From Nitrosopumilus sp. (GTDB lineage: Archaea > Thermoproteota > Nitrososphaeria > Nitrososphaerales > Nitrosopumilaceae): 64,000 bases of DNA. Position 1 is the stretch's first letter. Each line of letters begins with the position of its first letter. The notes below the pieces were generated by a model. It saw nothing but the letters and a program-made list of their open reading frames with translations, ran no database searches and was not told where the DNA came from. The position numbers and the translations under genes are program-made. This document shows, piece after piece, positions 1 through 64,000 of the stretch. The stretch is from positions 32,001 through 96,000 of the forward strand of contig OZ244651.1 in assembly GCA_965218695.1 (NCBI GenBank), in the 5' to 3' direction.

Positions 1-1132
1 TCATCGTATGCCGCAGCTGTGGCGAGCGCGCCTCCTGCGCGGCCAGCAGTTTTGCCCTCTCAAACACCCACTTGTGGTCCTCGTGGAGCTGCTGCTGCCG
101 CCGCCGGACACGTTTGGTCTCGGGAGGCACGGCGCAGTATTTTTCTGCCAGGTGCCTTGTCTGCCGGAGGTCGTGCGCCCAGCACGACTGGTGCATGCCG
201 TCCTTGTCAAACCTGTCATATCCGGTGTACCCGTCAGTTATCGCCACCCCGTCAAATTTGTCCATGGCATCGAGCATGAGCGTGGCCCTGCTCTGGCTGA
301 TGTTTATTGCGATGTTTTTGCCCGACTGTGCCACGTTTGCGTGTACCTTCTGGCCGTCGTTTCGCCAGCTGGTTTCGTCAAACCCGGCACAGTCAGAAGC
401 CTCCACTTCCCCGAGGATCCTGCCTGCCTCGTGGCCCGAGGCGTCCCCGACGCGTGCCATGATGTTGTTGACGGTGGATCCTGCAAGCATAATGCCCGTT
501 ATGGAGCGCACCGCGACCGAGATTCCCTTGAGCGGCACCCGTGCCGCGCGCAGTTCTGAGACGAGTCCGACCATGCCCTTGCCGAAGTTGCCCCGCCGCG
601 GCAGGTCGTTTGGAGCATCTTCCCTGCGGCCGCATGAGCCGCATACTGCAGTCTCCACGCGGTGCCGCGTCTCGCACGCAGTCACCCTGATGTCCGTGAT
701 GTCCCGCACGCGCGGACTGCCAATCGCCATCCGGCCGCCGCCGCCGCCGCACCCGCATTCCGGGAGCACCGGCACCCGCCTCCTGCCCGACTTCCTGCGC
801 CCGAACCTGTGGGATACGGTCCTTTCCGGGTCGTGGGGGCGCGACGCCCCCGCGTGTCCCTTTCTTCCCCCGCGCTTGGATTTGCCCTCCTTTTCCTGTT
901 TTTTTGCCCGCTCCCTCTTCTGGGCCTTCCATTCCAGGGATTCAGATGAGGGCGGCGTGTTGGGGTTTGTATAGTATGTCATGAGGCGTTCGCTGTACCC
1001 CAAGGCCCTTTCAAGACGTTCTATCCTGCCAAGTGCCTTCTCAAGATCGGATTTGAGGGTGGCAATCTCCCGGTTCCGTGCTAGGAGTTCCTCTTTTAGC
1101 TGGTCCCTGCTCATGTGCCGTGAATTTACCAT
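1..1132 (-). CDS. IS66 transposase (TnpC type), 3' part outside the window
   Basis: Same reading frame as the complete ORF at 5248-6696. Confidence 0.9.
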   Translation of the reverse strand, partial: MVNSRHMSRDQLKEELLARNREIATLKSDLEKALGRIERLERALGYSERLMTYYTNPNTPPSSESLEWKAQKRERAKKQEKEGKSKRGGRKGHAGASRPHDPERTVSHRFGRRKSGRRRVPVLPECGCGGGGGRMAIGSPRVRDITDIRVTACETRHRVETAVCGSCGRREDAPNDLPRRGNFGKGMVGLVSELRAARVPLKGISVAVRSITGIMLAGSTVNNIMARVGDASGHEAGRILGEVEASDCAGFDETSWRNDGQKVHANVAQSGKNIAINISQSRATLMLDAMDKFDGVAITDGYTGYDRFDKDGMHQSCWAHDLRQTRHLAEKYCAVPPETKRVRRRQQQLHEDHKWVFERAKLLAAQEARSPQLRHTM

Positions 1133-1209
1133 GTAAAGTGATGTGTATTGCCAGCATATGGATCAGTATGATCATTTTTTTGTGACAGGAAGGACAGGTG
1201 AATTCATAC
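1..1209 (-). mobile_element. IS66-family element, copy 1 (truncated by the window edge)
   Basis: Matches 5565-6773 at offset 5564 (all overlapping ORF translations are identical). Ends in the TIR ...GGACAGGTGAATTCATAC at 1209. Confidence 0.93.
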
Positions 1210-1298
1210 GATGGCAGGACGCTAGGTTCGGGATCTGCCCGGGCACACGTCACGGGGGATCGGATTGCATGAGGAGGGGGGATGAAGGGAGGGGGCGG

Positions 1299-1652
1299 TC
1301 AGAGGAGCTTGAGATCTCCAGTAACCCTGTCTATCATGTCCTCGGGGGCGGGTCCTATCGAGATGCAGGTAGTCGTGCCAGGTGCCAGCTGGGTGTGTCC
1401 GGCATCGCTCACCTCGGACCAGGGCAGGTTCAGATCGATTGCATGCGTCCGTATCTGGTGCAGTTCCTTGAGGCTTGACACCTTCAGGACCACCTTTTCC
1501 TGCGACCCCCACCAGGCTGCATGCCAGTCTGGGTGGGATCTTCGGACGTGCTCTGCGCCCATGACGCACGCATGCCCGACCTGCGCTGCTATCTTTCCGC
1601 GCCCCATGCCGAGGTCGGTCCGCACCACTATTACCTGTTTGACTTCCCCCAT
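1299..1652 (-). CDS. pth2: Peptidyl-tRNA hydrolase Pth2
   Basis: KQVIVVRTDLGMGRGKIAAQVGHA, DAGHTQ...PGT.T.ISIGP and DRVTGDLKLL are PTH2 family motifs. Start set at MGEVKQ. Confidence 0.95.
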   Translation of the reverse strand: MGEVKQVIVVRTDLGMGRGKIAAQVGHACVMGAEHVRRSHPDWHAAWWGSQEKVVLKVSSLKELHQIRTHAIDLNLPWSEVSDAGHTQLAPGTTTCISIGPAPEDMIDRVTGDLKLL

Positions 1653-1702
1653 ACGGTAATGAGACATTGCGCCCGTTGAAAAACTTTGAGTTAAGGGTTC
1701 TG

Positions 1703-2501
1703 CTAACTTGGCGGGAGCTCGAGAGTCGTGTTAACTTTCGTAAGCTGTTTGCCGCTTGATTCTGGCACCTTGCCAGAATCCGTCAACTGATCCGCATCGA
1801 CTGAAGGTTCCACCACGAGACTTGTCCTCCCATGGCTCACTCTCACCATCGCTTCACTTGCGGATCCTACGTGCCCGACCTCCAGGCCTCGCACGAGGAT
1901 GTTTGCACTCGCGTTTTTATCACGATCCACCGTGATATTTCCGACAGGGCATCGCATCACTCGGCGCTCTTCGGTGATCATCTTTCCACCACATGCCGCG
2001 CACTTTGAGCTTGTGCCCCTTGGATTTACCAATATTGAGACGTCACCGTTGGCTTTTGCCTTGTAGTCTATCTGCCTTCCAAGTTCGTAGTAGCCCCAGT
2101 TCTTGCCACGAAAGTTGGCATTCTTTCCCCACCTGCCGGGATTGTCATACAGTTTTGTGATTCCCACCAAGTCTTCCCTGGCCGGGACGTGTCCTGACCT
2201 GGTGATCTTTTTGCTTGTCTTGTGGAGGATGTCCAGGGTTTTGTTTCTTCCCAACCTGCCGTACTTGCCTGCTATCTTTTTCCTGATTCTATGGTCATTC
2301 CGTCTGAAATGGGATAACGGTTTCCCTGCATTCTTGTTTTATCTTGCCGACTTTTGAGAGGTCGTGCATGAGCACGATGCCGTCCGTATCACATGTGGTG
2401 ACGTTGTCAAAATTCATGTCTATGCCCATGTATCCTTGGGCCTGCCTTTTCCCCACCTTTCTTGAATAGGCCATGATCAACTTCTTTGGCGTGATCGTTA
2501 T
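1703..2501 (-). pseudogene. tnpB: TnpB (RNA-guided RuvC nuclease family), frameshifted and 5'-truncated
   Basis: RuvC-I MGIDMN (ORF 2295-2480); RuvC-II EDL, VNPRGTSSKCAACG zinc finger and RuvC-III DRDKNASANI (ORF 1703-2254). The frame stops at the MITE edge at 2502. Confidence 0.88.
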
Positions 2502-2699
2502 GGCTCTGGTAAATTTAGGTGATCTCTACCGTTCCCCGTTCAAAAGTGTGGTTTAAGATCTACCGATTCGGCCCAACATATTTCGTCAGGGAATTCAAAA
2601 ATGTTATGCCCCCAATAATGCTGTTCAAAAAGTGAGCTGGCCACACCCGCACCTTGGTGGTAGATTTCGGTAATCAGATCACTAGAATTTACCGGAGCC
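2502..2699 (+). mobile_element. MITE-A copy 1 (about 198 bp, IS6-type ends)
   Basis: TIRs GGCTCTGGTAAATT ... AATTTACCGGAGCC. Homologous to 7290-7469 and to the reverse complement of 8379-8581. No TSD. Confidence 0.85.
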
Positions 2700-2841
2700 G
2701 ATGCAAGTCCGGGGAAGGAAACAGAACGGCAATGGCCCACAGTAGGATTGGATACGATTTGACATGGAAGCACCTTGTGGACGTTTGGACACATATGGTT
2801 ACAACAGAGCCATTGTTTATGATAAAAAAATATAAAAGAAT

Positions 2842-3520
2842 TTAGAGGGTCGATACTATTTGTATCAGGTCGGATAAACCATAAGCAGATGAAACTAACT
2901 CTATCTGAGTCCTGCCATTATGGAAGATCAGTTTTGATGTCTTTCCCTGCTCAGGAATACCCTCCACGCCAATGGCATTAGAATCATTTACCATGACACT
3001 TTGCGTGTTTGGTCGTTCCTTCAGGACATCTCTGTACCATTGCTCAATATTGAAATCATCACGTTCTTCGTTGTATAGTACGATAACCCCTAGGAATCCA
3101 TCACGTCGGCAAACGTCTCAAGTCGGTCATAATCTATAGAACCTGGTCCATAAATTACCGTGGTCAGCCTTGTCTTTTCTGATGCGGTTCCCTTAGTTAG
3201 CAGTGCTTTGACTTCCAAACCGATTGGAAGTGACGTGGATTCTGCTACATTGCTATCAGTTCTTGCAGATAACGCCTCGATGTTTGGGGATGGCGTTCCA
3301 TACATTTTTTCCAGGCTGAAAGAACTTGGCGCTTTAAAAGCAAGCGATTCAGAATATTTTCCCAAATAGGGCAAATTCTGTGTTTGTATGATATCTTCTT
3401 GCATCCAAGCAAAACCTATGCTGGCAATTCCGACTGAAAGCACCAGTGCAATAACCAGACTTTTGTTTTTTAGCAAGCCCCAGAGCCCCCTATGCAGACC
3501 TTTATGTTTTTGTAAGCAGG
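2842..3520 (-). pseudogene. Membrane-anchored or secreted hypothetical protein, disrupted by two IS insertions and a frameshift
   Basis: Hydrophobic segment SLVIALVLSVGIASIGFAW. After the stop at 3090 the sequence continues open in another frame (GVIVLYNEERDD...LIQIVSTL*) to 2842. Removing both IS elements restores an ATG at 6784 (MYACLQKHKG...). Confidence 0.7.
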
Positions 3521-3571
3521 GGTTCTCCTGCATCATCGGTTGGTGACACAAAATCAGGATCTTCTCCAGAT

Positions 3572-3748
3572 TCACTCGTCTGGCCTGCGCACCATTATGT
3601 CATCACCGGAAATGACAAACTTTAGTTTGTCGGGATTGCCAAGCATTTCAAGTATCGGTTTTGGTATGTAGCTGTAGTTTGTCAGACGCTTCTCGTTTTT
3701 GATCACAGAAACGGTAAATTCCTTGGCGTCTTTGGCCCACTGGGTCAT
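3572..3748 (-). CDS. 58-aa AbrB/SpoVT-like putative DNA-binding protein inside the IS (absent from the ORF track)
   Basis: Manual translation: MTQWAKDAKEFTVSVIKNEKRLTNYSYIPKPILEMLGNPDKLKFVISGDDIMVRRPDE. IPK.I.E.LG followed by beta strands resembles the AbrB swapped hairpin. Divergent from the transposase across an AT-rich gap. Confidence 0.7.
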   Translation of the reverse strand: MTQWAKDAKEFTVSVIKNEKRLTNYSYIPKPILEMLGNPDKLKFVISGDDIMVRRPDE

Positions 3749-3819
3749 GAATTTTTTTTAGCTGCCTGTTATTTAAGACTGGTAGAAAGATCTATGTAAT
3801 AATACCAATTGGTTTATTT

Positions 3820-4965
3820 ATGAACAGGGCAAAACGCGCCAAAACGGCGGCAAGGCAGGGACAGGTGATCAGCAACGACCCAAAGCAGGTGAGGATGACA
3901 AGTCTCAGACGATGGAATGTGGCATCGCAGTCTATTCCAGGACTGTGGTATCTGGTGATTCTTGGCTCTGCCGGGTTTGTATGCGCGTGCCAGCATTACG
4001 TCAATTGTGACGGCCTGTGCAAGCACGTGCGGGCAGTGGACGTGTTGCTTGGCCGGATGTGGGACCGGTGCAGGAACCAAAATACAATTGTCATTAGCAT
4101 GCCTCAGACTGCATGCCACCATTGCAAGTCGACTGTGTTTGCACGCAACGGGCACCGACACAACGCGTACGGGCCGATCCGGCGGTACCGGTGTAAGCCG
4201 TGCGGCCGGACATTCTCCGGACGGCCGGGCTTCAAGAAGCGCCATGCCGGCCCAGAGGCGATATCCCGGGCACTCAGGGAGGCAGCGTACGGGCTGTCCT
4301 GCGCTGCGGTGCAGGCAGTGATGGCACAGGACGGAACAACCGTGCATTCAAGCACGATATACAGGTGGACTGCACATTATTCGACGCTGATGGATGAATA
4401 TTCAAGGCGGCTGCAGCCGCGCACGAGCTACAAGTGGCACTGCGACGAGATACATTTCAAGGTTCGCGCGCAGGCGCGGTGGCTTTTTGCCGTCATGGAC
4501 GGCGCCAGCAGGTTCATACTGTCCCATGACGTGTCTGAGACAAAACTCAACTACAGACCCGCCCCCCTGTTTGCAGCCGCAAGGAATCTGGCCGGAACCA
4601 CCCCGTGGGTGCTGGTAACAGACGGCCTGCAGGCGTTTTGTCCTGCCGCCCGCAGGGCGTTTTGGAGACGCAACGGCTTCAGGCTGATCCACGTCCGGGA
4701 GATTCACCTGAAGAACCGCTTCAGTCATAACAACAAGCACGAGAGGCTTAACGGCGAATTCAAGGATCGCATCAAGACCGCCCGCGAGTTCGGGACAGAA
4801 AGTCCCGCGCTTGTGCGGCTGATGATCGTCCACCACAACTTTTTCCGCCCCCATGGCGGCATTGGCAAAATTACACCCGCAGAGGCCGCAGGGATCGTCA
4901 TATCTGGAACGGACAAGCAGATCACCCTCATCAGTAATGCAGCAGCTGCTGCTGCAGCAGCGTAG
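3820..4965 (+). CDS. DDE transposase (IS6/IS1-like) with N-terminal SWIM finger and zinc ribbon
   Basis: SWIM CACQH...CKHV; ribbon CHHC...YRCKPCGRTF; HTH VHSSTIYRW; catalytic WHCDE, VTDGL and NNKHERLN. Confidence 0.88.
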   Translation: MNRAKRAKTAARQGQVISNDPKQVRMTSLRRWNVASQSIPGLWYLVILGSAGFVCACQHYVNCDGLCKHVRAVDVLLGRMWDRCRNQNTIVISMPQTACHHCKSTVFARNGHRHNAYGPIRRYRCKPCGRTFSGRPGFKKRHAGPEAISRALREAAYGLSCAAVQAVMAQDGTTVHSSTIYRWTAHYSTLMDEYSRRLQPRTSYKWHCDEIHFKVRAQARWLFAVMDGASRFILSHDVSETKLNYRPAPLFAAARNLAGTTPWVLVTDGLQAFCPAARRAFWRRNGFRLIHVREIHLKNRFSHNNKHERLNGEFKDRIKTAREFGTESPALVRLMIVHHNFFRPHGGIGKITPAEAAGIVISGTDKQITLISNAAAAAAAA

Positions 4966-5010
4966 TCGCAGCAGCAGCAGTAGCAACGGCAGCTGTAGCA
5001 ACGGCAGCGA
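4938..5010. repeat. (GCA)/(GCT)-rich microsatellite across the transposase stop codon
   Basis: gcagcagctgctgctgcagcagcgtagtcgcagcagcagcagtagcaacggcagc; encodes a poly-Ala C-terminus. Confidence 0.8.
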
Positions 5011-5228
5011 CACACGTAGCCCAGACTGGCCTTGGCGTGATGGATGTCCCATCAATGCATGTCATGGCAATGACTGGGATTATCCATCACAACTGGCAGA
5101 TTCTCCCTAGAGGAATTATGATTTAATGGGGAATGGCATAACGGTGCGTAAAACAGGCAAGTAAATCTGGAGAAGATCCTGAATTTGTGCCACCAACCGA
5201 TGATGCAGGAGAACCGTAAGCAGGCGTA

Positions 5229-6773
5229 GTATGAATTCACCTGCCCCTTATATCAGTCGACCAACTTCTTCGGCCACGCTCTTGCCATGTGCCCTCCACG
5301 TGAGGACGCACGTGACAAAATCTGCAAGGCGCTTCATGGCCTTGGAGCCGCCCTTGGTCTGCCCGCTTATCTTGCGGAACACCACCAGGTAGCGCAGCGC
5401 CCTCTCGCTGGCGTTGTTTGTAGGCTCGACGCCGGGATGCTCCAGGAACGCAAACATGCGGTGCAGGTGCCTCTCGAGCTTGTCCAGCACCTTTTGCATG
5501 TCGTCATCGTTACCACCACCACCGGCATCGCGGTACCGGTCAAGCACGTCCTGCATGGTGCGGTTCATCGTATGCCGCAGCTGTGGCGAGCGCGCCTCCT
5601 GCGCGGCCAGCAGTTTTGCCCTCTCAAACACCCACTTGTGGTCCTCGTGGAGCTGCTGCTGCCGCCGCCGGACACGTTTGGTCTCGGGAGGCACGGCGCA
5701 GTATTTTTCTGCCAGGTGCCTTGTCTGCCGGAGGTCGTGCGCCCAGCACGACTGGTGCATGCCGTCCTTGTCAAACCTGTCATATCCGGTGTACCCGTCA
5801 GTTATCGCCACCCCGTCAAATTTGTCCATGGCATCGAGCATGAGCGTGGCCCTGCTCTGGCTGATGTTTATTGCGATGTTTTTGCCCGACTGTGCCACGT
5901 TTGCGTGTACCTTCTGGCCGTCGTTTCGCCAGCTGGTTTCGTCAAACCCGGCACAGTCAGAAGCCTCCACTTCCCCGAGGATCCTGCCTGCCTCGTGGCC
6001 CGAGGCGTCCCCGACGCGTGCCATGATGTTGTTGACGGTGGATCCTGCAAGCATAATGCCCGTTATGGAGCGCACCGCGACCGAGATTCCCTTGAGCGGC
6101 ACCCGTGCCGCGCGCAGTTCTGAGACGAGTCCGACCATGCCCTTGCCGAAGTTGCCCCGCCGCGGCAGGTCGTTTGGAGCATCTTCCCTGCGGCCGCATG
6201 AGCCGCATACTGCAGTCTCCACGCGGTGCCGCGTCTCGCACGCAGTCACCCTGATGTCCGTGATGTCCCGCACGCGCGGACTGCCAATCGCCATCCGGCC
6301 GCCGCCGCCGCCGCACCCGCATTCCGGGAGCACCGGCACCCGCCTCCTGCCCGACTTCCTGCGCCCGAACCTGTGGGATACGGTCCTTTCCGGGTCGTGG
6401 GGGCGCGACGCCCCCGCGTGTCCCTTTCTTCCCCCGCGCTTGGATTTGCCCTCCTTTTCCTGTTTTTTTGCCCGCTCCCTCTTCTGGGCCTTCCATTCCA
6501 GGGATTCAGATGAGGGCGGCGTGTTGGGGTTTGTATAGTATGTCATGAGGCGTTCGCTGTACCCCAAGGCCCTTTCAAGACGTTCTATCCTGCCAAGTGC
6601 CTTCTCAAGATCGGATTTGAGGGTGGCAATCTCCCGGTTCCGTGCTAGGAGTTCCTCTTTTAGCTGGTCCCTGCTCATGTGCCGTGAATTTACCATGTAA
6701 AGTGATGTGTATTGCCAGCATATGGATCAGTATGATCATTTTTTTGTGACAGGAAGGACAGGTGAATTCATAC
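5229..6773 (-). mobile_element. IS66-family element, copy 2 (complete, single ORF, ISBst12-like organisation)
   Basis: TIR GTATGAATTCACCTG(C/T)CC at both ends. 8-bp TSD CAGGCGTA at 5221-5228 and 6774-6781. Confidence 0.95.
5248..6696 (-). CDS. IS66 transposase
   Basis: Coiled coil, NTPPSS, GGRKGH.G, zinc finger, FDETSW, TDGYTGY, QSCWAH, PTNNASERALR. Confidence 0.95.
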   Translation of the reverse strand: MVNSRHMSRDQLKEELLARNREIATLKSDLEKALGRIERLERALGYSERLMTYYTNPNTPPSSESLEWKAQKRERAKKQEKEGKSKRGGRKGHAGASRPHDPERTVSHRFGRRKSGRRRVPVLPECGCGGGGGRMAIGSPRVRDITDIRVTACETRHRVETAVCGSCGRREDAPNDLPRRGNFGKGMVGLVSELRAARVPLKGISVAVRSITGIMLAGSTVNNIMARVGDASGHEAGRILGEVEASDCAGFDETSWRNDGQKVHANVAQSGKNIAINISQSRATLMLDAMDKFDGVAITDGYTGYDRFDKDGMHQSCWAHDLRQTRHLAEKYCAVPPETKRVRRRQQQLHEDHKWVFERAKLLAAQEARSPQLRHTMNRTMQDVLDRYRDAGGGGNDDDMQKVLDKLERHLHRMFAFLEHPGVEPTNNASERALRYLVVFRKISGQTKGGSKAMKRLADFVTCVLTWRAHGKSVAEEVGRLI

Positions 6774-7038
6774 CAGGCGTACATTGTGTTATGGATCCTT
6801 CATTTACATCATCCTCCACACTGTCAATGCCCAATAACTCCGTATTGGCTAGTATGGTCATTAATGTTATATGCAAGGATTATGAGCATTTTGTCAATGT
6901 GTATATATTAACATTCATTCCAACAACTTTCTCTTGTGCGCGTATTCCTCTTCGGCTATCTCGCCGTTGACAAACTTTCTTTAACAGATCGAGGTGCAAC
7001 TACCGTTGCTGCTGTACCATTGTGGATGTGTTTTTCCG

Positions 7039-7160
7039 TTACTTGGACTCCTTTGCCTTTTCGCGTATAATCTCGTACATCTTCTCCGCCTTCTCCTTCT
7101 TGTACGTCTCTGCCCTCACGGCCTTGGCCACGTCGCTGACGCGCTCCCGGGATACGGGCT
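7039..7160 (-). pseudogene. 3' remnant of a gene truncated at a MITE end
   Basis: Frame PVSRERVSDVAKAVRAETYKKEKAEKMYEIIREKAKESK* begins exactly at the TIR at 7161. Confidence 0.5.
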
Positions 7161-7281
7161 GGCTCTGTTCAAATATGGTGATCTCGTTTTAGAACAATTA
7201 ATTCTGCAAGATTCTCGAGAAGATCCGTATAGATAACTTTTAAACAGTAAATGTCCCAACTCACCATAATTGAACAGAGCC
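7161..7281. mobile_element. Short MITE-A variant (121 bp)
   Basis: TIRs GGCTCTGTTCAAAT ... AATTGAACAGAGCC. Its right half aligns with the end of 8379-8581 (acttttaaacagtaaa vs acttttgaacagtgaa). Confidence 0.8.
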
Positions 7282-7289
7282 CCAATCTG

Positions 7290-7469
7290 GGCTCTGGTAA
7301 ATTTTGGTGATCTCTGATGTTCACTGCTCAAAAGTGTGTTTTTGGATCTTCTCCAGATTCAACTCCGCCGCATTTCGTCACGGTGTTCAAAAGTGTGGTG
7401 CCTTCCACAAGGCTGTTCAAAAGCGAGCTAAGCCACACTTACACCTTGGTGGTAAATTTTGGTGATCTC
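7290..7469 (+). mobile_element. MITE-A copy 2 (lacks the right TIR)
   Basis: Starts GGCTCTGGTAAATTTTGGTGATCTC and is colinear with 2502-2675. Confidence 0.82.
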
Positions 7470-7593
7470 AGTCAGTTCTCTTCTGGATCACGGCGGCATT
7501 GCAGCGGTACACGTAAAAAATCCCGTGTAGGTGTATCTGCCCGGCGGTCATACTCAATGGTTAATTAGTGCAAATTTTTGAATTAGATTGGTC

Positions 7594-8175
7594 ATGGTAG
7601 AAGAGGGAAGGGCACGTGAGGAGAAGCGTGAGAATTATGCCGCAAAGCACACTGCCCCGAAGAGAAAGAACATGCGGATTGCAATCGGCGTCCTAGTGGC
7701 GATTGCCGCCATCGTAGGCATCTATGGCGCCGTTGTCATTGTCACGACCGACGTCCCGCCCGACCGTGTGCTATCAATTCAAGGTGCCCATGATCATGCA
7801 GCCATACTGGTAACGATATTCGATGACGAGTTTGACTTTTCAATGTCTGCATACCAGACAAAATCTACATGGATTCAGTTTGAGGGAGGGGACGGTACCA
7901 CTGTCCACAAGCACGCTGTGGGACCGACATTGGGGTATTTCTTTGAGACGCTCAGCCTTGGGCTTGATGACCAGTGCTTTGTGTTCCAAGGCGGAAGGGA
8001 GTTTTGCACCAACGATGAATATGATCTTAGATTCTTCATCAATGGCGAAGAGCTCTCTGACATCAGAGACTATGAGATCTTCGAGGACGACAGGATCCTA
8101 ATTTCATATGGCGCCACACCAGAACAGCTGGAATCCCAGATGGATCAGATAAGCAAGCAGGTCACAGTAAAGTAG
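7594..8175 (+). CDS. Thaumarchaeal single-TM membrane protein with His motifs, function unknown
   Basis: N-terminal TM, then HDHA, WIQFEGGDGTTVHKHA, TLGYFF and DRILISYG. Confidence 0.8.
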   Translation: MVEEGRAREEKRENYAAKHTAPKRKNMRIAIGVLVAIAAIVGIYGAVVIVTTDVPPDRVLSIQGAHDHAAILVTIFDDEFDFSMSAYQTKSTWIQFEGGDGTTVHKHAVGPTLGYFFETLSLGLDDQCFVFQGGREFCTNDEYDLRFFINGEELSDIRDYEIFEDDRILISYGATPEQLESQMDQISKQVTVK

Positions 8176-8378
8176 AATTTGGGTAGCATTACGACACACA
8201 TGAGGCGGCGGCTGTTGTTTTTGGGATCCCAGACAGGGTGTGCCTGCAACCCAACAATTCTCATATGACAAATAGCATAAACAGGACCTGATTTTTGGAC
8301 GCCCCTTAAACCAATACCGACCATAATCAACATGCGAACCATCAAACGATTCGGCATCACGTTTTTGGCATGCCGGTG

Positions 8379-8581
8379 GGCTCGGGTAAATTCCAGTGAT
8401 CTGATCACCGAAATCTACCACCAAGGTGCGGGTGTGGCCCAGCTCACTTTTTGAACAGCATTATTGGAGGCATGACATTTTTGAACACTCTGACGAAATG
8501 CGGCGGGGCCGAACTTGGAGAATAGTCTAAAACACACTTTTGAACAGTGAACGGTAGAGATTACCAGAATTTAACAGAGTC
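8379..8581 (-). mobile_element. MITE-A copy 3 (inverted relative to copies 1 and 2)
   Basis: GGCTCGGGTAAATT ... AATTTAACAGAGTC; diverged reverse complement of 2502-2699. Confidence 0.85.
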
Positions 8582-8649
8582 CCAATCTGTGGAAAACACG
8601 CTAAGAGTTAACAGAGTGGAATTAAATAATTGCCGGCCACACCAGATGC

Positions 8650-9804
8650 ATGTATGATGTTGTGGTGGCAGGCGGAAGCATTGCAGGACTGCTGTGCGCA
8701 AGGGAGATAGCCTCTGCAGGATTCGACGTGCTTGTAATCGAGGAGGACTACGAGGTCGGAACGCCGGAGCACTGCGGCGGCCTGGTGAGCAGCGCGGGGC
8801 TGGAAGAGCTGGGAGTGATCCCGTTCAGGAGGATGCTGGGGCATGCCATAACGACTGCAAAATTCACGGCTCCAAACGGCCGGAGCTTCACGGTGGATTC
8901 TGGCAGGCAGAACGTGCTTGAGATAAGCAGGAGGGAGCTTGACAAGCAGGTGGCGCTGCAGGCCCGGAGGAGCGGGGCCGAGATCCGCGTCAGGACGAGT
9001 CTCCAGGAGGTTACAGGGACCGGGGCAAGGACCAAGGAAGAGGAGATAGGGTGCAGGATTCTGGTGGATGCCAGGGGGATATCCTCGGCAATCCGCAGGG
9101 ACAAGACAGGGGTGCTTGCATCCGCACAGTACGAGGTGTATGCAGACTGGATAAGAAAGGGGGAGGTTCAGGTGTTCTTTGACCAGCAGAGGTTCCCGGG
9201 ATTCTTTTCATGGGTGATTCCATCCGAGAACGGAAGGGGAAAGATCGGCGCTGCAGGAAGGGGCATCAATGCAGGCAGGGTACTGGACGATCTCATCATG
9301 GAGAAGGGCGGATGCTCGACTGTCAGGAAGATCTTTGCCCCGATATGGGTAAGGGGCCCCATCGGCAACTTTGTAGAGGGCAATACCGTGATCGTCGGGG
9401 ATGCTGCAGGGCAGGCAAAGCCCACGACGGCAGGCGGAATATTTACCGGGGGAATGGGAGGAATTCTTGCAGGCAGGGCCGTGTCGGGGTTTCTGGCCAC
9501 GGGCCAAAGGGGCAGGCTTGCCGGGTACCAGAAGGAGTGGATCGGGAGGTTTGGAGACGAGTTTCAAAGACAGGTTCTTGCAAGGAACGTGCTGGAGGGA
9601 CTTGACAACAAGACCATCAACAGACTCTTTGAGGCAGTCACGCCAAAGGTCATCAGCGAGATCTCAGGCAGCGACGGCTTTGACTTTCATGCAATCTCGA
9701 TTGCAAGACTGCTTGGTGCAAGGGGCACTGCCAAGGCAGTCGGTGCCATAGCAGGCAACAGGCTCAGAAGCAGCATCAGGGAGATGCAAGGAAGGTATAA
9801 ATGA
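8650..9804 (+). CDS. Geranylgeranyl reductase-family FAD-dependent oxidoreductase
   Basis: DVVVAGGSIAGL, HCGGLVS, R.ELDK, VGDAAGQAKPTTAGGI. Confidence 0.9.
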   Translation: MYDVVVAGGSIAGLLCAREIASAGFDVLVIEEDYEVGTPEHCGGLVSSAGLEELGVIPFRRMLGHAITTAKFTAPNGRSFTVDSGRQNVLEISRRELDKQVALQARRSGAEIRVRTSLQEVTGTGARTKEEEIGCRILVDARGISSAIRRDKTGVLASAQYEVYADWIRKGEVQVFFDQQRFPGFFSWVIPSENGRGKIGAAGRGINAGRVLDDLIMEKGGCSTVRKIFAPIWVRGPIGNFVEGNTVIVGDAAGQAKPTTAGGIFTGGMGGILAGRAVSGFLATGQRGRLAGYQKEWIGRFGDEFQRQVLARNVLEGLDNKTINRLFEAVTPKVISEISGSDGFDFHAISIARLLGARGTAKAVGAIAGNRLRSSIREMQGRYK

Positions 9805-9826
9805 AGTTTGGGGACTTTTTCATAAC

Positions 9827-10006
9827 ATGTCATCTACCATATCCCTGCCAAGATGCAGTTGTTGTCTGAGGCACATCATGCCCAACGACAAGTGCGTCAA
9901 GTTCAACTGCCCGGATTGCGGGTCGGATCTGATTTGGAGGTGCCAAAGCTGCAGGGAGGCTGCAAGGGGGTACTCGTGTACCGCGTGCGGCTTCCAGGGG
10001 CCGTGA
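9827..10006 (+). CDS. Small double zinc-ribbon protein (DUF1610/HVO_2753-like; absent from the ORF track)
   Basis: [13 protein letters not shown]...KFNCPDCG...IWRCQSCR...[11 protein letters not shown]; typical archaeal position upstream of EF-1beta. Confidence 0.88.
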
Positions 10007-10010
10007 TGAC

Positions 10011-10292
10011 ATGGCAAGTCTGCTGCTAGTTACAAAGATTCTTCCCACCGGAACGGATGTCGATCTTGACATGATGGCAGAGTCCATCAAGTCCTATCTC
10101 AGCGAAAAGATTGCCATGAGGAGGTATCAAAAGGAGCCCCTGGCATTCGGGCTGGAATTTCTCAAGGCAGAATTTATCCTAGATGACAGCGAGGGTCAGA
10201 TGGACTTGTTGGAGAATGCAGTGAGGGCGTCTGAGGGTGTGAGCGAGTTTGAGGTGCTCAACATGAGTCGGATGTCAGTCGACATGAAATAG
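10011..10292 (+). CDS. ef1b: Translation elongation factor EF-1beta
   Basis: [11 protein letters not shown]...EPLAFGL motif, 93 aa. Confidence 0.9.
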
Positions 10293-10300
10293 GTGATTCT

Positions 10301-12472
10301 GTGGCGCACAAAGACGAACCTTTGCAGATGAGGGTCGGAGAGGCCAAGCAGAGGGACGTGGGCAAGAAACGGGCAAGGATAGGCCCGCAGGCCATGGATC
10401 ATCTCCATGTTACGCCCGGAGACGTCATAGAGATTATGGGCTCAAAGTCCAGCTGCGTGGTGGTCTGGCCTGTCGACGAGGATGAAAAATTTCAGGACAT
10501 CATCAGGATGGACGGCCAGACAAGAAAGAACGTGGGAGCCACGCTAAACGATTTTGTAAGGATTAAAAAGTCTGTGGCAAAGACTGCAAAGACGGTATCC
10601 CTGACGCCGGTAAACGACACAGTTACGGTGGACAAGGAGTTTACAGACTTTGTAAAGAACAGGCTCAAGGGGCTTCCCATAACACAGGGCGATGAGATAT
10701 CGGTTATGATTCTGGGCAACTCCATGGACTTTAAGATCTCCAAGACTGCTCCGAAGGGGGTTGTAAGGATAGACCGCACCACCGGCCTGTCCATCTCAAC
10801 GGAATCGACAGTTGACAGGAAGGTCAGGGTGACATACGAGGAGGTAGGAGGACTGCGGCACGAGGTCAAGGCAATGAGGGAGATAGTAGAGCTGCCCTTG
10901 AGGCATCCGGAGCTGTTCTCAAGGCTTGGAGTCGAGCCGCACAGCGGGATTCTTCTGTACGGGGCCCCAGGATGCGGAAAGACCCTTCTTGCAAAGGTCC
11001 TTGCAAGCGAGTCAGAGGCCAACATGTTCCTGATAAACGGTCCGGAGATAATGAACAAGTACTACGGGGAGACGGAGGCCAGGCTGCGGGACATCTTCAA
11101 GGAGGCCAAGGACAGCTCTCCGAGCATCATCTTTATCGACGAGATAGACGCGATTGCGCCAAAGAGGGAGGAGGCCTACGGGGACGTGGAAAAGCGGGTC
11201 GTGGCCCAGCTGCTTGCCCTGATGGACGGCCTCGATGACAGGGGCAACGTAATCGTGCTTGGCGCCACAAACAGGCCCGACAGCGTGGATCCGGCCCTGA
11301 GAAGGCCCGGCAGGTTTGACAGGGAGTTTGAGATATCCGTACCAAACGAGGACGGCAGGCTTGAGATCATCCTGATCCACACAAGGGGGATGCCCATAAG
11401 CGAGGATGTCGACCTGAAGAATCTGGCAGCAGAGCTGCACGGATACACGGGCGCAGACATCAAGTCGCTGTGCAGGGAGGCTGCAATGAAGTCCATCAGG
11501 AGGTACCTTCCGGAGATCGACTTGGAGACGGACAGGATCTCATCAGAGGTGCTCCAGTCTATGCAGATACAGATTTCCGACTTTTATGACGCAATGCAGG
11601 AGGTCATTCCCACCGCAATGAGGGAGTTTTACGTAGAGAGATCAAAGGTCATGTGGAAGGATGTCGGGGGGCTGGATGCCATCAAGGACTCCCTGACAGA
11701 CAACCTGGCAGTGGCCATGAAGGATCCGGACAAATTTACAAGAATCGGCATCAGGCCCCCAAGGGGTGCCCTGATCTACGGACCGCCCGGATGCGGAAAG
11801 ACGCTCATCGCAAGGGCGTTTGCCACCGAAAGCGGGGCAAACATGATCCTGGTAAGGGGCCCTGAGATACTCTCAAAATGGATAGGAGAGTCTGAGAAGG
11901 CCATAAGAGGAATATTCAGAAAGGCAAGAATGTCCTCGCCGTGCGTTGTGGTGTTTGACGAGCTTGACTCCCTGGCGCGCTACAAGTCAGGCGAGGGCGG
12001 GGGGACAAGCGAGACCGTGCTAAGCCAGCTGCTCACGGAGATCGAGGAGGGGGTCAGCCCAAGGGTGATCGTGATTGGCATTACAAACAGGCCAGACGTG
12101 CTGGACAACTCGCTGCTGAGGACCGGAAGGCTGGATCTTGCCCTGTACGTGGCCCCGCCTGACGAGAAGGGGCGGCTTGAGATCATCAGGGTCCTCACTG
12201 GAAAGATGCCGCTTGCAGGTGACGTAAAGCTCACAGAGATAGCAGTGGCCACGCATAACTATACCGGCGCTGATCTTGCAGCGCTGTGCAGGGAGGCGGC
12301 AGTCACTGCAATGAAGAATAACTCTGCAAGAATTACCAGCCAGGACTTTGCAAGCAGCCTCAGGCGCATCAGGCCGTCGATCACCAAGGAGGTAGACCGG
12401 TGGTACAACACCGTAAAGGAAGGTATATCTAATGTGGTTCCCAAGTCAGGGGATAAGGCATTTTATGGATAA
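10301..12472 (+). CDS. cdc48: CDC48/VCP-family AAA+ ATPase
   Basis: N-domain plus two AAA modules (GAPGCGKT/FIDEID/ALRRPGRFD and GPPGCGKT/VFDELD). Confidence 0.96.
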   Translation: MAHKDEPLQMRVGEAKQRDVGKKRARIGPQAMDHLHVTPGDVIEIMGSKSSCVVVWPVDEDEKFQDIIRMDGQTRKNVGATLNDFVRIKKSVAKTAKTVSLTPVNDTVTVDKEFTDFVKNRLKGLPITQGDEISVMILGNSMDFKISKTAPKGVVRIDRTTGLSISTESTVDRKVRVTYEEVGGLRHEVKAMREIVELPLRHPELFSRLGVEPHSGILLYGAPGCGKTLLAKVLASESEANMFLINGPEIMNKYYGETEARLRDIFKEAKDSSPSIIFIDEIDAIAPKREEAYGDVEKRVVAQLLALMDGLDDRGNVIVLGATNRPDSVDPALRRPGRFDREFEISVPNEDGRLEIILIHTRGMPISEDVDLKNLAAELHGYTGADIKSLCREAAMKSIRRYLPEIDLETDRISSEVLQSMQIQISDFYDAMQEVIPTAMREFYVERSKVMWKDVGGLDAIKDSLTDNLAVAMKDPDKFTRIGIRPPRGALIYGPPGCGKTLIARAFATESGANMILVRGPEILSKWIGESEKAIRGIFRKARMSSPCVVVFDELDSLARYKSGEGGGTSETVLSQLLTEIEEGVSPRVIVIGITNRPDVLDNSLLRTGRLDLALYVAPPDEKGRLEIIRVLTGKMPLAGDVKLTEIAVATHNYTGADLAALCREAAVTAMKNNSARITSQDFASSLRRIRPSITKEVDRWYNTVKEGISNVVPKSGDKAFYG

Positions 12473-12474
12473 AA

Positions 12475-12771
12475 ATGACAGTTCCTCTCCGAAACATCGT
12501 AAATGACAAGATAGTAGAGGCAGGCTCCATGACTGATGCAGAGCTCTACAAGAGCTTGGCAAAGGGGGGGCATGCAATAGCAGAAGACAGATTCAACAAG
12601 CTGCTCTTGGATCTTGAGATTATGGGGCTGATCAAGGTCTCGTGGATCACAAAGGGCGAGCGCAGGATAGAGAGGTACGCAGCAGAAGACGAAGTCGACG
12701 AGGTGGCAGAGCAGAACAGGATCGCAGTAGAGAAGGACTACGAGGCAAGCTTTCCCGGTTTTGAAAAGTAG
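12475..12771 (+). CDS. Conserved hypothetical protein (winged-helix-like), coupled to cdc48
   Basis: FNKLLLDLEIMGLIKVSW; starts 2 bp after the cdc48 stop. Confidence 0.75.
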   Translation: MTVPLRNIVNDKIVEAGSMTDAELYKSLAKGGHAIAEDRFNKLLLDLEIMGLIKVSWITKGERRIERYAAEDEVDEVAEQNRIAVEKDYEASFPGFEK

Positions 12772-12819
12772 CCGACGCGCACAATATCAGGTGGCGTGAT
12801 TCCTGCCTATCTGCCAAAG

Positions 12820-12850
12820 GCGTGCGTGCGTGCATGCATGCATGCATACG
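12820..12850. repeat. 31-bp alternating purine-pyrimidine tract (GCGT)3(GCAT)4ACG
   Basis: gcgtgcgtgcgtgcatgcatgcatgcatacg between convergent genes. Confidence 0.85.
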
Positions 12851-12865
12851 GTTCCTGCAAGAAGG

Positions 12866-13753
12866 CTATGTCAGCGGAACGTGAAACGCCGCATCGAGTG
12901 CGACTGCTGCAAATATCACCGTAAGGTACGGGGCAGTCACCTTGTATGCCTTCCATGCAAACTCCGATGTGGGGGTCTTTGTAAGTTTGTAGTGGTATGC
13001 AAGCATCAGGCCGCCTGAGACTGCTGCAATTACGGTGTAGACCAGGCCCATCCCGTCAGGAATGAGCGAGGGTATCATGGAGAATGGCAGCAGTATCATG
13101 GTGTTTCCCAGGATGTACTTGGATGTCTTTTGCATTCCAATCACGACAGGCAGCATCGGAACGTTTGCCTGGGCATACTCGTCTTTGATCTTCATTGCAA
13201 GACACCAAAAGTGGGACGGGGTCCAGACAAACACCAGGAATCCGATCAGGAATCCCAGCAGATCCAGGCTTCCGGTGGCTGCAGACCAACCCGCCCAGGA
13301 GGCGGCGCTGCCTGCGATGCCCCCGATTACAATGTTTGACGTGTTTAGCCGCTTGAGCCACACCGTGTACACTACCACGTACGAGAATATCCCAACTGCG
13401 ATAAAGAAGGCGGACACGGGATTCAGCGCAAAATACCCGTACACCACAGACACGCAGCTCACTACCAGGCCGTACGCCAGCACGTGCGAAGGGGCCATCC
13501 GGCCTGACGGGATGGGCCTTGTGCTGGTCCGCTTCATCATGGGATCAATGTCCCGGTCATAGTAGTGGTTCAGGGCGCTGGATCCTGCAGACGCAAGGGC
13601 GCCTGCAAGTATGATATGCAGGTACATCCAGGGGCCGAGTTCGGGGACACCGTCAACTAGCCTGCTTGCAGCATACATCGATGTAACGGCGGTGATAACC
13701 AAAAGAACGACAATTCGAGGTTTGGAGATCTCCACTATCTCATTAAAGCCCAA
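12866..13753 (-). CDS. ctaB: Protoheme IX farnesyltransferase (heme O synthase)
   Basis: SKPRIV, NHYYDRDID..MKRT..RPIPSG, WTPSHFW, EYAQANVPMLPV. Confidence 0.95.
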   Translation of the reverse strand: MGFNEIVEISKPRIVVLLVITAVTSMYAASRLVDGVPELGPWMYLHIILAGALASAGSSALNHYYDRDIDPMMKRTSTRPIPSGRMAPSHVLAYGLVVSCVSVVYGYFALNPVSAFFIAVGIFSYVVVYTVWLKRLNTSNIVIGGIAGSAASWAGWSAATGSLDLLGFLIGFLVFVWTPSHFWCLAMKIKDEYAQANVPMLPVVIGMQKTSKYILGNTMILLPFSMIPSLIPDGMGLVYTVIAAVSGGLMLAYHYKLTKTPTSEFAWKAYKVTAPYLTVIFAAVALDAAFHVPLT

Positions 13754-13959
13754 TCCTACTTTGTCCCACTCCTAGCCATTTAATTTATTCGTCGGGTGTA
13801 GTGGTTTTGGGAGCCATTCCCGCCACATTACATGCATGTGCCGGTTCGCAGGGGGCTTGGCAGGCTGCACGGCATATGGAGGAATTGGGTTCCCTGCAGG
13901 CAAGGCGGCCGCGCACATTTCAAAACGAATAAGTATATCAGCCATGCCAGCTATTCTAA

Positions 13960-15048
13960 ATGAGTAATTGGGATCTGATGATGCCGGGAATGGGTCTGAC
14001 TGCCATAGGCATTGCAGGCCTTACCATATCATACGCGGGCATAGCACACACGTTCATCGACGGCATGCACGCGCTCACCGGCCTTACCATGTTTGTGGGA
14101 CTGATCTTCCTTGCAGTGGGGATTCTGGACGGGGGAATATCGACTAGCAACAAGGCCAAGGCAACCACCCTGGTGATCCTGTCGATCATGTTTGGGTTTG
14201 GAACATTTGCATTTACCTTCAATACCTCTGTATACACTGTCACACTGGCAGGAATCCTCATGGGGGTCGCGTTTCCGGCAATTGCCATAGCGTACATTGC
14301 ATCAAAGTATCCGGTGTACCTAAAGCCGGTGGGCACGATAATGGGGCTTGCCGCAGCCACGGGGATCATCGTATGGGTCGCCTTTGGGTTTGTCAGCCCG
14401 GACACATACCTGATTCCACAGGAGATAGCAATCGAGGAGCCCGAAGAGGAGGTCTCCAATGCCCCGGTCTTTGCAATCGAGATTCTGGAGGGCTCAGACA
14501 TCGACGGGAATCCGGACTATTCTCCTGATGTCGCAGTAGTGCCGCAGGGCTTCCGGATAGAATGGACAAACGCAGACGCAGTCATCCACACCGTAACTTC
14601 CACAGATGATGTGGGCGAGACATTCGACTCAAGCCTGCTGGGTGCAGGCCTGGTGTACACGCTGGACACGGCGGATCTGGAGGTAGGAGAGTACGATTAC
14701 TTTTGTCTGGTGCATCCGTGGATGAACTCGTTACTGATAATCGAGGAGCCAAAAGAGCCGGTCACGGTCGTGATTCCGCCAGGTTCAGGACTCATCAAGG
14801 ACGACGGGATCTACTACGATCCGGAGAACATCGACGTGCCGGTGGGCACCACCATATCATGGGACAACCAGGACGATGTGGCGCATACTGTAAATGCAGG
14901 CACGCCTGATGGCGGCCCCACGGATCTGTTTGACTCTGGGTTGTTTGATGGAGGGGTCGCATACGAGTTTACATTTACCGAAGCAGGAACCTATGACTAT
15001 TACTGCCTGGTCCACCCATGGATGGTCGGCACAGTCACCGTCGGATAG
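13960..15048 (+). CDS. Multi-TM membrane protein with two cupredoxin (type-1 copper) domains
   Basis: Several TM helices, then two W.N.D...HTV ... Y(F/Y)CLVHPWM domains. Confidence 0.9.
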   Translation: MSNWDLMMPGMGLTAIGIAGLTISYAGIAHTFIDGMHALTGLTMFVGLIFLAVGILDGGISTSNKAKATTLVILSIMFGFGTFAFTFNTSVYTVTLAGILMGVAFPAIAIAYIASKYPVYLKPVGTIMGLAAATGIIVWVAFGFVSPDTYLIPQEIAIEEPEEEVSNAPVFAIEILEGSDIDGNPDYSPDVAVVPQGFRIEWTNADAVIHTVTSTDDVGETFDSSLLGAGLVYTLDTADLEVGEYDYFCLVHPWMNSLLIIEEPKEPVTVVIPPGSGLIKDDGIYYDPENIDVPVGTTISWDNQDDVAHTVNAGTPDGGPTDLFDSGLFDGGVAYEFTFTEAGTYDYYCLVHPWMVGTVTVG

Positions 15049-15050
15049 AC

Positions 15051-15461
15051 TTGAACAGGATAATCCTGTCACGCCCAGATATCGATACGCTTACTAGACA
15101 CGCAGAGGATCGGATGCCCAACGAGGCATGCGCAATGCTGCTTGGGAGGGATGACTGCGTCAGGAGGCTGTTTCTGACTGAAAATACGGACATGTCACCT
15201 GCAAGGTTTACAGTATCGCCAGAGCAGCTGCTCGAGGCATACAGGGCAGCAGATGCTGCAGGACTCGAGGTGATAGGAATATTCCACTCCCATCCCGTCT
15301 CGGAGGCATATCCGTCAGAGACCGACAGGAGGTTCATGCGAGGCAATCCGGTGGTATGGATCATCTATTCAGGGGCAAGCAAGGATCTCAGGGGGTACGT
15401 GCTGGAGCGCGATGGCAGTGCAAGGGAGGTCCGGATAGTCTGCCAGGATTCGGAGCCCTAG
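15051..15461 (+). CDS. JAMM/MPN+ (Mov34) metalloprotease
   Basis: PNEAC..LLG, GIFHSHP...AYPSETD. TTG start assumed. Confidence 0.9.
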   Translation: MNRIILSRPDIDTLTRHAEDRMPNEACAMLLGRDDCVRRLFLTENTDMSPARFTVSPEQLLEAYRAADAAGLEVIGIFHSHPVSEAYPSETDRRFMRGNPVVWIIYSGASKDLRGYVLERDGSAREVRIVCQDSEP

Positions 15462-15592
15462 GGTCACGGATGTCCTTCACATGCAGGCTGCATCTATGGC
15501 ATTCCGGTGCAGTACGACTGCAGGCACCAGATCCATTCTATCCCCATAGAGCATTCATTCTAAATTAAATATGGCTTTTTTTCATTAATGTC

Positions 15593-15850
15593 ATGGAGAT
15601 TCACGTATACGACACCTACGTCAAGGCTGCAGACGGTCACACCATGCACTTTGACGTAATCACCAGTGAGAAGGATCACGCCAAGGCCATCACGTATGGC
15701 AAGGAGTGGCTCGAATCCGTCGGCGAGGGAGACGCAGTAATGACTCAAAACGAGTGCCAATTCTGCCATTCCCAAGGTGCTCCGGCGCCTGTCGAGCAGT
15801 CAATCAGGGAGAAAGGCTACTTCATCCAAAAGATGGAAGGCTGCTCCTAA
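15593..15850 (+). CDS. DUF2024-family protein
   Basis: VYDTYV...DGHTMHFDV, CQFCHS, GYFIQKMEGC. Confidence 0.88.
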   Translation: MEIHVYDTYVKAADGHTMHFDVITSEKDHAKAITYGKEWLESVGEGDAVMTQNECQFCHSQGAPAPVEQSIREKGYFIQKMEGCS

Positions 15851-15957
15851 ACATTTTTTTCCTTTTTTGCCAAACCAGGTAGCATCATCCTGCCGCGTGC
15901 AGTCCCCTGTCAGGCAACGCAGACACGCAGTTGACGGAGACTATCCGTAATGGCCTG

Positions 15958-15990
15958 CATCATAATCATCATCATCATCATCATCATCAT
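15958..15990. repeat. (CAT)n microsatellite, 11 units with one AAT
   Basis: catcataatcatcatcatcatcatcatcatcat between convergent genes. Confidence 0.9.
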
Positions 15991-16049
15991 GCAGAATCCA
16001 GGCATGTGTTCTTGAGTCTCAAAGACGGCAGTTGGACTCTTCTTCCTGA

Positions 16050-18089
16050 CTAGATTGCAATTACTGCCACAAAGGCAGACACGAAGACTATGGCAATGGT
16101 GTTGAGCAGTTTGATTACAGTGTTCAGCGCGGGTCCGGCAGTGTCCTTGTATGGATCGCCGATGATGTCGCCGACCACTGTAACCTTGTGCACCTCTGTG
16201 CCCTTCTCTCCCCTCATCTCGACTAGCTTTTTTGCATTGTCCCATGCGCCGCCGGTGTTTGCCAGATGGTACGCCAGGAATATTCCGGTCACGACAGAGC
16301 CCATCAGCAGTCCTGCCACCGCAGTGGGTCCCAGCAGGATTCCCAGGATTATCGGGGCGAGGATTGCAACGAGTGCAGGCTTCCACAGCTCCCTGATGGA
16401 TGCAACAGTGGCAATGTCAACACACTTGGCATAATCGGGCTTGGACTCCCCGGTAAGAATCTTCGGATCAGCCTTGAACTGCCTTCGGACCTCGTCTACC
16501 ATCTTCATTGCAGCCCTTGAGACCCCGCTGATGAGCTGTCCTGTGATGATGAATGGAATCAGTCCGCCCACCAGCAGCCCTACAATCACTGCAGGGTTGG
16601 TCAGGCTGTAGTTGAGGTCCAGTATTCCCTCAAAGACATGGGCTGCCTCAAACTGGAATGCCTGGATCATTGCCAGCGCGGCAAGCGCGGCACTTGCAAT
16701 TGCAAAGCCCTTGGTGACTGCCTTGGTTGTGTTTCCAACGGCGTCAATCTCGTCTGTAACCTTGCGGTTCTCCTCGCCCATTCCGGTCATCTCGACGATT
16801 CCCCCCGCATTGTCGGCGATTGGGCCAAACGCATCAATGCTCAGGACGATTCCTGCCAAGCTCAACATTGCCATGGCAGTCAGGGATGTTCCATAGATGC
16901 CGTACAGGATGGGATCGGTTCCCGGAGGTGCTGCATTGGATGCGAGGCTAAAGGATATGATGATTGCGACGACCAGGGCCATCATGAACGGGCCGGTGGA
17001 CTGGAGTCCCTTGATTATTCCCATTAGTGTCAGGGAGGCATAGCCCCATTTTGCAGATTCTGCAATCTCCTTTACGGGACCGTACTTGTAGTTAGTGTAA
17101 TGGTCAGTGATCTTCTGGATTATCGGTACCAGGAGTACACCAATTACGGTGGTTCCAAACAGGGCGTATGCGATTGCAGAATCTCCGACAAACTGCGTGG
17201 TGAATACAAAGTTCAGTGCTATGGCAATTGCAGCTGAGACGTAAAAGGAGCGGTTGAGGGGTTTCATCACATCTGTGATGTTCTTGGAGCCGACTATTAC
17301 AACGCCAATAATGGATGCAATCATGCCGGATGCGCCAATCAGAATAGGATACAGAAACAGGTCAGGTGCGCCAATCAGCGCTGCAATGAGCAGGGATGCA
17401 AGTATTGTGACGATGTAGGATTCATAGACATCAGAACCCATTCCGGCCGCGTCCCCCACGTTGTCCCCCACGTTGTCTGCAATCGTGGCAGGATTTCGGG
17501 GATCGTCTTCGGGAATGTTTGCCTCGACTTTTCCGACCAGGTCAGCGCCCATGTCGGCGGCCTTGGTAAATATTCCACCCCCGATTCTGATGAACAGGGC
17601 TATGAGGCTGGCGCCGATTCCGACGCCGGCAATTGTGATTGGATCAGGGTAGATGATGTAAAGCCCGGTAATTGCCAGAAGGGCCATTGCCGGAACGGCA
17701 AGACCGACTGTGGCCCCGCCCCGAAATGCCATGGCAAACGTCTTTCCCAGGCCGCTGTTGCTAAGATGCGCGGCCCTCACTGCGGCCTTGACAGTTATCT
17801 TGAGAGATATCAGTCCTGCGACAGCAGACAGCGTTGCGCCCACTGCAAAGGCAATTCCGTTGGAGGGTTGCAGGAACGCCCCTATAATTACAGACAGTGC
17901 GATGGCAACCGGTATGATTACCTTCATCTCACGCTTGAGGAATGCCGTAGCGCCTATGCGCACCGCATCTGAGATCTCCATCATCTCCTTTGTTCCGGCG
18001 GGCTGTTTTGTTATCCATGCCACAAGCAACCCGGCAACGATAAATGATGCAATTCCCGCCCCAAACGGCAGAATCTCCTGGACAGCCAT
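16050..18089 (-). CDS. hppA: Membrane-bound ion-translocating pyrophosphatase
   Basis: GGGIFTKAADMGADLVGKVE, DNVGDNVGD, GNTTKA, GDPYKDTAGP. Confidence 0.97.
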   Translation of the reverse strand: MAVQEILPFGAGIASFIVAGLLVAWITKQPAGTKEMMEISDAVRIGATAFLKREMKVIIPVAIALSVIIGAFLQPSNGIAFAVGATLSAVAGLISLKITVKAAVRAAHLSNSGLGKTFAMAFRGGATVGLAVPAMALLAITGLYIIYPDPITIAGVGIGASLIALFIRIGGGIFTKAADMGADLVGKVEANIPEDDPRNPATIADNVGDNVGDAAGMGSDVYESYIVTILASLLIAALIGAPDLFLYPILIGASGMIASIIGVVIVGSKNITDVMKPLNRSFYVSAAIAIALNFVFTTQFVGDSAIAYALFGTTVIGVLLVPIIQKITDHYTNYKYGPVKEIAESAKWGYASLTLMGIIKGLQSTGPFMMALVVAIIISFSLASNAAPPGTDPILYGIYGTSLTAMAMLSLAGIVLSIDAFGPIADNAGGIVEMTGMGEENRKVTDEIDAVGNTTKAVTKGFAIASAALAALAMIQAFQFEAAHVFEGILDLNYSLTNPAVIVGLLVGGLIPFIITGQLISGVSRAAMKMVDEVRRQFKADPKILTGESKPDYAKCVDIATVASIRELWKPALVAILAPIILGILLGPTAVAGLLMGSVVTGIFLAYHLANTGGAWDNAKKLVEMRGEKGTEVHKVTVVGDIIGDPYKDTAGPALNTVIKLLNTIAIVFVSAFVAVIAI

Positions 18090-18218
18090 GCTATATTCTG
18101 CTTGCCTTATCCTTGGAAATATAAATCAAATAGAGCGCGGGTACAGGATCGGCACGGATCATGCCCGGGCAGGAGATGATCCGGCACACAGTAGAGTTGT
18201 GTCTGCTTGCGTCATGCT

Positions 18219-18257
18219 GTAGTAGGAGCAGCAGCAGCAGCAGGCAGCAGCAGCCGC
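18219..18257. repeat. (GCA)n microsatellite
   Basis: gtagtaggagcagcagcagcagcaggcagcagcagccgc. Confidence 0.8.
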
Positions 18258-18274
18258 AATAGATGCAGGAATGG

Positions 18275-18637
18275 TTACTTTCTCTTCCGGTACGGGCCAA
18301 ATGTTCCGCCCCGGAGTCCCTGCCTTACCAGCCTGTTGAACCTCTTTCCGTGTGCAAGATACGGGAATCTCATGTGGATTAGTTCGTGGACTATCGTATT
18401 TTCAAGGGTTTTCTCGTTTGGAATCTTTCGGACGTTGATGAATATGGTGCCATACCGAAGATAGGAGACTCCGTAATACTTGTATGCAGACGTCCTCCGG
18501 CCATGGGTCATCTCTCTGGGAGCCTCAAACACCTCCCTGGTGGTCAGAAGCACCCTGGGCTCGGCAATGGAGAACCTGTCAGAATAGATTCCGACTTTTT
18601 CAAGTATTGCCAGCCTGAGATCACTGTCAAGCTTCAC
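18275..18637 (-). CDS. SprT-like HEXXH zinc-metalloprotease-fold protein
   Basis: TIVHELIHMRFPYLAHGKRF. Confidence 0.8.
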   Translation of the reverse strand: MKLDSDLRLAILEKVGIYSDRFSIAEPRVLLTTREVFEAPREMTHGRRTSAYKYYGVSYLRYGTIFINVRKIPNEKTLENTIVHELIHMRFPYLAHGKRFNRLVRQGLRGGTFGPYRKRK

Positions 18638-18735
18638 AACATGGTGTAAAGCAATTTGCGTTTATCATGCCGTGTCAATTGTTCTAAAAGATTTGGTCTA
18701 TTCTGGTTCTGTAGGGGGTACAGGTGTCTGCATGC

Positions 18736-19242
18736 CTACTCCATCATGTCAAGCAGTGCCTGCATCCGGTTTTTGATCTCAGGCGAGACGCGTACCACCA
18801 CAAGGCCCTCGTCTGGCTGGCCATACAGGACTACGGCGTTGGCAGGCGCGTGAATGCAGGCAGGAATCACCAGCAGATCCTCTTCGCCGTTGACGTGCAG
18901 CCTCACGGGAGGCGGCATTGCAAGGGCGGTTTGGATTGCCCGAATGCCTTGGGTTGTGATCTCTGCTGCAGGATTGTCGGTGGTGATCTCGGTTGCGCCG
19001 GACAGTGCAGGAGGCCTTCGCTTCTTTCGCTTCTCCAGACCGTCGACTATCTGGAGGGACGGAACGATGCCAAGACCGATCATCCTCTCGGTGGTCCGGT
19101 CGCCTACGGTTATGATGTAGGCATCCCTTGGCAGGTGGCTTTGAATCTCAGCCATGCCGGTACTGTCATCCGGAAGCAACACGCCCAGAGGGGTCTTCAT
19201 GTGATCTCTTAGGGAATCGGGCAGTTTCACGGGGGTTCGCAT
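18736..19242 (-). CDS. Archaeal GTP-dependent dephospho-CoA kinase (DUF359)
   Basis: ITVGD.TT, IVDG..KR, NP...I, V.GEEDL, VLYGQP.EG. Confidence 0.9.
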   Translation of the reverse strand: MRTPVKLPDSLRDHMKTPLGVLLPDDSTGMAEIQSHLPRDAYIITVGDRTTERMIGLGIVPSLQIVDGLEKRKKRRPPALSGATEITTDNPAAEITTQGIRAIQTALAMPPPVRLHVNGEEDLLVIPACIHAPANAVVLYGQPDEGLVVVRVSPEIKNRMQALLDMME

Positions 19243-20340
19243 CTAGTTTGAGGCGCTTGCCTCTGATCCCTCAGACTCCATCTCCTGCTGCAGTTTTGCG
19301 GCAAGAATGCTGCACTGGGCGGCAATGTTCTTGGCAGCCACCCTGAAGGCTACGGCACTCGGAGACTCGGTGTTTGTAATCATGATGGGCTTTCCCAAGT
19401 CGGATCCCGACATGATGCCGGAGTTTAGCGGAATCTCGCCCAGAAACGGCATCTTGAACTGCTCGCTTATCTTTCTGGCGCCGCCTTCGCCAAAGACGTA
19501 GTGTCTCTCGTCACAGCTCGGGCAGATAAAGTGGCTCATATTCTCGACGACGCCGATTATCGGAACGTTGAGCTTTTCAAACATGCCGATTGCCTTTACT
19601 GCGACATTACTGGCAACATCCTGCGGCGTGGTCACCACCAGAATTCCTGTGATGGGGATAGTCTGTGCAAGGGTCAGCGGTATGTCGCCGGTGCCTGGCG
19701 GAAGATCCACTATCAGATAGTCCAGATCAGACCAGTTGGTGTCAACAAGAAACTGCTTGAGTATTCCGGATATTATCGGGCCGCGATATATTGCAGCCTG
19801 GTGTGACTGTTCGGCAAAGAATCCAAAGGATACCACCTGGAGTCCGTTAGAGTCTGCAGGCTGAAGCTTGTTGTCCTCTACTTCCATGTAGGCGTCCTTC
19901 ATTCCAAGCATGAGCGGGATGCTGGGCCCGTAGATGTCTGCATCAAGAAGCCCCACCTTGGCCCCCGTCTGGGACAGCGCAAGTGCCAGGTTCAGGGAGA
20001 CGGTGGACTTGCCGACGCCGCCCTTTCCGCTTGCAACGCCGATGATATTCTTGACAGTTGCCATTCCGGTATCCGCATCAAGGGAGCGTCCCTCCATCAC
20101 CTTTGCAGTCACGTTCAGATCAAAATTCTTCAACTCTGAGAGCTCGCCCACCGCGCGCCTGACGTCATCTTCAATCTCAACGTTGAAGGGACATGCAGGA
20201 GTGGTCAGTTCGAGTGTGAACTTTAGGTTGCCGTCTGCAAGCTCCAGATCCTTTATCATGCCCATGGAGACGATATCCTTCTTCAGGTCGGGATCAATTA
20301 CTGTGCTGAGCTTCTCAAGGACCTGATCGATTCCAACCAT
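19243..20340 (-). CDS. Mrp/NBP35 Fe-S cluster carrier ATPase with N-terminal DUF59
   Basis: VIDPDL..DIVSMG, LTTPACP, SGKGGVGKST, DADIYGPS, DLPPGTGD, ENMS..ICPSC. Confidence 0.95.
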   Translation of the reverse strand: MVGIDQVLEKLSTVIDPDLKKDIVSMGMIKDLELADGNLKFTLELTTPACPFNVEIEDDVRRAVGELSELKNFDLNVTAKVMEGRSLDADTGMATVKNIIGVASGKGGVGKSTVSLNLALALSQTGAKVGLLDADIYGPSIPLMLGMKDAYMEVEDNKLQPADSNGLQVVSFGFFAEQSHQAAIYRGPIISGILKQFLVDTNWSDLDYLIVDLPPGTGDIPLTLAQTIPITGILVVTTPQDVASNVAVKAIGMFEKLNVPIIGVVENMSHFICPSCDERHYVFGEGGARKISEQFKMPFLGEIPLNSGIMSGSDLGKPIMITNTESPSAVAFRVAAKNIAAQCSILAAKLQQEMESEGSEASASN

Positions 20341-20553
20341 TGCGTCCAAAAGTTCATCGACATTATTTAAACATAAGTCGGAATGCTGCAGGAGTGTTTT
20401 GGATATGCCACATCCCAAAAACATGTTGGAACAGGTTACGGTTCCAGTCTATTCAATCAGATGACATAATCCGGGACAAGCCTGTCTGTCTGTCTGTCTG
20501 CCATGGGGAGAAGTGAATTCAGGCCGTCGACTTCCTGCGCGTATTTCCAATTT

Positions 20554-22974
20554 CTATCCAGGGCTCATGCTTTGGACACTCGAGATTCCGTCTTGTTTTG
20601 ATATACGGAATACGTGGTCGGCGCAAGTCTCAAGCTCCGGGTCATGAGAGACAAGTATGATCTGTTCGGATTTGAGATCATCGAGTATCTGACGGACCTT
20701 GTACAGTTGATCCTTGGAAAAGCCGTCTGTGGGCTCGTCTAGAATCAGCAGGTTGGACTTTATCGAACCTTCCTCCCGTACCAGGGAGTTCAGGGTAAGC
20801 CGGTATGCCAGTGCGATGCTGGTCTTCTCCCCTCCCGACAGGAATGCAACATCCTGGTCTATTCCATCCTGGTATACAATGGGTGTAAAATTCTCGTCAA
20901 TACTAGATTCCTTTGTGGGATCATCAACCAGCCGGGAGTACCAGTCATGATATGTCTCGTTGAATCTCTGCAGGATGGACAGCATTACCTGCTTTTCAAT
21001 CTGCGCAGTTGTCGGAATGAAAAAGTACTCAAGCCATTCCTGAAACCGGGAGAAGTGTCCATGTCTTGATTTCCATCTTTTGGATTCGGCAAGCCTGGCC
21101 TTGTCCTGTTCCATCCTCTCTTCTTCGCCATTTATCGTTGCCTCCCCCACGGCAATGCTGCTCATAACCTTGCCGCAGTCATCCTGAAGCCGGTTCAGGT
21201 CAGTGTTTTTTTGCAGTATCAGATCATCCACATTGCCAAAGGATTCAAGATCCGATCTCTTCTGATTTAGTTCTGACTCCCAGCCGGAGATTTGTGATGC
21301 AGCAGAACCCATCTCCTCGCGATTCTGTTGTATAATGTCCTCTGCCCTCTGTCTTGCATCCTCGATGCGCCGGACTTGGCTGGTCGTATTCTCATATTGG
21401 ACAAGATCATCTTTGAGTTTGGTCAGAACATCAATTGGATCCCCGCCTTTGAATTCAGAGTACTTTACATTAAACATCCGTATGCCAGAATCGATTGAGG
21501 GTATTTTTGCCCTTTTCTCGTCACGCTCTCTGATTAGCCGGATCACATCTCGGATTCGGGAGATTTCATCGTCATGCGAACTCTGCTGTTGTCTGTTTTC
21601 ACTCAGCTGGGAGTTCAGCTGGGACAGCAGGGCATCAGAAGATGCAAGATCTCTGTCCAACTCCAATACCTGCTCCCTTTTCTCATCGACCATTGCATGA
21701 CTGTGCTGCTCGTCGATGATCTGCGCGCATGTGGGACATCGGTCCCCCAGCACGACAAATCTGCTTATCTCTGCTTCCAGCGTGCTCTTGTCTGCCTGTA
21801 TTTTGGCTTTCTGGCTGGTTGCGTCTTCCAGCCTCTTGCGGATATCCTGCTCGCACTCATCACACAGTCTCTTCTCTTCCTGTAGGGATTCCATGGTGTC
21901 GCTGACTGATTCAATGTCAGAATCCATGCTGCCAAGTTGGCCCTGTATTCGAGATATCTCGCTGACAAGGGATCTCTTTTCAGACTCTATCCGTATGCGA
22001 TCCTCCTCGATTCCTTGGAATTTTTTTATCTCAGATGTCAGCTCGGCTGTACTCATTTCAGTGTCTGGTTTTTTTATCTTGGAGAGACGCTCATGCTCCA
22101 GATTCAGCCTATTCATCTCACTTTCGGAACTTGCAACTGCCTGCTTCATCTGCAGGATCGAATTTGTCCTGTCACTTATTCTATCCACCATATTTTTAAT
22201 TGCGTATTCAAGGCGAATCCTGGCCTGGTTTTTCTCCTGCAGTTGTTCCAGGGATGTCCGGGCATCGGCGAGATCTTGTTCAAGAATTTTTAGTCTTCTT
22301 TGTTCCTTTAGGATGGCATCACCGGTGGCAGCGATTGTGCTGTTGGCTTTTTCTATCTGCGACTCCAGTTCTGAGATATTGCTGAATTTTTCCTGCATTA
22401 CTCTGATCTCGGTTTTGATGTAGGAGGACAGAACATCGGCATTGGATTCGGCAGTGCTGTACTCTTTTATTTGAAATGCTTTTCTTATGGTCTCAAGACG
22501 CTTGCCGGCATCAAAGAGCACATCTTTCATTGCCTCCTGGGGGGTGAAGATGGCATACCGGAATATTCTGCTCACCGCCTTGGAGTCAGGGGATTCGTTG
22601 AACCTGAGAATCTGCAGAATTCGCTGCTTTAGGTCCGATGGGGAGAGGGGCTCCTTTGTTCCTTCAGTCTTTATCCAGGTCTCCTTCGGGTTCTGGTTTA
22701 TGCCATGGTCTGTTCTTTTCAGCGTCCTTTTAATCTCGTATCTGCGTCCGTCCACTGAAAACTCTAGGATGACATAGCCTGCACTCTCTTTTTTGGCCAG
22801 CAGTGCTTCATGAGTTTTGGAGCTCGATCCAAACAGTGCAAACTCGATTGCCATCAGTATGGTGGATTTTCCAGAACCGATATCGCCTTCAAACAGAGAT
22901 ACTCCGGATGGGAATTCCACCTCCTCGTGGACATAGCTTCGAATGTTCTCGATTACAATGGAGTTAAGAATCAT
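20554..22974 (-). CDS. rad50: Rad50 SMC-like ATPase
   Basis: Walker A GDIGSGKS, coiled coil with CPTC zinc hook, LSGGE, ILDEPT, VSH. Confidence 0.95.
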   Translation of the reverse strand: MILNSIVIENIRSYVHEEVEFPSGVSLFEGDIGSGKSTILMAIEFALFGSSSKTHEALLAKKESAGYVILEFSVDGRRYEIKRTLKRTDHGINQNPKETWIKTEGTKEPLSPSDLKQRILQILRFNESPDSKAVSRIFRYAIFTPQEAMKDVLFDAGKRLETIRKAFQIKEYSTAESNADVLSSYIKTEIRVMQEKFSNISELESQIEKANSTIAATGDAILKEQRRLKILEQDLADARTSLEQLQEKNQARIRLEYAIKNMVDRISDRTNSILQMKQAVASSESEMNRLNLEHERLSKIKKPDTEMSTAELTSEIKKFQGIEEDRIRIESEKRSLVSEISRIQGQLGSMDSDIESVSDTMESLQEEKRLCDECEQDIRKRLEDATSQKAKIQADKSTLEAEISRFVVLGDRCPTCAQIIDEQHSHAMVDEKREQVLELDRDLASSDALLSQLNSQLSENRQQQSSHDDEISRIRDVIRLIRERDEKRAKIPSIDSGIRMFNVKYSEFKGGDPIDVLTKLKDDLVQYENTTSQVRRIEDARQRAEDIIQQNREEMGSAASQISGWESELNQKRSDLESFGNVDDLILQKNTDLNRLQDDCGKVMSSIAVGEATINGEEERMEQDKARLAESKRWKSRHGHFSRFQEWLEYFFIPTTAQIEKQVMLSILQRFNETYHDWYSRLVDDPTKESSIDENFTPIVYQDGIDQDVAFLSGGEKTSIALAYRLTLNSLVREEGSIKSNLLILDEPTDGFSKDQLYKVRQILDDLKSEQIILVSHDPELETCADHVFRISKQDGISSVQSMSPG

Positions 22975-24226
22975 CGTCGTCCCCGTCCAGTCCCAGAATC
23001 GCCAGTGCGTCGTTTTGAATCCTTGCAGCGTATGTGTTCTTTTTTTCATTGGCCAGTGGTTCTTCTCCCAGCTTTCGAAGCAGTCTTAGTGCAAGATCAA
23101 CGCCCTGCTCTCCCAACAGATCCTTTTGATCAAGACGGAGCTGTCCTATGTTTTCAGAAAATATGTTGGTCTCGATCTCCGCGCGGTCGGCGCCATTTGC
23201 CTGCGTGATGGAATATTCCTTTGATTTTAGCTGGTTCTTGTTTACCAGTGACACAAGCGAGCCTCTTTGTGCAAGGCTGCTTCTTGCAGCAGAGATATCC
23301 ACATCGGCGGTCTTTCCACTGGTCATCTCGCCTGCAATCTTGACTATCACGACCTTGTCGGCGGGATTAATTTCATCTATGCTCCGGCGCAGCCTCTGGT
23401 CGACAGATTCTGCGGATTTGTCCTCTGCGTCGATCTCTATCAATTCGTACCGGGTGTTTTCCAGAGCGACAAACTCGACTGACTTTACATCGTCTTCAAA
23501 CTCGACTGTGTAAAATCCCCGCTCCATCCCCCGGGCGTTGTGCTCCAGATCCGAGTGGTATCCTGCAAACGGGGTTCCAGGGTAGACGACATGCGGGTAT
23601 CTCTCAAATGTCTGATGGCTGCTCTTGTGCATGTGACCTCCGGCATAGTAGGAGAATCCGCCTGGAAGCAGTGACAGTGGCATCTGGTCTCCCTCATTGA
23701 CCGAATCTCTCTTCATCTCCGCAATCCCTGCATGAAACAGAAATATCTTGAATCCGGGCTCGGATTCCAGGGGAATTCTGTCAAGTTTTTGATAGTGCTC
23801 CCTGTCGTTTCCGGCCTTGAGCCCGGACAGGCCGGTGATCTTGGCACCTGTCTTTTCATCGGATATGAAGCCAAGGGATATCGTCCCGTCATCGTTGCTT
23901 GTGGCATTTGTAACCTTGATTATGTAGCCTGCAGCAGCCAGCAGATCTATTACCGAGTTTGACACCGGGGAAAAGTCATGGCTCCCATACACGACATAGA
24001 CGGGGATCCCGGCCTCGTATACCTCCCGGAACTTTGCAAAGGCGTACTTTTGAACGCGCATCTCCGGAATGTTTACATGAAATATGTCGCCGGGCATCAG
24101 GATAAAGTCGACATTCATGGACATGCATCTGTCAAGTGCATCCTCAAAGACGCGTCGTTCCACGTCCTGCAGGGCAGACTCTTTTTGAAATCCCAGATGA
24201 ATGTCTGACATGTGTGCAAATCTCAA
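22964..24226 (-). CDS. mre11: Mre11 nuclease
   Basis: HMSDIHLG, PGDIFH, GSHD, GGHMH, YPG. TTG start assumed. Confidence 0.93.
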   Translation of the reverse strand: MRFAHMSDIHLGFQKESALQDVERRVFEDALDRCMSMNVDFILMPGDIFHVNIPEMRVQKYAFAKFREVYEAGIPVYVVYGSHDFSPVSNSVIDLLAAAGYIIKVTNATSNDDGTISLGFISDEKTGAKITGLSGLKAGNDREHYQKLDRIPLESEPGFKIFLFHAGIAEMKRDSVNEGDQMPLSLLPGGFSYYAGGHMHKSSHQTFERYPHVVYPGTPFAGYHSDLEHNARGMERGFYTVEFEDDVKSVEFVALENTRYELIEIDAEDKSAESVDQRLRRSIDEINPADKVVIVKIAGEMTSGKTADVDISAARSSLAQRGSLVSLVNKNQLKSKEYSITQANGADRAEIETNIFSENIGQLRLDQKDLLGEQGVDLALRLLRKLGEEPLANEKKNTYAARIQNDALAILGLDGDDDDS

Positions 24227-24227
24227 A

Positions 24228-25796
24228 CTAGAACACCTTGATCTTTTCAGGTTTTGGGGGGCGCTGCTGGCTGTCCACCAGATCATCAAAGAGCGGAATC
24301 TTGATTGGCATGGCAAACGGCACAAAGATGCTGGTAATTATTGCCTCTCCCTTGTCCAGGCTTGCGATATTCTTGTCGTCGCCGGACAGATCCTGCGAGG
24401 CAGAGGCAATTATCGCGTCCCTCTCCTGCTTCATCTCGTTGCCCAGGATTATCTTTGTGTTCATGTTTGCAAGGATGGTCTTGGGTATTACGCTTGAGAG
24501 CTGCGTGATGGCGGTAAGCCCCACCTTGAACTTGCGTCCCTCCTTGGCGATCGTGGAATAGACATTGTCATTTGATACCAGCACGTCGCCGCCTATGACG
24601 CGTGGTGCCTCCTCGATTACTATGGTTGCGACCGGCTTGCGGTCCAGCTGGCCCCTTGCCTTTGCGTCCTTGTACCGGTGCAATAATTTGTCTGCAATGA
24701 TGTTCCCGACGATCAGTTCTGCCTCGTCTCCCAGTCTCGAGGTGTCCAGAACCACCACCCTGCCCTGCTCTATCTCGTCTACTATGTCATCTACAGTTGT
24801 AATGCCCCTCGTGTCAGCGTCAAACACCTCGTGTCTGGAGGAGACTGTATCAGACTCGTCCACGTGCAGATTCAAAAGCATACGTAGTCTCCTCTGAACC
24901 ACCATCAGGGTCGATGACTTGAATCCGTCCTGACCGGTGCCTGACCCGTCAATGCTGCCAGAGGACGGATCTGCCTGCATCAGTCTCTTGATCCATTCCT
25001 TTTTGTGCTTTCTGAATGCGGCCCGGATCGCCTGAAGCTGTGCATCTGAAAAATCAACAATCCCCTCAAAGTGTTCTGGCCCGACTGACTGCAAGTTGAT
25101 CGTCAGCTGCCTGGCACCCGGCGGCGGATCAGAGGGAGTATAGTATGCAAGATTTTCTGCTGCCCTAAGATGATCCTTCAGGCCTTTCCTTCCCCGTCCA
25201 TAATATTCATCGTGCGCATCAAGAACCAGCGCGCCGACATCGTTTGTGTCAAGTACGTTCCACAGGATGCACTTTATCAGGTTGGACTTCCCCCTGCCCG
25301 TGGCTGCCGGAATCAGCACATGGTGTGAAAATACATCCTGCGCAGGCAGCCAGACCTTGGCATCCAGGGATGTGCTTCCGCTCCGGATATTGCCTACAAA
25401 GATTGAATCGCGGTTCTTTTGCAGGAACTTCAGGTCGTCAGAGGATATCAGGCGCAGCCTGCTAAAGAACGTGGGGAGTGATTTTGGAATCCTGACCTTG
25501 TCATTCCTGTCCACCCGGGCAAGCGGTTTGAGTTTGGCCAAGACGTAGTTGACAAATTCTGGCTCATAAAATTTGGCATCAATTATCTGCTCCATGTTCA
25601 CACCGGACATCATCTGGCGCATCCCCTCCTGTATCTGCGAGCCGTACTCCATGTCAAATACCTGCAGGATCAGAAACGAGTCCTTTTCCTGTGATACCAG
25701 CAGGCTGCCAATCTCAATGCCTGCCCCGTCCTTTTCCCGGAGTATTATGCGTCCAAAATCCCCGCCTACCACCTGTCCTACTATTCCACCATTCAT
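24228..25796 (-). CDS. herA: HerA helicase/ATPase
   Basis: HAS barrel, [29 protein letters not shown]. Confidence 0.93.
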
Positions 25797-26884
25797 ACGG
25801 TTGCACCATTCAAAACGTCATGTGCCGTCAGGCTGGTATCATACATTTGCATCATCTTCCACTCGGGCCGCTTGAGCATCTCTATCCGGGCATGTCGGCG
25901 GTACATGCTTAATTCGTTTGTGCGTATCTGGGCAAACCTGTCTGCATCCAGTGCGCCGTACGGATAGCCAATCATGGAGACATCCTGGGAGTTTTCAGCC
26001 AGACTGCCAAGTACCGAGTCCAGATCATCAGGAGTCATGCTGTGGAATTGATCCCGGAGTATCTCAAACCTGAAGACGAATCTGGATTCATTGTGAAATT
26101 TAACTGCAAGCATGAACTCTTTGCCGTCAGGCGAGATCCTGTCGGCCACCTTCACATACCAGCTGCCATACGGAACGTCCCTTGCAATCTCTGCAACTCT
26201 TGCAAGGAGCGGATGGCCGGACTTGGTAACCAGCCGGCTTGTCTTTGCCAGTCCGCACACTATTACGCCCTTGTCCTGCGCGGCCCTGTACAGCCTGTCT
26301 GCGTATTGCGCCTCGTTTTCAAAACTGGTCTGCAGGGAGCCGTCCATGACCAGCATGTCTCCTGCCTCCAGCTCTGATTCCACTACGCGGATTGCCATCT
26401 GCCATTCGGCAAACCTCCGGCTCAGGGAGCTGAACCTTGAACTGTCAAGTACGGAGTTTCCTTCGATTTTTGAGGACAAGGCAGACTCGTCGGGAAGAAA
26501 CCTCCTGTCATTATCTGTATACGGAAACAGCCTTGTGCTGTATGTGATGCCCGTATCAGGCGTATCCAACACCACATAGGAGAAGAACTGTATACGCGGG
26601 CCGCATGCTGCCGGCGTGACTCTCCTCTTTCCTTGAAACAGGGAAAAATACACACGGTTAACTGTAATCAGATGGTTTGCCGACTCTGCCAGCAGTCCGT
26701 TGCCGCCGTCGACAAATGCCATCTTGCGCGATGTCTTAACGGGTCTTATCTCTGAGAACTCTGAGGGTATGAGTGGATAGGTCCGTCCGGTGGCATCCTT
26801 GCTCAGTATGACATCCGAATGCTTCCGTCCTGACAAGCAGGCGCCAAGATCTGCAACCACATTTTCCAGAGGGTTTTCACTCAT
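25793..26884 (-). CDS. nurA: NurA nuclease
   Basis: AFVDGG, MDGSL, GLAKTS, GYPYG...AD; first gene of the nurA-herA-mre11-rad50 operon. Confidence 0.92.
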
Positions 26885-27030
26885 AACGAGTCAGCCGTGT
26901 TCAGATTGTATAACATTTGCCCAAGGATGTAACTGCCAGGGGGTGATCAGGGGTTAGACCAAGCATTCGTCCCCAGCAGGTGCCGCATCCCAGCTAGCAT
27001 TAATTAGACAGCAGCCCCCAACCCCGGTGT

Positions 27031-27849
27031 TTGAAGAGGATCGGCCTGCTGGGCTGCGGTGCAATAGGAACCCGAATCGCGCTGGCAATAGATTCGGGAA
27101 GGATTCCTGCAACCCTTACACACGTGTATGATGACTCAAGGGATGCCTCTGCCAAACTGGCAGGACAACTCAAGAACAGGCCCGTAATAGTTGAAAATTC
27201 CCACCTCCTCTCATCGCATCCGGTAGACATCGTAGTGGAGGCTGCATCCCAGGATGCAGTCAGGGATGTGGCGCTGAGCGTCCTGCAGAACAGGAGGGAC
27301 CTCATGGTAATGAGCGTGGGTGCGCTGCTTGACGAGTCGGTCCACGAGGTGCTCTCAGATGCATGCGGTGACTTTTCGCGGACCATCCTTCTGCCGTCAG
27401 GTGCGATTGCAGGACTGGACGCAATAAGGGCAGTCCGGGACGAACTTGACAGCGTCTGCATTACCACCACAAAGCACCCGTCGTCTTTGAAGGGGGCAAG
27501 GTTCTTCGAGGAGTCCGGGATTGATCCTAACGGTATCGATTCGGCAACCACAATATTTGAGGGAACCGCAGGACAGGGAGTACGCATGTTTCCTGCAAAC
27601 ATCAACGTTGCAGCGCTGCTGTCGCTGTCGGGGATAGGCAGCGACAGGACCACGGTGAGAATAGTTGCAGACCCCAATACTGACAGGAACACCCACCACA
27701 TAGAGGCTGTCGGAAAATTTGGGAGCATGTCGTTTACGATACGGAACTTTCCGGATCCGCAGAACCCCAAGACGAGCAGACTGGCGACCCTGTCTGCAAT
27801 CGAGACCCTGAGGGAGTACTGTTCAGACGGAATCCGGATAGGCACGTGA
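27031..27849 (+). CDS. nadX: L-aspartate dehydrogenase
   Basis: GCGAIG, VEAAS, SVGAL, PSGAIAGLD, FPANINVA, NPKTS. Confidence 0.95.
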   Translation: MKRIGLLGCGAIGTRIALAIDSGRIPATLTHVYDDSRDASAKLAGQLKNRPVIVENSHLLSSHPVDIVVEAASQDAVRDVALSVLQNRRDLMVMSVGALLDESVHEVLSDACGDFSRTILLPSGAIAGLDAIRAVRDELDSVCITTTKHPSSLKGARFFEESGIDPNGIDSATTIFEGTAGQGVRMFPANINVAALLSLSGIGSDRTTVRIVADPNTDRNTHHIEAVGKFGSMSFTIRNFPDPQNPKTSRLATLSAIETLREYCSDGIRIGT

Positions 27850-27940
27850 CATGGCAATTATTGCCACATTGGAGGGGTTTTTTGAGAATAATTGACTATT
27901 TCCCACTCTTTAAATCACCTCGGATTCAAATGGATAAGGC

Positions 27941-28897
27941 ATGCTCGTACAGCAGTCTTCACTATTAAAAGATGAGATTCAGAGACTCAAGAAGGAGAAG
28001 GATGTCGTAATCCTTGCACACAACTACCAGATTCCCGATGTCCAGGATGTGGCAGACTTTACAGGCGATTCGCTTGGCCTCTCAAGGCAGGCTGCAACGG
28101 TCTCACAGAAGACCATCCTGTTCTGCGGCGTGAACTTTATGGCAGAGACTGCGGCAATCATCAGCCCCGAAAAGAGGGTGCTGATTCCGGATCCGGAGGC
28201 AGGATGCTCCCTGTCAGACTCCATCACCGTCAAGGAGCTGAGGGACTGGAAGAGACAGCATCCCGGAGCCATATCCGTAGGGTACGTCAACACTACTGCA
28301 GAGATCAAGGCAGAGCTTGACTACTGCTGTACCTCATCAAACGCAGTAAACGTCGTCAGGGCGATTCCAGAGGACAAGGAGATCCTGTTCCTGCCAGACA
28401 TGTTCTTGGGCTCCTACGTTGCAAGAATGACGGGCAGGAAGAACATGAAGATATGGGCAGGGGAGTGCCATGTCCACGCCGGAATCACCCCGCAGGACAT
28501 CACCAAAAAACTGGACTCGATGAGGGACGCAGAGTTTGTCATACATCCAGAATGCAGCTGCACCACGCCCATGATGTATGATGCGGCAACAGGCGGCTTC
28601 GGGGACAGGAACGTATCCATCCTGTCCACAGAGGGCATGCTTAATCACGTCAGCAGATCAAAGGCAAGCAGGTTTGTAGTTGCCACCGAGACGGGCATAC
28701 TGTACAGGATGAGACAGCAGAATCCGGGCAAGACCTTCGTTCCCGCATCAGAAAAGGCCGAATGCCAGTACATGAAGATGATCACGCTTGAAAAGGTGCA
28801 CGATGCGCTGGTCAACGAAAGATATGCCGTTACCGTGCCTGCAGGCATTGCCAGAAAGGCACGCCGGGCAATCAACAGGATGCTTGAGATAAGCTAG
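27941..28897 (+). CDS. nadA: Quinolinate synthase
   Basis: LAHNYQ, GDSL.L, FCGV.FMAE, AGCSL, YVNT, GECHVH, HPEC, C.YMK. Confidence 0.97.
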   Translation: MLVQQSSLLKDEIQRLKKEKDVVILAHNYQIPDVQDVADFTGDSLGLSRQAATVSQKTILFCGVNFMAETAAIISPEKRVLIPDPEAGCSLSDSITVKELRDWKRQHPGAISVGYVNTTAEIKAELDYCCTSSNAVNVVRAIPEDKEILFLPDMFLGSYVARMTGRKNMKIWAGECHVHAGITPQDITKKLDSMRDAEFVIHPECSCTTPMMYDAATGGFGDRNVSILSTEGMLNHVSRSKASRFVVATETGILYRMRQQNPGKTFVPASEKAECQYMKMITLEKVHDALVNERYAVTVPAGIARKARRAINRMLEIS

Positions 28898-28908
28898 GAC
28901 CGTGTTAT

Positions 28909-29310
28909 GTGGCCATGACAGGATTGTTTGGCAGGCCCGCAGATCCCCACAGGAAGGAGAATGTAAAGAGGATAAAGGAGTTCAAAAAGCTTGTCAGGGA
29001 TGAAAAATACGACGAGGCAGTCAGGGCAGGCACGGAATATCTGAAAAGGGTGCCGGGAAATCAGGATGTCCTGTTTACCATCGGCGGAATATACTACATG
29101 AAGAGGAGGTACAAGACGTCCATAACATATCTTGACAGGGCCCTTGAGATTGGCTCGTATGACACAGAGGCGCTGCTGCTCAAGGCGCACTCCCACCACA
29201 GGCTGGGCCAGATGAAGCAGGCAATCCGGTGCTGCAAGAAGATTCAGGAGGTGGATCCAAAGAACAAGGCAGTGACAGAACTGCTACGGCAGGCAGAGTC
29301 AGATCTCTAG
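28909..29310 (+). CDS. TPR-repeat protein
   Basis: About three TPR-like helical repeats (A...Y..AL.I, DP.N). Confidence 0.8.
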   Translation: MAMTGLFGRPADPHRKENVKRIKEFKKLVRDEKYDEAVRAGTEYLKRVPGNQDVLFTIGGIYYMKRRYKTSITYLDRALEIGSYDTEALLLKAHSHHRLGQMKQAIRCCKKIQEVDPKNKAVTELLRQAESDL

Positions 29311-30120
29311 ACTCATGTCGATGCACCTGACAGAGTTTGTAATGGAGCCAGCAGAGATGATGTCAACTCCGGTATCGGCATACCTTGAGATGTTGCCCGG
29401 CGTGATTCCGCCTGACGCCTCCAACCGTACGCCGTCCCGGAGTCCTGCGTCCTTGAGGATCCGGATGGTCTCTTTGATCTGCGCCGGGGTAAAGTTGTCC
29501 AGCATCACGATTGCAGCCCCCTCCCTTGCGGCGAGAAGGGCATCATCGGCATTCTCCACCTCGACTTCGAATGTATCATGCGTCTTTCTTGCCTCCCTGA
29601 TCAGTGCCAAAAGGGAGCCGCCGGCAGCGATGTGGTTGTCTTTTATCATGACCATCTCGTCAAGCCGGAGCCGGTGCGGCCGGCCGCCGCCTGCCTGGAC
29701 TGCCTCCTTGTCAAAGTATCGCAGCCCGGGGGCAGTCTTTCTTGTTGCATACAAAAGCGTCCCGGCCGGAATCCTCCGAACCATCTGGTCAGTCTGGGTT
29801 GCAATCCCGCTCATTCTTGCAAGCAGGTTCAGGGCGGTCCTCTCGCATGCCAAAATGTCTGCAGCATTGCCGGCAACAGTCATTATGGTCTGATTGGGCC
29901 GGATTGGCGAGCCGTCCTTTACAAGGATTCTTGCCCTGCACCCTGTCATCCCAAACAGGTCCCTTGCATGCGTCGTGCCTGCAAGCACTGCATCCTCCCG
30001 GGATATTATTCTGGCACAAATCTGTTTTTTGGGCAGAAGCGCACCCGTGATGTCGCCGGCTCCTACATCCTCTGCAAGAAACTGTGCCAGCTGCCTTTTG
30101 GTATCAGACGACAATGTCAT
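29299..30120 (-). CDS. nadC: Quinolinate phosphoribosyltransferase
   Basis: EDVGAGDIT, ERTALN...MSGIAT, TRKT.PG, IKDNH, MLDN, EASGGI. Confidence 0.97.
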   Translation of the reverse strand: MTLSSDTKRQLAQFLAEDVGAGDITGALLPKKQICARIISREDAVLAGTTHARDLFGMTGCRARILVKDGSPIRPNQTIMTVAGNAADILACERTALNLLARMSGIATQTDQMVRRIPAGTLLYATRKTAPGLRYFDKEAVQAGGGRPHRLRLDEMVMIKDNHIAAGGSLLALIREARKTHDTFEVEVENADDALLAAREGAAIVMLDNFTPAQIKETIRILKDAGLRDGVRLEASGGITPGNISRYADTGVDIISAGSITNSVRCIDMSLEI

Positions 30121-30158
30121 TATGGGTTATTGGAGGATTTTAAATATTTGAGTTCCCG

Positions 30159-30347
30159 CTATGTCACCTTTATGGCGTACTTGCCCTTCTTGGTAATGCC
30201 AAGGGTCTTTGAGATCTCGGAGTTTGTAGGATCCACTACGAAGACTATTCCGTTCCAGTCAGGCGTCAGATCAGAGGACTTGCAGATGGGGCATACCCTT
30301 CCGATTGTGACAAACTTGCACTTCCTGCATGCCATCTCGCGCGCCAT
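30159..30347 (-). CDS. spt4: Transcription elongation factor Spt4 (RpoE'')
   Basis: ACRKC...CPIC.S..LT.DW.G...DP..SEI...GKYAIKV. Confidence 0.93.
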   Translation of the reverse strand: MAREMACRKCKFVTIGRVCPICKSSDLTPDWNGIVFVVDPTNSEISKTLGITKKGKYAIKVT

Positions 30348-30348
30348 A

Positions 30349-30930
30349 TCAGCTTGCTCCTGCCGACTTGCCATCCTCGGCGTCTGCCTTTTCAATCTCT
30401 TCGGCGATCCAGCTGTCCGCACCCAGGAACGGCTGCCTGCACGTGATGCCAATCTTGCCCATCGTTGCGGCCTTTCCTAGCGATACGGCAGTTATTCTTG
30501 CACGGATCGTTGAGCCCACCTTGAGTGTTCTTCCGCTCTGGTTGGCCAGAATCATTCCGGACTTTACGTCGCTCTTCAGATAGTCGTCCATTACCTGTGA
30601 GAGATGGAGCAGTGCATCCGTTGGACCGATTCGGACAAACGCGCCAAAGTCGGTAATGTCGACGATCTCGCCCTGGACGATCTCCTGCAGTTTTGGATAA
30701 AATGTAAGCGCCTCGAACTGGACCTTGTGGAATGTTCCGCCATCCCCTGCAATCATTTTGCCCATGTTGTCAACCTTGGCATCCAGAATCATGATGATGT
30801 ATCCAAGCTCTGCATTAATCATGCTCTCGTACTTTTCCTTCAGTATGTTCATTGCAGCCTTCTTGAGCGTGGTCTCAAATAGGTTGGGCGGAATTCGTAC
30901 AACATCAACTAGGGTGGATATTGAAAACAC
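30349..30930 (-). CDS. rpo7: RNA polymerase subunit Rpo7 (RpoE')
   Basis: VRIPP..F, GDGG, FGAFVRIGP.DALLH.SQ (S1 domain). Confidence 0.95.
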   Translation of the reverse strand: MFSISTLVDVVRIPPNLFETTLKKAAMNILKEKYESMINAELGYIIMILDAKVDNMGKMIAGDGGTFHKVQFEALTFYPKLQEIVQGEIVDITDFGAFVRIGPTDALLHLSQVMDDYLKSDVKSGMILANQSGRTLKVGSTIRARITAVSLGKAATMGKIGITCRQPFLGADSWIAEEIEKADAEDGKSAGAS

Positions 30931-31150
30931 AGTGTGCTGTTCTCCTAAATTTCAGTTTATGAATCTTTGGATAACCGATGGGTACGCACTCAGGTCCCTT
31001 ATAAACACAGACATAATTCATTGCAAATTCGTGCCTAGAATTGTATTGGACCTGAGTGCGTACACCGATGGTCCGGGTCGGTTTAGTTGTGGCAGTTCAG
31101 AATGCGACGTCACCACAGGAGGGCCCAAGGCCAATTCCGTTGAGGCCAGA

Positions 31151-31672
31151 TCACTCCACGGTGACCAGTCCAACCATCCATGGATGAACTATGCAAAAGT
31201 AGTCATAGGTTCCTGCATCGGTAAATGTAAACTCGTACGAGTCACCTGGCGGAAGCAGTCCGGAGTCAAATATTGGCTCGGGAAACGTCTGCGGATCGCC
31301 GTACGTTACAGTGTGTGCAGCGTTGTCCTCGCTCTCCCATACAAGGGTCTCACCGGCAGAGATGGTAATGGCAGAAGGTACAAAGCACTCGTCGGCTACC
31401 TCACATCCTGGAAGGGATGTTCCTGCCGGAATGACTACGGTGGGAACGCATTGGCCCTTATGATCCAGATTGACGCGGGCCTCATCCATCACACATATGT
31501 TGTCATAGGTCCGGCCGTCAATGCCGCATACTGGATCCAGTTCTGCAGGGCAGAGCGTGGGTTCGCTGACTATGCGCGGTTGAATGACATCGTCTGGCGA
31601 GGCGGCAATGAATCCCAGGGAGATGGCAACAAGAATTCCGACTGCAGCGATTATACCATAGGAGAAATTCAT
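31151..31672 (-). CDS. Membrane-anchored Kazal-domain + cupredoxin fusion protein
   Basis: N-terminal TM/signal; CPAELDPVCGIDGRTYDN.C...H.GQC (Kazal); AHTVT...YFCIVHPWM (type-1 copper). Confidence 0.88.
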   Translation of the reverse strand: MNFSYGIIAAVGILVAISLGFIAASPDDVIQPRIVSEPTLCPAELDPVCGIDGRTYDNICVMDEARVNLDHKGQCVPTVVIPAGTSLPGCEVADECFVPSAITISAGETLVWESEDNAAHTVTYGDPQTFPEPIFDSGLLPPGDSYEFTFTDAGTYDYFCIVHPWMVGLVTVE

Positions 31673-31673
31673 C

Positions 31674-32162
31674 TTAGCCACCTGATAGTTTTGCAAACTT
31701 TTCGTTCTTACTTAACGTTTCCATGAACTGTATGTTGGATAAGGCAACTACTGCCGACTCTGCCACCGGCGCGTTAGAATCATCAAGGGCCTTTTCAAGA
31801 GTGTCCTTTGCCTCCCTTGAGCCCACCACGCCCAAGGCAATTGCGGCCTCGTGCCGTACAAACATGCTTGGATCGTTGAGGGTTGCATCACTTAATGGGG
31901 GTATGGAGCTGGAATAGCACATCTGGCCCAGCGAGAACGCGGCCTCGTGCCGTACAAGTTCGTTTTCATCATGCTTGAGAACCTGCGCGATGTACGGAAC
32001 CTTGTCCTCCCCGCCAAAATCCACCAGAATGCATGTTGCCCGCATCCTGACCACATAGTCAGAATGGTTCAGGAGGCTCACAAAATACTGGGTGTCCTCT
32101 TGCTCGTACCGGGACTCCATCTCGGCAAATATCTTCATCCGCTCGTCAGTTACAACCTGCAA
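31674..32162 (-). CDS. HEAT/PBS-lyase repeat protein
   Basis: Repeated D.N..VRHEAA..LG motifs. Confidence 0.88.
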   Translation of the reverse strand: MQVVTDERMKIFAEMESRYEQEDTQYFVSLLNHSDYVVRMRATCILVDFGGEDKVPYIAQVLKHDENELVRHEAAFSLGQMCYSSSIPPLSDATLNDPSMFVRHEAAIALGVVGSREAKDTLEKALDDSNAPVAESAVVALSNIQFMETLSKNEKFAKLSGG

Positions 32163-32212
32163 TTTATTTTGGGATTTTCAGCGGCATATATTAGGCTAAT
32201 TGAAGGCAAGTA

Positions 32213-32304
32213 GTACATACTCAGATCCCGGTATTGTCTAGGCGTAAACATGTACTGTTTTACGTATATTCACGCCTGAGTTTGAGGGGGACCTGAGTAT
32301 GTAC
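32213..32304. mobile_element. MITE-B copy 1 (92 bp, IS66-type ends)
   Basis: TIR GTACATACTCAG(A/G)TCCC. 8-bp TSD GGCAAGTA at 32205-32212 and 32305-32312. Confidence 0.92.
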
Positions 32305-32328
32305 GGCAAGTACGGATACGCCGTTCCT

Positions 32329-32364
32329 GATACCACTCCGGATACGACTCGGGATACCACTCCG
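32329..32364. repeat. 12-bp tandem repeat, 3 units
   Basis: gataccactccg gatacgactcgg gataccactccg. Confidence 0.75.
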
Positions 32365-32447
32365 GACAGCATCCGACAAGACATGCAGGTCATGCCCCAC
32401 AGTAGGGAGGAGGTATGTATTTAATGGAAAAACTATACAGCAGAACT

Positions 32448-33113
32448 ATGAGCGCAGTTATAGGCAGCAAGGTGCCAAACTTCAAGGTCTCAGAATGGGT
32501 ACAGGGAGCTCCTACAAATTTTGACCAGGAAAAGGATCACATAGTACTGTTGGAGGTGTTTCAGGTCAACTGCCCGGGCTGCTTCATGCATGCGATTCCC
32601 GAGGCAATCAGCATCTACAACAAATACAAGGATGAGGGGGTACGCGTACTGGGCATGGCCACTGCCTTTGAGGATTTCGACAACAATACGCTGGAGAATC
32701 TAAAGATGCTTGCAGAGACAGGCACTGTGATAGGAGAGACAAAAAAGGCGCTTTCCATATACGGACAGCTCAAGGATGGCGACAAGCTTGCATACAGCAT
32801 TCCGTTTCCGCTCGGGATGGACAGCCTTACAAAGACCGGAGGGGAGGTCAGCATGGAGAAGATCATGGAGTTTATCTATCCGCAGATTCCGGAGTTTGAC
32901 TCGCACTCAGAGGATTATAGAAACCAAGTCATTGAAAAGGTAAGGGACTACATGAGATCAAGGGAGTATTCTGCAGGGACCTTTGAGAAGTTTGCGTTGC
33001 GGGGAACTCCTTCGACGATCCTAGTTGACAGAAAGGGAATTCTCAGGGACGTCTCGTTTGGCCAGTCAGGGCACATCGACGGAATGATTCAAAGGCTTCT
33101 TGACGAGAACTGA
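32448..33113 (+). CDS. Thioredoxin-fold (TlpA/redoxin-like) protein
   Basis: EVFQVNCPGC, ATAFED, LRGTPS.ILVDRKG. Confidence 0.88.
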   Translation: MSAVIGSKVPNFKVSEWVQGAPTNFDQEKDHIVLLEVFQVNCPGCFMHAIPEAISIYNKYKDEGVRVLGMATAFEDFDNNTLENLKMLAETGTVIGETKKALSIYGQLKDGDKLAYSIPFPLGMDSLTKTGGEVSMEKIMEFIYPQIPEFDSHSEDYRNQVIEKVRDYMRSREYSAGTFEKFALRGTPSTILVDRKGILRDVSFGQSGHIDGMIQRLLDEN

Positions 33114-33114
33114 C

Positions 33115-33451
33115 TTATCGAATCAGGACAACTGCCACAGACAGCACAACCACTATGACAAACCCCCCGATCAGGGCAATCTTGGGATTATCCATGGTGC
33201 AGCACGTGTGCGGGGTAAAAAGAGTCTTTAATCACGAGCCGGACATCCACGGTGTTGGTATCGATATCAAACTCAAAACCATTCACGTCGGAGTTTGATG
33301 CCACCCGAACCTCATGGTCCTCTGAATCAATCTGAATATCAGATCGTGCTAGGAATCCGGGGTTTTCAGGCAGCAGCTGCTGCTGTGCATGTACGGAGGA
33401 GGCCAGAAGGAATGGTACAACTAGCAGTAGTATCAGAAATACAGGTCTCAA
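33115..33451 (-). pseudogene. Decayed surface protein (signal peptide with an out-of-frame C-terminal anchor)
   Basis: 87-aa ORF with a signal peptide; a hydrophobic tail PKIALIGGFVIVVVLSVAVVLIR* follows in another frame. Confidence 0.5.
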
Positions 33452-33452
33452 C

Positions 33453-33908
33453 CTATGCGGTTTGCGGTGCCCGCCGGTTTAATTCTTTATCCCGGGAAAT
33501 CCTGGGATGGTTGGGATCTGCCATGATGACTTCAAACCAATAGTGCTTTCCGTCCTTGTAGATAAAGTAGGAGCCCAGCAGGGTCATGTTTGGGTACCTC
33601 TCCATGACCCTTCTCTCTGCAACAGTCTTCATGTTGTCGTCTGCCTTGATTCGGGTGACTCCAAGATGTTTTGGTCTCCTGCCTCCGGTGGGCCTCTGCT
33701 TTCTCATGCCGCCGGTTCCCACCCTCATGCGGACAACGATTATGCCCTGCTTTGCCTTGTATCCCAGTCGTCTGGCCCTTTGAATCCTGCTTGGCTTTTC
33801 AATGCGGGTAATTGCGTTTTGCTTGCGCCACTTGACTATGCGCTCACGCAGTTCAGGGGCATTCTCCTTCCAGAGTCTTATCCACATCTGATCCTGATAA
33901 CTGGGCAT
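33453..33908 (-). CDS. rpl15e: 50S ribosomal protein L15e
   Basis: WRKQ..I.RIEKP.R..RARRLGYKAKQG, GRRPKH.G, AE.RV...YPN...L.SY. Confidence 0.96.
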   Translation of the reverse strand: MPSYQDQMWIRLWKENAPELRERIVKWRKQNAITRIEKPSRIQRARRLGYKAKQGIIVVRMRVGTGGMRKQRPTGGRRPKHLGVTRIKADDNMKTVAERRVMERYPNMTLLGSYFIYKDGKHYWFEVIMADPNHPRISRDKELNRRAPQTA

Positions 33909-34067
33909 AGAGTGCATGATGAAACACCCTTTAATAATTGATCTACATGGCATGGCCAGATTCTGGATCCGCCCAGACACGAATCATGCCCGGCTTTGGG
34001 CATTCCAATCATCAGGATTCATTCTGCAGAACAGCAATTATTAAGGCAACGGGAGTGTAATGAAGAG

Positions 34068-34712
34068 ATGAGTGCAATGAGGGCATTGCCAGTCATGCTC
34101 CTGCTAATCGGGACGGTCTTTACTCTGCCTGCACACGCAGAGCCATCAGTATCCATAGTAATGGAAAAGGACACGTACACGTACTGTGAAAAGTTGTTCT
34201 ATACAATTACAGTCTCAGAGGTTACAGTAGATCTTGCAATAATCCACATCATAGACGGGGATGGAAAAAGTAGCAGTGCAATCCCCATTCCAGTAACAGG
34301 CCTTCAGACCCCGGTTCCTGCTCCGTTTGCCTTTGAAAGGGAGATATTTTCTCCCGGAACATACTCGATTGATGTGACGTACTCGGGTACCCAAACCACT
34401 GCAGAGTTTGTTCTGGTTGATACTGACATAGAGTGCATTCCACAGGTAGCCAGAGAGTTCATGGCCAACTGGCTGACAGGAAACATCTCTGATGGAACTC
34501 TGGTGGATGCGTTTCAAAAATTTGTTGACGGTAGCATAATCAACATCCCGTTTGATGTTAATGGGGACAACATACACGACATTGGCATTCCAGAATGGGT
34601 AAAGAATCTCGGGTACTGGTGGATTACCGATGCCGTGTCAGACGGGGAGTTTGCCCGGGCAATCAATTATCTGGCAAGTAACGGCATCATAGGACCACGG
34701 ACCGGAATATGA
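34068..34712 (+). CDS. Secreted hypothetical protein with thaumarchaeal IP.WVK...WW C-terminal module
   Basis: Signal peptide ending AHA; IPEWVKNLGYWW...SDGEF..AINYL...GII. Confidence 0.75.
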   Translation: MSAMRALPVMLLLIGTVFTLPAHAEPSVSIVMEKDTYTYCEKLFYTITVSEVTVDLAIIHIIDGDGKSSSAIPIPVTGLQTPVPAPFAFEREIFSPGTYSIDVTYSGTQTTAEFVLVDTDIECIPQVAREFMANWLTGNISDGTLVDAFQKFVDGSIINIPFDVNGDNIHDIGIPEWVKNLGYWWITDAVSDGEFARAINYLASNGIIGPRTGI

Positions 34713-35224
34713 ACAGGTATTCAGTGATTACGGCAGTGGCAGTGGCAGTTATTGTAAGTCCGTTTGCATTCTCCGGACTGAGTATTCTGGGTGCACAACA
34801 GCTGGAGTATAGGTGGAATTCGCCTGGCGAGTTTTCATTTTTTGCACTCTCAAACCACGGGGAGGTGGAATTTTGCAACACGGTACCGTTTTGGATCAGT
34901 CTTCAAAAATTCGAGATTGCGCCATTCTATGCAGAAAACCACATGGGCACATATACTGTCGAACAGATGACCCTGAACCCGTCATCGTCAGAAGTGCAGC
35001 ATGGGACGTTCAGATCCGAGAGCTACGTAACGTCCCAGCATGTCTTTATGACCTTTGATTTCCAGTTTAATGAAGGAGCGACGAGGCTGGATCCCAATCA
35101 GTTTGTCGTGGCAGTCCAGATAAGCACGCCCATCATGGGATTCATACCATACTCTACTACAACATTCATTCCGGGATTCGACTTTGACCAATACATGAGT
35201 CAGGATGATCTGTCCTGCGCCTAG
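34709..35224 (+). CDS. Hypothetical membrane-anchored protein
   Basis: N-terminal TM; ATGA overlap with the upstream gene. Confidence 0.7.
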   Translation: MNRYSVITAVAVAVIVSPFAFSGLSILGAQQLEYRWNSPGEFSFFALSNHGEVEFCNTVPFWISLQKFEIAPFYAENHMGTYTVEQMTLNPSSSEVQHGTFRSESYVTSQHVFMTFDFQFNEGATRLDPNQFVVAVQISTPIMGFIPYSTTTFIPGFDFDQYMSQDDLSCA

Positions 35225-35982
35225 TTCCTGCGTCTGCTTATCTTTACTATGATTATGGCAAGTACTGCAATGATTCCGGCAGCTATAAAGCCTCCAACGG
35301 ATCCGGCAGCCAGATCTCCGCCTAGTCCGCGTTGGGCAGACGGTGCGGGAACACATAGGCCGTCCTCCAAAACGGTACCGTCTCCGCACCTCTCATCCAG
35401 AACACATAGGCCGTCCTCCATAATGGTACCGAAACCGCAGGTCACGGATGTGTCAGGTACGACGGGAGTCTCCAATTCCGGATCCGGATCTGCTGGCTGG
35501 TCGGGTACAGGAGTCTGAACCGGTGTCTGGTCGGGTACAGGATCGGGTGTATCACCCACCACGGGCGATAAACCAAACATGGAACCGACAATCTCTACCT
35601 CCTCGGTTCCTATTGGCAGACGGATGCTGAGAGTCCGGCTTGTAGAGTCAGTCTGGGATTCAACAAAATTTGCATTATCGCCGTCGGAAAGAACAAGGAA
35701 CCCATAATCCTGGCCGTCAATAACAGAGTCAAAGAACATGCGATCAAGGGTGATATCCAGAGTAGCCTGGGGTTCTGGAACATCAACAGTCAGTATCAGC
35801 GAGATCAAATCCAGATCAGCGGCCACACCAGATACGGTCATACCTGTTGCATCGTAAACAACATCGTATGATTCACCATTAACCTGTACTGATATGGTCT
35901 CTGCATGTGCCGGAGCGGAGAATGTCATCGCAAACAGAACCATGCCAATGACAATACCTGACAGCATACCTGCGTCCGGCAT
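35221..35982 (-). CDS. Surface protein: signal peptide, Pro-rich linker, two CG.GT..EDGLCV repeats, C-terminal TM
   Basis: Repeats CGFGTIMEDGLCV and CGDGTVLEDGLCV; TM followed by a basic tail. Confidence 0.78.
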   Translation of the reverse strand: MPDAGMLSGIVIGMVLFAMTFSAPAHAETISVQVNGESYDVVYDATGMTVSGVAADLDLISLILTVDVPEPQATLDITLDRMFFDSVIDGQDYGFLVLSDGDNANFVESQTDSTSRTLSIRLPIGTEEVEIVGSMFGLSPVVGDTPDPVPDQTPVQTPVPDQPADPDPELETPVVPDTSVTCGFGTIMEDGLCVLDERCGDGTVLEDGLCVPAPSAQRGLGGDLAAGSVGGFIAAGIIAVLAIIIVKISRRRN

Positions 35983-36143
35983 CCTTTCAGATCCGAATAC
36001 GCTATTTCTGCTTGACACGATTGTTAGCTCGCAGACAGATGTTAAAAAGAGTAAGTAGATAATTAATCACGAAGAAGTCAAGGTTTTTTACTCAGAGTCA
36101 GAACCCAAACCACATTCCATGCAGAGGATCTCCTGCAGGTGGA

Positions 36144-37076
36144 TCAGATCACGCCGCGTAGTATCTGTATGATCTTCTCGCCAATCACATTGGCGGCAAG
36201 CGACTGGGCCTCCCTTGTCTGTGCGCCTATGTGCGGGGTCAGTATTACATTGTCAAGATCGGCCAGTCTGCTTCCAAGGGCGGGTTCTGTCTCAAATACA
36301 TCCAGTGCCGCCCCACCCAGAGTGCCATTCCCGAGTGCGTCATACAGCGCATCCTCATCAACCACGCCGCCCCTTGAGGTGTTGATGACCTTGGCAGTAT
36401 TCTTCATGATGGAGATCTTTTGTGCATTCAAAAGATGGTATGTCGAATCCAGTAACGGGACATGAATCGATACATAGTCAGAGCTCTGCAGCAGGGTATC
36501 CAGATCGGCCTTCATCAGGCCCACCTCCTTGGAAAATTCAGGATCAATCGGAATTACGTCGTGCCCGATGATGTTCATGTTAAGCGCGCGTGCAAGCCTT
36601 CCCAGTCTCTTTCCAATGTTGCCCAGTCCGATTATTCCAAGATACTTTCCCCTCAGTTCCGTCCCCTTTAGCTCTTTTTTGAGCCACTGGCCGTTTCGAA
36701 CCCCCCTGTCGCCCCGGACAGTCTGCCTTGCAAGGGCCAGCATCAGTCCCAAGACCAGTTCTGCAACTGCATTCATTGCGCCCTCTACGGCATTGATTAC
36801 ACGTATGTTTCTCTCCTTGGCAGCGGCTTGATCCACATTGTCAAGACCGACACCAACCCTGGCAATAATACTGCAATTTTCGGCCTTTTGGATCATCTCC
36901 CTGGTGATGGAGGTTCTGCTTCTGACGATGACTATATGAAAACCAGCAATGATTTTTAGAATCTCCTCAGGAGTGATCTCAGGATTGTATGTAACCTTCA
37001 GGCCGTTATCCTCAAGAATCTTTTTAAGAATCGGATCCACCTCGTCGCATACAAGCACGGATTCATCAAATCCCAT
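36144..37076 (-). CDS. serA: D-3-phosphoglycerate dehydrogenase (D-2-hydroxyacid dehydrogenase family)
   Basis: IVRS.T, RVGVGLDN, GLGNIG, INTSRG, LDVF..EP, TPHIGAQT.EAQ. Confidence 0.88.
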   Translation of the reverse strand: MGFDESVLVCDEVDPILKKILEDNGLKVTYNPEITPEEILKIIAGFHIVIVRSRTSITREMIQKAENCSIIARVGVGLDNVDQAAAKERNIRVINAVEGAMNAVAELVLGLMLALARQTVRGDRGVRNGQWLKKELKGTELRGKYLGIIGLGNIGKRLGRLARALNMNIIGHDVIPIDPEFSKEVGLMKADLDTLLQSSDYVSIHVPLLDSTYHLLNAQKISIMKNTAKVINTSRGGVVDEDALYDALGNGTLGGAALDVFETEPALGSRLADLDNVILTPHIGAQTREAQSLAANVIGEKIIQILRGVI

Positions 37077-37277
37077 GGACTAGCCAAACAAGATACTGAA
37101 TATAAGTATGTGTTTGAGGGGTTGCATCAGGCGGGACATATGGACATTCACGCCCATCCCTGACCGGAATCCGTGCGTCCGTGCGTTCCGGCAAAGTTAT
37201 CAGAAGGCCCGGGTGTTTGATCTGGACCCCTGTTTTTGGTACCACTTTTTGCATCTTTTTCCGAATAATCCTGCCTC

Positions 37278-38111
37278 TCATTTATTCCCAACCTCCATCT
37301 TGCCTACAAACTCATCAGGTGTAAGATATCCCAGCGCCGAATGGATCCTGTCCTTGTTGTAGTCCTCAAAGGCCTTTGCAAGCACGACCTCGGCATCCTG
37401 AAAGCGTGCAAATTCATGCGGCCAGATGTACTCCCTCTTGAGCGTCCCGTGGAATGACTCCACGTGTCCGTTCTGCTCCGGCGTCTGCTTCCAGATGAAC
37501 TCGTGTCTTATCCCCAGTGCCTGCATGGCCTTTTTGAATTCGCGGCTGCTGTACTGGGAACCGTTGTCGGTCCTGAGCCTCAGGTTTGAGATCTCTCCTG
37601 CAGACGACACCGCCTTTAGCACCGATTGCACTGCCGTGTGGGCAGGAGCCGTGGTGTCAAACATGTACGCCACCCACTTTCTGGTGAACACGTCAAGGAC
37701 GTTGAAACAGTAGCACCATCCATCAATCCCGCAGTGGATGTACGTTATGTCAGTCTCCCATAGCTGGTTGGGTGCGGTGGGCTTGAACCTCCTGCGCCTT
37801 GAGGCACGAATGATGTCGTTTTTAGTCTTTTTGGGCTCGATCCAGCCTATTTTGTGATATATTCGCTGTATTCTCTTGCGATTTGTTGGAATGTTTGTCT
37901 CCCTGGTGACCTGCGCTGCCATGCGCCTGGTTCCGTACGTGGGACGCTTGGAGGCTATGGTTCTTACCACGTCAACCACGTCCGGGTCCATGGCCACGTC
38001 TCTTGGCTTCTTGGTGTAGTACCAGGCATGCTTGGACATGCCGCAGTACTGCAGGGCCTTGTTCAGGCTCATACGCTTGCTTACATCACTGATGGCCTGC
38101 ATCTTCATCAC
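37278..38111 (-). CDS. IS3 OrfB (integrase-like DDE domain)
   Basis: YG.RR, PNQLWETDITYI, TDNGSQY, ESFHGTLKRE, RIHSALGYLTP. Confidence 0.95.
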   Translation of the reverse strand: MMKMQAISDVSKRMSLNKALQYCGMSKHAWYYTKKPRDVAMDPDVVDVVRTIASKRPTYGTRRMAAQVTRETNIPTNRKRIQRIYHKIGWIEPKKTKNDIIRASRRRRFKPTAPNQLWETDITYIHCGIDGWCYCFNVLDVFTRKWVAYMFDTTAPAHTAVQSVLKAVSSAGEISNLRLRTDNGSQYSSREFKKAMQALGIRHEFIWKQTPEQNGHVESFHGTLKREYIWPHEFARFQDAEVVLAKAFEDYNKDRIHSALGYLTPDEFVGKMEVGNK

Positions 38112-38386
38112 TTTGTTCCCTCCAAAGTTTTTTTTAAAATATCGTTGGCTACGGTGATCTCACCGATTATGCGCTTGAGGTTTTCCACCTCTGCCAAATG
38201 GTTTTTGGCCGCATCTCCCCTGTTTATGAGAGCATGTTTGCCTCCCTGCAGGAACTTGCCCTTCCAGTCCTGAAAGGTTGCAGGAGATATGTTGTGCTTT
38301 CGGCACAGCTCGGCAGCCGGCACATTGGTGGTAAAAAATTCCATCACTATCATGACCTTGTCTTGTGGACTTCGCCTCTTGCTCAT
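38108..38386 (-). CDS. IS3 OrfA (HTH + leucine zipper)
   Basis: AELCRKHNIS...F..W...F, ENLKRIIGE...ILKK; A8 slippery run near its end. Confidence 0.9.
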   Translation of the reverse strand: MSKRRSPQDKVMIVMEFFTTNVPAAELCRKHNISPATFQDWKGKFLQGGKHALINRGDAAKNHLAEVENLKRIIGEITVANDILKKTLEGTK

Positions 38387-38564
38387 GCCCTTCCCTCGAC
38401 CCCCTGCTCCAAAAAACATTCGGATTTGATCGGTCTCATTCTAGCGGGGTCCGGCCCATGTTGGGCATGGCCGGAAGTCATACAGACAGGGAAATCGGAT
38501 TGCGTTCAATTCAAGGCAGGGGTGCCTGTCAGAATAAGCCGTACGCAAGGCGTGGCTGAAGGAC

Positions 38565-38580
38565 AAAAAAAGTAAAAAAG
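38565..38580 (-). terminator. U-rich archaeal terminator candidate downstream of nirK
   Basis: CTTTTTTACTTTTTTT on the minus strand, about 10 nt after the nirK stop. Confidence 0.55.
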
Positions 38581-38588
38581 TATGATCA

Positions 38589-39998
38589 TTAAGAAGTTAG
38601 AATTTCTGCAACTACAGGAATTACTTCCCACAGTGCAATTTTACCACTTTCTTGCATTTCAGAAGCTACTTCATCGGTGTAGAGGCCGTGAATGTTTATT
38701 GCAGGGTGTGCAACACTGTTCATGCCCATTGGTGGAACCGCATCGCTTGGGTTACCAAGTGCATACGCATATGATGGTACAGGCTCCGGGATGACTCCCT
38801 TTTCAACCAGAACTGGGTTCAGACCGAATGGATCACCTGCGACAAAGACTGTTGCTGCTCCGGTGTAGAGTGCTGCATAGTCGTGGTTGACGGCTGCATA
38901 TGCGCCTGGCTCGTCAAATACGAGATCAACAGTCATTCCCTGTGAGCCACCAAGTAGCCATGTCTCGGTTGCTGCAGATTGTACACGGTTGCCCTGTACG
39001 ACCCGGTCCAGAATCTCTCCCACTATGTGGAAGAATACTGGCTCGTTGCCGTGATTCTCTATAAAGAGTCTCACGTGCTGATCGAGTTCCACAAACAAGA
39101 GCTGTGACTGGTACTGCTTGTGTTCTAGACCGTTCCATGGCTGTGCAACGAAGATGTTAGAGTTAACATCTCCATTGACAAGCAGGTTGTGTGCCATGTT
39201 TGGAACGTATCCAAACTGCATTCCGTTAACGACTGTTGCAGTGTTGTGATGTCCAAACATTGCTACTGCGTCGTATCCGCCTGCGTCAGTCAGGTACAGT
39301 TGATTGTACTGGAGTTGGAACTCTAGTGCATCAGCGTCATAGAACACTCTGTCTATCTCACCGCTGCCGCTTGTCTTCTCAACCATCAGCTTCTTGTATC
39401 CGTTTGCAGGATCAACTATTGCGAGTCCGTACATGCCGGAAAAGACGTGCTCATCCATAGCAACCAGTTTGATGCCGGAGCAGTGGTACTTGAAGGTACC
39501 AGCAGCCTCAGCAATGTAACAGTACTGGGATGTTTCGCCGGGGTTGACAGACTCAAACGCGCCAGATGAGATCTGTGATGCGTGCATGTCGTTGCCGTGT
39601 GCTATAGGCTCATCTGCCGGAATGGTCAGAGTCATCTTGACTACGTCGCCTTGGGTTACCCTCAGGGTTGGTCCTGGGACCTGGCCACTAAAGGTCATGG
39701 CGTTGAATGTCTTTCCTCCTATGATTGGAAGTTCGACGCTCTCAGCAGTCAGATTGAACTCGGCTACGTTACGCCCGGTTGATTCCAGTACGGAACAATC
39801 GGTTTCTGCAAATGCTTCAGGCATTACAAGCTGCAAGCCGCCCATCTGATGAATCTGATCAAGTGCATCGGCATTCATTTGATTAATGTCGATTGTTTGA
39901 CCAGAAATCTGGGTCTGTGTGTATGTGCTTCCGAATAAGGTTGCGCCCATTATAGTTACTGCTGCAACTGTAAAGAGCATACTTACACGCTTATTCAT
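38589..39998 (-). CDS. nirK: Copper-containing nitrite reductase (AOA type)
   Basis: TFSGQVPGPTLRV.QGD, HGNDMHA, KYHCSG...EHV.SGM (type-1 ligands), FFHIVGE, AVNHD. Confidence 0.95.
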   Translation of the reverse strand: MNKRVSMLFTVAAVTIMGATLFGSTYTQTQISGQTIDINQMNADALDQIHQMGGLQLVMPEAFAETDCSVLESTGRNVAEFNLTAESVELPIIGGKTFNAMTFSGQVPGPTLRVTQGDVVKMTLTIPADEPIAHGNDMHASQISSGAFESVNPGETSQYCYIAEAAGTFKYHCSGIKLVAMDEHVFSGMYGLAIVDPANGYKKLMVEKTSGSGEIDRVFYDADALEFQLQYNQLYLTDAGGYDAVAMFGHHNTATVVNGMQFGYVPNMAHNLLVNGDVNSNIFVAQPWNGLEHKQYQSQLLFVELDQHVRLFIENHGNEPVFFHIVGEILDRVVQGNRVQSAATETWLLGGSQGMTVDLVFDEPGAYAAVNHDYAALYTGAATVFVAGDPFGLNPVLVEKGVIPEPVPSYAYALGNPSDAVPPMGMNSVAHPAINIHGLYTDEVASEMQESGKIALWEVIPVVAEILTS

Positions 39999-40020
39999 GG
40001 GAATGATGACGTGTAGTCAC

Positions 40021-40034
40021 TATATAATAATTCC
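40021..40034 (-). promoter_or_regulatory. TATA/BRE candidate for nirK
   Basis: Minus strand GGAATTATTATATA, 23-36 nt upstream of the ATG. Confidence 0.6.
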
Positions 40035-40043
40035 TATCAATAC

Positions 40044-41406
40044 AACTTTGTTTCCTAATTATCTTCAACCACGCCTAACTCTTCCAGAGTCATGTCAGTC
40101 AGTCAGCCCAGACGAATTTGAATACCGTGTCAAACACTTTCAATAGAAAACTGTATTGATCAGAGAGGCGTGCAGACAGTCAGGCCAACAACCATGACTG
40201 AAAACACGCCATCTCCAGACAAGACGGGCACGCATGACGCTAAAAAATCTTTCAAATCAGAAGGGCGCAGGTTCCGGTACGATGACCGCAGGTACATAGA
40301 CCGCGGTCAGCTGTGGTCCCTCCAGATAAACCAGGAGATCCTGACGCGGGACGTGGAGAAGCTAAACAGCGGAAAGGTCGGCCACCCGTACGTGTTCTCA
40401 AACGCGTGCTTTGCAGCAGCGTTCCTGTTCAGGAATGCCACCGGCATCAGGTACAGGCAGCTCCAGGGCCTGGCAGAGACCGTGGTTGGCAAGGAAAACT
40501 CACCCACGTACTCGGCATTCCAGAAGAGGATTGCCAAGCTTGGCTGCACCTTTGACGAGAAGGGTGCCGGCAACACGACTTCGGTGTGGTTTTCAGACGG
40601 CGGCGCCAGAACAGAGATCAGCCTGTTTGCATTTGACTCCACGGGGCTCAAGCCCACAAACCGCGGCGACTGGATGACGGCAAAGTGGGGGACCCGGCGC
40701 GGGTTCATAAAGATGCACGTCGGCGTGGACGCCAAGACCAAAAAGATCTACGCCGTGGCAATCACTGACGACAGGTGCGGGGACTCTCCGCAGTTTGAGG
40801 AACTGGTGGAGCAGGCCTTTGCAAACGCAGAAAAATCACCAAGCGCAGACACGTCTGCAGGCACCAGGGTGGCAGCCGACGGCGCGTACGACGCCAGGAA
40901 GATCCACAGGTACTGTGACGATCGCGGCATCTCCCCGCTGATTCCAGTCCGCATAAACTTTGCCGGAAAGGCAAAAGGGTGCATGCCCCGCAAGAAGGCC
41001 GGATTCGAACAGCTTGGGGGGATGGACCACATTGACAAGACGGCCGAGCGCGAGTTTGCCGGCCTTTCGCGTGAACAGAAAAGGGAATTCCAGAAGGCGT
41101 GGCGCGAGGAGTCCGGGTACAACCAGCGGTGGTCAGCCGAGATTACATTCTCCACGTTCAAGCGGGTGTTGGGCGAGTGCATAAGCGCCCGAAAATGGGA
41201 GAACGTCAAGGCCGAGATATACGGAAAGGTGCAGCTGTACAACCAGATGATCGATACTGCCATTGACAACGGGTACGGCACGCCAAGGATCGTACAAGTC
41301 TACAGACCCGAATCAAGGACGGCAGGAAATGGAGGGGATGCAGGACGATGACATAGGCAGTATTGTACAGACGGGTGTCTCTGGTTCATAATTAGGAAAC
41401 AAAGTT
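40044..41406 (+). mobile_element. IS5-family (IS903-like) element
   Basis: Perfect 19-bp TIR AACTTTGTTTCCTAATTAT. 9-bp TSD TATCAATAC at 40035-40043 and 41407-41415. Confidence 0.93.
40194..41351 (+). CDS. IS5/IS903-group transposase
   Basis: FDSTGLK, KMHVGVD, ADGAYD, SGYNQRW.AE..FS.FK...G. Confidence 0.92.
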   Translation: MTENTPSPDKTGTHDAKKSFKSEGRRFRYDDRRYIDRGQLWSLQINQEILTRDVEKLNSGKVGHPYVFSNACFAAAFLFRNATGIRYRQLQGLAETVVGKENSPTYSAFQKRIAKLGCTFDEKGAGNTTSVWFSDGGARTEISLFAFDSTGLKPTNRGDWMTAKWGTRRGFIKMHVGVDAKTKKIYAVAITDDRCGDSPQFEELVEQAFANAEKSPSADTSAGTRVAADGAYDARKIHRYCDDRGISPLIPVRINFAGKAKGCMPRKKAGFEQLGGMDHIDKTAEREFAGLSREQKREFQKAWREESGYNQRWSAEITFSTFKRVLGECISARKWENVKAEIYGKVQLYNQMIDTAIDNGYGTPRIVQVYRPESRTAGNGGDAGR

Positions 41407-41414
41407 TATCAATA

Positions 41415-43201
41415 CAGTTAACGCAGAAGTAAGACCTGACTAAGATACAATGATCTGGGAGTGTCTTGCGGCACGTTACAGCAAATATGAAAATAAACTC
41501 ACCCAGACAAGGCTTAGGCAGTTGTCAACATACGGGGAGTCTGCTGCTTAAAAGAATTGATGGTGAAAATCTGTCAATGTACCAGCATGGACAGACTCAC
41601 GCATCAGCATACCTTTGCGGAATTGGAATTTAAGCATTTGAACGCACATTGGCATTTCACGGTGCCTGCCGGGTGGTATCTGTAGTGACTGACATGGCAG
41701 GCCACCTGCAGCGCTCCCTGCAAAACAACCCCCGGGTTCGCCAAGATACGACGTCTGATGCGGCCCGCGTGTTTGATTCAAGCCTTCCAGTCTCCAAAAG
41801 GCCCAACGCAGCGTACGGGACGGATGATTTTCACAGAATCATGGTAATGGCAGCCGTGCTCGGGATATCGATCGGGGGGTACGCTGCGGCCGTGCGCAGG
41901 ATGGTGACTGCCGTGCGGGGACTGGGCAGATCCCACAGGCGCTCCCCGTGCAGCGAGTGGATGCGCGACATTTGCTCCCGGATTGATTCGAAAAGCCTGA
42001 TGCAGTCATTTAATGAAATGGTATCCTCACAGGTAAGCCAGCTTGAGGATCTGGGCATGCTTGGCCACAGGAGGATGAATGTTGCCATTGACATGCACCT
42101 GATACCGCGCTGGGACCACAAACACGGCGCAGAGCTCGTAAGATCAAAGGCCAAAAGGGGAACGCATCTCTTTGAGCGATACATTACGGTACAGTGCGTG
42201 ACCCGGAGGATCCAGCTGACCCTGGGGGCGTTTCCCATGCCTGCCCTGACTGATACTGCCGATTTCGTGCGCAAGGCCGTCGACTCGTGCCTGGAAAAGA
42301 AGGTCAGAATAGGCATCGCCATGCTTGATCGCGAGTTCTTTTCAACAGACGTGATCCGGACCCTTGACGGAATGGGCATAAGGTATCTCATGCCCTGCAT
42401 CAACACTCCCAATGTGACGCGCGCCATCGAAGAGTTTGCATGCGGGAGACGCCTTGCAGTATCGGGATTTCGCATAGCAAAATCCAAACATGATCATGCC
42501 GAGTACACCATGATCATAACAAAACGCAAAAGAAAGAAAAAGACGGGCAGTCCCGAAAAGCCGGAGGAGAAATACATTGCCTTTGCCACGAACATGCCGG
42601 GGATCAACGTCGATTATTATGCCCGGAGGTGGATGATAGAGACAGGCTACAGGATGGCAGAAAAGCAAAGGGCGAGAACCCGCAGCAAGAACGAGACGGT
42701 CCGGGCGCTTTGCTTCCTGTACACCCTGATCCTGTACAACACGTGGGTAATCGCAAATGCCAGGCTGACCTCGGATTTGCAGAAATCTGATCGTGTATAC
42801 CAGGCAGTCACGCAAACCGACGTGCTGGTGGTCAGGCTGATAAACAACATTCCGTGGTACCTGGTCAGGCAAAAGCCGCCGCCTGATGTGCGCCGTAGCT
42901 GCGTGACGGGACACCACAATGATCATCCGGGGGCCGTGCAGGTTTTTTAGAAACCAACAGGATTAATCCTGCCGCGTCCTCGCGTACCGTAACGGTTCTG
43001 TCTTCCGGACAGATTCTGTCGGACCGTCTGATATCTGTCCCTGAGAAGGATGTCTTTCCCATCCTGCAGATGCTGCAGTGAACGTATGTAATTTGGACAT
43101 TCAGATTGCGTACGATACCGTGCAGGAACACCAGCAGAGTCATTCAAGGTCATGATTACTGGCTGCCATGGATTCTGCAAGCCTTACTTCTGCGTTAACT
43201 G
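41415..43201 (+). mobile_element. ISH3-like (IS4 superfamily) element
   Basis: Perfect 19-bp TIR CAGTTAACGCAGAAGTAAG; the flanks (CAATA / GATTC) do not form a TSD. Confidence 0.88.
41694..42950 (+). CDS. ISH3-like DDE transposase
   Basis: VAIDMH.IP, LDREFF, FATN, Y.RRW.IETGYR. Confidence 0.88.
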   Translation: MAGHLQRSLQNNPRVRQDTTSDAARVFDSSLPVSKRPNAAYGTDDFHRIMVMAAVLGISIGGYAAAVRRMVTAVRGLGRSHRRSPCSEWMRDICSRIDSKSLMQSFNEMVSSQVSQLEDLGMLGHRRMNVAIDMHLIPRWDHKHGAELVRSKAKRGTHLFERYITVQCVTRRIQLTLGAFPMPALTDTADFVRKAVDSCLEKKVRIGIAMLDREFFSTDVIRTLDGMGIRYLMPCINTPNVTRAIEEFACGRRLAVSGFRIAKSKHDHAEYTMIITKRKRKKKTGSPEKPEEKYIAFATNMPGINVDYYARRWMIETGYRMAEKQRARTRSKNETVRALCFLYTLILYNTWVIANARLTSDLQKSDRVYQAVTQTDVLVVRLINNIPWYLVRQKPPPDVRRSCVTGHHNDHPGAVQVF

Positions 43202-43405
43202 GATTCCACTGCAGAATCAGTCGATGACCATAATGACTGACTAGGACATGTCTTACCTGAGAATCGTATTCCGGGCGGATTTACCTGCAATACTCTTGAT
43301 GGATATGGACGACGGACTGGAACTCTGGCACGTCCGTGTCCTGACACTCCATACACCCCGCCCCCATCAAGATATTCATAAATATTCATTTGACGAATGG
43401 ATCGC

Positions 43406-44122
43406 ATGGCGGATTCTCTTCTGCATGATGTGCAGAGACTAATGGATGTAGGATTCGGGGATGACAGAATACTGAGACAGATCTACAGGGCGTGTAAGAA
43501 TAACGAGGCCATTAGCAACTATGAAAGAAACTATGTCCGAACCCTGGTTGATGAACATCTTACCAAAAGTACCCAGACCTCCGAGCCCGAGCCCGAGCCT
43601 GAAAAAGAGGTACCGGTGCACCCTGATGTCGTGATTCCAAATCCAACTCTGCCCCAACTGGTCGTGAAGACCAAACCACAACATGGTCTCAAAGGCATCA
43701 TGTCCTGGTCGATGAAAAGAAAACTCGTGCTTGGCATTGCAGCGTTACTTCTGATAGGCATCATCACTGCTGCAGTATCATTTAACAGCACCGGTGGCTT
43801 TCCACTCCCAGGTGATCCTCCTGATGAAAAACCCCCGCCTCCAGAGATGCCGGCATTCTCTGTTGCAACCGATCTTACATCGTATGACAGGCTGGATCTT
43901 ATCGTGATTAGCGGTGCATCCGTAGACTCTGATGCCATTACACTCTCAATCGAAAGTCCTGACGGACAGACTATCTGGGCTGAAACAGTATCAGTACGGG
44001 GCAACCAGTACTCGACTCTTACCATTGCAGGAGGTCAGGGGTGGACTGATTCCGGGATATATACACTAGAGGCATTCAACGGAGTCGACAGGGTATCTGA
44101 GGAGTTTACGTTTAATCCGTAG
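43406..44122 (+). CDS. Hypothetical single-TM protein with a C-terminal Ig-like beta domain
   Basis: N-terminal GD.RIL.QI helical domain, EP linker, TM, beta-rich tail (GIYTLEA). Confidence 0.72.
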   Translation: MADSLLHDVQRLMDVGFGDDRILRQIYRACKNNEAISNYERNYVRTLVDEHLTKSTQTSEPEPEPEKEVPVHPDVVIPNPTLPQLVVKTKPQHGLKGIMSWSMKRKLVLGIAALLLIGIITAAVSFNSTGGFPLPGDPPDEKPPPPEMPAFSVATDLTSYDRLDLIVISGASVDSDAITLSIESPDGQTIWAETVSVRGNQYSTLTIAGGQGWTDSGIYTLEAFNGVDRVSEEFTFNP

Positions 44123-44288
44123 GGTCTCATGACAGGCATCCGAAAGTGCCGGCCGCCTTTCCGATAATAGCATGTCGGCAGTGTTCCAGTCGCGTGACAG
44201 AACCTCCCAGTCTGCGTGTCATGGCAAATCGCGCCATCGGGTTTAAAGTGATGCTCTCTGAGGGCCGGCACAATTGCATAATGCGGCA

Positions 44289-44519
44289 TCATCTGTAGCA
44301 AAACTCCCCGTCTGTTCCCCTGTACAGTACAAGGTATTCGTCGGGATTCTTTCTGTCCTTCTTTGCCTTCAGTGCATCTTGATACATCTCAAAGTGCTCG
44401 ATCAGGTACAGCTGGCCTCTGGAATCCGAAAGATAATCTATTCCGACCAAGGCAAACCCCGATTCCGGGGTAAGACCTTCCCTGTCTGCACCTAATTTGT
44501 CTGCAGCCAATCTACTCAA
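44289..44519 (-). CDS. Small conserved hypothetical protein downstream of tbp
   Basis: 76-aa ORF starting 6 bp after the tbp stop (SGFALVGIDY...LYLIEHF). Confidence 0.65.
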   Translation of the reverse strand: MSRLAADKLGADREGLTPESGFALVGIDYLSDSRGQLYLIEHFEMYQDALKAKKDRKNPDEYLVLYRGTDGEFCYR

Positions 44520-44525
44520 GTGAGA

Positions 44526-45086
44526 CTAGTCGTAGATCATCAGATCCTTTTCCTCTAAAAGCGAGTGCAGATTGTGAACGGAGCGGAATACGTCTGATTC
44601 CTTCTTGGCTCCAGTGCATACCAGCTTGCCGGATGCAAACAGCAGTATTACCGTCTTTGGGTCAAGCATCCTGTGGATGAGTCCCGGGAACTGCTCGGGT
44701 TCGTACATGCTTCTTGGCAGAGTTCTTGCAGCCTTTTCAAGGTGGATTCTTCCACACAAATTGATTGCAGCCACTATGTTCTGGACGGTCACCACTGCGT
44801 CGTTTTTTATCCTGATTCTACCCTTTCTGAGCTTCTGTACCACTGTATTTACAGCCTTGACTGCCATCTCTTCTGACTTTGCCCCCGTGCACACCATCTT
44901 ACCGGTTCGAAATATTAGTGTGGCAGTTCTTGGTTCGGCCAGCCTAAAAACCAGTCCTGGAAACTGCTCTGGATGATACTCTGTGTCGGGAAACTTTTCG
45001 GTAATCTTGATTAGATCTATCTTCTGATCCACTGATGCTGATGCAACAACATTCTCTACATTTACAATTGGCTTGGTCTGGGGCAT
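44526..45086 (-). CDS. tbp: TATA-binding protein
   Basis: Two repeats of N(V/I)VA...Y.PEQFPGL..R...P....LIF..GK.VCTGAK. Confidence 0.97.
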   Translation of the reverse strand: MPQTKPIVNVENVVASASVDQKIDLIKITEKFPDTEYHPEQFPGLVFRLAEPRTATLIFRTGKMVCTGAKSEEMAVKAVNTVVQKLRKGRIRIKNDAVVTVQNIVAAINLCGRIHLEKAARTLPRSMYEPEQFPGLIHRMLDPKTVILLFASGKLVCTGAKKESDVFRSVHNLHSLLEEKDLMIYD

Positions 45087-45298
45087 GACATCTACTTTAA
45101 ATATACCCTTTATATATACTAGCAAAATTTCCCATTCAAGCCTCCCCAGGGTCTGCAGATACGCATCATGAATTGTTTGCGACTGCAGATGGGGAGGAGG
45201 AGGATGTACATGTCATGCAGTTGCGCAACGCCGGGAGGAATGCGGTCACTCGAAAGAATCACATGGGCAACTTGCCTGCCTGCCTGCAGATGTTACAC

Positions 45299-45730
45299 CT
45301 AGTACAGCTTGGTCTTCCTTGCAGTCATGTTGATCATGGCAAGCAGTGTGATGCTGGCTATGGTCTGAGATATGATCGAGGCGATGTACGGCTCTTGTCC
45401 AATGGTGAGAAGATAATACAGCCCGGTCCATCTGATGACTGCATATGCTGTCTCGCCTATCCCGAAAGAGAAGATGATCTTCTTCAGGTCGGTTCTGAGT
45501 CTTACCGTGTCAGTCCCGCCGGACTCAAGCCGATACTCCTTCCTGTTGTCGATATAGTATAATGTACTGAATACGGTGTAATAGACGATATATCCTGCAA
45601 TCAGAGTATACGTGGAGTTCAGATAGTCCTCCTGCTCGCTTAACGCCTCTGCGATCACCGCCGAGAGCGAAATTGAGGCTATTAGGGATATGATGACGTT
45701 CTTGTTGAGCATGAGATAGCCTGTTACCAT
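45299..45730 (-). CDS. Hypothetical four-TM membrane protein
   Basis: About four hydrophobic segments, 143 aa. Confidence 0.65.
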   Translation of the reverse strand: MVTGYLMLNKNVIISLIASISLSAVIAEALSEQEDYLNSTYTLIAGYIVYYTVFSTLYYIDNRKEYRLESGGTDTVRLRTDLKKIIFSFGIGETAYAVIRWTGLYYLLTIGQEPYIASIISQTIASITLLAMINMTARKTKLY

Positions 45731-45778
45731 GTCCCGTCTGTGACGATTCCCGATTAAATTGTTATCTGTGCATTACCG

Positions 45779-45870
45779 GTACATACTCAGGTCCCCCTCA
45801 AACTCAGGCGTGAATATACGTAAAACAGTACATGTTTACGCCTAGACAATACCGGGACCTGAGTATGTAC
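45779..45870. mobile_element. MITE-B copy 2 (92 bp, inverted relative to copy 1)
   Basis: TIR GTACATACTCAGGTCCC. 8-bp TSD CATTACCG at 45771-45778 and 45871-45878. Confidence 0.92.
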
Positions 45871-46111
45871 CATTACCGTATAATCCAGGGTGCGGTCAGG
45901 AGCCATTCACATAATCCGGGCATGCACCACACAGCACCTGCATGGATGGCATCGTACGCTGCACGGTACCGGTTCCCAGAAAGCAAAAATGACACTTCCC
46001 CAACAAGACTGCCGCCGATAACTCCTCCATGCATCGGACGTTTGCGGCTGTGCCCGTGCCCGTGTAGCGGTGTCCCATCCACTTACATCTGTGCTACTCG
46101 TCAATAATCTG

Positions 46112-46519
46112 TCAGACACCACTGTACTCATCAATGACTGCCTTTGGCAGTTTGGCCTCAAAGAAGCCCAGCCGTCCTGTGTACGGAACGGGAACCATGA
46201 ACGTCTTGGGGTTTCTGAGCATGAATCCAAAAGCCCTGACAGGATGATCGTCTCCTGCATGGTGAAGACTGCCGTCTGTGCTGAGGGACTCTGCCGTGTC
46301 ATACCTTTTCACATCGTACAGCTCGGCCATCCCCACAATGGCGCCTGTGACCGGTCTTTTGTCAACACCAAGTCTTGCACAGTCTGCCGTTCTTATCCTG
46401 AGGGGGGCATGTACAAGAAAATCACCCCGGAACCTGGTGTTCCACACCCGCAGTTCAATGCTCTTTCTACCTGACGTGATAAGATCTGCAAACGGCTGGC
46501 ATACCGAGAGACACTTCAA
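46112..46519 (-). CDS. ASCH-domain protein
   Basis: LSV.QPFA.LI.SG.K.IE.R.W.T.FRG..LVHA, GAIVG, P.PY.G.LGFF. Confidence 0.92.
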   Translation of the reverse strand: MKCLSVCQPFADLITSGRKSIELRVWNTRFRGDFLVHAPLRIRTADCARLGVDKRPVTGAIVGMAELYDVKRYDTAESLSTDGSLHHAGDDHPVRAFGFMLRNPKTFMVPVPYTGRLGFFEAKLPKAVIDEYSGV

Positions 46520-46523
46520 GGCG

Positions 46524-48062
46524 CTACTCTGTAGCCATTCTTACCAACCTGCCAGGATTTACACCCATTCCATCCGGGAGGTTGGTTATTCCACCGGTAA
46601 GGCTCTCTGCGGCCATGCCCTTGTTTGTAAGTATGTTGACTGCCATGAGTGACGTGTTTCCTGCCATGCATACCAGCAGGGACTTGCCGCCTGTGCCCAG
46701 GGATCCGGCAAGGTCCTCTGGAATCTGCTGCGTCATGAGCAACCTCCCTATGGTGCTTGCCTTGGGCACTGTAATCCTTGACTTGTCCACGCCAAGCGAC
46801 CTTGCAATAAGCTCCAGCCCCTCCTCCTTTGGAGTGTACTGGGTGTGGACCCATATTATGTTGTCATATTCGGATATGCCTGATGCGGCGTCCTGCAGGG
46901 AGACCTGGGTGCGGTGACTTTTCTTTGCGGCCTCCTCCATACTCTTTTTGTACTTTTGTATGCCATCTGCCATTATTACTACAAATCTTGTACCGTTTCC
47001 CGAGTGCGCCATCCCTATTGCGGCATAAAGTGCCAATGCGCTGCTCTCGCCTATGTCGTGGCCCTTGTCTACAAGGAACTTCAAAAGGGGCCTTGCCTGC
47101 TCAAAGTCGACTTCGTGTTCTCCTGCATATATCTCCGGCCTGTACAGGCCAAGCCCGCTTGCCTTGTCCCGAGTTCTGATGCCTGCAACATCCTGGCCTG
47201 CAGGCGGAAATACCAGATGCACGGATTTTTCCCCGTACGTGTCCTGAATGTATCTGTCAATTCCTCCCGACGTGCCTCCTGTGCCAAATGCACAAAATAC
47301 CTTGTAGTCGCCCAGCGACTGGCCGTCCGTCTGCAGCTGCTGGTCTATCTCTGCTGCAGTAATTCTCCTGTGCACCTCTATGTTCATCTCATTGTCGTAC
47401 TGCTCAGGACAGAACATCCCGTATATCCTTGCAAGCACCTTTGCCAGGTTTATGATGTCCTGTGATGCAAGAAGCGCCTCTATCTCCTTGTATGCCTCAT
47501 CAAAGGTTGCAGGATCAAAGCCCATCTCTGTCAGCTGTGAGCGTATGTTGGCAGCTGCTGCGCGTGCTGCAAGCATGTTCTGACTACCCTCCATTCCAGG
47601 TGCAGGACATACGTCCATGTCAAGATCCATTATGCGAATACTTCCGTTTCGAAGCTCCTCAAAGACTCCCTCCTGCAGCCTCCTTGAGACCAGCGAGACT
47701 ACAGTCAGTCCCATTTTGGCCATCTCCCCAAGGGCTATCCCGAAGTTGCCTGAGGTTGCCTCGATTACAGTCTGCCCGCCCTTCAGCTTTCCTGTGCTGA
47801 TGGCGTCATGGATGATGTAGACTGCGGGCCTGATCTTGATGGAGCCTGTAGGCAGATTGGAGTCAAACTTGCCAAACACTCTCAGGTCGTCTGGCAGGTC
47901 TGTCTTGTAGATCTGCCTTGCACACTCCCTGAGATCCTCTGTAAGGTCAGTCAAGGGGGTCGCATTGACAATTCCTGCCTGTCCCTCTCCGGGATGTGGC
48001 ATCCTGCTCCATATCCCCTGCTCAAACCGCTCAAGCAGATCCCTGTCGACACCTTCGCCCAT
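46524..48062 (-). CDS. PLP-dependent cysteine synthase-like enzyme with a C-terminal rhodanese-like domain
   Basis: TPL, PTGSIKIR, EATSGNFGIA, GTGGT, GESS; C-terminal LLVCMAGNTS...SL.GGI. Confidence 0.85.
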   Translation of the reverse strand: MGEGVDRDLLERFEQGIWSRMPHPGEGQAGIVNATPLTDLTEDLRECARQIYKTDLPDDLRVFGKFDSNLPTGSIKIRPAVYIIHDAISTGKLKGGQTVIEATSGNFGIALGEMAKMGLTVVSLVSRRLQEGVFEELRNGSIRIMDLDMDVCPAPGMEGSQNMLAARAAAANIRSQLTEMGFDPATFDEAYKEIEALLASQDIINLAKVLARIYGMFCPEQYDNEMNIEVHRRITAAEIDQQLQTDGQSLGDYKVFCAFGTGGTSGGIDRYIQDTYGEKSVHLVFPPAGQDVAGIRTRDKASGLGLYRPEIYAGEHEVDFEQARPLLKFLVDKGHDIGESSALALYAAIGMAHSGNGTRFVVIMADGIQKYKKSMEEAAKKSHRTQVSLQDAASGISEYDNIIWVHTQYTPKEEGLELIARSLGVDKSRITVPKASTIGRLLMTQQIPEDLAGSLGTGGKSLLVCMAGNTSLMAVNILTNKGMAAESLTGGITNLPDGMGVNPGRLVRMATE

Positions 48063-48183
48063 GCCTCCAAGGCAGTCTGGGGCTCATATAAAATATCTGC
48101 TGGCAGTGCGGTGACAGGCGGCATACTCGCCGGTATCCTGTATGGCACCATGCCGTATCTTCTCCATTGTGCTGCATGTGTGA

Positions 48184-49746
48184 TCACGTCTGCAGGATAC
48201 TCATGACCTTGCCCGGTATGTCCCTTAGCCTGCTGACTGCCACGGTCTTCTCATAGCCCAGATGCCTGAGGTTGCCTGCAATCATGGTGGCCCTTACGGT
48301 GTTGGGACCCAGGCCCAGCGCCACCATGCTGATTCCCAGACCCTTCAACGTCTTTATCATGCCCCTTACCGCGTCCGGATCAGACGGCTCCCCGTCAGTC
48401 AGGGTCAGGAGGATATCCGGACTCTTTGTCTGCATGACTGGAAATATCCTGTCGTATATCTCTGCCAGTGGGGTGGAGCCGTTTGCAACTATCTGAGCCA
48501 GCCGCCTGGCAGCAGTCCTGTTCCACTTTGCGCCTTCCGGCTTTATCGACCAGCAGACGATTGACCTGCTCTGGGTGCTGAAGGCATACACGGCAAATCC
48601 CACCTTGAGAAAGGAGAGAACTTCGCAGAGGGCCAGTGTTGCCTTTTTGTACTCGAGGGCATCTGAGGATATGCTTGAGGAGTGGTCAAGCAGGATCACT
48701 ATCCTTGTCCTGATGGACTTTCTTATGTCTGTAAGAAACGGGCTGCCCCCATCGATGTAGCCCTCCTCGTCAAACTCGTCGCCGGAGCGCACATGCTGTT
48801 CGGTCCATCCTGACTTCCACTCCCTCATCTTGGTCTTCAGGCCGCTTATGAGCCGCATGTCATACATTGCAGTCTCATCAACATCCTTCCCCGAAGGCGT
48901 CTGGATCCCCACAGGCTCGGGGGCAAGCCCCTTGTTCTGATTCCTCTGCGTCTCGTCTAACAGTACCCTGTACTCGTCATGTATGTCATCGCCCTTCATG
49001 ACTGCATGCGGGTCTGCAGATCCAAAGTCGCCCTCCCTGTTGCCTGCGACGATCTTGATGATTCTTCTCAACTCCTCCTCGGTGAGGGCCATTCCTGCCT
49101 TCATGAACGGCAGAGACACTGGAATGGTCATGAGCGAGTCAATCTCAAGTATCCTTATGATCCTGCCTACGTGGCCCTCGAGCCATTTGGTGTCGCGCTC
49201 CTCCCTGACTGCCTGATCTGTGACCCTGCATGCATGGGATGCAGCCTCCCTGATCTTCTCAAGGCGGCTTGATTGGACCTCGCCTTTTATCGTGCCAAAC
49301 ATGAACTGCTGGTAGAACGCCTCTACTATTCTTGCACCTCCGTATACTGTGTGAAGCTGCGGCCTCTCTGCCAGCGTGCATGCATAGTTGAAGATGATCT
49401 CCCCGTCCATTCCCCTCCACAGCCTTCTCCCAAGACCCTCCACCCTCCGAGTCTCCATGGTATTGAGGATGAACCCAAAGGCATGGTCATTGCTTAGAAT
49501 CTTCTGGCAGTGTTTTGCCCTCATGGCCTCGTACCAGAGCGAGGCCCTGAACTGCCTGTACCTCTGAAAATCATCACCGATTCTCTTGTCCGGTGCCGTG
49601 ATGATCACCCTGCTGTCTGCAAGACTGGTTCTAGTCCCCACCCGATCCGATATCCGTACTGTCATGTCCTGCCTTCCAGACCACCTTCGCACCAGAAACA
49701 TTGCAATGTCCATCAGGGAGTCCCTCTGGAGTCGAACCGGCTGCAT
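48184..49746 (-). CDS. vWA-domain protein (NorD/CbbO/CobT-like MoxR partner)
   Basis: MIDAS LLDHSSS, GSTPL, LTDGEP. Confidence 0.88.
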   Translation of the reverse strand: MQPVRLQRDSLMDIAMFLVRRWSGRQDMTVRISDRVGTRTSLADSRVIITAPDKRIGDDFQRYRQFRASLWYEAMRAKHCQKILSNDHAFGFILNTMETRRVEGLGRRLWRGMDGEIIFNYACTLAERPQLHTVYGGARIVEAFYQQFMFGTIKGEVQSSRLEKIREAASHACRVTDQAVREERDTKWLEGHVGRIIRILEIDSLMTIPVSLPFMKAGMALTEEELRRIIKIVAGNREGDFGSADPHAVMKGDDIHDEYRVLLDETQRNQNKGLAPEPVGIQTPSGKDVDETAMYDMRLISGLKTKMREWKSGWTEQHVRSGDEFDEEGYIDGGSPFLTDIRKSIRTRIVILLDHSSSISSDALEYKKATLALCEVLSFLKVGFAVYAFSTQSRSIVCWSIKPEGAKWNRTAARRLAQIVANGSTPLAEIYDRIFPVMQTKSPDILLTLTDGEPSDPDAVRGMIKTLKGLGISMVALGLGPNTVRATMIAGNLRHLGYEKTVAVSRLRDIPGKVMSILQT

Positions 49747-50556
49747 TCAACCACCAAACATGGATGCTATGATGTCGCTTACCTTCTGGTGTTCTATGCC
49801 GCCCCACTGGGCGTATACGTTTCCAAATACAAATTCTGCAACCTTTCTTGCAGGCATGCCGTCTTCAAGCAGCCGCCCAAATGCTATGGTCTCCCTCAGG
49901 CTTGGCGAGTAGAAGAGCTCCTCTACTGCCGCTGCCTCTCTGAGCGTGTTTGCAAGTCTGATGGCTTGGAGCAGTTCCTCATCGTGGCTGCCTGCTATGT
50001 GGTTCCTTGCAATCTCAAACTCCGTCTTCTCCGGGGGATACTCCAGACTGATTCTGACTGGAAACCTGCTCAGAAGCTGAGGCGGAAGCTCCTTTGTTCC
50101 AGTATGTGTCAGCGGGTTGATGGTTGCTGCCACAAACCAGTTGCTGTCTGCCCTGACGGTCTCTCCTGTGGATTCTTTTAGAACTATCTGTCTCCTGTCA
50201 TCAAGTGCCTCGTCTAACCTTAGCAGGACGTCTGCCTCTGCGGCATTAACCTCATCAAGATACAGCATGCCGCCCTCCCTCATCGATCTGGTCAGAAGCC
50301 CCTCCTCAAACGTGACGGTTCCATCATTGAGGGTCTTTGTTCCGATCAGATGACTCTCTCTGGTTCGGAGGCTGAAGTTTATCGACTCCAACTTCAGGTT
50401 CTTTCTATCTGCAAACTCCCTGACCAAAGACGTCTTTCCGGTCCCCTTTGGACCTATGATCAGCACAAAGAGCCCAGCCTCGTAGGCCTTTTCAAGAATG
50501 CCAATAGAGTTATTCCAGTCGAGATACTGTATCAAACTGAGTCTGAGTGGACTCAT
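49747..50556 (-). CDS. MoxR AAA+ ATPase (CbbQ/NirQ/NorQ-like)
   Basis: GPKGTGKT, LYLDEVN, ATINP...GTKEL...L.SRF, PSLRE. Start codon uncertain. Confidence 0.9.
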   Translation of the reverse strand: MSPLRLSLIQYLDWNNSIGILEKAYEAGLFVLIIGPKGTGKTSLVREFADRKNLKLESINFSLRTRESHLIGTKTLNDGTVTFEEGLLTRSMREGGMLYLDEVNAAEADVLLRLDEALDDRRQIVLKESTGETVRADSNWFVAATINPLTHTGTKELPPQLLSRFPVRISLEYPPEKTEFEIARNHIAGSHDEELLQAIRLANTLREAAAVEELFYSPSLRETIAFGRLLEDGMPARKVAEFVFGNVYAQWGGIEHQKVSDIIASMFGG

Positions 50557-50711
50557 TCGGTATTTAATATTAATTGGACGGTATTGCACCCCTGCCCAAG
50601 ATTACCGGGACTGTCTGCTTGGGTTCGATCCGATGCATGGTAACTCACCGGAATGTCAGATGACATCCTGGCGCCTGCAGATGAAACGGGAACCGCTCTA
50701 AAGTAGCCTTC

Positions 50712-52169
50712 CTAGTTGCCAAACGCTCCGACCCTTTCAAAGGCCGCATCCATCCTCTTATGGAGTGCCTTGTTCCATTCCTCAAAGCCTTCGGGCCTTG
50801 TGGGATAGTTGTTGTAGTGTTCGACCAGCCACCGGTTCTCCTTTGATGTGAACTTGAGGCCGTCTGCAACCGTCTTGTTCATTACGCCCCTGATGATCAT
50901 CCCGACCTTTCCCAGTCCGGAAAAGTCAGGATGTTCGCCCTTGCTTATCGCCTCCACGTCAAGATTTCCGAGAAAGTGCTTCATGCCGTAGCTTATCTGC
51001 TCGTTGGTCATCTGCTGGACAAGTCTTCTGAACAGTTCAAGGCCTGCCGTCTTGTATCCGTACTCCTCTATGAAGTCCAGATTGTACTTCCATAGGCCGG
51101 CCTCTGAGACATCGCCTGCTTCGATGGCCTGCGTGATGTTGTTTCCAAGTATTGTTCCTGCAATCAGTGCAGGGCCTATACCGCCTGCGTCAATCGGTTT
51201 TGGCATCCACGCAGAATCCCCCACCATGACGTATCCGCCTGACACCATGCAGTCGTTCTGCCTTCTGACTGACACTTGGAAGATTCCGGAGTTGTTGTTG
51301 ATGTCAACTACATCCTCTGACAGCCTTGGGTTTTTAATCACAGTATTCCTAGCAAGGTACTCCTTCATGAGGGACTCGACGTTGTCACTCTTTCCAAGTC
51401 TCTTGTTCCGTCTTTCCAGTAATGACTTTTCCACGCCCAGTCCGATGTTGACCTTGTCGTCTCCCTTTGGAAACACCCACCCGTAGCCGCCAGGTGCGAT
51501 GTCTTGGTCAAGATGAATTATGCAATAGTCCGGATCAAACTCTGCCAGGTTCTTCTGGCCGGGTTCAAAGTACATTATATATCTGCCAGTCGACTCTAGA
51601 TCCCTTCTGTCGATGCGTCTTTCAATCCGGGTGGTGTTCTTGATGCCGTTTCTGAGCATCGATGTGACTCCTGTCGCATCCACCACGACTTTTGCAGTCT
51701 TGACAAAGGGCTGCCTGGTCTTGTTGTCGATCCCGCGCACTCCGGTTACCTGCCCGTCATTATATGTCATTCCCATAAGGTTGATCTCATATTCAAACTC
51801 GATTCCGGCGCTTGTGCATCTTGCGTTCTGAATCTCAGGTAGCCTCTGGCGGTTTAGCATGAATCCGTCCCCGTCAAAGGGTATTGCAGTCTCCATGTCC
51901 GGCGAGTATGCCATGACCCCCTTGACGTCATGCTCGATCTCCGGCTTGGTCCATCTCACTCCGATCCTCTCTGACATAAAGTCCACTGCCTCCTTTGAGC
52001 ACGCGTCACCACACACCCATCCTGCAAGCGACTTTCTTCCCGGCATGAACTGCGGGTTCCTGTCCACCACCAGTATCCTGATGTTCTGTCTGGAGTAGTG
52101 CGATATGGCCTGTGCCGTAATCGTTCCTGCAAGGCCGCCTCCTGCAATTATGACATCATAGTCTGTCAT
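50712..52169 (-). CDS. Geranylgeranyl reductase-family flavoprotein (DGGR-like)
   Basis: YDVIIAGGG.AG, VCGDA, PGGYGWVFPKG, VGDSA...KPIDAGGI. Confidence 0.9.
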   Translation of the reverse strand: MTDYDVIIAGGGLAGTITAQAISHYSRQNIRILVVDRNPQFMPGRKSLAGWVCGDACSKEAVDFMSERIGVRWTKPEIEHDVKGVMAYSPDMETAIPFDGDGFMLNRQRLPEIQNARCTSAGIEFEYEINLMGMTYNDGQVTGVRGIDNKTRQPFVKTAKVVVDATGVTSMLRNGIKNTTRIERRIDRRDLESTGRYIMYFEPGQKNLAEFDPDYCIIHLDQDIAPGGYGWVFPKGDDKVNIGLGVEKSLLERRNKRLGKSDNVESLMKEYLARNTVIKNPRLSEDVVDINNNSGIFQVSVRRQNDCMVSGGYVMVGDSAWMPKPIDAGGIGPALIAGTILGNNITQAIEAGDVSEAGLWKYNLDFIEEYGYKTAGLELFRRLVQQMTNEQISYGMKHFLGNLDVEAISKGEHPDFSGLGKVGMIIRGVMNKTVADGLKFTSKENRWLVEHYNNYPTRPEGFEEWNKALHKRMDAAFERVGAFGN

Positions 52170-52340
52170 GATGATCAAGTCTTGTTCATCGGTATTTAAA
52201 ACAATACCATCAGCAGTACGGGTCGGTTCGTCGCGGGGTCATCATGGCTGCGGCTCAGACTGGAGCGGCTGTTATCTCCTCATTCCCAAGGAATGCTGTA
52301 CGGGTTCCTATTTAACCTGCTTGGATACCTCTGGCGCATG

Positions 52341-52763
52341 TCACATCCTTAGAATCTCTAAAAACGCCCCTACCGTGTCATCCTTGCAGTAGATGGGAGT
52401 CTGGATTCCTATCTTTATGGAGCCGTCGTCTGTCACTGATGCGATCCCCCTGACCAGATCCTGCTTGTCCAGCCTCATGTGGAATCGGGAGTTTGCCGTC
52501 CTCTCCGGTATCTGATTAATCAGGGAATCGACCTGCCCGTCAGAGAGCAGCCCTGTCATTCTTCTGACGAATTCTGTTGCCTGCCCCTTTGTAAGCCTGC
52601 AGCCCAGCATGGTTATTTGGTTGCCAAAGTATCCGGTGGTGTGGCTCACTGCAAAGCCGTCTGCCTCCAATCCCAGAACGTCTTCAAAGGCCTGCAGGAT
52701 CTTTGAAACGTCCTCAGTAGAGTGCACTATTACGTCGACTGTAACCTCAATCTTCCGGCTCAA
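52341..52763 (-). CDS. DUF54 RNA-binding protein
   Basis: HSTED..K, G.FGN.I, RLDKQ. TTG start assumed. Confidence 0.85.
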   Translation of the reverse strand: MSRKIEVTVDVIVHSTEDVSKILQAFEDVLGLEADGFAVSHTTGYFGNQITMLGCRLTKGQATEFVRRMTGLLSDGQVDSLINQIPERTANSRFHMRLDKQDLVRGIASVTDDGSIKIGIQTPIYCKDDTVGAFLEILRM

Positions 52764-52767
52764 GCGG

Positions 52768-53379
52768 TTATGCCTTGAGCAGTATGGTCTCTTTTGCCGC
52801 GGTTCGGACAAGTTTTACCTTTTCAAGACCCACGTGTCTTATCCTTATTACCTTCTTGAATGCGGCCATAATGTCCGAGTTGATCTTGCTGTAGCATGTG
52901 GCCTGGACAAACTGCGCAATCGTCATGTCTGGAATCGTGTTGTTGATTACATCCTTTGCGATTAGCCTGAGGGCATGCTTTCTGGACGTGTTGAGCTGCC
53001 TGTGGGTGAGTGCGATTATCTTGATTCGAAATATGTAACCGTCCTTGGTCTTGATGTCGATTATAAAGTTGATCTTGGACGATCCGCGCCTGACCAGGCT
53101 TCGCAGAAACTCCTTGGAATACTCAAACCTCTTGAAGATCGTCGTGGCGCTGTCACCGTCGACCTTGTCAATCTGGAAGTATATCTTGTACTGGTGCTGT
53201 GAGGAGTCCCCCTTGAGGATGTCATAGAGGGTAACCTCGATGACCCTGCCCTCGGCGTTCTTGTCGTCCGTGATTGGAATGTACGCTATTGGCACGTTGT
53301 TAAACGAGTCAGGAGCATATGCTGTGATCCAACGCTTCTCTCTCCACTTGTCTTTTACCCTTCCCTTTCTGCGTGCCAA
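52768..53379 (-). CDS. rps3ae: 30S ribosomal protein S3ae (eS1)
   Basis: KDKW..K.W....AP..F, GRVIEVTL.D, LRSLVRR..SKI, TKDGY. Confidence 0.96.
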   Translation of the reverse strand: MARRKGRVKDKWREKRWITAYAPDSFNNVPIAYIPITDDKNAEGRVIEVTLYDILKGDSSQHQYKIYFQIDKVDGDSATTIFKRFEYSKEFLRSLVRRGSSKINFIIDIKTKDGYIFRIKIIALTHRQLNTSRKHALRLIAKDVINNTIPDMTIAQFVQATCYSKINSDIMAAFKKVIRIRHVGLEKVKLVRTAAKETILLKA

Positions 53380-53473
53380 TTAGTATTGACCTTCCAGCCC
53401 AAAATATAAGGGTATGTTGGATTATCGATCCCGGTACAAGTGATGCATTTGTGCAAACCGCAAAACCACACCA

Positions 53474-54748
53474 TCAGATCCGCACCATCTCCTTCTGGTC
53501 TCCCATGTATCCTTGCAGGACATCTGGAATCCTGACATGCCCGTCCTTTGTCTGAAAGTCCTCGATGATGGCGACCATCACCCTGGTAGTTGCCACAAGA
53601 GTGCTGTTGAGAGTGTGCAGGTACTGCGTCTCCTCGTTTGTCTTGTCCCGGAACCTTATCTTCAGCCTCCTTGCCTGGTAGTCGAGGCAGTTGGAGCACG
53701 AGACTATCTCCCTGTAGGCGTTCTGTCCTGCCATCCACGCCTCTATGTCGTATGTCTTTGCCGAGACCTTTCCCAGATCCCCTGCGCAGAGCAGCATCAC
53801 CCTGTACGGGATGCCCAGCATCCGGTAGAACTCTTCTGCCGCCTCCAGCATCTGTTCGTGCTCCCTGCGCGAGTCCTCCGGCCTTGCAAACACAAACTGC
53901 TCGATCTTCTCAAACTGGTGCACCCTGAATATCCCCTTCTGATCCCTGCCGTGGGCCCCTGCCTCCTTCCTGAAGCACGGGCTGACGCCGGCATACCTGA
54001 TGGGAAGGTCCGCCCCGCCAACAATCTCGCCTGAGTGCATTGCGGCCATGGCGTGCTCGGAGGTGCCTATCATGTAAAGATCCTCGCCTTCTATCTTGTA
54101 TATGACATCCTCAAAGTCCTCTGCAATCACTGCGCCCTCCATGGACTCCCGATTTATCATGTACGGAGGCTGTACCAGAGAGTACTGCCTCTTGGCAAGA
54201 AAGTCAAGTGCAAAGTGGATTAGGGACTGGTTGAGTCTTACCAGATCATTTCTCAGGTAGTAGAATCTGGCGCCTGCCACCTTTGCCGCCCTCTTGAGAT
54301 CCACCAGGTCCAGGGTCTCGGAGATGTCGATGTGGTCGCGCGCCTCAAAGCCAAATGTCGGAATGCTGCCCCATTTCCGTACCTTCCTGTTGAAGCTCTC
54401 GTCGGTGCCAGGAGGGACCGTCTGATCCACCAGGTTGGGAACTGTAAATGCAAGTCTGGCATACGTCTCCTCTGCCCTTTGCTGTTCTGACTCCAGTGCT
54501 GCAATCTCTGCTGAGACGCCCTTCATCTCTGCCAGGGCAGCTGTTGCATCCTCCCCTGCCTTCTTCTGTCTTGCAATGGCCTGTCCAGCCTCGTTTCTCT
54601 TCTGGCGCAGCTGGTCTGTACGGATGATCAGCCTGCGCCTCTCCATGTCTGATCTTACCAGGGCATCCAGATCAAAGTCCATTGATCTTGCCCTGAGCAT
54701 CTCCCGTATCGCCTGGGGGCTCTCCCTGATCAGTTTGGGGTCAAGCAC
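53474..54748 (-). CDS. serS: Serine-tRNA ligase
   Basis: MLDPKLIR, TSEH, CFRKEAG.HG.D..GIFRVHQFEK, EIVSCSNC.DYQARR, HTLNST. Confidence 0.97.
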   Translation of the reverse strand: MLDPKLIRESPQAIREMLRARSMDFDLDALVRSDMERRRLIIRTDQLRQKRNEAGQAIARQKKAGEDATAALAEMKGVSAEIAALESEQQRAEETYARLAFTVPNLVDQTVPPGTDESFNRKVRKWGSIPTFGFEARDHIDISETLDLVDLKRAAKVAGARFYYLRNDLVRLNQSLIHFALDFLAKRQYSLVQPPYMINRESMEGAVIAEDFEDVIYKIEGEDLYMIGTSEHAMAAMHSGEIVGGADLPIRYAGVSPCFRKEAGAHGRDQKGIFRVHQFEKIEQFVFARPEDSRREHEQMLEAAEEFYRMLGIPYRVMLLCAGDLGKVSAKTYDIEAWMAGQNAYREIVSCSNCLDYQARRLKIRFRDKTNEETQYLHTLNSTLVATTRVMVAIIEDFQTKDGHVRIPDVLQGYMGDQKEMVRI

Positions 54749-54984
54749 TACTGGATCACCTTCAGCGCGACCCCAACGTGTCCAAGTATCTCGTCTACCG
54801 TACCTATCAGGTGTCCCATGTCTCCTGCACTCTCAAAGTTGAATATCAGCTTGTCGCCGGCATCCTCAATTTTGATGCTCAGCCCCTCTGGAATATTCAC
54901 GTTGTCCGGCTCCAGGGCGCTTCTTACTGCCCTGGCCCTCTCTGCGGAGATCTCATTTATGACTATCTGCACCTGACACAGCAA
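54748..54984 (-). CDS. pcc1: KEOPS subunit Pcc1-like protein
   Basis: ALEPDN...P...I..........L..TVDE.L; typical position between the DHH gene and serS. Confidence 0.78.
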   Translation of the reverse strand: MLCQVQIVINEISAERARAVRSALEPDNVNIPEGLSIKIEDAGDKLIFNFESAGDMGHLIGTVDEILGHVGVALKVIQ

Positions 54985-56371
54985 TGTTTTCCTCCAAATA
55001 GTTTAGAAACTCATCCAGCTTGTCCTTGGTTATCTTGGCCCCTGCTGCCATGCTGTGGCCTCCGCCAACGCCGCCAACACTCCGCGCCCCTGCGCCCATC
55101 AGGTGGCTCAGGTTTATCTCCGATCTGCATCCGATGGCCTTTCTTGAGGAGAACTTTACCGTGTTGCCGTCTCCGTCTGCCCTTAGAATGACCACCCTTC
55201 CAGTATTCCTTGGGGATCCTGCAATCAGTGATGAGATGGTACCTGTCATCATCTCCGGCACCACTCCCTGACCGTTGACCATGATGTAGTCATCCTTCTC
55301 CAAAACCCTCCACCTCTCGTTTGATATTATATTCATGTAATCCTTGATTCTGCTCCTGTATTCCTTGAGGATGGTTTCTGCCTCCCTCAGGGCCATGTTC
55401 CTGTCTCCCATGCACACCGAGATTCCGATGCTGGAGCGGCCTATCCTTCCGCATGAGTTGAGCATGGTAGAAAACTCCCTGCACTCCCTCAGAAAGCTTC
55501 TCCTGTCCTCCATTGGAAACGTGTATGTGTATCCTATCATCTCTGAGGCTATCTCGGTGGCGTTGCCTCCTGAGGCAAACCTGCAGATTGACTCTATTAC
55601 CTGTCTCTTCTCCTCCTCTTCAAGTTCTGCAGGAACCCTCCACCTGCCGCCGTCCTTGAGCCGGACCCCTGAGGAGTTGAGAATGGAGAGGCATGCGGCC
55701 CTGTTCCATGTCAGCCCGTCGATGAATGGCTGCGAGGTAAATGCCAATGCGTCTGGCAGCGGCCTGGTCTCCCTGCCGACCAGCAGAAGATCCAGATCCA
55801 CCTCAAGCATGCCTAGACGCTTTGCAGTCTCTGCAATCTCAAAATTTTTGCCTACGAGTGACTTTCTCTCACCCTGGTCCTGTCTGTCTCCCAGCGCCGA
55901 GACTACTGCAGTTGCGGCAAGATCCTCGTTTCTCTGATCTAGGGAGACTGCTGCAAGATATGCCATTCCGCCTGCACAGATGTCCGCCCCTCCGTCGATT
56001 CCGTATCTCCAGGAATTGATGACATTGGGATTGTCCATCTCCGCGTCGGGAATCTGGTGGTGATCCAGAATGAACCAGTTGTCGCCCAGAATACGGTTCA
56101 AATCATCTGCAAAACCGCCTCCAAGATCTGTTATGATGTGAAAATCCCTGGAGTCGTTACTGAATGACTCTGCAGTGTCCTTGTTGAACTCCTTGGCGGT
56201 TCTGACTGTGCACTTGGCACCCGCCCTGATAAGGGCCTTTGTGATGATTCCACCTGATGTCAGCCCGTCGCAGTCAATGTGGGTTGTGACAAGGATCGGC
56301 CTTCCGGACTTTATGCATTCTGATATTCTGTCTTCAAAGAGTGAAAGTGATTCTTCAAGCGATTCTGCCAT
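54953..56371 (-). CDS. DHH-family phosphoesterase (RecJ-like)
   Basis: HIDCDG, TDLG, LDHH, GD.QD, GGGH..AAGA. Confidence 0.92.
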   Translation of the reverse strand: MAESLEESLSLFEDRISECIKSGRPILVTTHIDCDGLTSGGIITKALIRAGAKCTVRTAKEFNKDTAESFSNDSRDFHIITDLGGGFADDLNRILGDNWFILDHHQIPDAEMDNPNVINSWRYGIDGGADICAGGMAYLAAVSLDQRNEDLAATAVVSALGDRQDQGERKSLVGKNFEIAETAKRLGMLEVDLDLLLVGRETRPLPDALAFTSQPFIDGLTWNRAACLSILNSSGVRLKDGGRWRVPAELEEEEKRQVIESICRFASGGNATEIASEMIGYTYTFPMEDRRSFLRECREFSTMLNSCGRIGRSSIGISVCMGDRNMALREAETILKEYRSRIKDYMNIISNERWRVLEKDDYIMVNGQGVVPEMMTGTISSLIAGSPRNTGRVVILRADGDGNTVKFSSRKAIGCRSEINLSHLMGAGARSVGGVGGGHSMAAGAKITKDKLDEFLNYLEENIAVSGADSHK

Positions 56372-56820
56372 TATTCCAATTGGGCTACCACAGATTTATA
56401 TTTCCAGGTTTTGGGAATTCGCCCGATTCTTTTGTAGTATACTGAGAGCCTGTGGACCTTGGCCTCGATGAGTTCCAATGATCTGACGTTTCTCCTGTCT
56501 CCCTTGTTTGCCTTGAGGTGCTTTTGAAGGCCTACTGCTTTCTTGACTATGTTCTCAAGATCCTCAGGCATGTCCGGTCTTAGATCCTTCTCCTCCAGAA
56601 TCTGCCCCATGCTCTTTTTGGTGACTGCCTTGATTAGGGGTATGGAGTGCTGATCCCTGAGCTTTATTCCAATCTGGCTTGGCGTCATGCCGTCCTTGGA
56701 GTATTTGACTACCAATGACTCAATATCTGACGTACTCTGCGTGACCCATGACGGGGTGCTCAGCACGATTGGTCTGATCGAGTGTGACTTTCCATGTCTG
56801 CGTGTATGCATTCTACCCAT
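56371..56820 (-). CDS. rps15: 30S ribosomal protein S15 (uS15)
   Basis: MGRMH..R.GKS.S.RP, PSQIG..LRD, PEDL, LIEAK..RL..YYK. Confidence 0.97.
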   Translation of the reverse strand: MGRMHTRRHGKSHSIRPIVLSTPSWVTQSTSDIESLVVKYSKDGMTPSQIGIKLRDQHSIPLIKAVTKKSMGQILEEKDLRPDMPEDLENIVKKAVGLQKHLKANKGDRRNVRSLELIEAKVHRLSVYYKRIGRIPKTWKYKSVVAQLE

Positions 56821-57020
56821 GGGCTGATTGGTTTGTGTAGTGGAATTAAACGTTACTTGTTGGCATGGATTTAATTGTCATGTGTGTCCCACTGTCGGAT
56901 GCCAGGACGTCAGTCCATGCCAGGTTGCATCCACACGGCATGTGTAGAACCGGACTGCACCATGCGGCCCCTGCCGCATTTCAAAAAAATTCTATATTGG
57001 TACGACCGGTATTATCTCGT

Positions 57021-58658
57021 ATGGCCGCACAGGAGGACTGGACAGCGCATCTCACCAGATCGATGATACAGGACTTGTGCCCCGCACATGTGTACCAGAG
57101 GGGGCAGTCCTATTATAGATCCGGAAGAGTACGTTTTGTGCGCCTCGTGGCAGATACGCTGCATGCTGTTGTGACCGGACAGAGTGATTACACCGTGGCA
57201 GTCCGTGGCGACCGGGCTCTGGGAGTCAATGCAGGCTGCACCTGCTCTTACAGCGAGTACTACTACGGTGCGTGCAAGCACATAGTCGCTGCCATGATAC
57301 ATCTGATTGAAAATCTTGAGGAGATTTTAAGCGATAATGAGACCCGGGTGTCTACCGTTAAGCACATGGTCACCCTTGTGCCGCCAGAGAAGACAGTGGA
57401 GTTTCTGACTGATGTGATGATTATGGATGAATCCGTACGGCAGAGATTTGTCGACACGTTCGGACTGGGACATGTGCGCCCAGTAACCAACTACAAATCC
57501 AGCATGGACCGGCTATATTCCGGTGCGAAAGGATCCGATGGCAAGATTAGTCATCCCCTGAACTTTGATCGATATTTTGACAATGCCCGGGCAAGCCAGT
57601 CCGGCGGCGAGTTTGCAGATGCAGCAAAGATGTACCAGACGATCTCAGAGAAGATATCCGAAAATATGGGTGCCGTAGACGATTCGGGCAGATACTACAC
57701 TGACTGCTTCATGGAGGCCTTGGACGGCATGGCCGAATCCATAATCCGGAAGGAGATGCCGGCTGGCAAAAAACACGAACACATCTCGTACCTGTTTGAA
57801 AAACTTATGGAAGGCAGGCCTGTCCGGTTCGTCCCGTACTACCGCAGCGCCCTTGAGACAGTCTGCACCACAGACGAGGACACTGTATTCCTGCACGACA
57901 CAATCGATTCGCATCTGCATGCAGACGGTCCCGTGCAGGATGGCACGATGGCAGAAATGGTGCACATGCAGGCAGATGCACTTGAGAGGCTGAACAGGAT
58001 GACTGAACTTGTCTCGCTTTTAGAGAAATTCCATTATCTGGACAACAGACTGTGCGTCAGGTATCTTGGCATGCTACACGACGCCGATCCGGACCAAATC
58101 CTGCAGGCAATCCATAATGCCACAGATGCGTTTCCCGACAATCTGGAGGTGATGGAGGCAGCCCTTGAGCTCTATCCTGAAACCGCCCCGGAGTATGTCT
58201 CTGCACTCAGGGAGATGTTTGTGGCAACAGGTGATTGGAAGTACTTTTTCAGGATCAGGGATGCATCATGTGACTGGCATGCCGATGTGGAGGCCGTTGT
58301 CATGAGGTTTAGGGAAAAACCAGATCCGGGCATGGCCGTTAATGCTTATCTGAAGGGGAGCATGGCAGATGAGGCCATGAACCTGCTAGAGTCCCTTGAT
58401 GACGTGGATCTGTTTGCAGCATACCGCACAAAACTGGCACCGGCGTATTCTGGCAGGTATTTTGCCGCGTATGGCACGCTGATCAGGCGGTTTGCCAAAA
58501 GTACGACCGGCAGGGATCACTACGAGCGTGTCTGCAGGCACCTTGCCAGTATAAAGGCGATTCCCGGCGAGGATCGCCTGTATGAGGAACTGATACTGAA
58601 TATCAGGCATGAGAACTCTGGCAGGCGTGTCCTGCTGGAACTCATAAGGGGCATGTAG
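57021..58658 (+). CDS. SWIM zinc-finger protein with a helical-repeat C-terminus
   Basis: RG..YY..G.V, V.G...Y.V, CTC.Y......CKHIVA; C-terminal RR.LLE. Confidence 0.85.
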   Translation: MAAQEDWTAHLTRSMIQDLCPAHVYQRGQSYYRSGRVRFVRLVADTLHAVVTGQSDYTVAVRGDRALGVNAGCTCSYSEYYYGACKHIVAAMIHLIENLEEILSDNETRVSTVKHMVTLVPPEKTVEFLTDVMIMDESVRQRFVDTFGLGHVRPVTNYKSSMDRLYSGAKGSDGKISHPLNFDRYFDNARASQSGGEFADAAKMYQTISEKISENMGAVDDSGRYYTDCFMEALDGMAESIIRKEMPAGKKHEHISYLFEKLMEGRPVRFVPYYRSALETVCTTDEDTVFLHDTIDSHLHADGPVQDGTMAEMVHMQADALERLNRMTELVSLLEKFHYLDNRLCVRYLGMLHDADPDQILQAIHNATDAFPDNLEVMEAALELYPETAPEYVSALREMFVATGDWKYFFRIRDASCDWHADVEAVVMRFREKPDPGMAVNAYLKGSMADEAMNLLESLDDVDLFAAYRTKLAPAYSGRYFAAYGTLIRRFAKSTTGRDHYERVCRHLASIKAIPGEDRLYEELILNIRHENSGRRVLLELIRGM

Positions 58659-58873
58659 CATCTGTCCGTAACAATCCCTGTAAAGACTGACGATTTTGCA
58701 TCCGTAGTTGCACTGCACGTGATTCCGGGCGCGGTTCTGTACCAAACCCCGCAGGATGCAACATGTGAAGATGCCTGCAGGAATGCAGTAGCCTGCTCTT
58801 TGCCTGGTGGGGGGCTGCAGTGGCTGGCAGGCATCATGCAGATTCGATGCAGCCAGGGGAATGCATCAAAAGA

Positions 58874-61800
58874 CTATATGGCGCATCTGTGCTTGGATCC
58901 CTTTGAGACTGACGTGGGGAATTTGCCTGGACCCGTCATGTCTGCCAGTGCCATTGCCTGACCCTGATCGGCTTCGTATCCTGATGGTGTATCCATCACT
59001 GTCAGCACGTCTGCCGGATCTCTTAATACATATGGCTTCTTCCTGCCGCCACTGTGCAGATACAGATAACAGTTTTCCTGGAGTGTCTTTGTTCGGAGCC
59101 ACTCGTTGGGAGTAAAGACTACAGGTCCGGTCGTGCTTACCGGCTTTGCCAGGATGTACCGGGTGGATCCGTTGGGGTCTATCGATCTGACATCAAAACC
59201 GTAGCCCTCCCCTGATACGAGCTCGGGCTTTCTGCCGTGGCTACGCTCAAACTTGATCAGGGAATCAAGCGCCTGACGTTTGAGGCGTGCAGCATCCTCA
59301 GATCCGGGCAACACACGGGCGATTCCCATCACCGATGTCCTGCCGATGCTCAGATTCCCATCCATCCTTGCCTGCATGGCCATGTCCCTTCTGGCAGTCC
59401 TGTATCTTCTGCGGCTCTCCCTCTTGTTTCTGATGGCCAGATCCACCTTGGCACCCCTTCGTTTCTTTGCAAGCAGTACCATGATGTCGTCCCTTATCAT
59501 GTCCATGTGGGTGTCTAGCGACTTCATTCCGTACCTTTGCACTATCATTGCATGTCTGTCACGCTCTCCGGAGAGGGTGCCTGCGTAATCTGCCATCATC
59601 TCGGCGGATTTGACAACTGCCATCTTCCTGACCCTGTCATGATCTTCTCCGGGATCGTAGGCTGTAGGGTGCATGACAAGATCCAGCATTACTGACGGGG
59701 AGACGGCTCTAATGCTGCCTGCCCTGTCCACAAAACAGGCAAGCATCTGCCTGCCTGCCAGTCTTCCGGTTCCGTCAGTCACACTGCCTTCACAAAACAC
59801 CAGATGGCCATCCATCATGCCTGTCGGATCCACAAACACGGATCCGCCCAGTGCGGCATCTGTGTATTCCTGCTCTGCCCAGTCCAGCACTGCATCAAAT
59901 ACGGGATGCCCAAAGGTAATCAGTTCGATGCCGGGTTCTGCCATTCGAACCTTCTTGTCAAATGTGACTGTCTCATACGAAGGCAATATCTGCCTGCCGT
60001 GTTTTGTCCTTGCCAGTCCGAGTATACCGCCTGGCAGTTGAATGGATGCCAGATCGCCATTTCCGTCAATCCGGCCCCCGGCAGTCTCCAATATCTTCCC
60101 AAACAGATACCTGGTGTATTCTGGCACCATCTGCCTCTCCAGTGCCTTCTCGCGTATCCCCCTTAGTTTGGTATGGTCGATGTATTTGGTGGCCAGACCA
60201 TCTTTCATGTAGTCGATTACACGTTCATTGTCTACTGCAACCGAGTCACTCAACTCCGAGATTATCTCTGACTGTTTTCTTGCACGGACTGTCGCATCCA
60301 GCAGCATCTGCGAGAGACTCTTTCCCTGAACAACCTCGCTTATGACATCAAAGATCTTGTCGCTTCCCATGGCATTCTTTATCTCTTCGAGTTTTTCAAA
60401 GAGCACCTGCATTATCTCCCCCTCCCGGGTATCTGCTGCCACCAGATTGAATACTGACACTGGAAACCTCTGGCCGTACCTGTGTATCCTGCCCATTCTC
60501 TGCTCAAGCCTGTTGGGATTCCAGGGAAGATCATAATTTATCATCAGATGGCAGAACTGGAGATTGATTCCCTCGCCTGCAGCCTCTGTTGCAACCATTA
60601 CACGGGTCCTGTCACGGAAGACGGTCTCGGCGTCCTTTCTTTCACCGGCCGGCATGGCGCCGTGTATGGTGTTTACCGAGTAGCCCCATGCCTGTATGTT
60701 CCTTACCAGATAGTTCAATGTGTCCTTGGACTCGGTAAATACCAGTATCTTCTTTTCGGGATGGTGTCTGTCCATCTCTTTCATGGTTGACTTTAGCTGG
60801 TTCAGTTTTGCCTCGTGCCCGTTGTCGATGATCTTTTTGGCCATTGTTATCAGACTGTCCAGAATCTGAATCTCCGTGCCAAGCTCCTTCTTGTTTTTGG
60901 CCATGCTGATCAACTCCCATCTTTTCTCCTCGTCCCACTGCTCCTTCTCTGTCATTCCTTCTGTATAGCCGTATGAGCCTGCCTGTGCCTGTCTTATGGC
61001 GTCTTTTCTTCCCGTTCCGCCTTCCATCTGCCTTAGTTTGTTCCTTCTTCTTCTGAGGGATTCCAGCAAGGCAAACGTGCTGGATGCAAACCTGCGCTGG
61101 AGGATTATTAGTGCAAATGTGATGTTGTGACGCTTGACGGATCTGGTGGCCAGGTTGTACTGTTCTGTGATGTATCTTGACATTTCATTGTACAGTTTTT
61201 TTTCAGGGGCCGAGAGTCTTACATCCGGCGTCATTACACTGCGCGGTGCAAACAGCGGCCTGCCATCAAAGTCCACCATGTCCTCCTTGGCACGTCTCAG
61301 AAACAACGGATTGTCCTGATTTTTTATCGACTCCTCCATCATGTCATCTGTGGCAAAAAACCCCGGTTCAAGCAGATCCAAAAGCAAGCGGAAGTTCTGG
61401 GCGTCTCCCTTGTGTGGCGTTGCAGTCAGAAACATGATGTGCCTGCTCATTACAGAGAGTACCTCCCCCAGTCTGTAGCGCCTAGTTTTGGCAGTGCTGC
61501 TGCCATGCAGGTACGCGCTCATCTTGTGTGCCTCGTCTACTATTATCAGGTCAAACCGGGCGCCATTCATTGAGGATATCACGTCATCTTGTTTTGCAAA
61601 ATCGATCGAGGTTATCAGGCTCTCGCCGGCCCAGGTGTCCGCCCTACCGCCGTCTACAAAGCTGCTGCGATCCACTATTGTAAAATTCTCATCAAACTTG
61701 TCCTGAAGCTCCCATCTCCACTGTTCCTTGAGCTGGCCTGGAACCACTACCAGGACACGCCGTATGTCTCCTCTCATCTTCAGCTCCTTGATTATTAGTC

Positions 61801-62164
61801 CTGCCATGATCGTCTTTCCGGCGCCGGGATCATGGGCCAGCATGAACCGTATCCTGGATTTTCCAAGTACGTATTTGTACACTGCCTCTATCTGGTGCGG
61901 CAGAGGATCTACCTTCGAGACACTCACTGCAAGGATTGGATCATACTCGAAGGCATACCTGAACCTTTTGGCCTCCAGTGCCAGGAACGCATGCCATGAA
62001 TTTGTTGACATGACTTTACGGTTGCCAACATGAGCGTCTTTGGAGCCCTTTTCTGTTCTGTTCATTTCCGCATGGCCATGGTATTTCTTACAGATGTTCG
62101 CCGAATTGTCCATTAAAATATAACGCCTGTTGTGATGTGGGCCGGAGACGCGGGACGCATGCAT
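58874..62164 (-). CDS. SNF2-family helicase with a C-terminal DUF3883-like domain
   Basis: PLPHQ, LAHDPGAGKT, VDEAH, LTATPH, ATEAAGEGINLQ, LEQRMGRIHRYGQ; tail GYGFDVRS...TPNEW. True start uncertain. Confidence 0.9.
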   Translation of the reverse strand: MHASRVSGPHHNRRYILMDNSANICKKYHGHAEMNRTEKGSKDAHVGNRKVMSTNSWHAFLALEAKRFRYAFEYDPILAVSVSKVDPLPHQIEAVYKYVLGKSRIRFMLAHDPGAGKTIMAGLIIKELKMRGDIRRVLVVVPGQLKEQWRWELQDKFDENFTIVDRSSFVDGGRADTWAGESLITSIDFAKQDDVISSMNGARFDLIIVDEAHKMSAYLHGSSTAKTRRYRLGEVLSVMSRHIMFLTATPHKGDAQNFRLLLDLLEPGFFATDDMMEESIKNQDNPLFLRRAKEDMVDFDGRPLFAPRSVMTPDVRLSAPEKKLYNEMSRYITEQYNLATRSVKRHNITFALIILQRRFASSTFALLESLRRRRNKLRQMEGGTGRKDAIRQAQAGSYGYTEGMTEKEQWDEEKRWELISMAKNKKELGTEIQILDSLITMAKKIIDNGHEAKLNQLKSTMKEMDRHHPEKKILVFTESKDTLNYLVRNIQAWGYSVNTIHGAMPAGERKDAETVFRDRTRVMVATEAAGEGINLQFCHLMINYDLPWNPNRLEQRMGRIHRYGQRFPVSVFNLVAADTREGEIMQVLFEKLEEIKNAMGSDKIFDVISEVVQGKSLSQMLLDATVRARKQSEIISELSDSVAVDNERVIDYMKDGLATKYIDHTKLRGIREKALERQMVPEYTRYLFGKILETAGGRIDGNGDLASIQLPGGILGLARTKHGRQILPSYETVTFDKKVRMAEPGIELITFGHPVFDAVLDWAEQEYTDAALGGSVFVDPTGMMDGHLVFCEGSVTDGTGRLAGRQMLACFVDRAGSIRAVSPSVMLDLVMHPTAYDPGEDHDRVRKMAVVKSAEMMADYAGTLSGERDRHAMIVQRYGMKSLDTHMDMIRDDIMVLLAKKRRGAKVDLAIRNKRESRRRYRTARRDMAMQARMDGNLSIGRTSVMGIARVLPGSEDAARLKRQALDSLIKFERSHGRKPELVSGEGYGFDVRSIDPNGSTRYILAKPVSTTGPVVFTPNEWLRTKTLQENCYLYLHSGGRKKPYVLRDPADVLTVMDTPSGYEADQGQAMALADMTGPGKFPTSVSKGSKHRCAI

Positions 62165-62211
62165 GTGTGACGACCGTTGCTGAACGGATTCGTACGTGAC
62201 TGCTGTATACG

Positions 62212-63383
62212 AGACATAATCCGTAATTAGAAATTGTACATATTTTCCTATACTGTGTAGGTTTTTTGACTCCTATCAGGTTGCTTCCCGGACTAGGAGA
62301 ACCCTGAGGTTGGCAAATCCGCAGACGATGTCATTGACGGTGTCGTATTTTTTCAGGCGGTTTCGGTAGACACCGCTCATTATGCGAAACCGTTTGACCC
62401 TGCGGATGGCGTGCTCCACATACACCCGTGCCTTTGAGTGCTTTTTGTTGAATTCCTTCTGCTCGGGGGACAATTCTGCGCCTTTTTGCTTCTTGTACGG
62501 CACTACTGCATCCCGGTCAGGAAATTCTTTGTTGATCCCCTGGTATCCGTTGTCCAGGATCTCTCTGACTTTGATCCTTTCCTTGTCCTTGCTCCCGTCC
62601 TTGCGTGGAAGGTTGTCAGGGAATGTCGGGTGTTTCTTTTTGAATACTGCAAAGTCGTGGATCCTGCCCGGGGAATGCCGGGTCTTGTGAATGATGAGGC
62701 CATCTGTGGCCGACGTGTACTGGATCTTGGACGTGTGCCTGTGTGCCTTGCCCGAGTAGTGGGACCGTTCCATGTCCTTGCGTCCGGGACGTTGTATCTG
62801 CTGCTCTGAGGCATCAATCAGGGCAGTCAGGCCCGGAATGATCTCCTCAAGATCGTCAAGCGTCTTGGTGGCCTTGATGTTGGCGTAGATCTTTGACGGA
62901 AGCGGAACGCACTGCCGGATCGACGGCTCCAGTGCCCCCATGCTGCGGGACACGCTAGCCTGGCCCATCTGAAACACCATGGCAAGAAGATCCTGCGTAG
63001 CGTATGTCCTGTAATAAAACAGGACCAGAAGAAACCTGTTTTTCAGATCCAGTTTCCACCTGCGTCCGGCACCAATGCCGCGCACCCTGCTTCTTTTGGC
63101 GAGTCGCTTTTGCTCTGCCTTGGGGTATTTTTTTGCCAGCCGCCCTGCCACCAAATTAAATTCGGAGACTGTCAGTCCAGTGCACCGGATGAACAGTTTG
63201 GGCTTTTTTGCTAATTTGTCGTATAATGACATGCTTTGACATTGGCAATCAGAATAAAACACGGCTGACGTATAGTTTTGATCATCGGGCAAGTTCGAAT
63301 TGACATGCAATTCCATGCAGTCAGCCAGATTTGTCCTGCAATGCGTCCAATCTCGTGATTATGCCCAATTACGGATGATGTCT
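62212..63383 (-). mobile_element. IS5-family (ISL2-like) element
   Basis: 17-bp TIR AGACAT(A/C)ATCCGTAATT; no TSD evident. Confidence 0.85.
62276..63232 (-). CDS. IS5/ISL2 transposase (HTH + DDE_Tnp_4)
   Basis: TGL...EF, GAGR, IDASEQ.IQRP, YSGK..RHT.K, DNGYQG, R..VEHAI.R.K.F. Confidence 0.92.
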   Translation of the reverse strand: MSLYDKLAKKPKLFIRCTGLTVSEFNLVAGRLAKKYPKAEQKRLAKRSRVRGIGAGRRWKLDLKNRFLLVLFYYRTYATQDLLAMVFQMGQASVSRSMGALEPSIRQCVPLPSKIYANIKATKTLDDLEEIIPGLTALIDASEQQIQRPGRKDMERSHYSGKAHRHTSKIQYTSATDGLIIHKTRHSPGRIHDFAVFKKKHPTFPDNLPRKDGSKDKERIKVREILDNGYQGINKEFPDRDAVVPYKKQKGAELSPEQKEFNKKHSKARVYVEHAIRRVKRFRIMSGVYRNRLKKYDTVNDIVCGFANLRVLLVREAT

Positions 63384-63725
63384 AAGGAACAGACGCTCAG
63401 GAAGGATGCTGGGGAATGCAGATGGAACCGTATCATGCTGTTTTCCCTGTAGTTGTTTTCTCTCTATGCCACTTTCCATTGGAATTCATCGGTTGTATGA
63501 TGGATCGGTGATCCGGGACATCTCTGTCACCTGACGATCTTTGGAATTTTGTTGCTTTTTTGACGAGGGTAGACAGACCTCCTGTGGCATGTATCCACCA
63601 ATCCGACATCCGTTAGGCACGAATCACAAATAATCATGCATGTTTTGGAGGTGACATGGACACACATTCGGTGGCTGTAAAAAGTTTTAAATAACTATTT
63701 GATTCAAAACAGGTAGGTAAACGCT

Positions 63726-64000
63726 ATGAATACAAAAGTACTTTTAACAGCAACAGTCCTTTCTGTATTCTTCATCGGCACCATCGGCGCGAATACTGTG
63801 GCATTTGCACAATATCTCGGCAACGTTGGGGACGCAGGAGAGACAGGATCACTAACCTTGGAAGAAGCCCTTGAGCTTCAGGCAGCACGTGTTGCATCTG
63901 CAGCCGACAACCCTGGAGCCGGATCAGGAACACCATATCTTGATGCAAACGGCGTCGTTGGCGCATCAGTCATAGCCGGCGCAGTATTTGGCGGTATTGC
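63726..64000 (+). CDS. Small AOA-type membrane protein, possibly AmoZ-like (runs off the window)
   Basis: MNTKVLL...AFAQY signal peptide, helical TLEEALELQAARV, PGAGSGTPYL, TM GVVGASVIAGAVFGGIA; TTTTAAATA about 35 nt upstream. Confidence refers to the ORF; the AmoZ identity is tentative. Confidence 0.7.
   Translation, partial: MNTKVLLTATVLSVFFIGTIGANTVAFAQYLGNVGDAGETGSLTLEEALELQAARVASAADNPGAGSGTPYLDANGVVGASVIAGAVFGGI

Follow-up and report, generated by a model that had tools for sequence, protein, structure and literature searches.

A tnpB remnant in a Nitrosopumilus genome ends in an IS6-type inverted repeat shared by a clade of archaeal tnpB-only elements

TnpB is usually accounted for within the IS200/IS605 family, in which the element is excised as a single strand without a scar and the TAM of the nuclease is the target motif of the transposase. 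As characterized in PMC3119063 and PMC13565253, elements of this family carry subterminal hairpins, depend on the Y1 transposase TnpA, and have neither inverted repeats nor target duplications. DDE-associated and solo TnpBs have also been described, with inverted terminal repeats and with the tnpB 3' end at most 250 bp from the transposon end (PMC10691335); the DDE partners named are IS630 in the main text of that study and ISL2, IS630 and IS1031 in a 2026 review (PMC13565253). Genes for the related Fanzor nucleases lie inside eukaryotic DDE transposons (Bao and Jurka 2013, PMC3627910; PMC13565253), and the service that such a nuclease might render to a DDE transposon is a question raised by recent reviews for prokaryotes and Fanzors. 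The IS6/IS26 family has short terminal inverted repeats, 8-bp target duplications and archaeal members (Varani et al. 2021, PMC7986276). The same review gives element lengths of 700-900 bp, describes longer members with N-terminal zinc-finger transposases, lists MITEs and passenger genes as rare (two MITEs, a single passenger-carrying member) and, in the portion of its text available to us, holds no TnpB. DDE-linked TnpBs are already published; within the available parts of these sources, a link to IS6 was not found in print, the supplementary tables of PMC10691335 aside.

The locus described here lies in a 64,000-nucleotide stretch of a Nitrosopumilus sp. genome (contig OZ244651.1, positions 32,001 to 96,000), hereafter the window, where a tnpB remnant sits 28 nt upstream of pth2, whose ATG is at 1665-1667 (Table 1). 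By tblastn the remnant matches only residues 140-382 of an intact 395-aa paralog, in two frames; its longer reading frame is 69-71% identical to paralog residues 202-382. Pairwise alignment places a frameshift, a 1-nt indel, near 2304-2317, stops interrupt the match, and the gene breaks off at 2501/2502. The initial annotation had called this copy a pseudogene in which all three RuvC acidic residues remain, and both statements are borne out. Residues 1-139 are gone and the frame is broken by the frameshift and stops; the GIDMN, REDL and DRD motifs align with the intact paralog, the latter two also with ISDra2 TnpB chains, and an alignment of 11 proteins shows little or no variation in the triad columns. 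The NCBIfam model NF040570 scores 121 bits on the paralog, assigning it to the TnpB family, and the hallmarks of TnpB, the RuvC acidic triad and the zinc ribbon, are present, all three motifs being kept even in the truncated, frameshifted remnant. Activity of this dead copy is unlikely.

Table 1. Features of the tnpB remnant and its surroundings, in window coordinates
Feature	Position	Strand	Remarks
Flank that a read-through guide would copy	1676-1695	-	In the 28-nt pth2 leader/promoter region; geometry from intact relatives
Putative right copy of the target duplication	1688-1695	-	Geometry drawn from intact relatives
Right-end inverted repeat of the tnpB element, IS6 type	1696-1747	-	Outer terminus GGTTCTG and two GTTAGC/GTTAAC boxes 28 nt apart; 52-nt extent set by analogy with the repeat of the paralog
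Predicted omegaRNA scaffold	1696-1872	-	Long-range helix of 1859-1866 with 1789-1796
tnpB C-terminal reading frame, 183 codons	1703-2254	-	RuvC-II, zinc ribbon, RuvC-III; stop codon inside the repeat; Pfam Cas12f1-like_TNB (PF07282), 57 bits
Perfect 10-bp hairpin GATTCTGGCA-CCT-TGCCAGAATC	1758-1780	-	Inside the terminal domain of the scaffold; part of the minimum-energy fold
tnpB fragment, other frame	2295-2501	-	Approximately paralog residues 140-206; RuvC-I GIDMN motif; tblastn
MITE-A copy, separate element	2502-2699	.	Own inverted repeats 2502-2526 and 2675-2699; adjoins the tnpB truncation point

The initial annotation placed the tnpB stop codon inside a terminus resembling the end of MITE-A, the short element that adjoins the remnant. 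Read directly in the window, GGTTCTGCTAACTTGGCGGGAGCTC begins at 1696, and CTA at 1703-1705 within it is indeed the stop of the minus-strand reading frame; direct counts against the MITE-A consensus reproduce the claimed likeness of 11/14 and 17/25 positions, the latter having a probability of ~7e-6 to 1e-4 for two random 25-mers and thus exceeding chance. The 7-mer CAGAACC alone proves nothing, because it is common in this genome (901 occurrences against ~321 expected). The 13-mer GTTA[AG]CAGAACC is found only 5 times in 2.63 Mb: once at the window terminus, twice as the two ends of the intact paralog element, and at two further sites that have the end architecture in common, with no transposase or TnpB ORF nearby. 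That architecture is present at 7 termini in this genome. Between the window and paralog ends the terminal 13-mer agrees at 12/13 positions, and both carry the two boxes 28 nt apart.

The pairing of the 1696 end with the inverted repeat ending at 2699, also proposed in the initial annotation, did not survive inspection, since 2502-2699 is a self-contained MITE-A with two repeats of its own. Genome-wide, MITE-A has ~25 copies of ~200 bp, plus 47-bp minis; the copy at 2502 reads ...AAATTTAGG..., one base from the quoted consensus, which other copies have. A single composite element running from the tnpB terminus to the outer MITE-A repeat would account for two inward-pointing ends that match at 17/25 positions, and the intact paralog, too, has MITE-A-like sequence immediately inward of its left repeat. 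Such a unit is nevertheless very improbable given that 2502-2699 recurs on its own with both repeats, that the break in tnpB, at residue 140, coincides exactly with the edge of the MITE, that no second 1-kb copy is present in the genome, and that the flanks GAGTTAAG (1688-1695) and GATGCAAG (2700-2707) are identical at only 5/8 positions, a count correctly given at the outset. Target duplications were absent from all 16 MITE-A copies examined, so MITE-A is not established as an IS6-type element.

The intact paralog, at G000:C1:2389795-2390995, offers a complete counterpart. Its unit (L001:1016-5595) is bounded by 52-nt inverted repeats, reported by the program as 58 nt at 86% with part of the duplication included, and by the 8-bp target duplication TGAATTAT; its extra length is due to two nested, unrelated ISs. 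A second paralog pair in the genome also has inverted repeats, with the duplication CTTGCATG at one copy. The TnpB clade was found in 10 of 101 genomes of the archaeal family, and most of the 3' flanks of its tnpBs terminate in ...ACAGAACC. Perfect 8-bp duplications flank 11 of the 16 related tnpB-only elements examined in this family, three of the 11 being deletion derivatives of 565-852 bp with a gutted tnpB (L039, L040, L041). Across 80 loci from wider archaea (Bathyarchaeia, Asgard, Nitrososphaerales, Nitrosotalea and others) we detected a repeat pair in 38, of which 18 have a perfect 8-bp duplication and 7 a 7/8 duplication. The paired repeats of the clade match at 15-24 of 24 nt, and over up to 52 nt in the paralog. 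These alignments show that the end seen at 1696 is common to a whole clade of archaeal tnpB-only elements of ~1.25-1.35 kb, with repeats starting GGTTCTGT and 8-bp duplications. On the same sequence comparisons, the reading of the 1696 terminus as a genuine IS6-type inverted repeat and true element end, not a chance match, holds. The suggestion that this tnpB lineage is carried by IS6-type ends is likewise supported, with homolog conservation reaching exactly ...CAGAACC and 8-bp duplications frequent.

An ordinary IS200/IS605 element of the IS1341 group, moved as single-stranded DNA by Y1 TnpA and resembling GGTTCTG ends by chance, would agree with TnpB being the sole protein encoded, with its NCBIfam assignment, with the abundance of the CAGAACC 7-mer and with the fall-off in DNA identity to the paralog at 1784. 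It is highly unlikely all the same: the repeat pairs and perfect 8-bp duplications of the clade (11/16 and 18/80) already contradict it, being foreign to IS200/IS605 elements as described (PMC3119063, PMC13565253), and the Y1 transposase (PF01797) was not found in this genome (G000), G094 or G008, while being present in G084 and G035. Homolog conservation that stops early in the company of a Y1 or serine TnpA, which the initial annotation had named as the outcome that would speak against its reading, is not what we observed; identity drops at 1784, but the end architecture resumes beyond it, and no Y1 gene was found in the genome. The joining of tnpB elements to IS6-type ends proves common in archaea.

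A candidate source of the enzyme was sought among IS6-family transposases. Matches to the model NF033587 occur in 71 of 201 genomes of the family, and 7 of 28 such loci, with ~1.5 kb of flank examined per side, combine GGTTCTGT-type repeat pairs and perfect 8-bp duplications. In this genome, the IS6 element (G000:C1:1109206-1111904) has repeats matching at 29/30 positions and the duplication CTGTGGCA. Its repeat and that of the window agree over the first 8 nt only (GGTTCTGTGTAATC... versus GGTTCTGCTAAC...), so that a cognate transposase in this genome is not established. Both repeats of an IS6-transposase element in another genome of the genus (G170) are identical to the window terminus over the first 15 nt and match it overall at 22/30 and 21/30 positions. 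Across the archaeal family, and also in this genome, genuine IS6-family DDE transposase genes are thereby shown to be flanked by the ends and the duplication length that the tnpB elements have. Among the 43 loci retrieved with models of IS6 or ISH6 transposases, tblastn never placed tnpB inside the same repeat pair as an IS6 transposase; one TnpB-like fragment was detected, outside any defined repeat pair. In the loci examined, no DDE gene shared its ends with tnpB, and the DDE genes within tnpB elements are nested, unrelated ISs. The expectation of the initial annotation for intact homologs was hence realized in part: conservation ends at ...CAGAACC with 8-bp duplications, but the linked IS6 transposase in cis was missing, the link consisting of common ends and the same duplication length. 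With no element carrying both genes, movement would be in trans. The tnpB elements thus have IS6-type terminal inverted repeats (at the window terminus, in the paralog and in relatives) and, in the relatives as in the transposase elements, 8-bp duplications; encoding no IS6-family transposase, they are non-autonomous and not full members of the family.

We consider it probable that the minus-strand sequence 1696-2501 represents the defunct 3'-terminal ~60% of a non-autonomous transposon with only tnpB and a guide-RNA scaffold between IS6-family-type repeats, mobilised in trans by IS6-family transposases. Such an element would have inserted 28 nt upstream of pth2; afterwards its left end and codons 1-139 would have disappeared at the site where MITE-A now lies, and the frameshift would have arisen. 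The left end is missing, and with it the left copy of the target duplication. Contigs compared with window positions 1150-3560 gave information at the DNA level; one, from a related organism, aligns across pth2 up to 1687 and not beyond.

The elements may instead be real inverted-repeat, 8-bp-duplication elements moved by another enzyme, a Cas1-type integrase or an unrecognised DDE family, with IS6-like ends arising by convergence or end capture. Consistent with this are the lack of a cis-linked IS6 transposase, the presence of Cas1 in G094, G084 and G008, the report of Asgard TnpBs that are linked to aCas1 and bordered by repeats (Altae-Tran et al. 2023, PMC10691335), and four genomes, all drafts of 90-130 contigs (G084, G035, G008 and G059), that carry clade tnpB elements, those of G084 with perfect repeats and duplications, and in which no IS6-family match was found at E 1e-20. 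We nonetheless regard another mover as unlikely, for the clade shares termini identical over 14-15 nt, and the 8-bp duplication length, with elements in which the sole transposase reaches or exceeds the cut-off score of the IS6 family, and Cas1 was not found in this genome or in G035. Known casposon target duplications are longer than 8 bp, which also counts against a Cas1-type mover. Autonomous elements, cut and joined by TnpB itself as an RNase-H-fold nuclease, would fit with tnpB being their only gene and with the candidate transposase not being seen in some genomes with recent copies. This is extremely improbable: in the literature as available to us no strand-transfer activity of TnpB is on record, and L039, L040 and L041, their tnpB gutted, keep perfect repeats and duplications, as would fit an enzyme supplied in trans.

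Several other candidate families and partners were set aside. ISH6 elements have GGT ends and 8-bp duplications; the ISH6 model NF041731 gave nothing above 31 bits in 5 genomes. For IS-Z (window 3521-5215), with a weakly IS6/rve-like transposase, 5 of 6 copies show 9-bp duplications, and the tnpB ends have nothing beyond GGTTCT in common with its 83-nt repeats. The ends of a second IS6-like IS (window ~37212-38458) are unrelated. The DDE_Tnp_4 gene in the paralog unit is part of an independent IS that is present in >20 near-identical copies and has ends of its own and 3-bp duplications; the DDE gene in element L054 of G094 is part of an IS5/IS1182-like insertion that splits tnpB. An IS6-like locus of G094 (L042/L068) has a GGTTCTGTCAACTTAC end 12 nt past the stop codon, for which no partner end was found.

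The initial annotation had pointed to the perfect hairpin listed in Table 1 and to a guide RNA reading through the repeat into the flank. The hairpin is present as described, and relatives have one of different sequence at the same position. Since the stop codon and the predicted scaffold both run into the repeat, the guide would be read from the flank, here the pth2 leader, in keeping with the earlier proposal. In the terminal domain of the predicted scaffold, GUUGAC (~1782-1787) pairs with the repeat box GUUAGC. The scaffolds of the window and paralog copies fold alike (z-scores -2.8 and -2.9), and in the scaffold helix 7 of 8 pairs show double changes, values reached in 0 of 500 shuffles; such covariation, strong over a 7-bp helix, speaks for a guide-RNA scaffold with its end inside the repeat. 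An Rfam scan of window positions 1500-2800 returned no match, and a look-up of RNA runs covering the paralog stretch found none. The repeat may thus double as the last omegaRNA stem, leaving ~6-8 nt (...AGAACC) before a flank-read guide.

A WTR motif lies directly 5' of the duplication, in the tnpB orientation only. T occupies position -2 in 12 of 13 events of a first set; in an independent second set, T is at -2 in 21/25, R at -1 in 22/25, and T followed by R in 19/25. At the flanks of transposase-bearing elements, a control of n=10 elements only, T-then-R was seen in 0/10 and 2/10, in either orientation. On the left side, immediately before the 8-bp duplication, WTR looks like a candidate TAM. 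An empty site, made up of TAM, 8-bp target and right flank, would in that case be recognised by TnpB, and an occupied one would not. More tentatively, and at somewhat less than even chances in our judgement, the clade may be a pan-archaeal TnpB/omegaRNA lineage rebuilt to ride IS6-family transposition, in which the repeat is the last guide-RNA stem, the guide starts with the 8-bp duplication and the TAM lies immediately 5', so that the empty site is cut and the occupied site spared. A point against the reading favoured here is that IS6 transposition is held in review to be replicative, so that the restoration of an excised copy, by which TnpB is commonly explained, has no obvious place.

Like the solo TnpBs of Altae-Tran et al. 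(2023; PMC10691335), as far as these are set out in the paper's available text, those described here lie between inverted repeats that resemble the ends of elements with a transposase, with the tnpB 3' end no more than 250 bp from the transposon end, and their omegaRNA is predicted to extend across that end with its guide-adapter part; unlike the DDE branches of that study, they have IS6-family ends with an 8-bp duplication, and a transposase linked in cis was not found. With IS6/IS26 they share short inverted repeats at the termini and target duplications of 8 bp; from that family, as reviewed, this material departs by transposase elements of 1.9-4.6 kb, some with cargo, and by a large set of transposase-less tnpB carriers. 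With the IS1341 group of IS200/IS605 they have in common TnpB alone, a scaffold overlapping the tnpB 3' end and a flank-read guide, the last two predicted here; inverted repeats and 8-bp duplications set them apart, and the subterminal hairpins, asymmetric ends and reliance on a Y1 TnpA of that family do not apply here. Fanzor carriers, in the accounts available, also place a TnpB-family nuclease in transposons with inverted repeats and target duplications, but are eukaryotic or viral, usually include the transposase as well, and belong to other transposon superfamilies.

In contrast to the usual account of TnpB, many archaeal TnpBs are housed between IS6-type ends, in elements that show 8-bp duplications and lack a transposase of their own, which suggests a cutter adapted to a different mode of jumping. 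The boundaries of hundreds of archaeal 'solo TnpB' elements become readable directly from sequence, thereby defining guide-RNA 3' ends and candidate TAMs. If the geometry of TAM, duplication and flank is right, it provides a testable answer to how a guide-RNA nuclease serves a target-duplicating DDE transposon. The selfish 'homing' logic of IS605 would then have been carried over to a target-duplicating, presumed replicative DDE transposon, where it could bias which insertions survive or where insertions land.

The tnpB copy in the window is a dead, ordinary remnant, and all the sequence features that the initial annotation had described at 1696-2699 were borne out when the DNA was checked directly (see the table). 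GGTTCTGCTAACTTGGCGGGAGCTC begins at 1696 and contains the stop codon of the tnpB ORF. Relative to an intact paralog of 395 aa in the same genome, the remnant covers residues 140-382 only, with a frameshift near 2304-2317; its left end, target duplication and codons 1-139 are missing, lost at the edge of the neighbouring MITE-A. The right end is intact, and the ATG of pth2 (PF01981) lies 28 nt downstream of it. Contigs of a related organism (runs X4 and X6) match pth2 at about 93% (1289-1687), stop matching at 1687 and continue for a further 3.4 kb without match to the window, so that different DNA lies from 1688 on. This weakly suggests that the related organism is without this insertion, with a boundary at most 9 nt from 1696; it may hold the empty site.

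Features of the tnpB remnant and of the adjoining MITE, in window coordinates
Feature	Position	Strand	Evidence or remark
TnpB C-terminal part	1703-2254	-	ORF; Pfam Cas12f1-like_TNB
Perfect 10-bp hairpin	1758-1780		Inside the tnpB 3' region
Second tnpB fragment, RuvC-I motif	2295-2480, by similarity to about 2501-2504	-	Other frame
MITE-A, with two inverted repeats of its own	2502-2699		About 25 copies in the genome

The end at 1696 had been tentatively paired with the repeat finishing at 2699, a pairing that has to be given up: the latter belongs to a self-contained MITE, which offers no partner end. MITE-A adjoins the tnpB truncation point and is separate from the tnpB element, because it has two repeats of its own, recurs in the genome as about 25 units of roughly 200 bp (plus 47-bp palindromic minis) and lacks a target duplication in all 16 copies checked. 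Its repeats resemble the tnpB/IS6 ends (17/25). Next to the inner edge of the intact paralog's left repeat there is, in addition, a solo MITE-A-like end (L001:1068).

That 1696 is nonetheless a real terminus, as the initial annotation had inferred, follows from the paralog repeats, a shared 13-mer and an 8-bp duplication. The 2.63-Mb genome is rich in insertion sequences and encodes one close, intact paralog (C1:2389795-2390979) with 78% DNA identity to the remnant. This identity ends at window position 1784, past which both copies keep a pair of GTTAAC-type boxes, spaced by exactly 28 nt, and the terminal 13-mer AGTTA(A/G)CAGAACC (12/13 match), a pattern with five occurrences in the whole genome. 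The paralog unit is 4,580 bp long, with 52-nt inverted repeats (arms computed as 58 nt at 86% when part of the duplication is included) and the perfect 8-bp duplication TGAATTAT. Its surplus DNA consists of two nested, unrelated insertion sequences, a DDE_Tnp_4 element with its own ends, 3-bp duplications and more than 20 near-identical copies, and an IS66 element with its own 44-nt repeats; without them, about 1.39 kb of repeat, tnpB and repeat remain. The two adjoin each other in the stretch that leads from the left repeat to the tnpB start codon (L001:1191-4382; C1:2386590-2389781), and the native tnpB promoter has probably been lost, since the IS66 element ends 13 nt before the ATG. A second, remoter paralog pair (42% identity) is bounded by inverted repeats some 25 nt long, with the duplication CTTGCATG at one copy and a 6/8 match at the other.

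Insertion sequences are frequent elsewhere in this genome. An IS66-family transposase gene occupies window positions 2-1132 (minus strand) and runs off the window start, one IS66 transposase has 109 tblastn matches, and a DDE_Tnp_4 insertion sequence exceeds 20 copies. The genome is far larger than those of most relatives (1.2-2.0 Mb), apparently as a result of this expansion.

The TnpB clade was present in 10 of the 101 same-family genomes sampled. The initial annotation had proposed aligning the 3' flanks of homologs; most homologs, at only 29-45% protein identity, finish in ...ACAGAACC, at a distance of between a few and about 100 nt past the stop codon. Many of the elements hold tnpB alone, measure 1.25-1.36 kb and show clear inverted repeats of the GGTTCTGTCGGGTT(A/G)TCG type, a pattern absent from a backward-read control. 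Target duplications, anticipated at 8-9 bp, were found as perfect 8-bp repeats in 11 of the 16 family elements examined, including three internally deleted derivatives of 565, 796 and 852 bp; among the other five, one has 7 bp, one a 6/8 match and three no duplication. This tally includes one element (L020) from an unpublished genome, G077, without which it reads 10/15, and counts one orthologous insertion in two genomes (L038 and L030).

An 11-protein alignment was then used to scan a species-representative genome collection, from which 80 loci were kept, titled as Nitrosopumilus, Nitrosotalea, Nitrosotenuis, Cenarchaeum, other Thaumarchaeota, Nitrososphaerales, Bathyarchaeia and Asgard archaea, with one MAG labelled Gammaproteobacteria. 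A tolerant end search (at most 2 mismatches in the terminal 8-mer, at least 15/24 repeat identity) recovered a repeat pair in 38 loci and none in the other 42, some of which are cut by contig ends. Eighteen elements carry a perfect 8-bp duplication and seven more a 7/8 match; these 25 comprise 9 from Bathyarchaeia, 5 Thaumarchaeota, 4 Nitrosotalea, 4 Asgard, 2 Nitrosopumilus/Nitrosopumilaceae and 1 Nitrososphaerales. The first 17 nt of the repeats of one Bathyarchaeota element are those of the paralog described here. In G094, an IS5/IS1182-like transposase gene has inserted into a tnpB and interrupts it; the tnpB element concerned (L054:587-2988; G094:C1:1611586-1613987) has 30-nt repeats (93%) and is flanked by the duplication CTATTATA.

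Transposases of the IS6 family (model NF033587) matched in 71 of 201 family genomes, 26 of them above the curated cut-off, and those found have an N-terminal zinc-binding domain. Of 28 IS6 loci, retrieved with flanks of no more than about 1.5 kb to either side, 10 have the transposase gene enclosed by a GGTTCTGT-type repeat pair, and 7 of these, all from published genomes, show a perfect 8-bp duplication; three more such elements occur in G077. The IS6 element of the window's own genome (C1:1109206-1111904) measures 2,699 bp, with 29/30 repeats and the duplication CTGTGGCA. A 4,573-bp IS6-family element of another genome of the genus, G170 (L101 and L100; C5:99343-103915), bears the duplication TGTTTTAG and, as cargo besides the transposase, type I restriction-modification S and M genes; the window terminus equals both of its repeats over the first 15 nt (22/30 and 21/30 overall). 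Directly beside it lies a second IS6-type element with the same TGTTTTAG. In L070 (G077:C15:1448-7537), three IS6-type elements stand head to tail, parted by the 8-bp TGATATTT, which looks like repeated insertion into a duplicated target beside an existing end. In two further loci (L069:1870-2895 of G077; L068:1928-2815 of G094), a second ORF of 341 and 295 aa, respectively, conserved in position and without Pfam match, lies upstream of the transposase.

The initial annotation had also proposed looking for a linked IS6 transposase. No such cis link emerged: of the 43 loci that IS6 or ISH6 models retrieved, none holds tnpB and the transposase within one repeat pair, and the one TnpB-like fragment lies outside any. 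What connects the tnpB elements with IS6 is therefore their common ends and an equal length of duplication, and this favours mobilisation in trans. None of the main conclusions depends on the unpublished genomes, on which L020 in the tally, L069 and the L070 array rest; G092 and G093 were scanned only.

Mobilisation of the clade by an enzyme other than an IS6-family transposase seems to us improbable. It would suit four genomes (G084, G035, G008, G059; drafts of 90-130 contigs) that contain clade elements and yield no IS6-family match at E 1e-20, among them G084, whose derivatives with perfect repeats and duplications indicate recent mobilisation. The IS6 element of the window's own genome, moreover, has only 8 terminal nt in common with the window repeat. 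Cas1 is present in G094, G084 and G008, and Y1 TnpA in G084 and G035; neither was found in the genome of the window, and no one candidate enzyme was common to all five genomes checked. Two other insertion sequences of the window may be recorded. The one at 3521-5215 (1,695 bp, six copies) has 83-nt inverted repeats starting GGTTCTCCTGCATC, 9-bp target duplications in 5/6 copies and a 381-aa transposase with an N-terminal zinc-binding domain, whose scores against the IS6, IS481 and rve models all stay under the cut-off. The other (37212-38458; C1:69212-70458; five copies) encodes a weakly IS240-like transposase; the element has ends without relation to GGTTCTG, and four copies compared showed neither inverted repeats nor duplications of an obvious kind.

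Movement in trans by an IS6-family transposase remains our preferred reading. In the accessible text of two sources (PMC3119063, PMC13565253), tnpB-only elements of the IS1341 group are described as having neither inverted repeats nor duplications, whereas the elements of this clade have both. TnpBs with DDE transposases inside inverted repeats, and solo TnpBs in such ends, are already known (PMC10691335). The partner families named in the text seen are IS630, ISL2 and IS1031 (PMC10691335, PMC13565253), in contrast to the IS6-type ends and 8-bp duplications found here. A review of IS6, as far as consulted, characterises the family by short terminal repeats and duplications of 8 bp and reports one passenger carrier and two MITEs (PMC7986276). 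In the literature covered, with supplementary branch lists outside our reach, we found no description of a TnpB with ends of IS6 type, with duplications of 8 bp or with a TAM on the 5' side of the duplication.

At a protein identity of only about 30-45% between elements, the last ~150 nt of tnpB are strikingly conserved as DNA. Here, a segment just 5' of an invariant UGAAG pairs with one starting in an invariant GAUG, as GAUCCGCA/UGCGGAUC in window and paralog and as GCUUUCA/UGGAAGC, CGAUGCA/UGCAUCG, CAGUACAA/UUGUACUG and others elsewhere (at least five versions in all). Across 18 sequences, from which the structure was itself derived and which somewhat favour it, standard pairs fill 88.9% of cells versus 66.6% in shuffles, 7/8 pairs show changes on both sides, and 0/500 shuffles reach any of five measures; slid to other registers, only 22-42% of cells are paired. 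Such double changes in a coding region would otherwise be hard to explain. The window and paralog RNAs have similar computed folds (z-scores -2.8 and -2.9), in which this covarying helix closes a first domain. In the second, the repeat box (GUUAGC or GUUAAC) is paired to GUUGAC or GUUGGC around a hairpin, the 10-bp one in the window, leaving about 6 nt (AGAACC) free at the very end. By this pairing the transposon inverted repeat seems to be incorporated in the final stem of the predicted scaffold, which fits the 'guide adapter' modularity proposed by Altae-Tran et al. (PMC10691335, as seen in part). An Rfam scan of window positions 1500-2800 gave no family match.

With the elements oriented by tnpB, WTR occupies the three positions immediately 5' of the left duplication copy in 12 of the 13 independent events in a first set. 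T stands at -2 in 12/13 of them, for which the binomial P is about 5e-6 to 1e-4 when T has a frequency of 0.30-0.40. This expectation was fixed before it was tried on the independent 25 elements of the wider scan, where T stands at -2 in 21, R at -1 in 22 and T or A at -3 in 24; T-then-R occurs jointly in 19/25 by direct count. Mirror positions past the right copy gave no comparable signal (A at +2 in 11/25). In a control of only ten transposase-bearing IS6 elements, T-then-R flanks 0/10 in one orientation and 2/10 in the other, which argues against a symmetric transposase preference as the source of WTR; an asymmetric one is possible.

Judged from its position in the sequences, WTR has a geometry that would suit a target-adjacent motif (TAM) of TnpB. 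A guide read out from the window terminus would copy 1695 down to about 1676. At an empty site, WTR, the 8-bp target and the right flank would follow one another, which is what such an outward-read guide would match. At an occupied site, ...ACC would precede the right copy and the repeat would follow the left one, so that the element would spare itself.
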